Shown here: piece by piece, positions 1 to 38,902 of the stretch
How positions within the stretch are numbered: the first letter of the stretch is position 1
How the letters are laid out: each line of letters starts with the position of its first letter
Source of the DNA: a virus
Taxonomy: Duplodnaviria > Caudoviricetes
Virus record (IMG/VR): IMGVR_UViG_3300031942_000024
Span: 1-38,902 of that record
Reading direction: 5' to 3' (one strand)
DNA length: 38,902 nucleotides
Made by a program: the position numbers and the translations under genes
The notes under the pieces: model-generated
Databases searched by the model: none
Told to the model about the DNA's origin: nothing
The model's input: only the letters and a program-made list of their open reading frames with translations

Positions 1-94
1 GAAGAAAGCGACCGCCGGCGGCGTGCCGGTGACGGTCTCGACCGGCGGCGCCAGCGGCATGACCACGGCGCCGACGACTTGGACGTTCACCTAG
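1..94 (+). CDS. 3' end of a gene truncated by the window edge, possibly ending in an Ig/IPT-like domain
   Basis: Frame 2 reads KKATAGGVPVTVSTGGASGMTTAPTTWTFT* with TAG at 92-94 directly abutting the next ATG at 95. Confidence 0.55.
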   Translation, partial: KKATAGGVPVTVSTGGASGMTTAPTTWTFT

Positions 95-385
95 ATGGCC
101 CGCCCGGTCGTTACCGTGGCCGCGGGCGGGCTGCCGGTCGTCGACAATTCGGCGGCCAGCCCGAAGGCCTTGCACGGCATCGCGGTCAGCGAGGCCGCCA
201 ACGGCTTCGGCATGCCGGTGACCAAGGTGACCGGCAAGCCCGGCCTTCCCGTGATCTACGTCACGCCGGTGATCGGCAATCCCTTGTTTGCAGGAGCAGG
301 ACATGACCGACAAACCCTCGACCCAAAGCCAGAGCCAGAGCCAGAGCCAGAACCAGACCATGCCCAGGAGCGGAAATCCGGGTGA
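95..385 (+). CDS. hypothetical phage protein (Val/Gly/Pro-rich)
   Basis: ATG immediately follows the upstream stop; phage-like codon usage; the 3' end overlaps the next gene across an AGCCAG repeat. Confidence 0.6.
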   Translation: MARPVVTVAAGGLPVVDNSAASPKALHGIAVSEAANGFGMPVTKVTGKPGLPVIYVTPVIGNPLFAGAGHDRQTLDPKPEPEPEPEPDHAQERKSG

Positions 386-671
386 TCTGCCCAGCATCAA
401 CGAGCCGGTATCGATTCCGAGCCAGCTGCCCGAGTACCAGGATCTGCCGGTGGGCTCGCAGGTTCCGCAAGGCGCGAGCCAGGGCCAGGCCGCTGAGAGC
501 CCGCCGCCGCCCAAGCCGGGCGAGGACGAGGACGAGGAGGACGAGAAAGAGGACGATGAGGACGAGCCCGAGGAGGAGCCGCCCAGGCAGGTCGCGGTCA
601 AGTCCAGGCCGCCGCACCGCGGCACGCCGGCGAAGACGCTTCCCCGCAGGCGCAAGGGGAAGCGGGGATGA
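303..671 (+). CDS. hypothetical protein with acidic tract and basic C-terminus
   Basis: SD-like CAGGAGCAGGA before ATG 303; ATGA overlap with the next gene at 668-671. Confidence 0.65.
   Translation: MTDKPSTQSQSQSQSQNQTMPRSGNPGDLPSINEPVSIPSQLPEYQDLPVGSQVPQGASQGQAAESPPPPKPGEDEDEEDEKEDDEDEPEEEPPRQVAVKSRPPHRGTPAKTLPRRRKGKRG
327..350 (+). repeat. (AGCCAG)x4 tandem repeat
   Basis: Seen directly; reads PEPEPEP in the 95 ORF and SQSQSQ in the 303 ORF. Confidence 0.85.
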
Positions 672-1000
672 CCGATGAGCGGCATGAGATCGAGCTGGTC
701 GAGATCGAGCCTGGCAAATGGCGCGTCAAGAAGGCGGTGCCGGCGCCGGCGCGCGCCGATCTGCCGCTGCCCTCCGTCATCTCGGACAGCATGGAGCCGA
801 CCGAGCAGGTCGATGGTCGATTCTATACCAGTAAGCGGGCGTTTCGCGCCGCGGGGCGCGCGCTCGGCCTGATCGAGGTCGGGACCGAGAAATTCAAGCC
901 GAAGCAGCGCGCGACCGATCAGCCCGAGGAGCGGCGCCGCCGCCGGGACGATCTCAAGGTTGCGCTGGAACGCTACAAGGCCGGTCAACGGCCGGAATAA
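668..1000 (+). CDS. hypothetical phage head-module protein
   Basis: ATGA coupling with the upstream gene; globular-looking sequence (DGRFYTSKRAFR...GLIEVGTE) just before the scaffold gene. Confidence 0.75.
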   Translation: MTDERHEIELVEIEPGKWRVKKAVPAPARADLPLPSVISDSMEPTEQVDGRFYTSKRAFRAAGRALGLIEVGTEKFKPKQRATDQPEERRRRRDDLKVALERYKAGQRPE

Positions 1001-1006
1001 CCGGGT

Positions 1007-1026
1007 ATCGGATCCGGAGATCCGAT
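1007..1026 (+). promoter_or_regulatory. hairpin over the scaffold ribosome-binding site
   Basis: ATCGGATC-CGGA-GATCCGAT perfect 8-bp stem; GGAG (1016-1019) lies in the loop and 3' arm; ATG at 1028. Confidence 0.5.
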
Positions 1027-1027
1027 C

Positions 1028-2281
1028 ATGGGCGACATAGCTACTCAGGCTGCGGCCACTTTCGCGCCGGCCAACGAGGTTCCGATCGAGACCAACCCCG
1101 TCGCCATTCCGAATCCGATGTCGTCGACGGCGCCCGAGGCGCCGGTCGGCGACATCAAGGGCTCCGAGCATAGGCCGCCAAGCCGCAGGGAAGCGATCCA
1201 GGCGGCTTTCGAGCGCGCCCAGCGTCCGCCACCTCCGAAGGCGAAAGAGCCCTCCAGGCCCGCCGCAAGGCCGGCAGAGGCCAAGCCAGGGCATAACCAG
1301 CCGCCGGAGCCGGCCGAGCCCGAGGCGCTGAATCTCAAAAAGCGGCCCGACGAGCAGGCCGCGCCGGCGCCGCAGCCGCGCGGCGATCGCGGTCAATTCG
1401 CTCCGCGGCCGCGGCCGCCGGCCGCGGGCGCCGCGACCGAGACCGCGGCGCCAGCCGGTCAGCCTGTCCGCGAACTGCCGCGCGATGCGCCGTTTCGGGA
1501 TCCGATCCCGCGAATGAGCGACCAGGCCCGCGCCGACTGGCACGCGACCCCCGAATCGGTGCGCGGCGACGTCCACCGGGTCGCCCAGGAGTTCACGCGC
1601 TTCTATCAGAGGACCAAGGCCGACGTCGAAGCCATGAAACCGATCAAGCGGTTTCACGACATGGCGGTGGCGCACGGCACCACCCTGGAGCGCGCGCTGA
1701 CGAGCTATGTCGGGATGGAGCAGAAGCTGCGCACCGACCTGATCGGCGGCCTCGACACCATCGTCAACAATCTGCGGCTCAAGACCGTCGACGGCCAGCC
1801 GATCACGATGCGCGATGTCGCTTACCATGTGCTGTCGCAGACGCCCGAGCAGGTGCGGCTGATGCAGCAGGGCAATCAGCAGCAGGCGGCCGCCAATCAG
1901 ATCGGCGCACTGCACCAGCAGATCGCCAACTTGCAAAATACCGTCACGCAGATGCATAATCAGCAGCGGTTCATCCAGACGCGGGCCGGCGTCGACCAGT
2001 TCGCCGACAGCCGTCCGCGGTTCGATGAACTCGCTGACCTGATCAAGCAGGAGATTGATCTCGGCTTTGATCTCGACACCGCCTACCGGCGCGCGGAGTT
2101 GCTCCGCCCGACCACACACGCGGATCAGACCCGCAACACATCGGCTCAGACCCGACCCACTACCGATCGTTCGATCTCGGGCGCGCCGGCCGGCAGCAAC
2201 GGCTCGCGTCCCCCGCAGAAGAACATCGGCCGCCGTGAAGCCATCGCTGACGCGATGAAACGTGCCGGCGCGGGCTTCTAG
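1028..2281 (+). CDS. putative capsid scaffolding protein
   Basis: Immediately upstream of the major capsid gene; Pro-rich disordered N-terminus, RGDRGQFA motif, Gln-rich coiled coil, C-terminal RREAIADAMKR helix. Confidence 0.75.
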   Translation: MGDIATQAAATFAPANEVPIETNPVAIPNPMSSTAPEAPVGDIKGSEHRPPSRREAIQAAFERAQRPPPPKAKEPSRPAARPAEAKPGHNQPPEPAEPEALNLKKRPDEQAAPAPQPRGDRGQFAPRPRPPAAGAATETAAPAGQPVRELPRDAPFRDPIPRMSDQARADWHATPESVRGDVHRVAQEFTRFYQRTKADVEAMKPIKRFHDMAVAHGTTLERALTSYVGMEQKLRTDLIGGLDTIVNNLRLKTVDGQPITMRDVAYHVLSQTPEQVRLMQQGNQQQAAANQIGALHQQIANLQNTVTQMHNQQRFIQTRAGVDQFADSRPRFDELADLIKQEIDLGFDLDTAYRRAELLRPTTHADQTRNTSAQTRPTTDRSISGAPAGSNGSRPPQKNIGRREAIADAMKRAGAGF

Positions 2282-2310
2282 TCTGAACCCTTTTTTGTGT
2301 GGAGCGGGCG

Positions 2311-3333
2311 ATGCCCAACATCAACACCAATGCTGCTTATCAGCAAGTGCTCTCGATGGCGCTGGAGCAGCGCTCTCAAGGCTACCAGGATCTGGTCTCG
2401 AACAACAACGCGCTGCTGGCGGTGATGCGACGCAAGGGATTGTGGCAGACTTACAGCGGGCCGCGGATCCGGCAGACGCTGCAAATTTCCAAGAACATCG
2501 CGCAATGGTACAGCGGCTATGACCAGTTGATCAATCCGGCGCTCGACATGTTCAACGACGCTTTCTTTGATCCAAAGCAAGTGGTCGTGCCGGTGGTGCT
2601 CTCAATGCAGGAGATCCTGAATAACGAGGGCTCGAATCAATTGCTCGACGTCTACGACACCTATATCGAGGCAGCGGAGAAGGCGCTGGAGGATGCGATG
2701 GACGCAGCCCTCTACGGCGACGGCTCCGCCAATGGCGGCAAGCAGCTCACCGGCCTGGCGACCGCGGTTCCGATCGTTAACACATCAGGCACCTATGGCG
2801 GCATCGATCGCGGCACCGCCACGATCTGGCGCACGCAGACCTATGACGCGCAAAGCGCCAACGCCGCGATCGGCACCCAGGTGAACTCGACCACGATCCG
2901 GCCCTGGCTCAATTATGTCATGACCAAGCAGTCGCGCGGCCGCGACTATGCCGACCTCCTGATCATGTCGCCGGAGCATTACGCCGCCTATGACGCGGCC
3001 ACCGTCGCGATCCAGCGCCAGACCAACGACACCACGCTCGGCAAGCTGGGCTTCTCCGCGCTCGAATATATCGGCGGCGGCAAGCGCGCCGAGATCGTGC
3101 TGGACGGCGGCATCGGATCGAACATGCCGGCCAACACGACGTTCGGCTTGAACACCGACACGTTCCGCGTCCGTTATCATCCCAACCGCAACTTCGACAA
3201 GCTGTTCGACGGCGACGGCCAGATGCCGATCGACAAGGATGCGATTGCGCAATTCATCGGCTGGATGGGCGAATTGACGATGACCAATCCGCTCTTCAAC
3301 TGGCGATTCTACGATAGCAACCCGGCAACCTGA
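2311..3333 (+). CDS. major capsid protein
   Basis: GGAG SD before ATG 2311; about 340 aa; strong codon bias; LYGDG...QLTGL and YGGIDR motifs typical of HK97-fold podovirus coat proteins; followed by a terminator-like structure. Confidence 0.85.
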   Translation: MPNINTNAAYQQVLSMALEQRSQGYQDLVSNNNALLAVMRRKGLWQTYSGPRIRQTLQISKNIAQWYSGYDQLINPALDMFNDAFFDPKQVVVPVVLSMQEILNNEGSNQLLDVYDTYIEAAEKALEDAMDAALYGDGSANGGKQLTGLATAVPIVNTSGTYGGIDRGTATIWRTQTYDAQSANAAIGTQVNSTTIRPWLNYVMTKQSRGRDYADLLIMSPEHYAAYDAATVAIQRQTNDTTLGKLGFSALEYIGGGKRAEIVLDGGIGSNMPANTTFGLNTDTFRVRYHPNRNFDKLFDGDGQMPIDKDAIAQFIGWMGELTMTNPLFNWRFYDSNPAT

Positions 3334-3371
3334 TTCGGGAGGTTTGCACCGATACCCGGCCTCCCGGTACT

Positions 3372-3433
3372 TGAGGTCGTCGCTGCGATGAGTTGGTGGG
3401 AGCCTTCCTCCCGCGGCGGCGGCCTCATTTTTT
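3372..3433 (+). terminator. long stem-loop plus T6 after the capsid gene
   Basis: TGAGGTCGTCGCTGCG (3372-3387) pairs with CGCGGCGGCGGCCTCA (3412-3427) with three G-U pairs, then TTTTTT. Confidence 0.6.
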
Positions 3434-3453
3434 GCAATCACGGAGTGACAGAC

Positions 3454-4179
3454 ATGCCGATGCGCAATCCCGATGACGCGGTTGTCGCGATCTTTCGCAC
3501 CATCGCAACCAAGAATGACAGCAAAAGCGCCGCGGCGGGCCGGCCGATCTTCGACGATGTCGACGTCTGCGAGCTGCGCTATCCCGGATCGAAAAATGTC
3601 GGTGTCTATCCGGCGACGGGCTTTTCGCATTGGGCGAGCGACCCGGTCAGTGGCGAACAAGCCAAGATAAGCTACGCCGAGCGGTTTGCGCATCAATACC
3701 GGCAATTCAAGATGCACGCGACCCAGACAAAATCGGGCACACCGTTGAGCGAAGTGGTGTTCCTGACCGAGGCCAGGCGCGCCGAGCTGCGAGCGTTCAA
3801 TCTCTATACCGTCGAAGCGCTCGCCGCGATTGACGGATTGGAGCTGAAGAACCTGGGCCCAAACGGCCGCGAACTCAAGAACAAAGCGATCGAGTACATC
3901 GAGAACGCCGCCAACCGGGCGCCCGACACCCAACTCCTGGCCGAGCTGGACGCTCTGCGGGCGCGGAATAGCCTGCTGGAGGAGGACAACAAGCACCTGA
4001 AAACTCTGCATCCTCCGACCGAGCCGTCCGTCGGTCCCGATCAAAGTTTTGAGGACATGTCGCTCCCGCAGTTGCGTGACTTCATCGCCCAAAATTCGGG
4101 TTTTCCGCCGCAAGGCAACATCAGTCGGAAGACCCTGATCCGCATGGCCAAGGATTTGGCAACCGAAAAGGCGGCCTGA
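3454..4179 (+). CDS. conserved phage protein with a C-terminal small helical (Rho-N/LEM-like) domain
   Basis: GGAG SD before ATG 3454; GRPIFDDV...YPG motif; C-terminal FEDMSLPQLRDFI...ISRKTLIRMA. Confidence 0.7.
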   Translation: MPMRNPDDAVVAIFRTIATKNDSKSAAAGRPIFDDVDVCELRYPGSKNVGVYPATGFSHWASDPVSGEQAKISYAERFAHQYRQFKMHATQTKSGTPLSEVVFLTEARRAELRAFNLYTVEALAAIDGLELKNLGPNGRELKNKAIEYIENAANRAPDTQLLAELDALRARNSLLEEDNKHLKTLHPPTEPSVGPDQSFEDMSLPQLRDFIAQNSGFPPQGNISRKTLIRMAKDLATEKAA

Positions 4180-4892
4180 TGTCGCTGCTGACGACCATAC
4201 AGGACGTATGCCCGGTGATCGGCGTGGCGGTGCCGCAGTCGGTGTTCGCCAACATTCCCGCCAACCGGACCATGCAGGAAATGCTGGCGCTGGCCAATGA
4301 AATGGCGCGGCGCATCAGCTACGACAACCGCGACTGGACCTTGTTCAAGACCACGCAGGTCTATGCCGGCGACGGCGTCAAGACCTCGTTTCCGATGCCG
4401 GCCGACTACAAGCGCATGCTGCTCAACAGCAATGTCTGGCGCTCGACTTCGACCGCCTACCCGATGCGCTTCATTCCCGACTACGACAGCTGGCTGCAAC
4501 GCCGCATGATGAATATCAACGATGCCCGCGGCGAGTGGACCATGGTCGGCGGCCAGATGCTGATCTGGCCAGCGCTGTCGAACGGGGCGACGGCGACCTA
4601 TACCTATCTGAAGAAGAACTGCATCAACCTGACCAGCGGCGGCGCCGGTAGCACCTTCCTCGCCGACACCGACAGCTTCGCGCTCGACGAGCGGCTGCTG
4701 ACGCTCGGCATGATCTGGCAATGGAAAGCGAACAAGGGCTCCCCCTACAACGAGGACATGGCGACTTTTTCCGACGCGATGGCGAAGGCCATGGGCGCCG
4801 ACAGTCCGTCGCCGATCGTGATCGGCCGCATGCCACTGTCCTACGCCACCAAGGACGCCTATCCGTTCCCGCTGCCGGATCCCGGACCATGA
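4179..4892 (+). CDS. head-to-tail adaptor (podovirus tail tubular protein A-like)
   Basis: TGATG coupling; MSLLTTIQDVC start and MPADYKRM motif; position between capsid and nozzle genes. Confidence 0.7.
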   Translation: MSLLTTIQDVCPVIGVAVPQSVFANIPANRTMQEMLALANEMARRISYDNRDWTLFKTTQVYAGDGVKTSFPMPADYKRMLLNSNVWRSTSTAYPMRFIPDYDSWLQRRMMNINDARGEWTMVGGQMLIWPALSNGATATYTYLKKNCINLTSGGAGSTFLADTDSFALDERLLTLGMIWQWKANKGSPYNEDMATFSDAMAKAMGADSPSPIVIGRMPLSYATKDAYPFPLPDPGP

Positions 4893-6754
4893 CCGCGCTC
4901 GCCGCCTATCAGGGCTTTCGTCGCATGCCGGTGCCGCAGCAGGTGGCGCAACGGCTGGAGACCATTTCGATTCCGGCGCCGACCCGCGGCATCATCATGG
5001 ACGAGAACGAAGCCTATATGCAGCCCGGCGCGGCGGTGGTGTGCGACAACTGGAAGCCGACCCTGCGCGGCGTCGCGCTGCGCGGCGGCTGCACCCGCTA
5101 TGCGACGCTGACCGAGACCACGCCGGTGATCTCGATGTTTCGCTACGCCAGCGGCAACAATCAGAAGATCTTCGCCGGCAACGCCGCCAAGCTGTACGAC
5201 GTCACCACCGGCACGCCGGTGTTGGTGGCGTCCGGCCAGCACAGCGGCAATTACTGCGCCTCGCAGCTCGCCAACCAGGGCGGCGACTGGCTGATCGCGG
5301 TCAACGATTTCGGTGATTATCCGCTGCGCTTCAACGGCACCAGCTGGGTCGTGCTGGACGGCACGCCGCCGCCGGCCTGGGTCAACAACACCGCCTATGC
5401 GATCAATGCGCGGGCGTTCGATTCCAGCGATCGTTCCTACTGGAAATGCGCGGTGGCGCATACCAGCGCCGCCGCCGGCACTTTCGCCGCCGACCGCGCC
5501 GCGCATCCGACCTACTGGGTCGCGGACACGGCCTCCGATGGTGTCAGCTGGATCGTCGGCCCCGCCGGCACCAACGTCGTCAACGGCGGCAACCTGACCT
5601 ATGTCTGCAAGTACCGCAATCGCTGGTTCTTCATCGAGGCCAGCAGCATGAACGCCTGGTATCTGCCGCTCAATGCGGTCGGCGGCATGCTCTCCATGAT
5701 CCCGCTGTCGGGCGCCGCGACCAAGGGCGGCAAGCTGCTATTCATCGCAAGCTGGTCGATCGATGCCGGCGACGGCATCGACGACAAGATCGTGTTCGGC
5801 ACCGACCTCGGTGAACTCTTGATCTTCACCGGCTCCGATCCGAGCAATTCCAGCAACTGGCGCCAGGAAGGCCGCTATACAATCTCGCCGCCGATGGGCA
5901 TGAACGCGCATCTGCCGATCGGCGGCGATATGTTGATCGCCACCACGTCCGGCATCATCCCGATCTCGGCCGCCATCACCAAGTCGAGCGAAGAGCTCGA
6001 ACTGGCTGCGATCACCCGCGCCATCAAGCCGATGTGGCGCGACGAGGTCAACGCCAAACGGTCCTGGTCGTGGACCTTGGAGAACTGGGAGCCATACGGC
6101 GGCATCTTCGTCACCTGGCCCGGCGGCACGCCCGGCAACCGCTACTGCGCGGTGGTCAACGCCGCGACCGGCGCCTGGGCGCGATTCGTCGGCTACGACG
6201 CGACCTGCTTCGTCAAGATGCGCGATGATATGTTCTTCGGCACCCAGGATGGTTATGTCATGCATGCCGACCAGACCGGCGCCGACGACGGCCTGGCCTA
6301 TGTCGCCACCCTGGTCGGCGGCTGGGAGATGTTTCAATCGCCGGCGCAGACCCTGGTGTGGCGCCAGGCCCGCGCCACCTTCACCGCGCCGACCGGCCAG
6401 ATCTTCCAGCCGCAGCTGGGCGCCTGCACCGATTTTATTCTGGCGTTGCCGACCCCGCCGCCGGCGCAGCCGGATCCGGGCCCGCTCGACGCCTGGGACC
6501 AGGGACATTGGGGTCCTGATATGGGCGGTCCGCCGCCGCCGATACCGACCCCGCCGCAGCGCGACCAGTACGCGCAGTGGGACCAGGTCATCACCACCCG
6601 GCCGCCGGTGCGCAACACCATGTGGGTATCGATCGGGGTCACCGGGTTCACACATGCCCCGGTGGTGCAGGCGACGGTCTCGCAGCAGGCCAAGCCGAAT
6701 ATCGAGCTGATCTCGATCAGCGCCGCCTTCGAGCGCGCGGGCATCAACGTATGA
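4889..6754 (+). CDS. tail nozzle / packaged-DNA stabilisation protein (P22 gp10-like, beta-propeller)
   Basis: ATGA overlap at 4889-4892; beta-rich repeats (YRNRWFFI, IVFGTDLGELLIFTGSDP); synteny after the adaptor. Confidence 0.7.
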   Translation: MTALAAYQGFRRMPVPQQVAQRLETISIPAPTRGIIMDENEAYMQPGAAVVCDNWKPTLRGVALRGGCTRYATLTETTPVISMFRYASGNNQKIFAGNAAKLYDVTTGTPVLVASGQHSGNYCASQLANQGGDWLIAVNDFGDYPLRFNGTSWVVLDGTPPPAWVNNTAYAINARAFDSSDRSYWKCAVAHTSAAAGTFAADRAAHPTYWVADTASDGVSWIVGPAGTNVVNGGNLTYVCKYRNRWFFIEASSMNAWYLPLNAVGGMLSMIPLSGAATKGGKLLFIASWSIDAGDGIDDKIVFGTDLGELLIFTGSDPSNSSNWRQEGRYTISPPMGMNAHLPIGGDMLIATTSGIIPISAAITKSSEELELAAITRAIKPMWRDEVNAKRSWSWTLENWEPYGGIFVTWPGGTPGNRYCAVVNAATGAWARFVGYDATCFVKMRDDMFFGTQDGYVMHADQTGADDGLAYVATLVGGWEMFQSPAQTLVWRQARATFTAPTGQIFQPQLGACTDFILALPTPPPAQPDPGPLDAWDQGHWGPDMGGPPPPIPTPPQRDQYAQWDQVITTRPPVRNTMWVSIGVTGFTHAPVVQATVSQQAKPNIELISISAAFERAGINV

Positions 6755-6761
6755 GGGTCCA

Positions 6762-8567
6762 ATGGCGCGGAGCTCCACATATGACCCGGTAGGTGCAATG
6801 GGAGGCCTGTTCGCGCCGGCCTTCATCTATGGCGATCCGGAGGCCGAGCAGGCGGTCGCGGCCTGGCTGGCGAAGAACCTCAAGACCCCGCCGGCGCCCG
6901 ACAAGCGCTATGTGCCGCCGCTGGCGTCGTCGCAGGATCCGACCGAGGCGGCGCGCAACGCCATCGCGCTGGCGATGTTGAACCGAGACGGCGCCGGTGA
7001 GGCCGGGATCGGCGCCACGCCCGGCGCGATAGCCGGCGAGCTCGGCGACGTCGCTGCGGCGCCTAGCGAAGCCGCGAGCCCGGGACCGTCGCAGAGCACG
7101 GGTCCGTCGCAGAGTACGGGCCCGTCGCAGGCCGCGAGCCCAGCGCCGTCGCCGGCGCCGCCGGCGCAGACCGGCTACGACGCTCCGATGGCGCAGGCGC
7201 TGGCTGAGACGCTGGCGGCAATGAACCCGGCGATTACTCAGCAGAACGTGCAGGCCGAGCCGACGCCCCAGGAAGACGCCATTGCGCTGGCGGAGGCCAA
7301 TCAGCAGGCCGTTAATGAGGGTTTCATGACCTCCGAGGGAATACCCGGCAAAGGCGTCACCACGACCACGCAATCGCTGGGCCCGATCTCGGCGCCGACG
7401 CCGGCGCCGACGCCAGCGCCGGCGCCGCCGGCACAGGTCGGCTACAACGCCCAGCTGGCGGAGGCGTTGAATGCAGTTCTGGCGGAGATGAATCCGGCGA
7501 TCACCGAGCCGTCGCTGGCCGAACAGACGGCACAAGCAAACGCTGCACTGGCGCAGGAAATGAATCAAACCTTCGGGCCGGAGGCGATGTCGCCGAATGC
7601 TCAGGTCTCGCAGGGCTTCGCCGACATGGGCAATGTCGGCGTCGGGACGATCGGCAATGCCGGGAACGCCGCCGCGCAGGGTGCCACGGGTATCGGCGCA
7701 GTCGCAGGCTCGCCCGGCATGGGGCCCGGCATGGGCGGCTTCGGGCCAGCCGGGTTTGGTGGCGCCGTCTCCGGACTCGGCGATGCCACCGTCGGCAATG
7801 TCGGCGAGGGCGTGGGCGGCTTCGGCACTGGCGCGACCGGTATCGCCGGCGTGTCGGCCAACGGTCCGTTTGGCGGCTCCGCCATCGGCAGTGCTGCGGA
7901 TGCGGCAGCGGCAGCGAACGCGAACGCGGCAGCGAACGCGGCAACGAACGCGAACGCGGTGGCAGCGCCCTCGGCGGTGTCGGCGGTGGCGGCGCCCAGT
8001 GCGCCGGCGCCGACTGCGGCGCAGATGGCCGAGGCGCAGGCCGCTTTGTCGGCGGCGATGAGCCAGGCAAATATGGCGGCGCCGCTTGGTCCTCCGGCGC
8101 CGCCTTCGGCGCAGACGCAGGCACAGGCCGACATGACGCAGGCGCAGGCGCAGGCCGACATGGCGCAGGCGGCGCAGAACGCAGTCGCCACGCAGAGCGA
8201 CGTCGCCGAGGCGATGTCGGCCATGGCCGACGACGCTTCTGCGGCGGCCGCCGCGGCCGCCGCGGCCAGCATCGGCGAGAGCGGCATCGGCTCGGTCAGC
8301 GGCGTCGGGCCTTCCGGCATCGGGCCCGGCGGCAACGAGGGTCAAGGCGTCTCCGGCGTCGGCGTCGGCACGATCGGGGGACCGGGTGAGGGCGTCGACG
8401 GCTTCGGCCTTGGCGCCAGCGCGATCAGCGGCGTGACCGGCGTCGCCGACGACGGCCTCGGCGGCATCACCGGTATCGGCTCGATCGCTGGCGAAGGCGA
8501 AGGTGAAGGCGAAGGCGACGGCGAGGGCGGCGATGGCGGTGACGGCGGTGACGGCGGAGGCTGGTGA
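6762..8567 (+). CDS. large acidic low-complexity (Ala/Gly/Pro/Gln) protein, function unknown
   Basis: 601-codon ORF filling the gap, TGATG-coupled to the next gene; internal repeat PAPPAQxGYxAxxAxALxxxLAxMNPAIT twice. Confidence 0.7.
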   Translation: MARSSTYDPVGAMGGLFAPAFIYGDPEAEQAVAAWLAKNLKTPPAPDKRYVPPLASSQDPTEAARNAIALAMLNRDGAGEAGIGATPGAIAGELGDVAAAPSEAASPGPSQSTGPSQSTGPSQAASPAPSPAPPAQTGYDAPMAQALAETLAAMNPAITQQNVQAEPTPQEDAIALAEANQQAVNEGFMTSEGIPGKGVTTTTQSLGPISAPTPAPTPAPAPPAQVGYNAQLAEALNAVLAEMNPAITEPSLAEQTAQANAALAQEMNQTFGPEAMSPNAQVSQGFADMGNVGVGTIGNAGNAAAQGATGIGAVAGSPGMGPGMGGFGPAGFGGAVSGLGDATVGNVGEGVGGFGTGATGIAGVSANGPFGGSAIGSAADAAAAANANAAANAATNANAVAAPSAVSAVAAPSAPAPTAAQMAEAQAALSAAMSQANMAAPLGPPAPPSAQTQAQADMTQAQAQADMAQAAQNAVATQSDVAEAMSAMADDASAAAAAAAAASIGESGIGSVSGVGPSGIGPGGNEGQGVSGVGVGTIGGPGEGVDGFGLGASAISGVTGVADDGLGGITGIGSIAGEGEGEGEGDGEGGDGGDGGDGGGW

Positions 8568-9025
8568 TGCTCGGCTACGTCTACGGACATAACGACCAGA
8601 TCGGAGCCTTCGTGGCGCAGCTGATCCCGCACTGCCGGCGCGGCTTCGGCGCCAATATTCAGACTATGGGCGTGCTCCAGGGCGACCGGCTGGTGGCCGG
8701 CATCGTCTGGCACAATTACGACCCCGATGCCGGCATCATCGAGCTGTCCGGCGCGGCGCTGCCCGGCGTGCACTGGCTGACCCGGCGCACCCTGCGCCGG
8801 ATGTACGAATTTCCGTTCGAGCAGTGCGGCTGCCAGATGGTGGTGCAGCGCACCCCGGCCGACGCCGAGATGCTGCTCGGATTGCTCGCGGCCTACGGCT
8901 TCGATTTCGTCGCGGTGCGCCGGTTGTTCGGCCGCGACCGCGACGGTGTGATCTGCACGCTGACCCTGGAAGCCTGGCTTGCCAACAAGTTCAACCGTAG
9001 CGTTCGCAACAAGGAGGCCGCCTGA
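8567..9025 (+). CDS. GNAT-fold acetyltransferase-like virion assembly protein
   Basis: LVAGIVWHNY...IELSGAA...WLTRRTL...FPFEQCGC pattern; GNAT-like genes commonly sit between tail and ejection genes in podoviruses. Confidence 0.7.
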   Translation: MLGYVYGHNDQIGAFVAQLIPHCRRGFGANIQTMGVLQGDRLVAGIVWHNYDPDAGIIELSGAALPGVHWLTRRTLRRMYEFPFEQCGCQMVVQRTPADAEMLLGLLAAYGFDFVAVRRLFGRDRDGVICTLTLEAWLANKFNRSVRNKEAA

Positions 9026-9432
9026 TGCCTTACGTTCCCGGCGCAATGACGCTAAGTCCAGGCGGCGGCGCGACCGGCGGCCCCTATCTGCCGCCCGGCA
9101 TCGATGCCCAGCGCAATAGCATCACGGCGGCGCTGATGAACATCGCGCGGCCGCCGCCGTCGCCGCAGATGCCGCTGGCGCAGCAGATCGGCCGCCTGGG
9201 TCCAGCCATGCCGCAGTCGCCGATGCTGCCGACGCAGGGCGCGCCGCCGCAAGGGCTGCCGTCGCCGCTGACCGGCGCGGTGCCGTCGCCGCTGCCGGGC
9301 GGCGCACCGCCGACGCTACCCGGCGTGCCGCCGCCGACCGTGCCGCAATCCTTCGGCATGCCGCCGCAGCCGCCGCCCGGCGCGCCGCCGACCGCGCCGC
9401 AGCCGCCGACGGTGCCACTGCAAGGTACTTGA
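9025..9432 (+). CDS. proline-rich hypothetical protein
   Basis: TGATG coupling with GGAGG SD upstream; fills the intergenic gap. Confidence 0.6.
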   Translation: MPYVPGAMTLSPGGGATGGPYLPPGIDAQRNSITAALMNIARPPPSPQMPLAQQIGRLGPAMPQSPMLPTQGAPPQGLPSPLTGAVPSPLPGGAPPTLPGVPPPTVPQSFGMPPQPPPGAPPTAPQPPTVPLQGT

Positions 9433-9445
9433 AAGGATTAAGAAA

Positions 9446-11002
9446 TTGGGAAAACCAGATCCCCCCACCCCTCCAAACCCCCTGGCCACGGCCCGCGCCC
9501 AGACCGGCACCAACGTCTCGACCGCGGTGGCGAACGCTTATCTGGGCAATATCAACCAGAACACGCCGACCGGCTCGCTGGTTTACAACCAGAGCGGTCA
9601 GTATGGCTGGACCGATCCGACTACCGGTCAGACCTACAATATCCCGACCTTCACCGCGACGCAGACGCTGTCGCCGCAGGGCCAGGCGATCCAGGCCCAG
9701 ACCCAGGCCGCGCAATACAACCTGGCCGGCATGGCCAACGCGCAGTCCGGCCGCATCGCCGGCCTCTTGTCGCAGAACATGAACCCGTCGTTCAACGCGC
9801 AAGCCTACCTGGCGGCCAACCCTGATGTGATGCAGTACGCGCTCCAAACCGGGCAGGATCCGGCGCAATTCGCCGCCCAGCACTATGCGCAATACGGCAT
9901 TACCGAAGGCCGCACCGGCTGGCAGGCACCGCAGGGCGGCAACGCCCAGAACATCTTGAACGTCCCGGGCGCCGCCACCTCCTACACCAGCGGCGGCCCG
10001 ATCCAGATGTCGCTGGGGCCGCAGGGCGCGATCACCCACCAATACGGCGGCGCGGATGATTATTCCGCTGACCGGCAGCGGGTCGAGGACGCGCTGATGC
10101 AGCGCATGAACCCGCAGCTGCAAATCCAGCAGCAGGCGCTGCAACAGCAGCTCGCCGATCAGGGTATCCGCTACGGCAGCGACGCCTACAACAACGCCAT
10201 GCTGACCTATAACCAGCAGGCCAATGACGCCCGTTGGGGCGCGATCCAGCAGGCCGGGCAGGAACAGCAACGCATGGACCAGATGGCGGCGCAGCAGGCC
10301 GCCTTCCAGAACCAGGCGCAGAACCAGGCCTACGAGCAGTCGATCGGCGCCGCCGGTTTCGCCAATCAGGCGCAGAACCAGGCCAACCAGCAGGCGGCGC
10401 AGGCGGCCTCGTTCTACAACACCGGTATCGCGCAACAGCTGCAACAGCAGCAGGCCGGCTTCAACGCCGCCCAGGCCGCGCGCAATCAATATCTGCAAGA
10501 GCAGTACGCATCACGCAACCAGCCGATCAACGAGATCACCTCGCTGCTGAGCGGCTCGCAAGTGACGCAGCCGAATTTCGTCAACACGCCGGGCGCCCAG
10601 ATCCCGACCACCGACATTGCGGGATTGATCAACCAGAACTTCAATCAGCAGATGCAGAATTATCAGGCCCAATCGCAGAGCTACAACACGCTGGTCGGCG
10701 GCATCCTCGGCCTCGGCGCCGGCGCGCTGAAGCTGTCCGACGTACGCGCCAAGGACGATATCCACAAGTTGGGCACCATCTTCGGCGTGGCAGATGTCGA
10801 CCATGACGAGACCCGGCACGATCAAGCCGAGGGGCTTCCGATCTACCGCTACAGCTACAAGGACGATCCCGCCAGTGTTCTGCATGTGGGGCCGATGGCG
10901 CAGGACGTCGAGAAGATCGATCCGCAGATGGTTCGCACCATCGCCGGTCAAAAATATATCGACCAGTCCAAATTGATGGGCCACATTCTGAGGGCCGCGT
11001 GA
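9446..11002 (+). CDS. putative DNA ejection (pilot) protein with a C-terminal peptidase S74 intramolecular-chaperone domain
   Basis: TTG start after AAGGA; Gln/Asn-rich helical body; LSDVRAKDDI...GLPIYRYSYK...VGPMAQDVEK matches the S74 pattern. Confidence 0.75.
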   Translation: MGKPDPPTPPNPLATARAQTGTNVSTAVANAYLGNINQNTPTGSLVYNQSGQYGWTDPTTGQTYNIPTFTATQTLSPQGQAIQAQTQAAQYNLAGMANAQSGRIAGLLSQNMNPSFNAQAYLAANPDVMQYALQTGQDPAQFAAQHYAQYGITEGRTGWQAPQGGNAQNILNVPGAATSYTSGGPIQMSLGPQGAITHQYGGADDYSADRQRVEDALMQRMNPQLQIQQQALQQQLADQGIRYGSDAYNNAMLTYNQQANDARWGAIQQAGQEQQRMDQMAAQQAAFQNQAQNQAYEQSIGAAGFANQAQNQANQQAAQAASFYNTGIAQQLQQQQAGFNAAQAARNQYLQEQYASRNQPINEITSLLSGSQVTQPNFVNTPGAQIPTTDIAGLINQNFNQQMQNYQAQSQSYNTLVGGILGLGAGALKLSDVRAKDDIHKLGTIFGVADVDHDETRHDQAEGLPIYRYSYKDDPASVLHVGPMAQDVEKIDPQMVRTIAGQKYIDQSKLMGHILRAA

Positions 11003-13170
11003 TGGCAGACTTCGAGAACCCGTTTTCGTACATTTTCAACGCCCAGCCGAGGCCTGGCATGGCGGTGCCGAGCTACGAGCAGCTGCAAACCCGGCGCAAG
11101 ATCGCCGCCTCGCTGATGGCGCAGAAGCATCCCTATCCGCGCAACATCGGCGAGGGCCTGTCCGCGATCGGCGAGGCAATCGGCGAGCGCGGCTATCTCA
11201 ACCGGCTCGATGCCATGGAGGCGGTCAAGGCGCAGCAGGACGCGGCGCTGATGGCCGGAGTGACGCGAGCCGGTGCCGCACCTCCGGCGCCGTCTACTCC
11301 GTCGGACAGCAGCGAGACCGAGACGGCGCCGCCGGCGGCGCGGACCTCCTATGCGCCGCCGGCGACGCCAGACGAGGCGCCGGCGGTGGCGGCGATCAAC
11401 AACGCGATCAAGCCGGGCGCCGCCGGACGTTCGCTGATCGTGCCGCCGGCGGCCGACGCCACGGCGCCGAACGACGGCAGCTATAACGCGATCGACGCCC
11501 AGGTCGCGTTCAAGCGCAAGACCCCCGGCTACATCGCCGACGCCATCGCCCGCAACGTCCAGGATCCGGACATGGCGGCCTATCTCGGCAGCCTGGTGGC
11601 GGCCGAGGCCCCGAACGGTCCTCATGAGGTGTCGTCGACCGGCGCCGCCGGGCCGTTTCAGTTCACCCACGGCACCGCCCGGCAGTATGGCCTGATCGAT
11701 CAGACCGGCGACCGCCGCGCCGATCTCGATGCCTCGGTGCAGGCCGCCGAGCGCCTGACCCGCGACAACGCGCGGGTGTTCAAGCAGATCAACGGCCGCG
11801 ACGCGAGCCCGGCGGAGCTGGCCCTGATGCACCAGCAGGGCGGCGTGACCGGGGCGCGCATGGTTGCCGGCACCGGCAACGCGCCGCCCGGCAATCTGGC
11901 GGTCAACAATATCAACCCGGCCGCGGGTCCGGCCGCCGCGGTGGCCCGCATCAAGCAGTTCTACGGCATGCCGGACGCGCCGATGACGCCGCGCGACCAG
12001 GTGGCGGCCTCGCTGGCCAGCGCGGCCCCAGGAGGGCCGCAACCAAACCCTACGCCACCGGAGCCTCTGCCCGTGCAGGGTCGCTCCGTGGTCCCTACCA
12101 GTTCACTGGCAATCCCTGGTGGTAGCAACGCCCTGGCCTTCGCGCCGACCACCACCGGAATCCCGGCGGCGCCTACGGTTCCTTCCGCCGTGATAAAGGC
12201 GCCGCCGGTGCAGCTCGCCCAGGCAGTGCCGCCACAGCTGCTGGAGACACAGCAGATCCGGCCCGACTTTGTGCCGACGATGCGCGTACCGACCAGTGAG
12301 CCAAAACCGCCGCCGGTGCCACAGCCGACACCGAAGATGCGCGCGATCGAGCAGGCGCTGACCTCGGTCGGCGATCCTTATCAGCGCGACGCCCTGACCC
12401 GGATGTATCAGCAGGAGCAGGCCGACCTCACCGCCAACTACAATCAAGCGATCGAGATCTACAAGCACAAGCGCGATCTCTGGGAGGCGGCGCCGCAGAA
12501 ACAGCAGGAACTGATCAAAGCGACCGAGGAAGCTGACGTCGCCCGGCGCACCGGCGGACTCGGCAACGAGCCGTTGCTGGCGCCGCTGATCAAGAGCGCG
12601 GAGAGCAACAAGGGCCTGCTGGCGGCGGCGCAGGCGCTGCGCAACGCGCGCGAGGAGTTTAACAAGGGTATCGTCTCCGGCGCCGGCGCCGATGCCCGAT
12701 TGAACGCGCTCAAAACCCGCGAGCTGATCGGCTCCTGGTTCGGTATCGACAGCTCCGATCCGCGCGTCGCCAATACCGAGGCCTTCAAGTCGACTATCAT
12801 GCCGTTGGTGGCGCAGATGCGCTCGACCGTGTCCGGCAACGCCAACATTTCCGACGCCGATATCAACCTGGCGAGGTCGGCGGTAGCCGGCAACATCGAG
12901 CTGGACGAGAAAACTTTTCCGCGCGTGCTCAACGCGCTGGAGCGCATCAATCTCGGTGCCGCGATCGGCCACCAGCAACGCATCCTGGGCGCTGCAGCCG
13001 GCAGCGAGAAGGCCGCCAATGCCTTGCAGGGCGTCTACGGCCTGCCGATGGACCAGATCATTCCCGAGCACCTGATGCAACGGTTGCGTGATCATCCGGA
13101 GACCGCCGCAGAATTTGACGCCTACTTCAAGACCCCTGGCCTCGCCCGCAAGATCCTGGGAGCAAGGTGA
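11002..13170 (+). CDS. internal virion/ejection protein with a lytic transglycosylase (lysozyme-like) domain
   Basis: LVAAE...STGAAGPFQFTHGTARQYGL matches SLT motifs I and II (about 11575-11850); TGATG coupling on both sides. Confidence 0.75.
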   Translation: MADFENPFSYIFNAQPRPGMAVPSYEQLQTRRKIAASLMAQKHPYPRNIGEGLSAIGEAIGERGYLNRLDAMEAVKAQQDAALMAGVTRAGAAPPAPSTPSDSSETETAPPAARTSYAPPATPDEAPAVAAINNAIKPGAAGRSLIVPPAADATAPNDGSYNAIDAQVAFKRKTPGYIADAIARNVQDPDMAAYLGSLVAAEAPNGPHEVSSTGAAGPFQFTHGTARQYGLIDQTGDRRADLDASVQAAERLTRDNARVFKQINGRDASPAELALMHQQGGVTGARMVAGTGNAPPGNLAVNNINPAAGPAAAVARIKQFYGMPDAPMTPRDQVAASLASAAPGGPQPNPTPPEPLPVQGRSVVPTSSLAIPGGSNALAFAPTTTGIPAAPTVPSAVIKAPPVQLAQAVPPQLLETQQIRPDFVPTMRVPTSEPKPPPVPQPTPKMRAIEQALTSVGDPYQRDALTRMYQQEQADLTANYNQAIEIYKHKRDLWEAAPQKQQELIKATEEADVARRTGGLGNEPLLAPLIKSAESNKGLLAAAQALRNAREEFNKGIVSGAGADARLNALKTRELIGSWFGIDSSDPRVANTEAFKSTIMPLVAQMRSTVSGNANISDADINLARSAVAGNIELDEKTFPRVLNALERINLGAAIGHQQRILGAAAGSEKAANALQGVYGLPMDQIIPEHLMQRLRDHPETAAEFDAYFKTPGLARKILGAR

Positions 13171-14699
13171 TGGGTTTCTATGACGACGCACTAAGCCCGA
13201 CCGATACGCTGCCGATCGCTCCCGGCATCTCGCCGGCGCGGCGCGGCACCTATGACGACGCGCTCGCGCCCCCGGTCGAGCCGCCGCCGCCGCCGGCCGA
13301 GGATCCGGTGGTGCGCCGTGGCGGCCTCTTACCGGTGTCGCGCACGCAGTCCGGTAAATTAATCTGGGACTGGGGCAGTGGCGTCACCGGCGACATCGGC
13401 CGTGCCTTCACCCTGCCGGGCCGGGTGGCGAGCGGCGAGACGCCGATGCCGCAGCTCGGCACCCGCGACCCGAACGCCTACAATCAAATCATTCCCGAGG
13501 CGATCAATTTCGGCCAAACGTTTGCGCCGATCACGCCAGGGATAACCGCCGGTGCCAAGATCATCCCTGGCGCCTCGACCAATGTCACGCGCCCGGTGCG
13601 CGAGGCGCCGTCGGCGGCCACGCTGGAAGAAATCGGCGGTCGGGGATTCGAGCAATTCCGCAACTTGCCGTTCAATTACAATCCTGATTATATGGGTGTG
13701 ATGGCTAACACCATCGAGCAAAAATTAATTGACAAGGGTATCTATAGAAATGACGCGCCCAACATCTACGCAGCTACCGACATGCTTCGCGGGGCCGCGG
13801 CCCCTCGTGCCGATGGATCAACCGTCGTCATTCCTCCCGCCGGCATCCACTCCCTGCGCCGACATATCACCAATCAATTCGGCAAGCAGGGCGAGCACCA
13901 GCTCGCGCCGGCCATCGCACTGGAGGAGCTTGACAACTTCATTAAGGCGCCTCCTGAGGGCGCTATTCTGGCTCGATCCCCTCCCGCCCAGGCGCCGGGC
14001 CAACCCACCGCCGTGCCCAGCCAACCCAGTCAGCTCGACCTCGGCCTCATGGGCCGTACCGCCGGCCAGATCTTCGAGGACGCCCGAGGCAACTATGCCG
14101 CAGCTCAGCGCGGCCAGGCCATTGCCGATCTTCAGCGCGCCATCGACCTGCGCACGGCTGCCGCACATTCCGGGCGTAATCTTGATAATACCACCCGAGG
14201 CAAAATCGCCGGTCTCGCACTCGACGAACGCGCGAGCCGCGGCTTTATCCCCTCCGAAATAAATACGCTTGAAGGCGGGGTCTATGGTGATCCCTGGACC
14301 AACCGTGCTCGGGACGTCAGCAAAAAGTTAGGTGGCGGCGGCGGGCTTGGCTACACGGTTGCCGGTGGCCTGGGCGCCGGTGCCGCGACCGGGCTCGGCG
14401 CCATGGTCGGCATTCCGCCTTGGTTCTCGGCGCCCATTGGTTACATGGCTCCCGGCGCCATCGGCTCGCGTCTCGGCAGTTGGGCCGCCAATCGCACCCA
14501 GGGCGTGCTGGATGCGGTCAGCGAAGCGACCCGCCGTCGCTCGCCTTATTACGAATCGCTGCCTCCGCTACCTCCGCAGACCCCTGGCGGTGCCTTTGGC
14601 GCCAACCGCGACGCGATCGCGCGCTCGCTCATGCTGGGCACGATGCCGGCGCCGCCTGAGCGTATTTACGTCTCGCCAAATCAAGAGGATCGCACCTAA
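13170..14699 (+). CDS. putative internal virion/ejection protein
   Basis: Synteny after the SLT protein; Gly-rich hydrophobic C-terminal segment (GGLGYTVAGGLGAGAATGLGAMVG). Confidence 0.65.
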   Translation: MGFYDDALSPTDTLPIAPGISPARRGTYDDALAPPVEPPPPPAEDPVVRRGGLLPVSRTQSGKLIWDWGSGVTGDIGRAFTLPGRVASGETPMPQLGTRDPNAYNQIIPEAINFGQTFAPITPGITAGAKIIPGASTNVTRPVREAPSAATLEEIGGRGFEQFRNLPFNYNPDYMGVMANTIEQKLIDKGIYRNDAPNIYAATDMLRGAAAPRADGSTVVIPPAGIHSLRRHITNQFGKQGEHQLAPAIALEELDNFIKAPPEGAILARSPPAQAPGQPTAVPSQPSQLDLGLMGRTAGQIFEDARGNYAAAQRGQAIADLQRAIDLRTAAAHSGRNLDNTTRGKIAGLALDERASRGFIPSEINTLEGGVYGDPWTNRARDVSKKLGGGGGLGYTVAGGLGAGAATGLGAMVGIPPWFSAPIGYMAPGAIGSRLGSWAANRTQGVLDAVSEATRRRSPYYESLPPLPPQTPGGAFGANRDAIARSLMLGTMPAPPERIYVSPNQEDRT

Positions 14700-14800
14700 T
14701 GCCCCGCGACGGATCCGATACTGTCATCACGCTGGAAGGCTGGCGTAATGGTCGGGCGTGTCATCGGCTGAAAATGCACAAACGCTATCAAAAGGTGTAG
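14699..14800 (+). pseudogene. 33-aa mini-ORF carrying a duplicate of the tail fibre N-terminus (MPRDGS...)
   Basis: TAATG-coupled; translates MPRDGSDTVITLEGWRNGRACHRLKMHKRYQKV*; the tail fibre begins MAPRDGSG. Confidence 0.5.
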
Positions 14801-14809
14801 GAGACAAAT

Positions 14810-16714
14810 ATGGCACCCAGAGATGGTAGCGGGATTTATCATCGACCGGTCGGCACCGACGCGGTGCCCGACACCACGATCGAGAGCAGCAAATACAACA
14901 CCAACGTCGCCGACGTCGAGCAGGACCTCAACACGCCGCGGCCGATCGTGGCCGGCGGCACCGGCGCCTCGTCGGCGGACCAGGCGCGGCAGAACCTGTT
15001 CGCCACGCGCTGGAATCCCTACACCGGCTCCGGCCAGTCGTTCGTCAAGGGCGACATCACCCGTGACGGCGACTGGACCATGGTGGCGAACAAGAACACC
15101 AGCGATCGCCCGGCGCCGCAGGCCAGCGGCACCGAAGAGGATTTGCTGCCGCCTTGGACGCCGACGACGAACAGCGCGCGCGCCACCTACACCGTCTACA
15201 ATGAGTGGACGGTCAACACGGCAGGATGGATCGACCAGTACGGCGGCGACGTGCTGTCGGCCAATGTCGGAGCCACCCATACCATCACGCTGTCTATCAA
15301 CGGGACGGTCAAGGACACCTTCACCAGTGCGCCGGTAACGGCCCAGCTCTATTGGCACGACATCACACCGATTGTGGTGGCTTCGGGTGCCGTGATCCGC
15401 GTCACGGTGAAGGTGACACAGGTCAGCAACAACAACATGTACTGGCAACAGCAGAGTGCGCTGTTCACAACGGCGCCGGTCTACTGTTCGCTTGCAGTTG
15501 GATCGAAAGACGCCGGTACGGCTGATGCGACGGCCTATGGCTGCCATGTGATGTTCATTCCCGGCACGTCGTCGCCGGACTGGGACGTGCTCGCTTTCGG
15601 CGGCGCGGGCGCGGGCGGGGCTGTCAGCCAGGCCGTGCTCTATGCGCCGCAGACGCTCTTGGCGGCGGACCAGACGCAGGCGCGGCAGAACATCTATGCC
15701 GCGCCGTTCGATGCGCTGGCCTATAACGGGATGCAGATCAACGGGTCGTGCGAGGTCAGTCAGGAACGGGGCACCACCGGGTTTGTCCCTGTGGTCAGTA
15801 CATGGACATATCTTCAGGATGGTTGGCGTTTTCTTTATGGGACGGCTCCCCTCTCGATCAGTGTTTGGCCGGCAGATCCAGCCTCGCTGCCCGGTTTCAG
15901 AAGTCGCATAACGATTACGGCGACCACGGGCAAAGCAACACTCGCCGCAGGTGATCAGATCATTCTTGATAATGTGATTGAAGGCTATCGGATTTCCCGA
16001 CTTGGGTGGGGCAACTCGAACGCACAACCTTTATCGATCGGATTTTATGTTCAGGCGACGATTGCCGGGACAATGACTGTCACAGTTTTCAATGGAGCCA
16101 ATGCCAATCGTGGTTATAGCACTAATGTCACGATCAATTCGCCGAATACATGGGAATACAAAACGCTAACTGTACCGGGCGATACGGCGGGGTCGTGGGC
16201 TACAGACAATACTTTTGCTATGTCCATTCGTTTCTGCTTTGGCGCCGGTACTAGCAATCAGGGCGTGGCTGGGTCATGGCAAGCGACGGTAAGTTCAGGG
16301 ACATCTTCGACAACGAACTTTTGTGCGGCGACTAACAATATTATTCTCGTCACCGGCCTGATCGTGCTCCCCGGTATCGAACTGCCGAGTGCAGCGCGGG
16401 CGCCGCTGATCATGCGGCCGTACGATCAGGAGTTGCTGACGTGCCAGCGCTACTATATCAAGCCAAGTGTCAGCCTCAGCGTAAACGCCTACGGTGCTGC
16501 GGGGGGCGGTCAGACTTTTGTCTGGTGGACTGCACCCGTATCCATGCGTGCAAGCGCGACGATCATTTCGTCATGGACGGGCGGTGTCAACGCTACCGCC
16601 AGCGGTCCTGCAATGCAGGCTGATAACCGCACCTTGCAGGGGGCCATCACGTCTGCCGCGACAAGCTACTATGCAGCTGTTCTCAACATTACGTCACTGG
16701 ACGCGAGGCTCTGA
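14810..16714 (+). CDS. tail fibre / receptor-binding protein
   Basis: AGGAGA SD; N-terminal virion-anchor-like segment (PRPIVAGGTGA); QTQARQNI repeat; ELLTCQRYY and terminal DARL motifs; lower-GC variable C-terminal blocks. Confidence 0.85.
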   Translation: MAPRDGSGIYHRPVGTDAVPDTTIESSKYNTNVADVEQDLNTPRPIVAGGTGASSADQARQNLFATRWNPYTGSGQSFVKGDITRDGDWTMVANKNTSDRPAPQASGTEEDLLPPWTPTTNSARATYTVYNEWTVNTAGWIDQYGGDVLSANVGATHTITLSINGTVKDTFTSAPVTAQLYWHDITPIVVASGAVIRVTVKVTQVSNNNMYWQQQSALFTTAPVYCSLAVGSKDAGTADATAYGCHVMFIPGTSSPDWDVLAFGGAGAGGAVSQAVLYAPQTLLAADQTQARQNIYAAPFDALAYNGMQINGSCEVSQERGTTGFVPVVSTWTYLQDGWRFLYGTAPLSISVWPADPASLPGFRSRITITATTGKATLAAGDQIILDNVIEGYRISRLGWGNSNAQPLSIGFYVQATIAGTMTVTVFNGANANRGYSTNVTINSPNTWEYKTLTVPGDTAGSWATDNTFAMSIRFCFGAGTSNQGVAGSWQATVSSGTSSTTNFCAATNNIILVTGLIVLPGIELPSAARAPLIMRPYDQELLTCQRYYIKPSVSLSVNAYGAAGGGQTFVWWTAPVSMRASATIISSWTGGVNATASGPAMQADNRTLQGAITSAATSYYAAVLNITSLDARL

Positions 16715-16717
16715 CCA

Positions 16718-17152
16718 ATGTCCGACTATCAACTTGCAACACCCGATCCCGTCGGCCCCGTGATCCGCAAACCTATTCTGTGCTTGGATTTCGATGGCGT
16801 AGTCCATAGTTATACAAGCGGATGGCAAGGCGATACCGTGATTTCGGACCCGGTCGTACCGGGCTTTTTCGAATGGGCCGAGCGGGCTGCGAAAGTCTTC
16901 AGGCTCGTGATTTATTCGTCTCGCAGCAAGAATTCCGATGCAATTGCAGCCATGCAGGTCTGGCTTGCCGAACAGCGCAAACAATGGCGTGCCAACGGCG
17001 GGATGCATCAGACTGACGCGCCGCTTTCATTTGAATTTGCGTCGGAGAAACCGTCTGCTTTTGTCACGATTGACGATCGGGCCATTACCTTCACGGGCAA
17101 GTGGCCAGATGTCGAAATGCTGCGTAATTTCAAGCCTTGGAATAAGACGTGA
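16718..17152 (+). CDS. HAD-superfamily phosphatase with a borrowed 17-aa N-terminus
   Basis: Motif I LDFDGV, motif II YSSR, motifs III/IV KP...IDDRA; lower GC than flanks. Confidence 0.8.
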
Positions 17153-17213
17153 GGCGTCTCGCCATGTCCGACTATCAACTTGCTACGTCCGATCCCGTCG
17201 GCCCCGTGATCCG
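16718..17213 (+). repeat. 50-bp direct repeat (16718-16767 and 17164-17213)
   Basis: ATGTCCGACTATCAACTTGC...CCGATCCCGTCGGCCCCGTGATCCG; 3 mismatches in 50 nt. Confidence 0.95.
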
Positions 17214-17451
17214 TACCACCGATCAAGCCCACATCCCGGCCGATCCTGCCAATCGCGACTGGGTCGAGTATCAGAACTGGCTCGCGCTCGGCAACACACC
17301 CGATCTCTATGTGCCGCCGGATCCGGTGCCGGTCCCGCCGGCTCCTGAGGTCGCTGATGCGGTCCTGCTCGATCACGAGAACCGTTTGCGCACGATCGAG
17401 GGCAAGCCGCCGCTGAGCATGGCTGATTTCAAGGCTCGGTTCGCGCCGTGA
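17164..17451 (+). CDS. tail fibre assembly chaperone-like protein
   Basis: IPADPANRDWVEYQNWLALGNTP motif, typical of small genes downstream of tail fibres. Confidence 0.75.
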   Translation: MSDYQLATSDPVGPVIRTTDQAHIPADPANRDWVEYQNWLALGNTPDLYVPPDPVPVPPAPEVADAVLLDHENRLRTIEGKPPLSMADFKARFAP

Positions 17452-17484
17452 TCCCGATCGAGCAGTTCGAAAGCAGGTGCAGTG

Positions 17485-17730
17485 ATGTTCTTGATTCCGG
17501 TCACCGCGCTGTACCTACTGTCGGTGCACGGCCCCGACGGCAATCTGATCGACGTCAACCCGGCCGAAATTTCCAGCATCCGTGAGCCGCGGCGCGCCGG
17601 CAACCAGCACTTCGCGCCCGGCACCCGGTGCCTGGTCTACATGACCAATGGCCATTTCATCGCGACGACGGAAACCTGCGTCGACATCGTTCATCAGATT
17701 TCCGCGCTCGACAAGATGCGAAAGGAATAG
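17485..17730 (+). CDS. small hypothetical protein, FlbD-like pattern
   Basis: GNLIDVNPAEISSIRE...CLVYMTNGHFIATTETCVDI resembles the FlbD family spacing; precedes the endolysin. Confidence 0.55.
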   Translation: MFLIPVTALYLLSVHGPDGNLIDVNPAEISSIREPRRAGNQHFAPGTRCLVYMTNGHFIATTETCVDIVHQISALDKMRKE

Positions 17731-17733
17731 ACC

Positions 17734-18492
17734 ATGCCCGGCGTCAAATGCATCGACATCTCGCACTGGCAAGGCTTCCCGGATTTCGAGGAGGTGCGCG
17801 CCTCCGGCGTACTGGCGATGATCCACAAGGCCAGCGAGGGCACATCCTACATCGATCCGAATTGTACGACCAATTTCGTCGAGGCGACGAACGCCGGCAT
17901 CAGCTGCTGCACGTATCACTGGCTCAGTCCCAGCGATCCCGTGGGTCAGATGAACTTCTATCTGGGCGTCGTGGATCCCGTTCCGGGCGAGCGCATGGTG
18001 ATCGACTACGAGCAGGACGGGTGCTCGCTCGCCGAGCTCCATGACGCCGTCCGCATCCTGAAAGCCGATCCGCGGCAGCTTCAGGTCACCGTGTATTCCG
18101 GACATCTGCTCAAGGAGCAGCTCGGCGCCGATCATGATCAGTATCTCGCGGAAAACACCGACCTCTGGCTGGCGCATTACACCAGCGGAAACCCGACCTG
18201 GAGCCACGGCACCTATGACCATTGGACGCTGTGGCAGTACAGCGACACCGGCACGCTGCCCGGCATCGAGGACGCCCACGTCGACTTCAACGAATTCAAC
18301 GGCAGCGACAAGGAGCTGCTCGACTGGATCCGACCCGCGGGCGCGGCACTGCCGCCATCGGCATCGCTGCCGCTGCCGTCGCTGGAAACGGTCTACATCA
18401 ACGTGCTGGCGCCCGAGCACGTCAAAGTGAAAATGCGGGTCTCGACGCCGGGGCGATCCGCCCGGCGTCCGCAGCGCCGCCAGGATTTGTGA
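17734..18492 (+). CDS. endolysin, glycoside hydrolase family 25 muramidase
   Basis: IDISHWQG, KASEG, YH, IDYE (DxE), LWLAHY, LWQYSDTG and VDFN motifs. Confidence 0.92.
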   Translation: MPGVKCIDISHWQGFPDFEEVRASGVLAMIHKASEGTSYIDPNCTTNFVEATNAGISCCTYHWLSPSDPVGQMNFYLGVVDPVPGERMVIDYEQDGCSLAELHDAVRILKADPRQLQVTVYSGHLLKEQLGADHDQYLAENTDLWLAHYTSGNPTWSHGTYDHWTLWQYSDTGTLPGIEDAHVDFNEFNGSDKELLDWIRPAGAALPPSASLPLPSLETVYINVLAPEHVKVKMRVSTPGRSARRPQRRQDL

Positions 18493-18500
18493 GAAGAACC

Positions 18501-18863
18501 ATGAACGACAAACGCTACCGGGACTGCATGGCCGAGATCGTCGGCATCCTGAAAAAATACGACATGGCCGGCGCCATCACCGTCGTCGACAAGGAGCGCG
18601 CCATGTTCCGCTATCAGTTTCCGACCTGGAGCTGCATCGCGTTCGGCGACGAACAGCTGCGCTTCAAGGCCAAGTTTGAGGACTACCCGAGCGAGGAGGC
18701 GCAGCGCCAAGCGATCGAGCTGTCGATCCACATCATCCTTCAGATGCGCGACATCGCCGCACAGACCCACGGCGTCATGGGAAAGATCACCACGATGCTC
18801 GCGCAAAAATTCGAGATCGAGCACCACAGTTTCGAAGACTTCGACCCGGAGCGGTCGCACTAG
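18501..18863 (+). CDS. hypothetical protein
   Basis: ATG 18501 just after the lysin stop; protein-like composition and phage codon usage. Confidence 0.7.
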
Positions 18864-18873
18864 GGAGAGCGCC

Positions 18874-19029
18874 ATGCCACCAAAATCAGAAGCCCAGCGC
18901 CGCGCCATGTATGCGGCTGCGGCCGGCAAGAGCACGCTGGGAATTCCGAAGAAAGTCGGCAAGGAGTTTGTCAAGAGCGACAAGCCGGGGAAATTGCCGA
19001 AGCGCAAGGGGTCGTCGGGGAAACGCTGA
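18874..19029 (+). CDS. small basic protein ([16 protein letters not shown]...)
   Basis: GGGAG SD; Lys-rich 51 aa of a type often seen in phages. Confidence 0.7.
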
Positions 19030-19037
19030 AGGATGAC

Positions 19038-19253
19038 ATGCAGGCAGGGGACCGCGTGAGGCTGGCGCCGCGGGTCGCGCGCAGCATGATGGTCAAGCGC
19101 AGGCATCACGTCAATTGGCGCAAGCGCGAGGGCACGATCCGGCGGCTGCGGCTACACAGCCCGGACGCCGAGGTGGTTTGGGACGGACGCACCTCGGCCG
19201 AGACCTGGCCGGTGAAGGCCTTGCGGTGCAAGGATGGGCCGATCGCGCTCTAG
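19038..19253 (+). CDS. hypothetical protein, SH3/KOW-like pattern
   Basis: AAGGA SD; GDRVRL...GTI...AEVVWDG pattern. Confidence 0.6.
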   Translation: MQAGDRVRLAPRVARSMMVKRRHHVNWRKREGTIRRLRLHSPDAEVVWDGRTSAETWPVKALRCKDGPIAL

Positions 19254-19513
19254 TCGTGGGACAGCGGCCGGATCCGAATCCGAACCTGATAATCCGACGG
19301 CGTCGGCAGCGGCGCTTGCCGCTCGATACCGTCGGTGCAGCGCGAGACCACCGCCTGGTCGGTCTTGCAGTGCGCCCCGACGCGGTCGGACCAGGTCATT
19401 TCGAACGAACGCGACGCCACCTGGCGCGCCGGCGGCACGTCGCGCCAGGTCAGGAACAGGCCGAGAAAGAACGCATAACCGGCCAGGGCATAGCGAACGA
19501 CCTTGCGCATCAT
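19250..19513 (-). CDS. hypothetical protein with an N-terminal membrane anchor
   Basis: MRKVVRYALAGYAFFLGLFLTW; last gene of a leftward operon. Confidence 0.55.
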   Translation of the reverse strand: MMRKVVRYALAGYAFFLGLFLTWRDVPPARQVASRSFEMTWSDRVGAHCKTDQAVVSRCTDGIERQAPLPTPSDYQVRIRIRPLSHD

Positions 19514-19515
19514 GA

Positions 19516-19827
19516 TCAATCCATCCGCGCGACTTCGAAGCCGGCGACGCCCTTGGTGTAGATCGCGACAAAGCCGTGGCGGTAGATCACGATCAGCTCG
19601 TCGCGCAGCTTCAGCATCGCGATCGGATCCATCGGCGGGTCGCCGGGATATTTGAGCCGCAGATTGTCCCGCACCTCGAACCCTTTCATTGGCCGCCAGC
19701 CGCCGCCATGGGCATAGCGCTCGTCGAACTGTTCGCGCGCCGGGCGCGGGTCGTCTTCGGCCAGCATGCCGGGGATCAGGCCGATCTCGTCCGGGTGCAC
19801 CGTCGGGTGCAGAAGGATCACGCGCAT
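19516..19827 (-). CDS. hypothetical phage protein
   Basis: MRVILLHP...YPGDPP...FEVARMD; TGATG coupling to the upstream gene. Confidence 0.7.
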   Translation of the reverse strand: MRVILLHPTVHPDEIGLIPGMLAEDDPRPAREQFDERYAHGGGWRPMKGFEVRDNLRLKYPGDPPMDPIAMLKLRDELIVIYRHGFVAIYTKGVAGFEVARMD

Positions 19828-20006
19828 CAGTGCACCCTTTCCCCGAGATCCTGCTCGAAGCACCAGGTCAGGATCGTGAGCGTGACCATGCGCGCGGCCT
19901 GGGCGATGTCGATGTCGTCGCCGCGAGCGCACTGCCGCTGCAGCTCGCAATCGAGCGCCTTGGTGGCGGCGGCGAGCAGCCGCGGATCTATTTCGAGCGT
20001 GTACAT
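19827..20006 (-). CDS. hypothetical protein (59 aa, not in the ORF track)
   Basis: MYTLEIDPRLLAAATKALDCEL...ERVH*; GGAG SD; coupled to the downstream gene. Confidence 0.6.
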   Translation of the reverse strand: MYTLEIDPRLLAAATKALDCELQRQCARGDDIDIAQAARMVTLTILTWCFEQDLGERVH

Positions 20007-20170
20007 GCTTTCTCCGTTTCCCGTCGTTGCCAGATTTCGCGGGCCTTCTCGGCCTTCTCGCGGGTCATGATGTTGACCTGCACGATCAGCGGCACGCCTT
20101 CGGTCCAGCGCACGATCTCGTAGGCGCCGGTGCGCCAGTCCTTCCAGATCGCATAGATGTTATCGGTCAT
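19988..20170 (-). CDS. hypothetical protein
   Basis: AAGGAGG SD before ATG 20170; MTDNIYAIWKDW... Confidence 0.65.
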   Translation of the reverse strand: MTDNIYAIWKDWRTGAYEIVRWTEGVPLIVQVNIMTREKAEKAREIWQRRETEKACTRSK

Positions 20171-20345
20171 AGGGCCTCCTTGTCGGCGGCGGCGTAAAGA
20201 ACAGATTGACCAGTCCGGCCAAGACCGCAAAGCAGGCGCCGAGCACAAACAGCACGAACAAACCAAACAACGGTACGCCGCACATCGCAAAAAACAGGAA
20301 GATCATTCCCGCGACGCATAGTAGGAACAAGCTGAAAAGCGGCAT
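20160..20345 (-). CDS. small two-TM membrane protein
   Basis: About 50 consecutive uncharged, mostly hydrophobic residues; low GC; TAATG coupling. Confidence 0.65.
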   Translation of the reverse strand: MPLFSLFLLCVAGMIFLFFAMCGVPLFGLFVLFVLGACFAVLAGLVNLFFTPPPTRRPYDR

Positions 20346-20413
20346 TAGCGTCGTGCCTCATAAAGGACATTCAGGATAAAGATGTAAACGCAGAGCCATA
20401 GAAGCCAGTGCAT
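20345..20413 (-). CDS. 22-aa hydrophobic peptide
   Basis: GGGAG SD, ATG 20413, MHWLLWLCVYIFILNVLYEARR*; the stop overlaps the next ATG. Confidence 0.55.
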   Translation of the reverse strand: MHWLLWLCVYIFILNVLYEARR

Positions 20414-20428
20414 GGAAAAATCTCCCGA

Positions 20429-20541
20429 GGTCAAAATGACCGGATGCCACCATGATCCAAATTAATTTGAAAAGCAAGTGGTCCAGACGATTATCCACAA
20501 GAACGGTTGACATGAAATAAATTTTGCTTAGGTTTCAGGCC
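20429..20541. promoter_or_regulatory. divergent promoter/operator region
   Basis: AT-rich; GGTCAAAATGACC palindrome 20429-20441; TTATCCACA 20491-20499; TTGACA 20507-20512 with TAGGTT 20529-20534 ahead of ATG 20542. Confidence 0.7.
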
Positions 20542-20799
20542 ATGTCACACAGAAAGCGCATCAACTCCACCGAAGGCGTGATCAAATTCCTGGGCGGCGA
20601 GTATGCCGTCGCCAAGGCGTTCGGGATTGACGCCAAGGCGGTGTTTAACTGGAAATACTACAAGATCTTTCCGGCCAACACCTATGTGCCGTTGCGGCAG
20701 CTGCTCGCCGAGCAGGAGCGCTGGGCACCCGACCGGCTGTGGGCGATGAAGAAGCTGGTCAAGAAACGATCGCATGAATACATCAAGGACAAGGACTAG
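20542..20799 (+). CDS. Cro-like HTH transcriptional regulator
   Basis: VIKFLGGEYAVAKAFGIDAKAVFNWK...FP is a Cro/YdaS-type HTH; divergent location. Confidence 0.75.
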   Translation: MSHRKRINSTEGVIKFLGGEYAVAKAFGIDAKAVFNWKYYKIFPANTYVPLRQLLAEQERWAPDRLWAMKKLVKKRSHEYIKDKD

Positions 20800-21172
20800 G
20801 AGCCCCGTTTTGGTGCAGCATCCCCCGCCGGACACCTTCGTGCCGAACGATCCCGACCAGGAGCGCCAGGCCGCCGTGCTGTCCGACATCCGCAAGACCA
20901 TGGACGAGCTGACCGCGCTGCGCCGCGCCCTGGTAAAGATGAAGGGTGACCTCGACCGCGAAACCGACCGCGTCACCATGGTCACGGCCGATCGCGACCA
21001 TTGGCAGGCCGACGCGCTCAAACTGCGCAAGCTGCTGATCGAGCTGGCGACCCAGATGTCAAACATCGGCCTCCTGACCATCAAGGCGCAGGAGATCGTG
21101 CAGACCGTCGGAGGGCTCGACAAGCCCGAGATCGCCGAGGCGAAGACGATACCGCCGGCCAGCGCGCTATGA
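20774..21172 (+). CDS. coiled-coil hypothetical protein
   Basis: Heptad-rich helical sequence; converges on the helicase stop. Confidence 0.65.
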   Translation: MNTSRTRTRSPVLVQHPPPDTFVPNDPDQERQAAVLSDIRKTMDELTALRRALVKMKGDLDRETDRVTMVTADRDHWQADALKLRKLLIELATQMSNIGLLTIKAQEIVQTVGGLDKPEIAEAKTIPPASAL

Positions 21173-21173
21173 T

Positions 21174-22628
21174 CTACCCATCGAGCCCGACCTCCTCGTA
21201 GCCGGCCAAATATCGCTCGAACGCCTGCTGCTCGGTCATCTTGAAATGCACCCGATTCAGCTTGAGCTGGTCGACGGTACCGGCCGCGACGCAGACGCGC
21301 ACGATCACCGGCTGGGTCTGGCCGGAACGGTGCAGCCGCGCGATGGTCTGCTCCCACAGCTCCGGCGACCAGGTCGGCGCCATCCAGGCCATGTCGGCGC
21401 CGCCGGCTTGCAGGTTGAGGCCATGGCCAGCGGCGCGCGGATGCAGCGCCATCAGCGGGTACTCGCCGGCGTTCCAGCGCCTGATGTGTGCGGCCGAGAC
21501 CTTGTCGCCGACGCCGGCGCCCAGATAGGGCAGCTCGCGACCCGCGACCTCGCACATGATGTTGAGATCCTCCAGGTACTCGTAAACCAGCAGCGTCGGC
21601 CGCCCGGCGTGCTCGCGCACCAGATCGGCCAACCAGTCCCGTTTCTCGTCATGCAGCGGGGTCACCCGGCGGCCGGCCGCCGTCTCCTCCTCGTTGGGGT
21701 ACATGAAGCCGTTGGCGATCTGGGCCAGCTTGCCGGTCGCCACCGCGGCATTGGCGGCGATCACCGTCTCGATCTCGTCCTTGCCTTTGCGGATTTGGGC
21801 GAACAGCTTGCGGTGCATCTGATGATAAAGATCCTTGACCGCGTCAGGCAGGTGGATGGTGTCAAGCACCACCGACAGCTCGGGCAGCTGCGGCAGCTCG
21901 TCGGCGTGCAAGGTGACGCAATAGGGCTCGATCTCGGCGTTGATGCGGCCTTCCGCGCCCGGCAGCGCCGTCCAGGAATAGCCCATGTAGTCGGTCTGGT
22001 AGAACCGCTCCTTGCGCCACTGGTAGTAGCTCTTGCCCCACAGCTTGCCGCGGGTCACGATCCGCGCCGGCATGAACAGGTCGAGCGCCGAGTTGGGGCG
22101 CAGGGTGCCGGACAGGCCCCAGATCATCTTCCAGCGGTGCGCGTGCTTGGCCAAAAGCTTAGCGCGCACGCCGGTCGGATCGCGCAGCTTGGAAATTTCG
22201 TCGAGCACCAGCAGATCAAACACCGGATGATCCTCCGGCCAGTCCGCGATCTGCTCCAGCAGCCAGGCGATCAGATCGAGTCCGATCACGCTGATGGTAT
22301 AAGGCCCCTCGCCGATCCGAAGCCGGCGTAAGAATTCGGTCCGATGGTGCGGCGTCCCGGCCAGCCGCAACTCATGCATGGAGAAGAGATGTTCCCATGC
22401 GCCGATCTCGGCCGGCCAGACCTCAGTCGCGACACGCTTCGGCGCCACCACCAAAGCGTGGCGGATCTCGCCGCTCTCCTGCAACTCGGCGATCGCAGTC
22501 AGCGCGGATGCGGTCTTGCCGCCGCCAGGGCGTACCACGCACAGCGCCTCGTCATGCTCATAAAGATGAGTAGTAATTCGTTGTTGATACAACCTTAAAT
22601 CAGATTTTTGTCGCATCGACAAGGCCAT
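21174..22628 (-). CDS. SNF2-family (SF2) helicase
   Basis: PGGGKT Walker A, VVAPKRV, LDEIS, LSGT, GHGLNLQ and QTIARLHRSGQ motifs. Confidence 0.92.
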   Translation of the reverse strand: MALSMRQKSDLRLYQQRITTHLYEHDEALCVVRPGGGKTASALTAIAELQESGEIRHALVVAPKRVATEVWPAEIGAWEHLFSMHELRLAGTPHHRTEFLRRLRIGEGPYTISVIGLDLIAWLLEQIADWPEDHPVFDLLVLDEISKLRDPTGVRAKLLAKHAHRWKMIWGLSGTLRPNSALDLFMPARIVTRGKLWGKSYYQWRKERFYQTDYMGYSWTALPGAEGRINAEIEPYCVTLHADELPQLPELSVVLDTIHLPDAVKDLYHQMHRKLFAQIRKGKDEIETVIAANAAVATGKLAQIANGFMYPNEEETAAGRRVTPLHDEKRDWLADLVREHAGRPTLLVYEYLEDLNIMCEVAGRELPYLGAGVGDKVSAAHIRRWNAGEYPLMALHPRAAGHGLNLQAGGADMAWMAPTWSPELWEQTIARLHRSGQTQPVIVRVCVAAGTVDQLKLNRVHFKMTEQQAFERYLAGYEEVGLDG

Positions 22629-22632
22629 CCCA

Positions 22633-24789
22633 TCAATCCATGATCTTCGTGTAATACGGCGAAATCGTCTCCGCCGATTTCAGCGGCAGGCCGGCCGACC
22701 AGGCAAACCCGCGCTGCATCGCCTCACGCAATGCGATCGCGACCGGCTCCGCGACCTGATCCGGCGCTTCCAGCAGGATCTCGTCGTGGGTATGCAGTCG
22801 CACGTCGTGGCGCTCGTCCTCCAGCCGACGCAGGGTGCCGCGCAGACAGTCGGCCGCCACCGCCTGGACGATATTCTCGGCGGCCATGCCGGGCCAGAAC
22901 TTGACCCGGCCGATGCCGCGCGAGAACCGCCACTGCCGCTCATACTCGCCGGTCGGCTCGTCGTCGTCGTCGAGCACCGCGACGTTCTCCTCCTTGAGCC
23001 GGCGGTAGGCCAGGCAGCGCCCCGACGGCAGCACGCACAACAGCGTGCCGTAGAGATAGTCCGGCAGATAGACGTAGCCGACGCGGCCAACCGGCTGGAA
23101 CTGTCGCGGCCGCTCCAGGGCGCGCAGGATCGCCTCCCACAGCGCCTCCCAGTACCGCACGCACCAGGGGTTGGCGGCGCGCCACTGCGTCACGGTCGCC
23201 GAGGCTTCGGCGTCGGTCAAATGCAGGCCATAGGAGGCCGCCATGGTCTGCAGCGAATAGACGCTGCCGCCGAACCCGAGCGCCAGCTCGGCGACCTTGC
23301 CGCGCTGGCGCATCGCCTTGGTGACGTCCTTAACGTCGACATGCGACAGCGTCGCCGCGGTGCGGGTGTAGAGATCCGGCAGCGACGGATCGGCATCGAC
23401 CTGGCGGAAGATCTCCAGCCGCTCCTCGGCGCCGGCGAGCCAGGGCAGGATCCGGGCCTCGATCTGCGACCAGTCTGACCAGACGAAGACATTGCCGGGC
23501 CGCGGCACGAACGACGGCCGGATCAAGAGCGACAGTTTGCGCGACACCGGCGTGTCGTCGCCGAGCCGAGCAAAGGTGTCATAATTCGCGCCGTTGAGCA
23601 GGTGCTCGATCGCGTCGTGCTCATAGGACAGCACATCGCGCGCCAAATTGTGAATCTGGACGCCGCGCGACGAGGCCCGGCCGGTCTGTCCGGCGCCGTT
23701 AAAGACATACTGACCGTACAGCACGCCGTCGACGTGCTGCTGTGCCATCTTGTTGAACTTGGCCGGCGTCCTGGAGCCGCCGTAGAGCCGGATCTGCAGC
23801 AGCCGCTGCACGCGCAACATTCTTTTGAGCGTATCCGTCCCGGTCTCGACGTCGTCGAGCACGTCCTGGCAATAGGCCAGCAGCCGCTCGACCCGCGGCC
23901 GGGTCAACGAATGCTTCGCCGGCCTGCAGATGGTGCCATCGTCGGACACCTCCTCCTGGCGCCTGGTCAGGATCTTGACGCCGGTCTCGTCGGGGATCTG
24001 CGATCGGAGCCAGCCGACCATGGCGCGAACCTGATTGACCGTCTCGACCTCGCCCCTGGTCAGGGCGAACACATCCCGGTTCGCGCGCTCCCGGTCCTGC
24101 TCGGCCAGGCTTGCGGCCTGGGCGACCATGGAAAGATCGATGCCGATGCCCCGGCTGTTGATGCTCTCCATCGCCCAGTATTCCTTCCACTCGGCGAGCG
24201 GCAGCTGCCGGGTGCAGCGGAAGACGGCGCGCATGGCGTCGATGTCGCGCAAGGCGTAGAGCAGAAACTGTCGCCACTGCGCCGACTGCCGGCGGGGATC
24301 GCCGGCGGCGCCGGGCAGGCAGAACAGCTCCATCAACTTGCGGCCGGTCTCCAGTTTGCGCTCGTCCTCGCGGCCGCAGATCCGCGACGCCTTCATCAGG
24401 TCCGGTGGCAGGCCGGCGGCCGCGCCTTGCGCCATCACGTCGATGATGTGGTGCGGCTCCATGATGCGCGAGCCCGACACCGCATAGTTCCAGATCGCGC
24501 GGTCGAAGCCGGCGTTCCAGGCCGCCCACACCGCCTGGCCGGCCTCGACCCGCGCCTGGTGCGCCTTGAGCTCGTCCGGCAGGTCGGCCCAGGCCAGGCC
24601 GGAATACTTCCACGCAGTACGCGCCGGCTCATCCCCGATCGCATAGGCCAGCACGATCGCGCTGGCGTCGCAGGCGTAGCGGTAGGGGCCCGCCAGTTTC
24701 AGGCTGGTCTCGCTCCTGGTCTCGAAGTCCAGCCAGCCGATCTGCTCGGGCGCAAACGTCGCCCCGAAAGCGCGCTCTCCCTCAAACAT
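22633..24789 (-). CDS. polA: family A DNA polymerase with a 3'-5' exonuclease domain
   Basis: ExoI DFET, ExoII NAGFD, ExoIII YALRD; motif A DWSQIEAR, motif B RQRGKVAELALGFGG, motif C HDE; start placed at ATG 24789 after an AGGA SD. Confidence 0.93.
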   Translation of the reverse strand: MFEGERAFGATFAPEQIGWLDFETRSETSLKLAGPYRYACDASAIVLAYAIGDEPARTAWKYSGLAWADLPDELKAHQARVEAGQAVWAAWNAGFDRAIWNYAVSGSRIMEPHHIIDVMAQGAAAGLPPDLMKASRICGREDERKLETGRKLMELFCLPGAAGDPRRQSAQWRQFLLYALRDIDAMRAVFRCTRQLPLAEWKEYWAMESINSRGIGIDLSMVAQAASLAEQDRERANRDVFALTRGEVETVNQVRAMVGWLRSQIPDETGVKILTRRQEEVSDDGTICRPAKHSLTRPRVERLLAYCQDVLDDVETGTDTLKRMLRVQRLLQIRLYGGSRTPAKFNKMAQQHVDGVLYGQYVFNGAGQTGRASSRGVQIHNLARDVLSYEHDAIEHLLNGANYDTFARLGDDTPVSRKLSLLIRPSFVPRPGNVFVWSDWSQIEARILPWLAGAEERLEIFRQVDADPSLPDLYTRTAATLSHVDVKDVTKAMRQRGKVAELALGFGGSVYSLQTMAASYGLHLTDAEASATVTQWRAANPWCVRYWEALWEAILRALERPRQFQPVGRVGYVYLPDYLYGTLLCVLPSGRCLAYRRLKEENVAVLDDDDEPTGEYERQWRFSRGIGRVKFWPGMAAENIVQAVAADCLRGTLRRLEDERHDVRLHTHDEILLEAPDQVAEPVAIALREAMQRGFAWSAGLPLKSAETISPYYTKIMD

Positions 24790-24823
24790 GCACCATTCCT
24801 GTTTCCTGTTTGAATTTCCGAGC

Positions 24824-24857
24824 CTGGACCCCCCAACGATTTTAACAGGGGGTCCAG
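24824..24857. promoter_or_regulatory. 10-bp perfect inverted repeat upstream of the polymerase RBS
   Basis: CTGGACCCCC (24824-24833) and GGGGGTCCAG (24848-24857), 14-nt loop. Confidence 0.55.
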
Positions 24858-24875
24858 ACTTAATGCGCGGGCCGC

Positions 24876-25640
24876 TCAGGCGCCCGGCCGGCGGCGCTGG
24901 GCGGCGTGGGCCTGGGTGGTCGAACGCGGCGGTACGGGGTCCGCAGGCGGCTTGACGGTCCTGGTCCTGGGCCTGGTCGCCTTGGTGAGGGATTCGGGCA
25001 GCGCCGCCTCGGGCTCGGGCTCGCCGACCAGCCGGCCATTGATGTCGGCCCAACCGACCACCTCCAGCACCGGAGTGTAGATCCGGCCCCATTTGGTGTG
25101 GTTGTAACTGTCGTGGTCGAGCTCCAGCACCGGGAAGGCGTGATGCGGATCCTCGGCGAGCCGGCGCTGGATCTCGGCCAGCAGGCCATCGATCGCCCGC
25201 ATGCCGCCGATCGATCCGCTTTTGTAGAGCACCTCGACGCCCTGGTCGCCGCCGTCGAGCGCCTTCAGTTCGAACGAGCGCTGCTCGGAAAACTCGGTAT
25301 CGGCGATCGGTTGCGGCCGCGGCGGTTTCGGCTCCGACATCGACGCCATGACCTCGCCGCGCAGCTCGTTCTTGGCGTTCGCGCCGGTCTCGACCCAGCA
25401 GCACCAGCCGTGCGACAGGGTCATCAGATTGACCACCCAGCGCGAGCCCTTGTCGACCTCCTCGTCGGAAGGGCCATAGACCCACTCACCGGACTTCAGC
25501 ATTCGCAACAGCAGCTTGCCGCCGCCGGCGATCAGGGTGGTGGATCGCGATTCGGCGATGCCGGCCTGCAGCTTGCCGATGAAATCGGCCGACAGCGCTA
25601 GCTCGTTACCGCCGTTCGTCGTCTTCAGATCCTTCGTCAT
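24876..25640 (-). CDS. putative single-stranded DNA-binding / recombination protein
   Basis: Synteny between the DUF2800-like nuclease and PolA; GEWVYG, HGWCCW and YNHTKWGRIYTP aromatic motifs. Confidence 0.55.
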   Translation of the reverse strand: MTKDLKTTNGGNELALSADFIGKLQAGIAESRSTTLIAGGGKLLLRMLKSGEWVYGPSDEEVDKGSRWVVNLMTLSHGWCCWVETGANAKNELRGEVMASMSEPKPPRPQPIADTEFSEQRSFELKALDGGDQGVEVLYKSGSIGGMRAIDGLLAEIQRRLAEDPHHAFPVLELDHDSYNHTKWGRIYTPVLEVVGWADINGRLVGEPEPEAALPESLTKATRPRTRTVKPPADPVPPRSTTQAHAAQRRRPGA

Positions 25641-25893
25641 GTTCCGTTCTCCTGTCTGCGGTCACCTCTTCGATAAATTCGAACCCGGCCGGTGCCGAGA
25701 ACCGGGGTATGCTATCCATCTCCGCCATCGTCGCCGACGTTATCAGCCGGCCGTGCCTGTCAGTGCGCATGATGATCATCGAGCGCAGCGTCTCCTTCGG
25801 AATCGGCAATTCATGCAGCGTGGTCTTGCCCTCCTGGTAGAACGGCGTCTCGCGCATGTCGTACCAGTACCAGGTCGACGGCTTCAGCTTCAT
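25606..25893 (-). CDS. hypothetical protein
   Basis: ATGA-coupled within the leftward operon. Confidence 0.6.
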   Translation of the reverse strand: MKLKPSTWYWYDMRETPFYQEGKTTLHELPIPKETLRSMIIMRTDRHGRLITSATMAEMDSIPRFSAPAGFEFIEEVTADRRTEHDEGSEDDERR

Positions 25894-26078
25894 CGCAGCC
25901 AGTCCTCCTCATAGCGCTGTCGGTGCTTGCGCGCGATCTCGCCGGGCGGCAGGCCGTCGTGAACATGGCGCAGCCCGAGCAGCTGCGCCGCGATGCGCTC
26001 GGCGCAGGCGCGCGAGATCGGCGCGCCGTCGGCCGCGGCCTGGGCCAGGATGAAATCGATCGCCCGATCAAGCGGCAT
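25890..26078 (-). CDS. hypothetical protein
   Basis: GAGGA SD before ATG 26078; overlaps its neighbours. Confidence 0.5.
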   Translation of the reverse strand: MPLDRAIDFILAQAAADGAPISRACAERIAAQLLGLRHVHDGLPPGEIARKHRQRYEEDWLR

Positions 26079-26253
26079 GGATTTTATCCTCGTCCTCCAT
26101 GCCGGCCAGGTCATCCCGGAATCGATCGTCAAACTGGTCGAGCAGCATGTCGGCCTCCTCGCAGGCGCGGCCGATCAGCTTGTTGCGATCGCCGGCCAGC
26201 GCCGCCGCCGCGGCGAAGCCCCACACCAGGGCCCGCAGATGCAGCTCTTTCAT
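26068..26253 (-). CDS. hypothetical protein
   Basis: ATGA-coupled to the nuclease gene. Confidence 0.55.
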   Translation of the reverse strand: MKELHLRALVWGFAAAAALAGDRNKLIGRACEEADMLLDQFDDRFRDDLAGMEDEDKIHAA

Positions 26254-27479
26254 TGACCTGGCCCTTTCATCAGCAGCTTCAGGCTCGCCTGGAATTTCTC
26301 CACCAGCACCACCGGCTGCACGATCGGCGCCGGGTCGTCGTCGCGCGCGATCGTGGTCTCGCTGGTGGCGGGCGCGACGCGGAGATCATCCGGGATCTTC
26401 CTGTTCTTGCGCCGTGCCAGGGCGTCGGCGGCCTCGAACGTCAACAGCTTCCTGCGCCAGATTTCACTAGGCTTGAAGCCGAGCTTCTTCAGCGCTGCCT
26501 CGACCTCGGTCTCGTCGATCCACTGCCGCATCCTGGTCTTGTGCTTGAGCCGCCAGCCCGGCACCTTGCCGCCTTCGCTCAGGAAGGCGTGCATCTGGTC
26601 GTCGATCTCCTTCTTGAACAGCGCCGCCGCGTCGACCAGGTCCTTGGCGTGCGCCAGATACTCGCCGTAGGCGTTGCTCTTCTTCGCCGGCGCGGTGTTG
26701 ACCTTGAGCGCCGACAGATCGATCAGCGGCCCGATCCAGGCCGGGCAGGTCAGCTTGCAGGGCGCGAAGCGGCAGTGCTCGCCCTTGACCCGCAGCGGTC
26801 CCGGCCGCAGTGCGATGCGCACGCTCTGCTGTAACAGGTCGCGAAAGTTGATGATGTCGGCCTTGCGGATGACGGTATGGGTCAGCGGCTCCGCCGAGCG
26901 CGGCTGGATGATGGCGCCGACCAGCAGCTTGCGATGATACTGCGACGGCTGGGTGTAGCGCGAGGCGGTGATGTAGTACATCAGCTGCGGATTGATCTGG
27001 CCGCTCGAAGTGACCGCCAGCACCGGCACGCCCTGGCCGAACTTCCAATCGACGTGCAGCACCGTGCTACGGCTGGCCAGGATCAGATCGATGGTGCCGA
27101 AGGCGTCGATGATGCCGGGAAACACCACGTTCTGCTCGATGCCGATGATCTCGAAGCTGCCGCCATAGGCCTGTTCGAGATCGCTTAGCGCGAACAGCGC
27201 CGGATCGATCATGCCGTCGAGATGCTGCTGCGTCACCACGCGATCGTAGATGAACTGATCGCGCCAACGCACGCTGGCATTTGTCCATGACCACGGCGCA
27301 CGATCGCGGCGATCCTCCATGATCTTCTGCATCACCGCATGGGCGAAGCTGCCTTCCTCGGCATACTCGCTGGTGGTCTCGGCGGAGGGCGGCAGCGCGA
27401 GAACGGCCTGGACGCTGGCCGGGCACGCGATGACGCGACCGGCGGTCGAGCCGCCCACAATGGACGAGTGACCTGTCAT
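26250..27479 (-). CDS. DUF2800-like PD-(D/E)XK (Cas4-like) exonuclease
   Basis: GGSTA..CP.S, AEEGSFAH, FGTID, DWKFG, NPQLMYY, IIQPR and HCRF..C...C motifs. Confidence 0.88.
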   Translation of the reverse strand: MTGHSSIVGGSTAGRVIACPASVQAVLALPPSAETTSEYAEEGSFAHAVMQKIMEDRRDRAPWSWTNASVRWRDQFIYDRVVTQQHLDGMIDPALFALSDLEQAYGGSFEIIGIEQNVVFPGIIDAFGTIDLILASRSTVLHVDWKFGQGVPVLAVTSSGQINPQLMYYITASRYTQPSQYHRKLLVGAIIQPRSAEPLTHTVIRKADIINFRDLLQQSVRIALRPGPLRVKGEHCRFAPCKLTCPAWIGPLIDLSALKVNTAPAKKSNAYGEYLAHAKDLVDAAALFKKEIDDQMHAFLSEGGKVPGWRLKHKTRMRQWIDETEVEAALKKLGFKPSEIWRRKLLTFEAADALARRKNRKIPDDLRVAPATSETTIARDDDPAPIVQPVVLVEKFQASLKLLMKGPGQ

Positions 27480-27538
27480 ATTATACCCTGTTCCGAAGGT
27501 CCTGGATCCTGTTGACCGGCCAAGCTAACGGATCTAGC

Positions 27539-27844
27539 GTGAACGTCAAGACCATAAAAGAAAGATGGATCGAGGACGCGCTGGTCAGGCGGGTGCACGC
27601 CGCCGGCGGGATCTGCGAGAAGGTCACCACCATCGGGTATCGCGGCTTCTTCGACCGGCTGGTCATCCTGCCGGGCGGGAAAATATTTTTTGTCGAGCTG
27701 AAGCGGCCCCGAGGCGGAAGGATGTCAGCCCATCAGATCCAACGCCACAAAGCCTATCGCGCGCTCGGCGGCCGGGTTGAAATCATTTTGAATGTGGCGG
27801 ATATTGACCGGCTCATAAAAGAAGAGGGCCCCGCGATCTCATAA
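27539..27844 (+). CDS. VRR-NUC domain nuclease
   Basis: ERWIE...GFFDRLVILPGG..FFVELKRPRGG.MS..Q; start codon uncertain (TTG 27512 or GTG 27539). Confidence 0.88.
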   Translation: MNVKTIKERWIEDALVRRVHAAGGICEKVTTIGYRGFFDRLVILPGGKIFFVELKRPRGGRMSAHQIQRHKAYRALGGRVEIILNVADIDRLIKEEGPAIS

Positions 27845-27902
27845 ATCCGGGGCCCACAGTCACTATCCACATCACCGCTACACCCGCAAAGGAGAAGCAG
27901 TA

Positions 27903-30299
27903 ATGACTACCAGTAATAGCGGTTCCGGCTCGCCGAAACAAGCCCCTGCACCGATTAGTTTCAGGATCACGATATTCCCCAACGTAGCGGCGGCGACCAA
28001 AACCAGTTTCACCATGACGGTGAAAGAACTCGCAACCCACATCGCTTTAGTTACCGCCAAACGTAAAGAAGGTTTACCTCTGCTGAAGCTAGCCAGCTTC
28101 GGTGATGTGCCGACGACAAAAAATTCGCTGCGCCACGACGCCAACATGGGTGACATATCTGGCGTCGAGATCGAGCACGACAAAGGCCCCATGAAGCTTG
28201 AGGAGGCCCTCACCCGGCTGGACGCGTTCAATATCAGCTACGTTGCCTATCACACACCGCGGCACACGCCCGATGAGCCGCACTGGCGCATCCTGCTGCC
28301 GACTTCACGGGAATATGCCAAGACCGCACGCTCCGAGCTGGTGGCACGGCTCAACGGCCTGCTCGATAGCCAGCTGGCGAGAGAAAGCTTCGTGCCGCTC
28401 TCGCAGACGTTCTATTACGGCATCGTCAGAGACACGCTGGAGCAAGAGGTCATCTATATCGAAGGAGAATATTTCGACACCATCGAGGCCTTGCGACTTA
28501 ATGCACGCTGGCCTGGTGATATGACACCGACAATAGCAGGACAATCAAAGCCTATCGGACAGTGGACCGAGGCCAAGATGGCGGCGCTGGAGAAGCACCG
28601 CGATCCCGCCCACCGCAACGGTCAGAACGGCTGGCATGATCTGGTGCGTGATTACTCATGTTCACTGGCGGCGCGCGGCTATGAGGACGAAGAAATCCGC
28701 CAACTCTGCGCGCCCTATTGCAACGAAGGCGCCGACGACGAGGACCTGACGACTTTACTCGACGGACCTCGGATCAATCAGATCAAGCGCAGGAAGGCGC
28801 CGACCACGCTGCTGCGTCAACTCAAGGCCCAGATCGAGGGCACGGCCCAGCCGGCGCCGGCACCAGGCGAAACCCCGCCAGACAATTGCACGATCGAGCT
28901 GCCGCCGGAGCCGAAGCACACGGCGCCGATGGATGAGAAGGTGCAATGGTTGCTGACGCGCTACGGCTACGTCACGCATAAAGCGCCGGTCATCGACCTC
29001 TATGCGACCAAGGCTGAGCCGTCACTCTCAATTCAATGGCTGCGCGATCGCTATTTGTCCTGGCGTGAAACCAAAGATGTTCAGAAAGCCAAGCCCGAAT
29101 ACGAGCTGGTGACCAATCGCTGGCAGGTCCATCCGCATCGCATCCACCCTGTCGGCGTTGTCCTGGCGCCGAACCAGCCGTTCCCGATTTTCACGCAGAA
29201 CGGTCTGGTGCTCAAAAACCTGTATCGGCGGCCGCAGCACACCGGCGAGGGCGAGATCGAGACCTTTCTGGATTTCATGGCGCATCTATTGCCCGATGAA
29301 GTCGAACGCGAGTGGTGCCTGGACTGGATCGCGCACAAGTGGCTGCATCCGGAGATCCCCGGCTCGGCGATCATCATGGTGGCGCACGGCGTGTTCGGCG
29401 CCGGCCGCACGCTGTGGGGCTCGATCATGCATCGGCTCTTCGGCGAGGATTATACCCGCGAGCAGGACTTCTCCATCCTCGATGGCACCAATAGCCAGTC
29501 ACGATTTACCGACTGGATCCACAAGGTTTTCACCACTGTCGACGAGGGCTCGTCTCACGAGCACGCGCACCGGATCGGCGAGCGCCGGCGGGTCTATGAG
29601 CGGCTCAAGCGTCTGGCCGACCCGGCACCGGTGCGGCGCACGATCGAGGGCAAGGGGACGGCCGCGGTCGACATCGTCAGCTGCAATTCCCTGGCGGTCT
29701 TCACCAACCACAACAACGCGCTCGCCCTGCCGGTCGACGATCGCCGGTTCGCGGTGCTGACCAATGGCCGGCCCCTGGTCGAGCCGCTGCGCTCGCGGAT
29801 CCTGGCCTGGCGCGAGCAGCCCGGCACTATCGCCGCCCTGGCGCGCTATTGCGAATGGCGAGATCTGAGTCGGTTCGATGCACAGCTGGCACCCATGACC
29901 GAGGGCAAGGCGCTGATGACTGAGATGGCGCAGACCGAGGCCGAGCAGGCCATGATCGACCTGAAATCGGATGCCAGTTTTGGCAAGATATTCTGGCGCG
30001 AGGTGCTGGTGTCGGCGATCACCATGCGGTGTGCCCACGATCCCTATATCAAAGATTACATCAAGGAGGCATGGCAACGTCATGTTGTGCCTGTGTTCAC
30101 CGGTAACCAACCCCTTGAAACCGGTAACCAACCAGGGCGTTTGGTGCAGAAAACGGTAACCATCGACGGCCTGCGTCGCAGGTTGTTCTGCTTTGGTTGC
30201 TATTTGGATGAGGTCACCAGGATGACCCAGGACCAGGTCGATCGCGAGCTGGCGAAGTTTAAGCCGGTCAATGTGACCGCTTATCAGCCGCTACGGTAA
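27903..30299 (+). CDS. primase-polymerase / SF3-like helicase fusion
   Basis: AAGGAG SD; N-terminal AEP-like YHTPRH...HWRILLP; C-terminal P-loop GVFGAGRT, Walker B TVDE, FTNH and DDRRFAV motifs. Confidence 0.85.
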   Translation: MTTSNSGSGSPKQAPAPISFRITIFPNVAAATKTSFTMTVKELATHIALVTAKRKEGLPLLKLASFGDVPTTKNSLRHDANMGDISGVEIEHDKGPMKLEEALTRLDAFNISYVAYHTPRHTPDEPHWRILLPTSREYAKTARSELVARLNGLLDSQLARESFVPLSQTFYYGIVRDTLEQEVIYIEGEYFDTIEALRLNARWPGDMTPTIAGQSKPIGQWTEAKMAALEKHRDPAHRNGQNGWHDLVRDYSCSLAARGYEDEEIRQLCAPYCNEGADDEDLTTLLDGPRINQIKRRKAPTTLLRQLKAQIEGTAQPAPAPGETPPDNCTIELPPEPKHTAPMDEKVQWLLTRYGYVTHKAPVIDLYATKAEPSLSIQWLRDRYLSWRETKDVQKAKPEYELVTNRWQVHPHRIHPVGVVLAPNQPFPIFTQNGLVLKNLYRRPQHTGEGEIETFLDFMAHLLPDEVEREWCLDWIAHKWLHPEIPGSAIIMVAHGVFGAGRTLWGSIMHRLFGEDYTREQDFSILDGTNSQSRFTDWIHKVFTTVDEGSSHEHAHRIGERRRVYERLKRLADPAPVRRTIEGKGTAAVDIVSCNSLAVFTNHNNALALPVDDRRFAVLTNGRPLVEPLRSRILAWREQPGTIAALARYCEWRDLSRFDAQLAPMTEGKALMTEMAQTEAEQAMIDLKSDASFGKIFWREVLVSAITMRCAHDPYIKDYIKEAWQRHVVPVFTGNQPLETGNQPGRLVQKTVTIDGLRRRLFCFGCYLDEVTRMTQDQVDRELAKFKPVNVTAYQPLR

Positions 30300-30470
30300 C
30301 CGAAGCGAGCCCTAGGTGACTGGTCGGTTACCGGTCGGTTACCGGAAAAAGTCAATGAAATCAACGATCGACCTTTATTTCAGTAACCAGTAACCAACTT
30401 TATATATTCAGTCAAAAAATATAGAGAAAATAAGGGGAGAAGAGTTGGACCCCTTGGTTACTGGTTACTG
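30099..30470. repeat. putative replication origin: GGTAACC/GTAACCA iterons and AT-rich core
   Basis: ACCGGTAACCAACC at 30099 and 30120; GGTAACC at 30155 and 30295; GGTCGGTTACC twice at 30322-30343; perfect 17-bp inverted repeat 30381-30397 / 30454-30470 around a 56-nt AT-rich spacer. Confidence 0.75.
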
Positions 30471-30496
30471 GGGCCGGTTTTCGGTCATTTTTCGGT

Positions 30497-30524
30497 AAAA
30501 AAGAAGCCCCGTCTCCGGGGCTTC
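30497..30524 (-). terminator. rho-independent terminator of the leftward small-gene operon
   Basis: On the minus strand GAAGCCCCG-GAGA-CGGGGCTTC followed by TTTTTT. Confidence 0.85.
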
Positions 30525-30531
30525 GTTCGCT

Positions 30532-30750
30532 TCAGTCGGTACGACCGGTTCGGTCGCGGAGGTAGCGTCGCTGGTAGAAATAGTCGGCCCAGATCGTGAC
30601 CTCGACATCGTCGCGTCGGTAGAGGATCGTGACCTGGCGATCGTCCAATCCGTGCGGGTCGCCGACGTTGAACTCCGTGGTATTGGTTGCCTTGGCTACG
30701 ATGTAGCCGCGGGGTTGCTTGACCAGGGTGATGGTGACGGCTTTGGACAT
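30532..30750 (-). CDS. hypothetical protein
   Basis: GAGGAG SD; TGATG coupling; ends just before the terminator. Confidence 0.6.
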   Translation of the reverse strand: MSKAVTITLVKQPRGYIVAKATNTTEFNVGDPHGLDDRQVTILYRRDDVEVTIWADYFYQRRYLRDRTGRTD

Positions 30751-30908
30751 CAGTGGCTCCTCTCGGGGGTGGTCGAACGATGGCCCGGTCGCAGGGCTTC
30801 GGTGGCGGCGATCACCTCTTCGAGCGCCTGGAGCATGGCTTCGAGGGCGCGGATCCGGTGCAGCAGGCGCTCGCGTTCGCTGCCGGGGGTACGGGGGATG
30901 CGGATCAT
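30750..30908 (-). CDS. hypothetical protein (52 aa, not in the ORF track)
   Basis: MIRIPRTPGSERERLLHRIRALEAML...; GGAG SD; coupled at both ends. Confidence 0.55.
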   Translation of the reverse strand: MIRIPRTPGSERERLLHRIRALEAMLQALEEVIAATEALRPGHRSTTPERSH

Positions 30909-31096
30909 GCGCGGTGCTCCAGGATGCAGACGAGGCGGCTTTCGACGACTTCGGCGACGCGGCCGTGCTCGGCCCTGTACAGGGCCAGGGCGCGGTGCCG
31001 GGCCGCCTCCAGGCTGCGGGCGATGATGGTGTCGTAGATGCGAATCCGTCCGTCAGCGGTGCGCAGCCTGACCTGGTAGAGGCATTGGCGGGTCAT
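30905..31096 (-). CDS. hypothetical protein
   Basis: GAGG SD before ATG 31096; ATGA overlap downstream. Confidence 0.55.
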   Translation of the reverse strand: MTRQCLYQVRLRTADGRIRIYDTIIARSLEAARHRALALYRAEHGRVAEVVESRLVCILEHRA

Positions 31097-31107
31097 GGCG
31101 GGCGACC

Positions 31108-31392
31108 TCACTTCTTGCCGTTGCGGGCGACGACGCGCAGGGTGCGCGTCTCGGCGACGTTGGTGTGGGCCTGGATGAACTGGCGCGACAGGTGGGCGCG
31201 CACCGCCTCCATGTCGAGCGTCTCGCGAGTGCCTTCGGAGATCGTGAGCCGGAACATGTCGCCTTCATAGGCGCCGGGGCCGAGGTCGGCGAGCGCGGTC
31301 TTGAGCGCCTTTTCCTGCTCGGCGAGGTCGGCGATTTGGGCCTTGAGCATGCCGTATTGATCGATCAGGGCGGAGAGATTGGTCTGGGTCAT
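31108..31392 (-). CDS. hypothetical phage protein with an N-terminal coiled coil
   Basis: CAGGAAACAGGA SD region; IDQYGMLKAQIADLAEQEKALK. Confidence 0.75.
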   Translation of the reverse strand: MTQTNLSALIDQYGMLKAQIADLAEQEKALKTALADLGPGAYEGDMFRLTISEGTRETLDMEAVRAHLSRQFIQAHTNVAETRTLRVVARNGKK

Positions 31393-31441
31393 GGTCCTGT
31401 TTCCTGTTTGCTGTCTGGCGGCCCCGCGGGCCGCTGTGCGG

Positions 31442-31490
31442 GTTATGGCAGGGTTCGGTGCACCGGTCAATATGACCGGTGCACTTTTTT
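31442..31490. promoter_or_regulatory. leftward promoter embedded in a 12-bp palindrome (also a possible + strand terminator)
   Basis: GTGCACCGGTCA-ATA-TGACCGGTGCAC (31458-31484) followed by T6; the minus strand reads TTGACC-N17-CATAAC. Confidence 0.65.
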
Positions 31491-31495
31491 CAAAA

Positions 31496-31711
31496 TTATT
31501 TTGATCGGTCGATCTTCTCGATCAGGCGGCCGTCGACCCAGGCGTAGTTGACGGGATCGCCGCTCTTGACCGAGCGCCAGCCGGTAACCGCGGTCCATCG
31601 CATCATCAGATCGTGGACGTAGTCATCGGCTTCTTTCCTGGTGGCGAAGCGAACGGCATTGCCCGTCCACTTGCCGGAGCTGTCGGCGATCACTTCGGAT
31701 TTCCAGCTCAT
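31496..31711 (-). CDS. hypothetical phage protein
   Basis: MSWKSEVIADSSGKWTGNAVRFAT..EA; ATGA coupling. Confidence 0.7.
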   Translation of the reverse strand: MSWKSEVIADSSGKWTGNAVRFATRKEADDYVHDLMMRWTAVTGWRSVKSGDPVNYAWVDGRLIEKIDRSK

Positions 31712-32181
31712 GCTCCGCACTCCTCGGCGCTGAAGCCGACCTTGTGGATGCATTCCGGGCCGAAGCCGGAGGCGATCGAGCTGGGGACCGTCAAGGCCCG
31801 GCCGCAGCGGCCGCAACGGCCCTCGTGCCAGACCTCCAGGCCGTCCGGCAGGCTGTCCTGGACGAAGCGCTGCCAGGCCCACATGAAGGCGCGGACGCTC
31901 GGCGCGTCGCGGCCGACCCTGGCCTTGGCGCCGCCGTGGAAGAACACGCCGCGGCGGATGTAGCCGACATAGGCGAAATCGGCGGTGTTGTCGGGGCCGT
32001 CGAGCAGCGACACGAAGTGAATGCCGCGGTCGGCCTCGCCGGTGTCCTTGTTGATCGGGCAGGCGATGCGGAAGGTGAAGCGGGTGCCGGTCTTCTCTGA
32101 TACCAAAGTGAGGCGGGCGTTGCCGGCCAGCGCGAAGGCGCAGACCTGGGCGGCGGTGGTGAGGCGGGCAGTGTTGTCCAT
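31708..32181 (-). CDS. DUF6011-like zinc-binding protein
   Basis: C-terminal CGRCGRALTVPSSIASGFGPEC; GGAG SD before ATG 32181. Confidence 0.8.
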   Translation of the reverse strand: MDNTARLTTAAQVCAFALAGNARLTLVSEKTGTRFTFRIACPINKDTGEADRGIHFVSLLDGPDNTADFAYVGYIRRGVFFHGGAKARVGRDAPSVRAFMWAWQRFVQDSLPDGLEVWHEGRCGRCGRALTVPSSIASGFGPECIHKVGFSAEECGA

Positions 32182-32211
32182 AAGGGATCTCCGTGGTTGG
32201 TGACGTAGACC

Positions 32212-32244
32212 TTGACATGAAACCCAGGACTGGTCAATATGACC
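32212..32244. promoter_or_regulatory. overlapping divergent promoters with a GGTCA-N3-TGACC palindrome
   Basis: Plus strand TTGACA(32212)-N17-CAATAT(32235); palindrome 32232-32244; minus-strand TTGACC inside it. Confidence 0.65.
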
Positions 32245-32281
32245 GGGTGACTTTTTCCAAATTATTTTTATGGAGCAGCCG

Positions 32282-32497
32282 ATGGACTGGCAGGATACCC
32301 GCACCATGACGGCCGACGAGTTTCGCCGCGCGCTCGCCAGGCTGGGGCTGACCTATGCCGACGCCGCCCGCTATCTGGGCCGCTATGAGCGCACCGCCAG
32401 GCGTTACGGCCACGGCACCACGCGGGTGCCGACCGCCGACGTTTTGCTGCTCAGCGCCCTGATCGCGCTCAAGATCAAGCCCAAGGTTCCCCGCTAG
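32282..32497 (+). CDS. XRE-family HTH regulator
   Basis: GGAG SD; FRRALARLGLTYADAARYLGRYERTARRYGHG. Confidence 0.8.
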   Translation: MDWQDTRTMTADEFRRALARLGLTYADAARYLGRYERTARRYGHGTTRVPTADVLLLSALIALKIKPKVPR

Positions 32498-32627
32498 GCA
32501 GGATCCGGGTTTCGGGTTATGTTCCGCGTCGGATGAGAACGAGGTCATCCGGCGCGGCGGGCTGTTCGCAGGCACTGCCCCCAGCCCGCTGCGGCGCCCC
32601 GCCGCGTCATGTGGCCAGGATCCGGGT

Positions 32628-32867
32628 ATGTCAGACGTCAAGATGCTGCGCATGATCGATGGCGCCATTCAGGAAGCGACCAAGACGCTGGCCCGGGCTC
32701 AGGCTCGGCTGCTGGCGCAATTCGCCAGCGGCGTGGCCACCGAGCTGCAGCAGATGCGCAAGGAAATCGCCGAGATGAAACGCGCCATTGCTCCCGTGGC
32801 GGTAATCAGGGAGCCGGGGGGTACCCCGTCGATACGTGCCGATCCCGAAAAAGAAACAGCCAATTGA
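32628..32867 (+). CDS. hypothetical protein
   Basis: Helical 79-aa ORF overlapping the terS start. Confidence 0.55.
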   Translation: MSDVKMLRMIDGAIQEATKTLARAQARLLAQFASGVATELQQMRKEIAEMKRAIAPVAVIREPGGTPSIRADPEKETAN

Positions 32868-33120
32868 TTTAGGCTCGCTAGCGCGCTCTTACACCGAGCT
32901 GGCGTTACGGACCCTGGCCGGCATTGCAATATCAAGCGAGAATGACAGTGCGCGGGTCGGGGCCTGCGCGATTCTGCTCGATCGTGGCTGGGGCCGTGCT
33001 GCGCAGATGCACACCGGGCCGGACGGCGCCGGTCTCGAAATCACCATTCGTCAAATTATTGAGGATCGATCGAACGCTGCCACAGTGATCGAGGGTCGCA
33101 GCCATGACGCTACACCGTGA
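32836..33120 (+). CDS. putative terminase small subunit
   Basis: LARSYT..A..TL...ARVGA..ILLDRGWGRA motif; upstream of terL. Confidence 0.65.
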   Translation: MPIPKKKQPIDLGSLARSYTELALRTLAGIAISSENDSARVGACAILLDRGWGRAAQMHTGPDGAGLEITIRQIIEDRSNAATVIEGRSHDATP

Positions 33121-33292
33121 CAACATCAAGGGCGCGCTAGCGCGCGGTTATTGCCGCAGCGACAATCAATGCAAACGGATTGATAATGATTTGATTGAAG
33201 CGATGAGCGACGAATTGATGCAGCTCATCGACGCCTACCTGGTCGCGCACCAGGTCGCGCCGACGCCGTATGGTTCGACGCGATGGAGGTAA
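33104..33292 (+). CDS. hypothetical protein
   Basis: GAGG SD; low-GC small ORF (GALARGYC...K.ID.DLIEAM). Confidence 0.6.
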   Translation: MTLHRDNIKGALARGYCRSDNQCKRIDNDLIEAMSDELMQLIDAYLVAHQVAPTPYGSTRWR

Positions 33293-33294
33293 TA

Positions 33295-33492
33295 ATGGGT
33301 ATGTCGGGTTCGCAACCGATGCCGACACCGGGCGGGCCGCCCAGGACCATTGCGGAAGAACCGAATTATGGCGAGGAGCTCAGGAAATACAATCACAAGA
33401 TGCGTGTCGCGTTGCGCGTGGTCGACGACGGCGGCGCCGCGGCGCACGCGATGCAGCGCATGTTTCAAGCGCGTGATCGAGGGCCGCGATGA
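33295..33492 (+). CDS. hypothetical protein
   Basis: GGAGGT SD before ATG 33295; ATGA overlap with terL. Confidence 0.6.
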   Translation: MGMSGSQPMPTPGGPPRTIAEEPNYGEELRKYNHKMRVALRVVDDGGAAAHAMQRMFQARDRGPR

Positions 33493-35690
33493 AGATCAGT
33501 CTGCCGCATAACGACTGGCGGCCGCGGCCGCATCAGATGGCACTGTGGCGCTATCTGGCGCAGGGCGGCAAGCGCGCGATGGCGGTGTGGCATCGCCGCG
33601 CCGGCAAGGACGAGATCTGCCTGCACCACGCCGCGGTGTCGCTCGCGACCCGCCGCGGCAATTACTGGCACTGTCTCCCCGAGTATGCGCAGGGCCGCAA
33701 GGCGATCTGGACCGCGGTGAATCCGCATACCGGCAAGCGCCGGATCGACGAGGCGTTTCCGCCGGCGTTTCGCGAGAACACCAACGACAACGAGATGTTT
33801 CTGCGTTTCCTCAACGGTTCGACCTGGCAGGTGATCGGCAGCGATCGCTACAACGCCACGGTCGGCGCCGGTGTCGCCGGCATCACCTATTCGGAATACG
33901 CGCTGAGCAATCCCAGCGCCTGGGCGTTTCATCGCCCAATGCTTGAAGAGAACGACGGCTGGGCCTGTTTCATCTCGACGCCGCGCGGTCGCAATCACGC
34001 TTACGAAATGGCGAAGTATGCGCAAGCGCAGCCGGGCTGGTTTTACGAGCGGCTGACCGCGGTCGACACCGGGGCGCTGTCGGCCGAGCAGCTCGCCGCC
34101 GCCGAGGCCGAGTACATCGCGCTGTACGGCCTCGACCAGGGCGCTGCGCAGTTTCGCCAGGAGTATCTCTGCGACTGGGCCAGTGCGCTGCTCGGTTCGT
34201 TCTACGCCGCCGAAATGGCCGCGGTGCGCGACGAGGGCCGTATTACCGAGCTGGCCGAGCCGGATCTGTCGAAGCCGGTGCATCGCGCCTGGGATCTCGG
34301 TGTCACCGACGATACTTCGGTCTGGTTTTTCCAGCCGCGCGGCGCGCAGCTCTTGATCGTCGACCATCTCAGCGCCTCCGGTGTCGGCGTGGAATGGTAT
34401 CGCGACGAGATCTTCCAACGTCATTCCGTGCGAGGTTGGAGCCATGGCAACGACTACGTGCCACACGACGCCAAGGTCAAGGAGTGGGGGACTGGACGCA
34501 CGCGCGTCGAGACAATGCAAGGACTTGGTCTCAAGCCTCTGCTCGTCCCGCTTGCTTCCGTCCAGGATGGCGTTAACGCCGTTCGAAGAACTCTACCTCT
34601 ATGCGTGTTTCATCCACGCTGTGAAGACAGTGGCATCAGCGCGCTTGAGCAGTATCGCCGCGAGTGGGACGACGAGCGCAAGGCGTTCAAGCCATCGCCC
34701 CACCACGACTGGACGAGCCACGCCTGTTTCATAGGTGATACACAAGTATTGACGCGTTACGGAACGCAACGGATAATGGACCTCCCTCAGACAGGAGAGG
34801 TTCTGACCCCATGCGGATGGAAGCGGTATCACAGCCCGCGCATGACACGGAGAAATGCCCAACTTGTGGAGGTGGTGTTTACAGACGGTCTTACGGTGAG
34901 ATGTACGCCGGATCATTTATTCAAAACGGCAAGCGGGTGGAAATCCGCCGAGTCCCTCACGAAGGGTTCGTTGATCCAATCGTCCTTGACATTATCACAC
35001 AGTATTTCGATGGCGGCCTCTATCGCATGTGGCCTGGGGCACCGTATTACACTCGCGGCGGCAAGACAGTGCATCGCGATGTTTGGAAGATGGCATTTGG
35101 AGACATTCCTACCGGGTGTCACATTCATCACAAAGATAGCGACCCAGCCAACAATCGGCTTGATAACCTGGAATGCCTCCCAGCCAGCGAGCATATGTCA
35201 ATCACATGGAACGGCACACGCGCGAAACGTGCAACCAACGGGTATTTTACGCAGGCTGCGAGGGATGCCGCTACTGAATGGCATAAGTCGGAAGAAGGAC
35301 GACTGTGGCATAGACGTCATGCCAGGCGATCAAAGGGTTGGCTTAAATGGAAGCGCGAGGAACGGTCGTGTCCTCAGTGTGGAAAGAAGTTCAACGCTCT
35401 CGTTCGTAAGAGCGGCGCTGCACAAATTTATTGCCATCCTAATTGTAAAGCCGCTGCGTATCGAGCGCGTCGATAGGCTCAGTCATTGCGAAGATGTTTA
35501 TTGTCTTACAGTCCCCGACGAGGAAGCGTTTTCATTAGCGAATGGTGCTATCGTTCATAACTGCGACAGCTTCCGCTACCTTGCCCAGGCCTGGCGAGCC
35601 GCTCCGCGGCCCCGGCCGCAAGAGCCGCCGCGCGACGGCTGGGTGATCCCGCCGCCGACTGAGCCGCAACGCAGGAGGATCGTGCTGTGA
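33489..35690 (+). CDS. terL: terminase large subunit, intein-containing (454 aa after splicing)
   Basis: HRRAGKD Walker A, YSEY Walker B, ISTPRGRNH, AWDLG, PHDA; removing the intein restores HDWTSHA/CDSFRYLA. Confidence 0.95.
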   Translation: MKISLPHNDWRPRPHQMALWRYLAQGGKRAMAVWHRRAGKDEICLHHAAVSLATRRGNYWHCLPEYAQGRKAIWTAVNPHTGKRRIDEAFPPAFRENTNDNEMFLRFLNGSTWQVIGSDRYNATVGAGVAGITYSEYALSNPSAWAFHRPMLEENDGWACFISTPRGRNHAYEMAKYAQAQPGWFYERLTAVDTGALSAEQLAAAEAEYIALYGLDQGAAQFRQEYLCDWASALLGSFYAAEMAAVRDEGRITELAEPDLSKPVHRAWDLGVTDDTSVWFFQPRGAQLLIVDHLSASGVGVEWYRDEIFQRHSVRGWSHGNDYVPHDAKVKEWGTGRTRVETMQGLGLKPLLVPLASVQDGVNAVRRTLPLCVFHPRCEDSGISALEQYRREWDDERKAFKPSPHHDWTSHACFIGDTQVLTRYGTQRIMDLPQTGEVLTPCGWKRYHSPRMTRRNAQLVEVVFTDGLTVRCTPDHLFKTASGWKSAESLTKGSLIQSSLTLSHSISMAASIACGLGHRITLAAARQCIAMFGRWHLETFLPGVTFITKIATQPTIGLITWNASQPASICQSHGTAHARNVQPTGILRRLRGMPLLNGISRKKDDCGIDVMPGDQRVGLNGSARNGRVLSVERSSTLSFVRAALHKFIAILIVKPLRIERVDRLSHCEDVYCLTVPDEEAFSLANGAIVHNCDSFRYLAQAWRAAPRPRPQEPPRDGWVIPPPTEPQRRRIVL
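34749..34803 (+). promoter_or_regulatory. internal sigma70-type promoter, SD and SD-sequestering hairpin for the nested HNH gene
   Basis: TTGACG (34749-34754)-N17-GATAAT (34772-34777); AGGAGAGG 34793-34800; stem 34778-34787 pairs with 34793-34803. Confidence 0.7.
34811..35476 (+). CDS. HNH homing endonuclease encoded out of frame, fully nested within the intein
   Basis: HRDVWKMAFGDIPTGCHIHHKDSDPANNRLDNLECLPASEH (HNH_3-type, 35072-35194); C-terminal CPQC...YCHPNC zinc finger; N-terminal CPTCG. Confidence 0.9.
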   Translation: MRMEAVSQPAHDTEKCPTCGGGVYRRSYGEMYAGSFIQNGKRVEIRRVPHEGFVDPIVLDIITQYFDGGLYRMWPGAPYYTRGGKTVHRDVWKMAFGDIPTGCHIHHKDSDPANNRLDNLECLPASEHMSITWNGTRAKRATNGYFTQAARDAATEWHKSEEGRLWHRRHARRSKGWLKWKREERSCPQCGKKFNALVRKSGAAQIYCHPNCKAAAYRARR

Positions 35691-35720
35691 CCGAACACGA
35701 TAGCGACGAGGTGGCCGGCC

Positions 35721-38039
35721 ATGGTTGACAGCGATGACGGCCGCGACGCCCCCGTCGCGGACGATATCACTTACGACGATCTGGAGTTCAATCCTAGCCT
35801 GGAGCCGAAGAGCGCCAAGGCCTGGATCAACCTGCTCGATGAAAGCCGCGACACTTTCAAGGACTACAACGATCATTGCGACAGGATCGAGGAGCGGCTC
35901 GCCAGCCTGGCGCGGCTTTCCAATCTCAACCGCGACAAGGAGTTCCAGATCTTCTGGGCCAACATGGAGGTGATCAAGCCGGCGGTCTACGCCCAGCCGC
36001 CGGTGCCGGTGGTCACCACCAAGTTCAAGGACCGCCGCCCGGTGCCGACCGCGGCCAGCGAATTCGTCGAGCGCTGCGCCATCGTGTCCTTCGATCTCGC
36101 CGACATCGACGAGTTGATGCTGCTGGTGCGCGACGATCTGGTGACTTTGAACCGTGGCGTGGCCTGGTGCCGTTACGAGGACGGCAAGGACGACGACAGC
36201 TATTATTCTTCGGAGCGCGTCTGCATCGACTTCAAGCAGCGCCGCGACTTTCTGCACAGCATCTCCAGGAATTGGCGCGAGACGACCTGGGTCGCGGCCG
36301 CCAGTTATCTGACCCGCGACGAGGCCCGCGAACGTTTTCATGACGCCTCGGGCGACGAGTATCAGCGCGCCGAGTACCGCGTCGACAAGGACAGCCAGGA
36401 GGTCGGCGGCGCCGACGCCCGCGAGCGCGCCTGCTTCTGGGAGATCTGGGACAAGAATTCGCGGCGCGTGGTGTGGGTCGCCGAGGGTTGCGAGAACATC
36501 CTCGACGAGGACAAGCCGCACCTCGATCTCAGAAATTACTTCCCCTGTCCGAAGCCGGCCTATGGCTGCGTGCAACGGGGATCATTGGTGCCGGTGCCGG
36601 ACGTGATGCAGTACCGCGATCAGCTCGAAGAGATCGACATGCTGACCGGGCGGATTCATGCGCTCAGCGACGCGATCGAGGTCAAGGGATTCTATCCAGC
36701 CGGCGGCGGCGAGGTGGCCGACGCGGTCAATGCCGCCCTCGCAATCAAGACGCCGGGCCGCGTGCTGGTGCCGATCTCGAACTGGGCGGCGTTCGGCAAC
36801 ACCAACGAGGTCATCATCTGGATGCCGATCGACATGATCTCGCAGGTCATCACAGGACTAGTTGCGCTGCGCAAGCAGGTGATCGACGACATCTATCAGA
36901 TCACCGGCCTCGCCGATATCATGCGTGGCGATACCGACCCGCGCGAGACGCTCGGCGCCCAGCAGATCAAGACGCAATACGGCACGACGCGGATCCGCGA
37001 CAAGCAGATGGAGCTGGCGCGGTTCGCCAAGGATCTGGTCGAGATCGCGGTCGAGATCATGAGCGAGAAATTCCAGCCGGCGACCCTGATCGAGATGAGC
37101 CAGACTCAGCTGCCGACCAATCGCATGGTCGAACAGCAGGCGCGCGAGATCATGATGCAGCTGCAAGCCCAGCAGCAGCAGATCAAGATGGTCGGTGCCA
37201 GTCCGCAGGGCCAGCAGATGCAGCAGGCGCAGCCGGAGATGGCGAGCCAGGCCGCCGACCAGGGCCAGCTGCAGATCGAGCAGGGTTTTCAGGCGCTCGA
37301 CAAGTTGCGCCGGCAGCCGACGGTCGAGCAGGTCATTACCTTCCTGAAGGACAATCGCGTGCGCGCCTTCGTGCTCGACATCGAGACCGACAGCACCATT
37401 CTGACCGACGAGAACCAGGAAAAGCAGCGCCGCACCGAGTTCGTCCAGGCACTCGGCCAGCTGTTGCCGCAGCTGGCGCAGATGATCGCGGCCGACCCCA
37501 AGACCGCGGATTTCTGCGGCCAGGTCTTGAAATTCGCCACCGCGCCGTATCGCGCCGGCCGCGAGCTGATGGCCTCGATCGATGATCTGATCGAGCAGAT
37601 GAAGGCCAAGGGCGATCAGCCGCAGGGCCCCGACGCCACCACCGCGGCGAACCAGACCGCGATCCAGATCGAGCAGATGAAATTGCAGGCGCAGCGCGAG
37701 AGCGACGCCGGCAAGATGCAGCTGGAGCAGGCCAAGCTGCAAATGCAGGATCGTCATCAGCAGCAGAAGATGGACCAGGATTTCCGCATCGCGATAATGG
37801 GCGTGCACCAAGACGGCGCCGCCAATCAGTCCGATATCGCGATTCAGGGCATGAAGATGCGCGAGAGCCAGGCCACGCATCAGGCCGACATCATGTCCAA
37901 CATCCAGAAGCAGCAGCTCGAACGTGAGAAGGCGCAGCATCAGATGATGCAGGCCGGCATGCGCGACGAGATGGCGCAGCGCGCCGCGATGGTCAAGGCG
38001 ATGCAGCCGCAGGTTGCGCCGGTCGGACCCGTGCGCTGA
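35721..38039 (+). CDS. portal protein
   Basis: Directly after terL; GAGGT SD; 772 aa with FWANMEVIKPA, FPCPKP, ITGLADIMRG and a long Gln-rich C-terminal helix (P22-like barrel). Confidence 0.9.
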   Translation: MVDSDDGRDAPVADDITYDDLEFNPSLEPKSAKAWINLLDESRDTFKDYNDHCDRIEERLASLARLSNLNRDKEFQIFWANMEVIKPAVYAQPPVPVVTTKFKDRRPVPTAASEFVERCAIVSFDLADIDELMLLVRDDLVTLNRGVAWCRYEDGKDDDSYYSSERVCIDFKQRRDFLHSISRNWRETTWVAAASYLTRDEARERFHDASGDEYQRAEYRVDKDSQEVGGADARERACFWEIWDKNSRRVVWVAEGCENILDEDKPHLDLRNYFPCPKPAYGCVQRGSLVPVPDVMQYRDQLEEIDMLTGRIHALSDAIEVKGFYPAGGGEVADAVNAALAIKTPGRVLVPISNWAAFGNTNEVIIWMPIDMISQVITGLVALRKQVIDDIYQITGLADIMRGDTDPRETLGAQQIKTQYGTTRIRDKQMELARFAKDLVEIAVEIMSEKFQPATLIEMSQTQLPTNRMVEQQAREIMMQLQAQQQQIKMVGASPQGQQMQQAQPEMASQAADQGQLQIEQGFQALDKLRRQPTVEQVITFLKDNRVRAFVLDIETDSTILTDENQEKQRRTEFVQALGQLLPQLAQMIAADPKTADFCGQVLKFATAPYRAGRELMASIDDLIEQMKAKGDQPQGPDATTAANQTAIQIEQMKLQAQRESDAGKMQLEQAKLQMQDRHQQQKMDQDFRIAIMGVHQDGAANQSDIAIQGMKMRESQATHQADIMSNIQKQQLEREKAQHQMMQAGMRDEMAQRAAMVKAMQPQVAPVGPVR

Positions 38040-38061
38040 TGTGACGAGGAGAACGACAATC

Positions 38062-38260
38062 ATGTCTAGAAGAGGAAAAGACGGCGTCTTCAATTATCGA
38101 ACGACAAGATGACGGCATCTGTGAAATGTGCGGGGCGAAAGAGGAATTGCGTCCCTATGGCCCAGGCGGGGCCAACGTTTGCTACGATTGCATGATGAAG
38201 AACGAAGACTACGCAAAAGAGCTGGTCCTTCGTCGCATCGATCTCCGACAGGGAGGATAG
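38062..38260 (+). pseudogene. small zinc-finger gene split by a +1 frameshift
   Basis: GAGGAG SD and ATG 38062 give MSRRGKDGVFNYRTTR*; the +1 frame gives IIERQDDGICEMCGAKEELRPYGPGGANVCYDCMMK...* with no start codon upstream of the first Cys pair. Confidence 0.6.
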
Positions 38261-38264
38261 TGTC

Positions 38265-38902
38265 GTGCCGGATCCTGGTCAGATGGGCGCATTGGCCGAT
38301 CAGGGCATCGACTGGTCGCGCTTCAATCAACCGTTCGGTCAGCTCGGTGATCCGAACCCGGTGCTGTATGGCCGCGGCTTGACCGCGATCCGCCAGGCCG
38401 ATCTCGATCGCGCGATCGATCTGGGCATGAGTTTTTCCGGCGGCGGCCTGGCGACCAAAGGGGTCGGGGCGCGGCCCGGAATGGCCGACGTGCTGACACT
38501 CAAGCCGGCGGCGCCGGCGATCGTGACGGCACCCGACGTCTCGGCCGCGGTGCCCTATGTCGGACCCGGCGCCGTGCGAGTCGCCAGTCCCGGCATCTAC
38601 AAGCGGCCCGACGTGATCGCGGCCGAGGCTGCGGCGCAGGTGGCGCCGGAGCACCCGGCGCTGAAGCAATTGTTCGGGGTCACGCGCCAGGATCTCTACG
38701 ACATCGGCGAGCAGGGTCGCCGCCAGGGCAACATCGAGACGCAATTGTGGGCGCCCGGCAAGGCCACCAAGATCAACCCGGCCGCGGCCGCGATCATGAA
38801 CCCGGCCAACGCGCAGCGCGTGCTCGACGTGATGGGCGAGGCGCAGAAGTATCCGCAGCTCTACAAGGGCATGGACGCCTGGTACGTCATGGATCCGATG
38901 TA
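38265..38902 (+). CDS. hypothetical protein, 3'-truncated by the window edge
   Basis: GGGAGG SD, GTG 38265; frame open to the end (MPDPGQMGALADQG...WYVMDPM). Confidence 0.7.
   Translation, partial: MPDPGQMGALADQGIDWSRFNQPFGQLGDPNPVLYGRGLTAIRQADLDRAIDLGMSFSGGGLATKGVGARPGMADVLTLKPAAPAIVTAPDVSAAVPYVGPGAVRVASPGIYKRPDVIAAEAAAQVAPEHPALKQLFGVTRQDLYDIGEQGRRQGNIETQLWAPGKATKINPAAAAIMNPANAQRVLDVMGEAQKYPQLYKGMDAWYVMDPM

Follow-up and report, generated by a model that had tools for sequence, protein, structure and literature searches.

The terL gene of the window, by which we mean the whole stretch of viral DNA analysed (38,902 nucleotides of a soil phage of the Caudoviricetes, IMG/VR record IMGVR_UViG_3300031942_000024), is interrupted by an intein that, judging from sequence, probably splices itself out of the terminase, while an HNH nuclease read in the +2 frame of the same DNA would be made from an internal promoter, nick intein-free terL and repress its own synthesis. 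As the best reading we infer a mini-intein that was invaded by a self-repressing homing nickase directed at terL. The intein would excise itself, together with a junk loop, from the terminase precursor (733 to 454 aa); the nuclease would be transcribed separately from about position 34784, translated from 34811, and nick intein-free terL near its D-x-x-R-Y codons, thereby spreading the element, and it would also bind a copy of that target lying over its own promoter, with autorepression as the result. The features concerned are:

33489..35690, + strand: terL, terminase large subunit precursor, 733 aa, open; 454 aa predicted after splicing
34725..35561, + strand: intein, 279 aa, from C1 to His-Asn, then Cys+1 (profiles, motifs, model)
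34725..34988, + strand: N-terminal splicing region, residues 1-88, dual-coded from codon 29 (pLDDT 87-98)
34749..34777, + strand: predicted promoter of sigma70 type within intein codons 9-18, TTGACG-17-GATAAT
34751..34770, unstranded: predicted operator, two overlapping inverted target-motif copies (+ copy 34751-34765, - copy 34756-34770)
34794..34801, + strand: predicted Shine-Dalgarno sequence GGAGAGGT, 9 nt upstream of the ATG
34811..35476, + strand: nested HNH_3 nuclease gene, 221 aa, frame +2 relative to the intein
34811..34966, + strand: nuclease N-terminal extension, residues 1-52, with CxxC, overlying the intein splicing domain
34901..34903, + strand: second in-frame ATG, Met31, a possible alternative start, conserved in 71/77
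34989..35453, + strand: intein-frame shadow loop, about 155 codons, modelled at low confidence and without a domain
35066..35197, + strand: HNH catalytic core, residues 86-129, with H106, H107, N119 and H128
35369..35446, + strand: C-terminal zinc ribbon, C187/C190/C208/C212
35454..35561, + strand: C-terminal splicing region, blocks F and G (profiles, model)
35565..35579, + strand: D-S-F-R-Y codons in the C-extein, the form in which the window allele carries the site that the nuclease is predicted to bind

The intein, the nested nuclease and their open frames

The host protein matches PHROG family phrog_2 (E 1.7e-19), shares 61% identity with the TerL proteins of Bradyrhizobium and Rhizobium phages, and is interrupted at site D-1, one residue ahead of the conserved Asp in the TerL motif H-D-W-x-S-H-x-x-D. 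A first-pass annotation, made from the sequence alone, had described a complete intein here, with C1 at 34725, a TPDH motif and a His-Asn end at 35561, and both profiles and an AlphaFold model agree with it: the insert matches Pfam PF14890 (38.9 bits, cut-off 35.8), TIGR01445 (24.9, cut-off 24.5) and TIGR01443 (24.4, cut-off 15.6), the block B TPDH occupies residues 61-64 (34905-34916), and the intein-frame model reaches pLDDT 87-98 over residues 1-90 and 92-98 over residues 241-279, with 36-74 between. Inteins were the top Foldseek matches of this model (E 1.5e-5), which points to a HINT fold built from the two splicing regions. C1 and a C, S or T at +1 are found in 110/110 non-redundant elements and His-Asn in 102/110; by these motifs and the modelled fold the insert is likely to be a class 1 cis-splicing intein, its splicing being predicted. 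It is neither a canonical endonuclease-containing intein, with the nuclease in frame (0/168 loci), nor a split intein, with the host gene in two ORFs, since terL of the window is a single open frame; the out-of-frame endonuclease and open intein frame that characterize non-canonical inteins are both present. The same annotation had seen no recognisable domain in the middle of the intein frame, and profiles are indeed blank over these low-confidence codons, where the modal residue frequency is 0.37-0.44 in the intein frame versus 0.63-0.72 in the HNH frame. The data support reading this part as a loop under no constraint other than the exclusion of stops.

Profile searches of both frames, suggested as a check, returned the intein profiles in one and HNH_3 in the other. 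The intact 221-aa HNH protein reported for the +2 frame matches PF13392 at residues 86-129 with 61 bits (cut-off 24.8, E 8.6e-17), and H106, N119 and H128 are invariant across 115 sequences. The zinc finger ascribed to it fares well in conservation, its four Cys being invariant in 115 sequences, but its profile score in the window nuclease falls below the profile cut-off. The best structural match is to an I-HmuI-like fold and is middling (VIA Z 6.7, rmsd 2.5, 77 aligned, model range 53-137); Foldseek likewise places I-HmuI best, as a weak match (E 0.13), and gives none with E < 0.001. The N-terminal extension of about 52 residues is missing in all free-standing relatives tested and has no match among short proteins, in the Atlas or among PDB sequences (best E 0.012), and within the window's subfamily its CxxC is conserved in 76/77 members and an Arg is conserved through both AGN and CGN codons. 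The overlap of the nuclease with the N-terminal splicing region is real, if nearer 59 codons than the 55 first given; the nuclease stop had been said to fall just before block F, and the last few HNH codons in fact overlap the first C-terminal strand as well. Gene callers give 193-aa forms of the nested nuclease (P0010, P0018).

Relatives comprise at least 110 non-redundant elements (collapsed at 90%), and the window's subfamily has 77 members; these 77 are related by descent, so their counts are not independent events. Among listed loci with a full intein the nuclease lies in frame +2 in 165/168 and +1 in 3/168, and after collapse in 108/110 and 2/110, with none in frame in either set. Over 4716 nt, an independent viral contig (L001) aligns without a single gap at 99.87% identity, its six substitutions all lying outside the intein. 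Contigs from three of four soil runs, possibly of one campaign, cover the intein in pieces that each align without gaps; it has no coverage in the fourth. Because relatives are +2 or +1 and never in frame, and independent contigs are free of gaps, the layout is no assembly error. Broken relatives do exist (L387 is frameshifted and L012 has a stop in the nuclease), as paired assembly errors or the decay of an in-frame endonuclease intein would predict, but these contigs, the 0/168 in frame and the purifying selection detected in the +2 frame refute such an explanation comparatively and leave it virtually no probability. In-frame fused forms were absent among 246 candidates of 388-2000 aa, which is weak evidence.

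The chance of 5e-4 first estimated for the intein frame staying open was about 200-fold too small, synonymous recoding of the HNH core giving P=0.09; the selection it was meant to argue for is nonetheless upheld by comparison, the intein frame being open in 77/77 subfamily members versus 5.0 expected. Frame +2 is open in 77/77 over codons 29-58 (expected 20.6) and in 77/77 over codons 59-88 (expected 27.1), and in only 12/77 over codons 1-28; elements found via intein-frame patterns behave likewise, with 41/41 open over codons 29-58 (expected 11.0) and over 59-88 (expected 16.0). Codons 29-88 show constraint at all three codon positions. The overlap of about 59 codons recurs in 77/77 subfamily members, and in distant members the nuclease starts at about codon 74-102. 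That both frames are real and under selection is thus supported by comparative sequence evidence.

Predicted start signals and a predicted operator inside the intein

A promoter-like site (at least 10/12) is found in 58/77 subfamily members versus 7.8 expected. In the window it is the sole such + strand match and, taken alone, is not significant (1 found versus 0.7 in shuffles; P=0.09 under recoding). Rare codons preserve the two hexamers and their 17-nt spacing (Leu9 as TTG in 59/69, Ile17 as ATA in 62/69). Downstream, a ribosome site of -5 kcal/mol or below is present in 68/77, and an ATG stands at intein codon 29 in 65/77 versus 15.9 expected, the intein residue there being variable (P30, S18, L15) and the ATG constant. 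The second ATG, Met31, which would give a 191-aa form, is no less conserved than the first, but its ribosome site is weak (mean duplex energy -3.5 versus -7.6 kcal/mol). The conserved promoter-like site, together with the ribosome site and the ATG at codon 29, suggests that the nuclease is expressed independently; of the dual-coded, independently expressed nuclease proposed at first pass, the selection on both frames and the conserved start signals stand, and expression is still a prediction. The purpose proposed with it, a decoupling of nuclease dose and timing from terminase, is a conjecture. A hairpin over the ribosome site was kept as a weak hint: its opening energy is 14.2 in the long transcript versus 9.0 in the short one (null 12.6 and 10.5) and exceeds the null in 54/76.

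Lying across the predicted promoter is a copy of the D-A-F-R-Y codons that in terL stand 3' of the insertion site. Copies were scored upstream of the ATG with a wobble-tolerant matrix built from host terL only, on which the signal rests, at a threshold of at least 8 bits: such a copy precedes 69/77 subfamily genes (controls 25/711), 17/29 distant nested genes (controls 7/227) and 5/7 free-standing genes (controls 5/53), with none at 8 bits in 12/29 and 2/7 of the latter two groups. The synonymous null is exceeded by the + copy in 77/77 and by the - copy in 75/77. When each element's copy is compared directly, over 15 nt, with the target in its host, identity exceeds the controls by a modest margin only (mean 9.5 versus 8.6), the window element scoring 9 with a control maximum of 9; one element (L158) agrees at 13/15 nt with the unusual motif of its host, D-E-A-C-H. 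A sequence resembling a homing site thus overlaps the nuclease's own predicted promoter, as in I-TevI, the homing site itself being a predicted one. Elsewhere, one locus (L054) has a duplicated terL end that starts at the R-Y codons, and another (L268) carries two motif copies 840 nt apart with no intein or HNH present.

Distribution, alternatives and origin

Four insertion sites within five codons, D-1, D-2, D-4 and D-5, all just 5' of D-x-x-R-Y, are used by the subfamily. Distant members occur in two cultured phages, Tetrasphaera phage TJE1 and Rhodobacteraceae phage LS06-2018-MD07. When 45 hosts were scanned, 43 matched named TerL families and two only phrog_2472, which also matches the window's TerL. 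A scan of genome contigs gave at least four members; among the other 76 loci, the three checked with the profiles were inteins without the nuclease. Free-standing nuclease relatives lie directly after terL in four of five cultured phages opened and before terS in one. The distribution is patchy, and element and host identity are weakly correlated (Spearman 0.21, 68 element-host pairs), both being only indirect pointers to nicking and homing. A very recent jump was not caught: the most similar element pairs (81-89% nt) come from hosts that are just as similar to each other (83-92% aa). Resolution in the element tree is poor, with 35/74 inner branches open, and the branches that have strong support require no more than 3-4 changes per site label. 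Third-position G+C falls from 0.83 to 0.68 upstream of the intein; a co-conversion tract was considered as the cause and rejected because intein-free close relatives dip equally or more (L016 -0.23, L017 -0.21, L085 -0.20).

Could ribosomes instead initiate internally on the terL read-through mRNA, at 34811 or 34901, and make the nuclease in that way, the promoter- and operator-like sequence being an RNA hairpin or a by-product of intein residues? The inverted repeat that spans the -35 box accommodates G-U pairing (positions 32/41 are G-T in 25/77) and is stabler than recoded nulls in 64/76, and the conserved Met31 and the 193-aa gene calls suit such initiation. We nevertheless consider it unlikely: the hexamers and spacing are kept through rare codons, free-standing relatives have single, non-palindromic target copies over promoter-like sites, a start at 34901 alone would not explain why codons 29-58 are stop-free throughout, and the hairpin predicted over the ribosome site in long transcripts is only slightly above null.

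Nor is the protein readily taken for a domesticated packaging cofactor like HK97 gp74, kept for terminase function and not for homing. The nuclease family is tied to the terminase locus, nested or free-standing, a packaging role has been raised for the Brucella phages (PMC4422536), and homing and packaging roles are hard to separate (PMC10448857); but the element occupies only 5/80 loci listed by the TerL scan (some of which end before the insertion site), 43 terL loci were verified empty of it, the nine closest TerL relatives of the window are all empty, and the terL-codon copy across the promoter accords with a DNA target within terL, which leaves this role a slim chance. Slimmer still is that of a -1 ribosomal frameshift fusing the nuclease to TerL and the N-terminal intein half: the +2 frame equals -1 and is open along the N-terminal splicing region, but window codons 1-95 hold no canonical slippery heptamer, at most 4/77 share one at any position, and a frameshift product would need no conserved ATG, ribosome site or promoter.

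For the homing nickase, invasion of a mini-intein is the simpler origin that fits the data. A free-standing, terL-targeting nuclease gene would have entered the mini-intein with its own promoter retained; in the 77-member subfamily the start signals would later have shifted upstream into block A, and about 52 shadow codons would therefore have become a new nuclease N-terminus. The closest mini-inteins (L263, L483, L487), distant from the window element, have neither the promoter nor an open +2 frame. An insert anywhere from the H-D-W codons to the D-x-x-R-Y codons would interrupt the target and shield the donor, and several neighbouring sites may be in use because any insertion there would do so. 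A bolder version, which we hold tentatively and with slightly more doubt than confidence, is that splicing-domain codons were overwritten with an autoregulated cassette (promoter, target-mimic operator, ribosome site) and a newborn, folded 52-residue nuclease N-terminus, that the element slides among the four sites, and that promoter target copies reveal the family's homing sites. The sliding is proposed to follow from a nuclease that reads D-x-x-R-Y and not the junction, and from an element that brings its own +1 Cys codon.

Published systems and significance

The novelty implied at first pass does not hold, as Brucella phages Tb and Pr were reported in 2015 to carry a terL intein whose HNH lies out of frame (Tevdoradze et al., 2015; PMC4422536; record JN939331), and two preprints of 2025 and 2026 describe inteins with out-of-frame endonucleases; the two-frame layout is already in print. 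The Tb element shares the terL intein, the open host frame and the nested same-strand HNH gene, similar in length (228 aa in Tb), but sits after residue 174, in the ATPase half, whereas the window intein is at a nuclease-domain site; its nuclease is +1 and starts after the N-terminal splicing region, whereas that of the window is +2 and overlaps block B; and its zinc ribbons are N-terminal and its HNH C-terminal, the window having the HNH and then the zinc ribbon. The two nucleases are similar at motif level only (BLASTP E 0.004), and the elements likely arose independently. Non-canonical inteins of actinobacteriophages, TerL being among their hosts (Gosselin, Arsenault, Gogarten; bioRxiv 10.1101/2025.01.02.630785), also have an endonuclease in another frame (frame 3) and a proposed invasion by a free-standing gene; there the nuclease is endonuclease VII-like, of another family than HNH_3, and the secondary ORF typically lies outside the splicing domain, whereas it overlaps part of that domain in every member of the window's subfamily. 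A cyanobacterial dnaX intein (Phillips, DeSimone, Gogarten; bioRxiv 10.64898/2026.09.14.751524) resembles the window in its +2 ORF, disordered intein-frame loop, frame-specific selection and putative Shine-Dalgarno sequence, but encodes a LAGLIDADG protein in a chromosomal host at one site, with no promoter, operator or splicing-domain overlap described.

The ShiLan element (Arsenault et al., 2025; PMC11855218) conceals, in frame 3 of a host frame that stays open, an HNH that has zinc fingers; unlike the window it has no intein, a methylase host and no detectable ribosome site, and the route of translation was left open there. In phage T4, I-TevI has its own promoter with a homing-site-like operator over it (Edgell et al., 2010; PMC2988022), and the likeness, predicted in the window, extends to own promoter, target-like operator and a possible ribosome-site hairpin. 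I-TevI and the I-HmuI nickase (PDB 1u3e) are encoded in group I introns, without a protein frame, whereas the window signals sit in codons of the intein's catalytic domain. A split intein with a free-standing endonuclease (Dassa, 2009) is reported to divide the host gene into two ORFs, whereas terL here is unbroken. The promoter, ribosome site and ATG within splicing codons, the target-copy operator, the extension of about 52 residues over splicing codons and the use of four sites appear to be unpublished; a literature search for internal promoters, overprinting or autorepression in inteins found nothing relevant, weak evidence in that one query missed PMC4422536.

Recent papers have not settled the expression and control of hidden homing nucleases encoded out of frame, and this family offers a precise answer that can be tested, in which promoter, ribosome site, start codon and predicted operator each keep a fixed place. 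The predicted operator also predicts a homing site, and if this is true, the homing sites of the whole HNH family could be read from the target copies in its promoters. The family also illustrates cleanly what looks like overprinting on a catalytic domain, together with drift in intein insertion site. With at least 110 non-redundant elements, inteins of this kind are common, not rare, and their nucleases escape annotation: the nested gene is unannotated in four cultured phages.

The two-frame terL intein and its relatives

The window comes from a podovirus-like phage whose closest cultured TerL relatives, at 61%, belong to Bradyrhizobium and Rhizobium phages. Its terminase gene carries an intein, within which a nuclease gene lies in another frame (frames are those of the nuclease relative to the intein, and codon numbers are intein codons):

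33489-35690, plus strand: terL, carrying the intein
34725-35561, plus strand: intein of 279 aa, with C1, TPDH, His-Asn and Cys+1
34811-35476, plus strand: HNH_3 ORF of 221 codons, frame +2, nested within the intein

The complete intein and intact out-of-frame HNH gene proposed in the first-pass annotation were thus both recovered, the former scoring above the Pfam and TIGR cut-offs, and the paired indel errors it had raised as a concern are absent from an independent contig and from contigs of the three runs, of four examined, that cover the intein. Structure models gave, for the intein frame, a HINT domain whose middle is of low confidence and a mean pLDDT of 88.5 for the HNH frame, whose top match, I-HmuI, is nonetheless middling.

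Among 253 sequences (the window and 252 loci), 180 have an HNH match and 168 of these a full intein, with the nuclease in frame +2 in 165, in +1 in three and in frame in none. Collapse at 90% nucleotide identity leaves 110 elements (108 in +2, 2 in +1). The 12 HNH-positive sequences left out are two truncated loci, three free-standing genes (L054, L055, L134) and seven that on reading are additional +2 inteins, one ending at a contig edge; the family numbers at least 110 non-redundant elements, the true figure being larger. Every one of the 45 scanned hosts is TerL or matches an unnamed family that the window's TerL also matches, and in four cultured phages, TJE1, phiCDHM19, Highwayman and LS06-2018-MD07 (L253-L256), the nested +2 gene lies unannotated inside terL. 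The window's two-frame element is real and widespread. Three loci (L142, L152, L155) have a nuclease of this HNH family in frame +1, which suggests separate invasions of inteins. One copy (L012) has a stop inside the nuclease, the ends of L159 and L165 are possibly miscalled, and in a subfamily member, L387 (2001-2830), a frameshift from sequencing error or decay breaks the intein frame.

The layout itself is already published. PMC4422536 describes, for every annotated Brucella phage, an out-of-frame HNH gene encoded within a terL intein, and the Brucella phage Tb record confirms it, although insertion site, frame and nuclease layout are all unlike those of the window's element. Out-of-frame intein endonucleases of other families appear in Gosselin et al. 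(bioRxiv 10.1101/2025.01.02.630785, where TerL examples may be among the supplementary ones) and in Phillips et al. (bioRxiv 10.64898/2026.09.14.751524), and Arsenault et al. (PMC11855218) leave expression of the hidden nuclease open. Mycobacteriophage TerL inteins lie in the ATPase domain according to Kelley et al. (PMC5050341), who also note two sites one residue apart; related work includes Barth et al. (PMC10448857), Dassa 2009, Gorbalenya 1998 and Kala 2014. Literature searches turned up no account of a promoter, operator or overprint inside an intein, a weak negative. Our additions would be a predicted control cassette in the splicing domain, a putative target copy, a nuclease extension and probable drift among four sites.

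The window's subfamily, 77 of the 110 elements, was set by intein-frame similarity alone, at a score gap from 89 to 68 bits. The most variable position of its HNH core is the nuclease wobble (entropy 1.50 vs 0.65 and 0.86), blocks F and G vary most at the intein wobble (1.64), and codons 29-88 are constrained at all three positions (0.5-1.0). The intein frame is open in 77/77, with 5.0 expected under synonymous recoding of the nuclease. Selection for this openness, as first proposed, therefore stands across the subfamily but not for the window alone, where the chance put at 5e-4 becomes P=0.09 by such recoding. Because terminase is essential, the intein frame has to stay open in any case; the shadow frames of five free-standing relatives contain 1-12 stops each.

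Predicted control signals in the splicing domain

Upstream of the nuclease ATG lie:

34749-34777, plus strand: predicted promoter TTGACR-17-GATAAT, intein codons 9-18
34751-34765 and 34756-34770, inverted: predicted operator of two overlapping inverted target copies, in the subfamily layout

Promoter-like sites with at least 10/12 matches occur in 58/77 subfamily members (7.8 expected), their hexamers encoded through otherwise rare codons; the window's match is unique on its plus strand, yet not significant for the window sequence alone. A putative ribosome site lies 9 nt 5' of the ATG (34811). Distant members place their signals later in the intein, one (L006) having a perfect sigma70 match 5' of its ATG. 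The codon-74 group (L131, L138, L140, L144, L146, L148, L151, L154, L160, L163, L164, L167, L169), which begins at that intein codon, has a TAnnTTTG box, which we take to be a Bacteroidota promoter box, at one fixed position 38 nt before the ATG in 9/13; a copy resembling D-A-I-R-Y lies 54 nt 5' of the ATG in 12/13, by all appearances the same design with another host-type promoter.

A promoter-region matrix finds its best match in empty alleles (terL without the intein) at the insertion site in 22/43. In the reverse test, a matrix derived solely from 119 host 15-mers beginning at the conserved Asp (D-A-F-R-Y codons) detects a target copy of at least 8 bits in the 75 nt that precede the nuclease ATG in 69/77 subfamily members (controls 25/711), 17/29 distant members (7/227) and 5/7 free-standing genes (5/53). 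The motif recurs at differing positions in about ten separate contexts, related elements not being independent, and direct identity of each copy to its own host target is only modestly raised. We infer that D-x-x-R-Y is the predicted nuclease binding site and the upstream copy a putative operator. A leftover duplication as the source of the subfamily's two inverted copies is excluded, since they lie far from the gene's presumed entry point. The arrangement mirrors the I-TevI operator, a homing-site-like precedent (PMC2988022).

Nuclease start and N-terminal extension

In 77/77 frame +2 opens no later than codon 26, including codons 29-58 (20.6 expected) and 59-88 (27.1 expected), as against only 12/77 for codons 1-28 (30.2 expected), and the 41 elements picked out with intein-frame patterns give the same result. 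In 65/77 the ATG at 34811 is conserved despite a varying intein residue, and an ATG or GTG falls within codons 29-36 in 77/77. A second ATG (34901), conserved in 71/77 with a weak ribosome site, could also be the start. It sits in the loop of a short stem-loop (34894-34910) flagged as terminator-like, which may reflect only the constraints of two protein frames.

Alignments to free-standing and distant relatives, and the structural alignment to I-HmuI, begin only at about residue 52-54, and a profile of residues 1-52 had no match in the five free-standing loci tested, from which the extension appears to have arisen by overprinting of the splicing domain. The structure model has strands over residues 31-60 (pLDDT 85-96, a value that intein-frame covariation may inflate).

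Insertion sites and mobility

Subfamily insertions precede the Asp by 1, 2, 4 or 5 residues, in 18, 23, 11 and 25 elements respectively (the site of L115 corrected by hand). On the element tree, which is poorly resolved, this takes 27 site changes, as compared with a minimum of 3 and with 41.4 after shuffling, and the window's element (D-1) is closest to one at D-5 (L175). In the 43 empty alleles, picked by likeness to the window's TerL rather than as matched hosts, either Ala or Ser stands at D-1, and none has Cys, Ser or Thr at D-2; element-bearing alleles, in contrast, have Cys or Ser there, which suggests that the +1 codon moves with the element. The nine closest TerL relatives of the window are all empty, and elements 67% identical to its own occur in hosts that are 21-39% identical; this comparison of element and host identity caught no jump of very recent date.

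Free-standing relatives adjoin terL. In L054 (also L055) the HNH gene (4144-4817) directly follows a terL that lacks the intein; the gene has a ribosome site of its own and is cut by a premature stop. Downstream, the terL 3' end is duplicated from the R-Y codons on, as expected if the nuclease already targeted this spot.

The 3' part of the window's terL (34389-34658) is low in third-position G+C, as in intein-free L016, L017, L085, L025 and L044, which suggests an exchanged module at a recombination-prone spot. In another locus, L268, unrelated cargo with neither intein nor HNH is flanked by two copies of a terL 3' motif (661-698 and 1501-1538), 840 nt apart.
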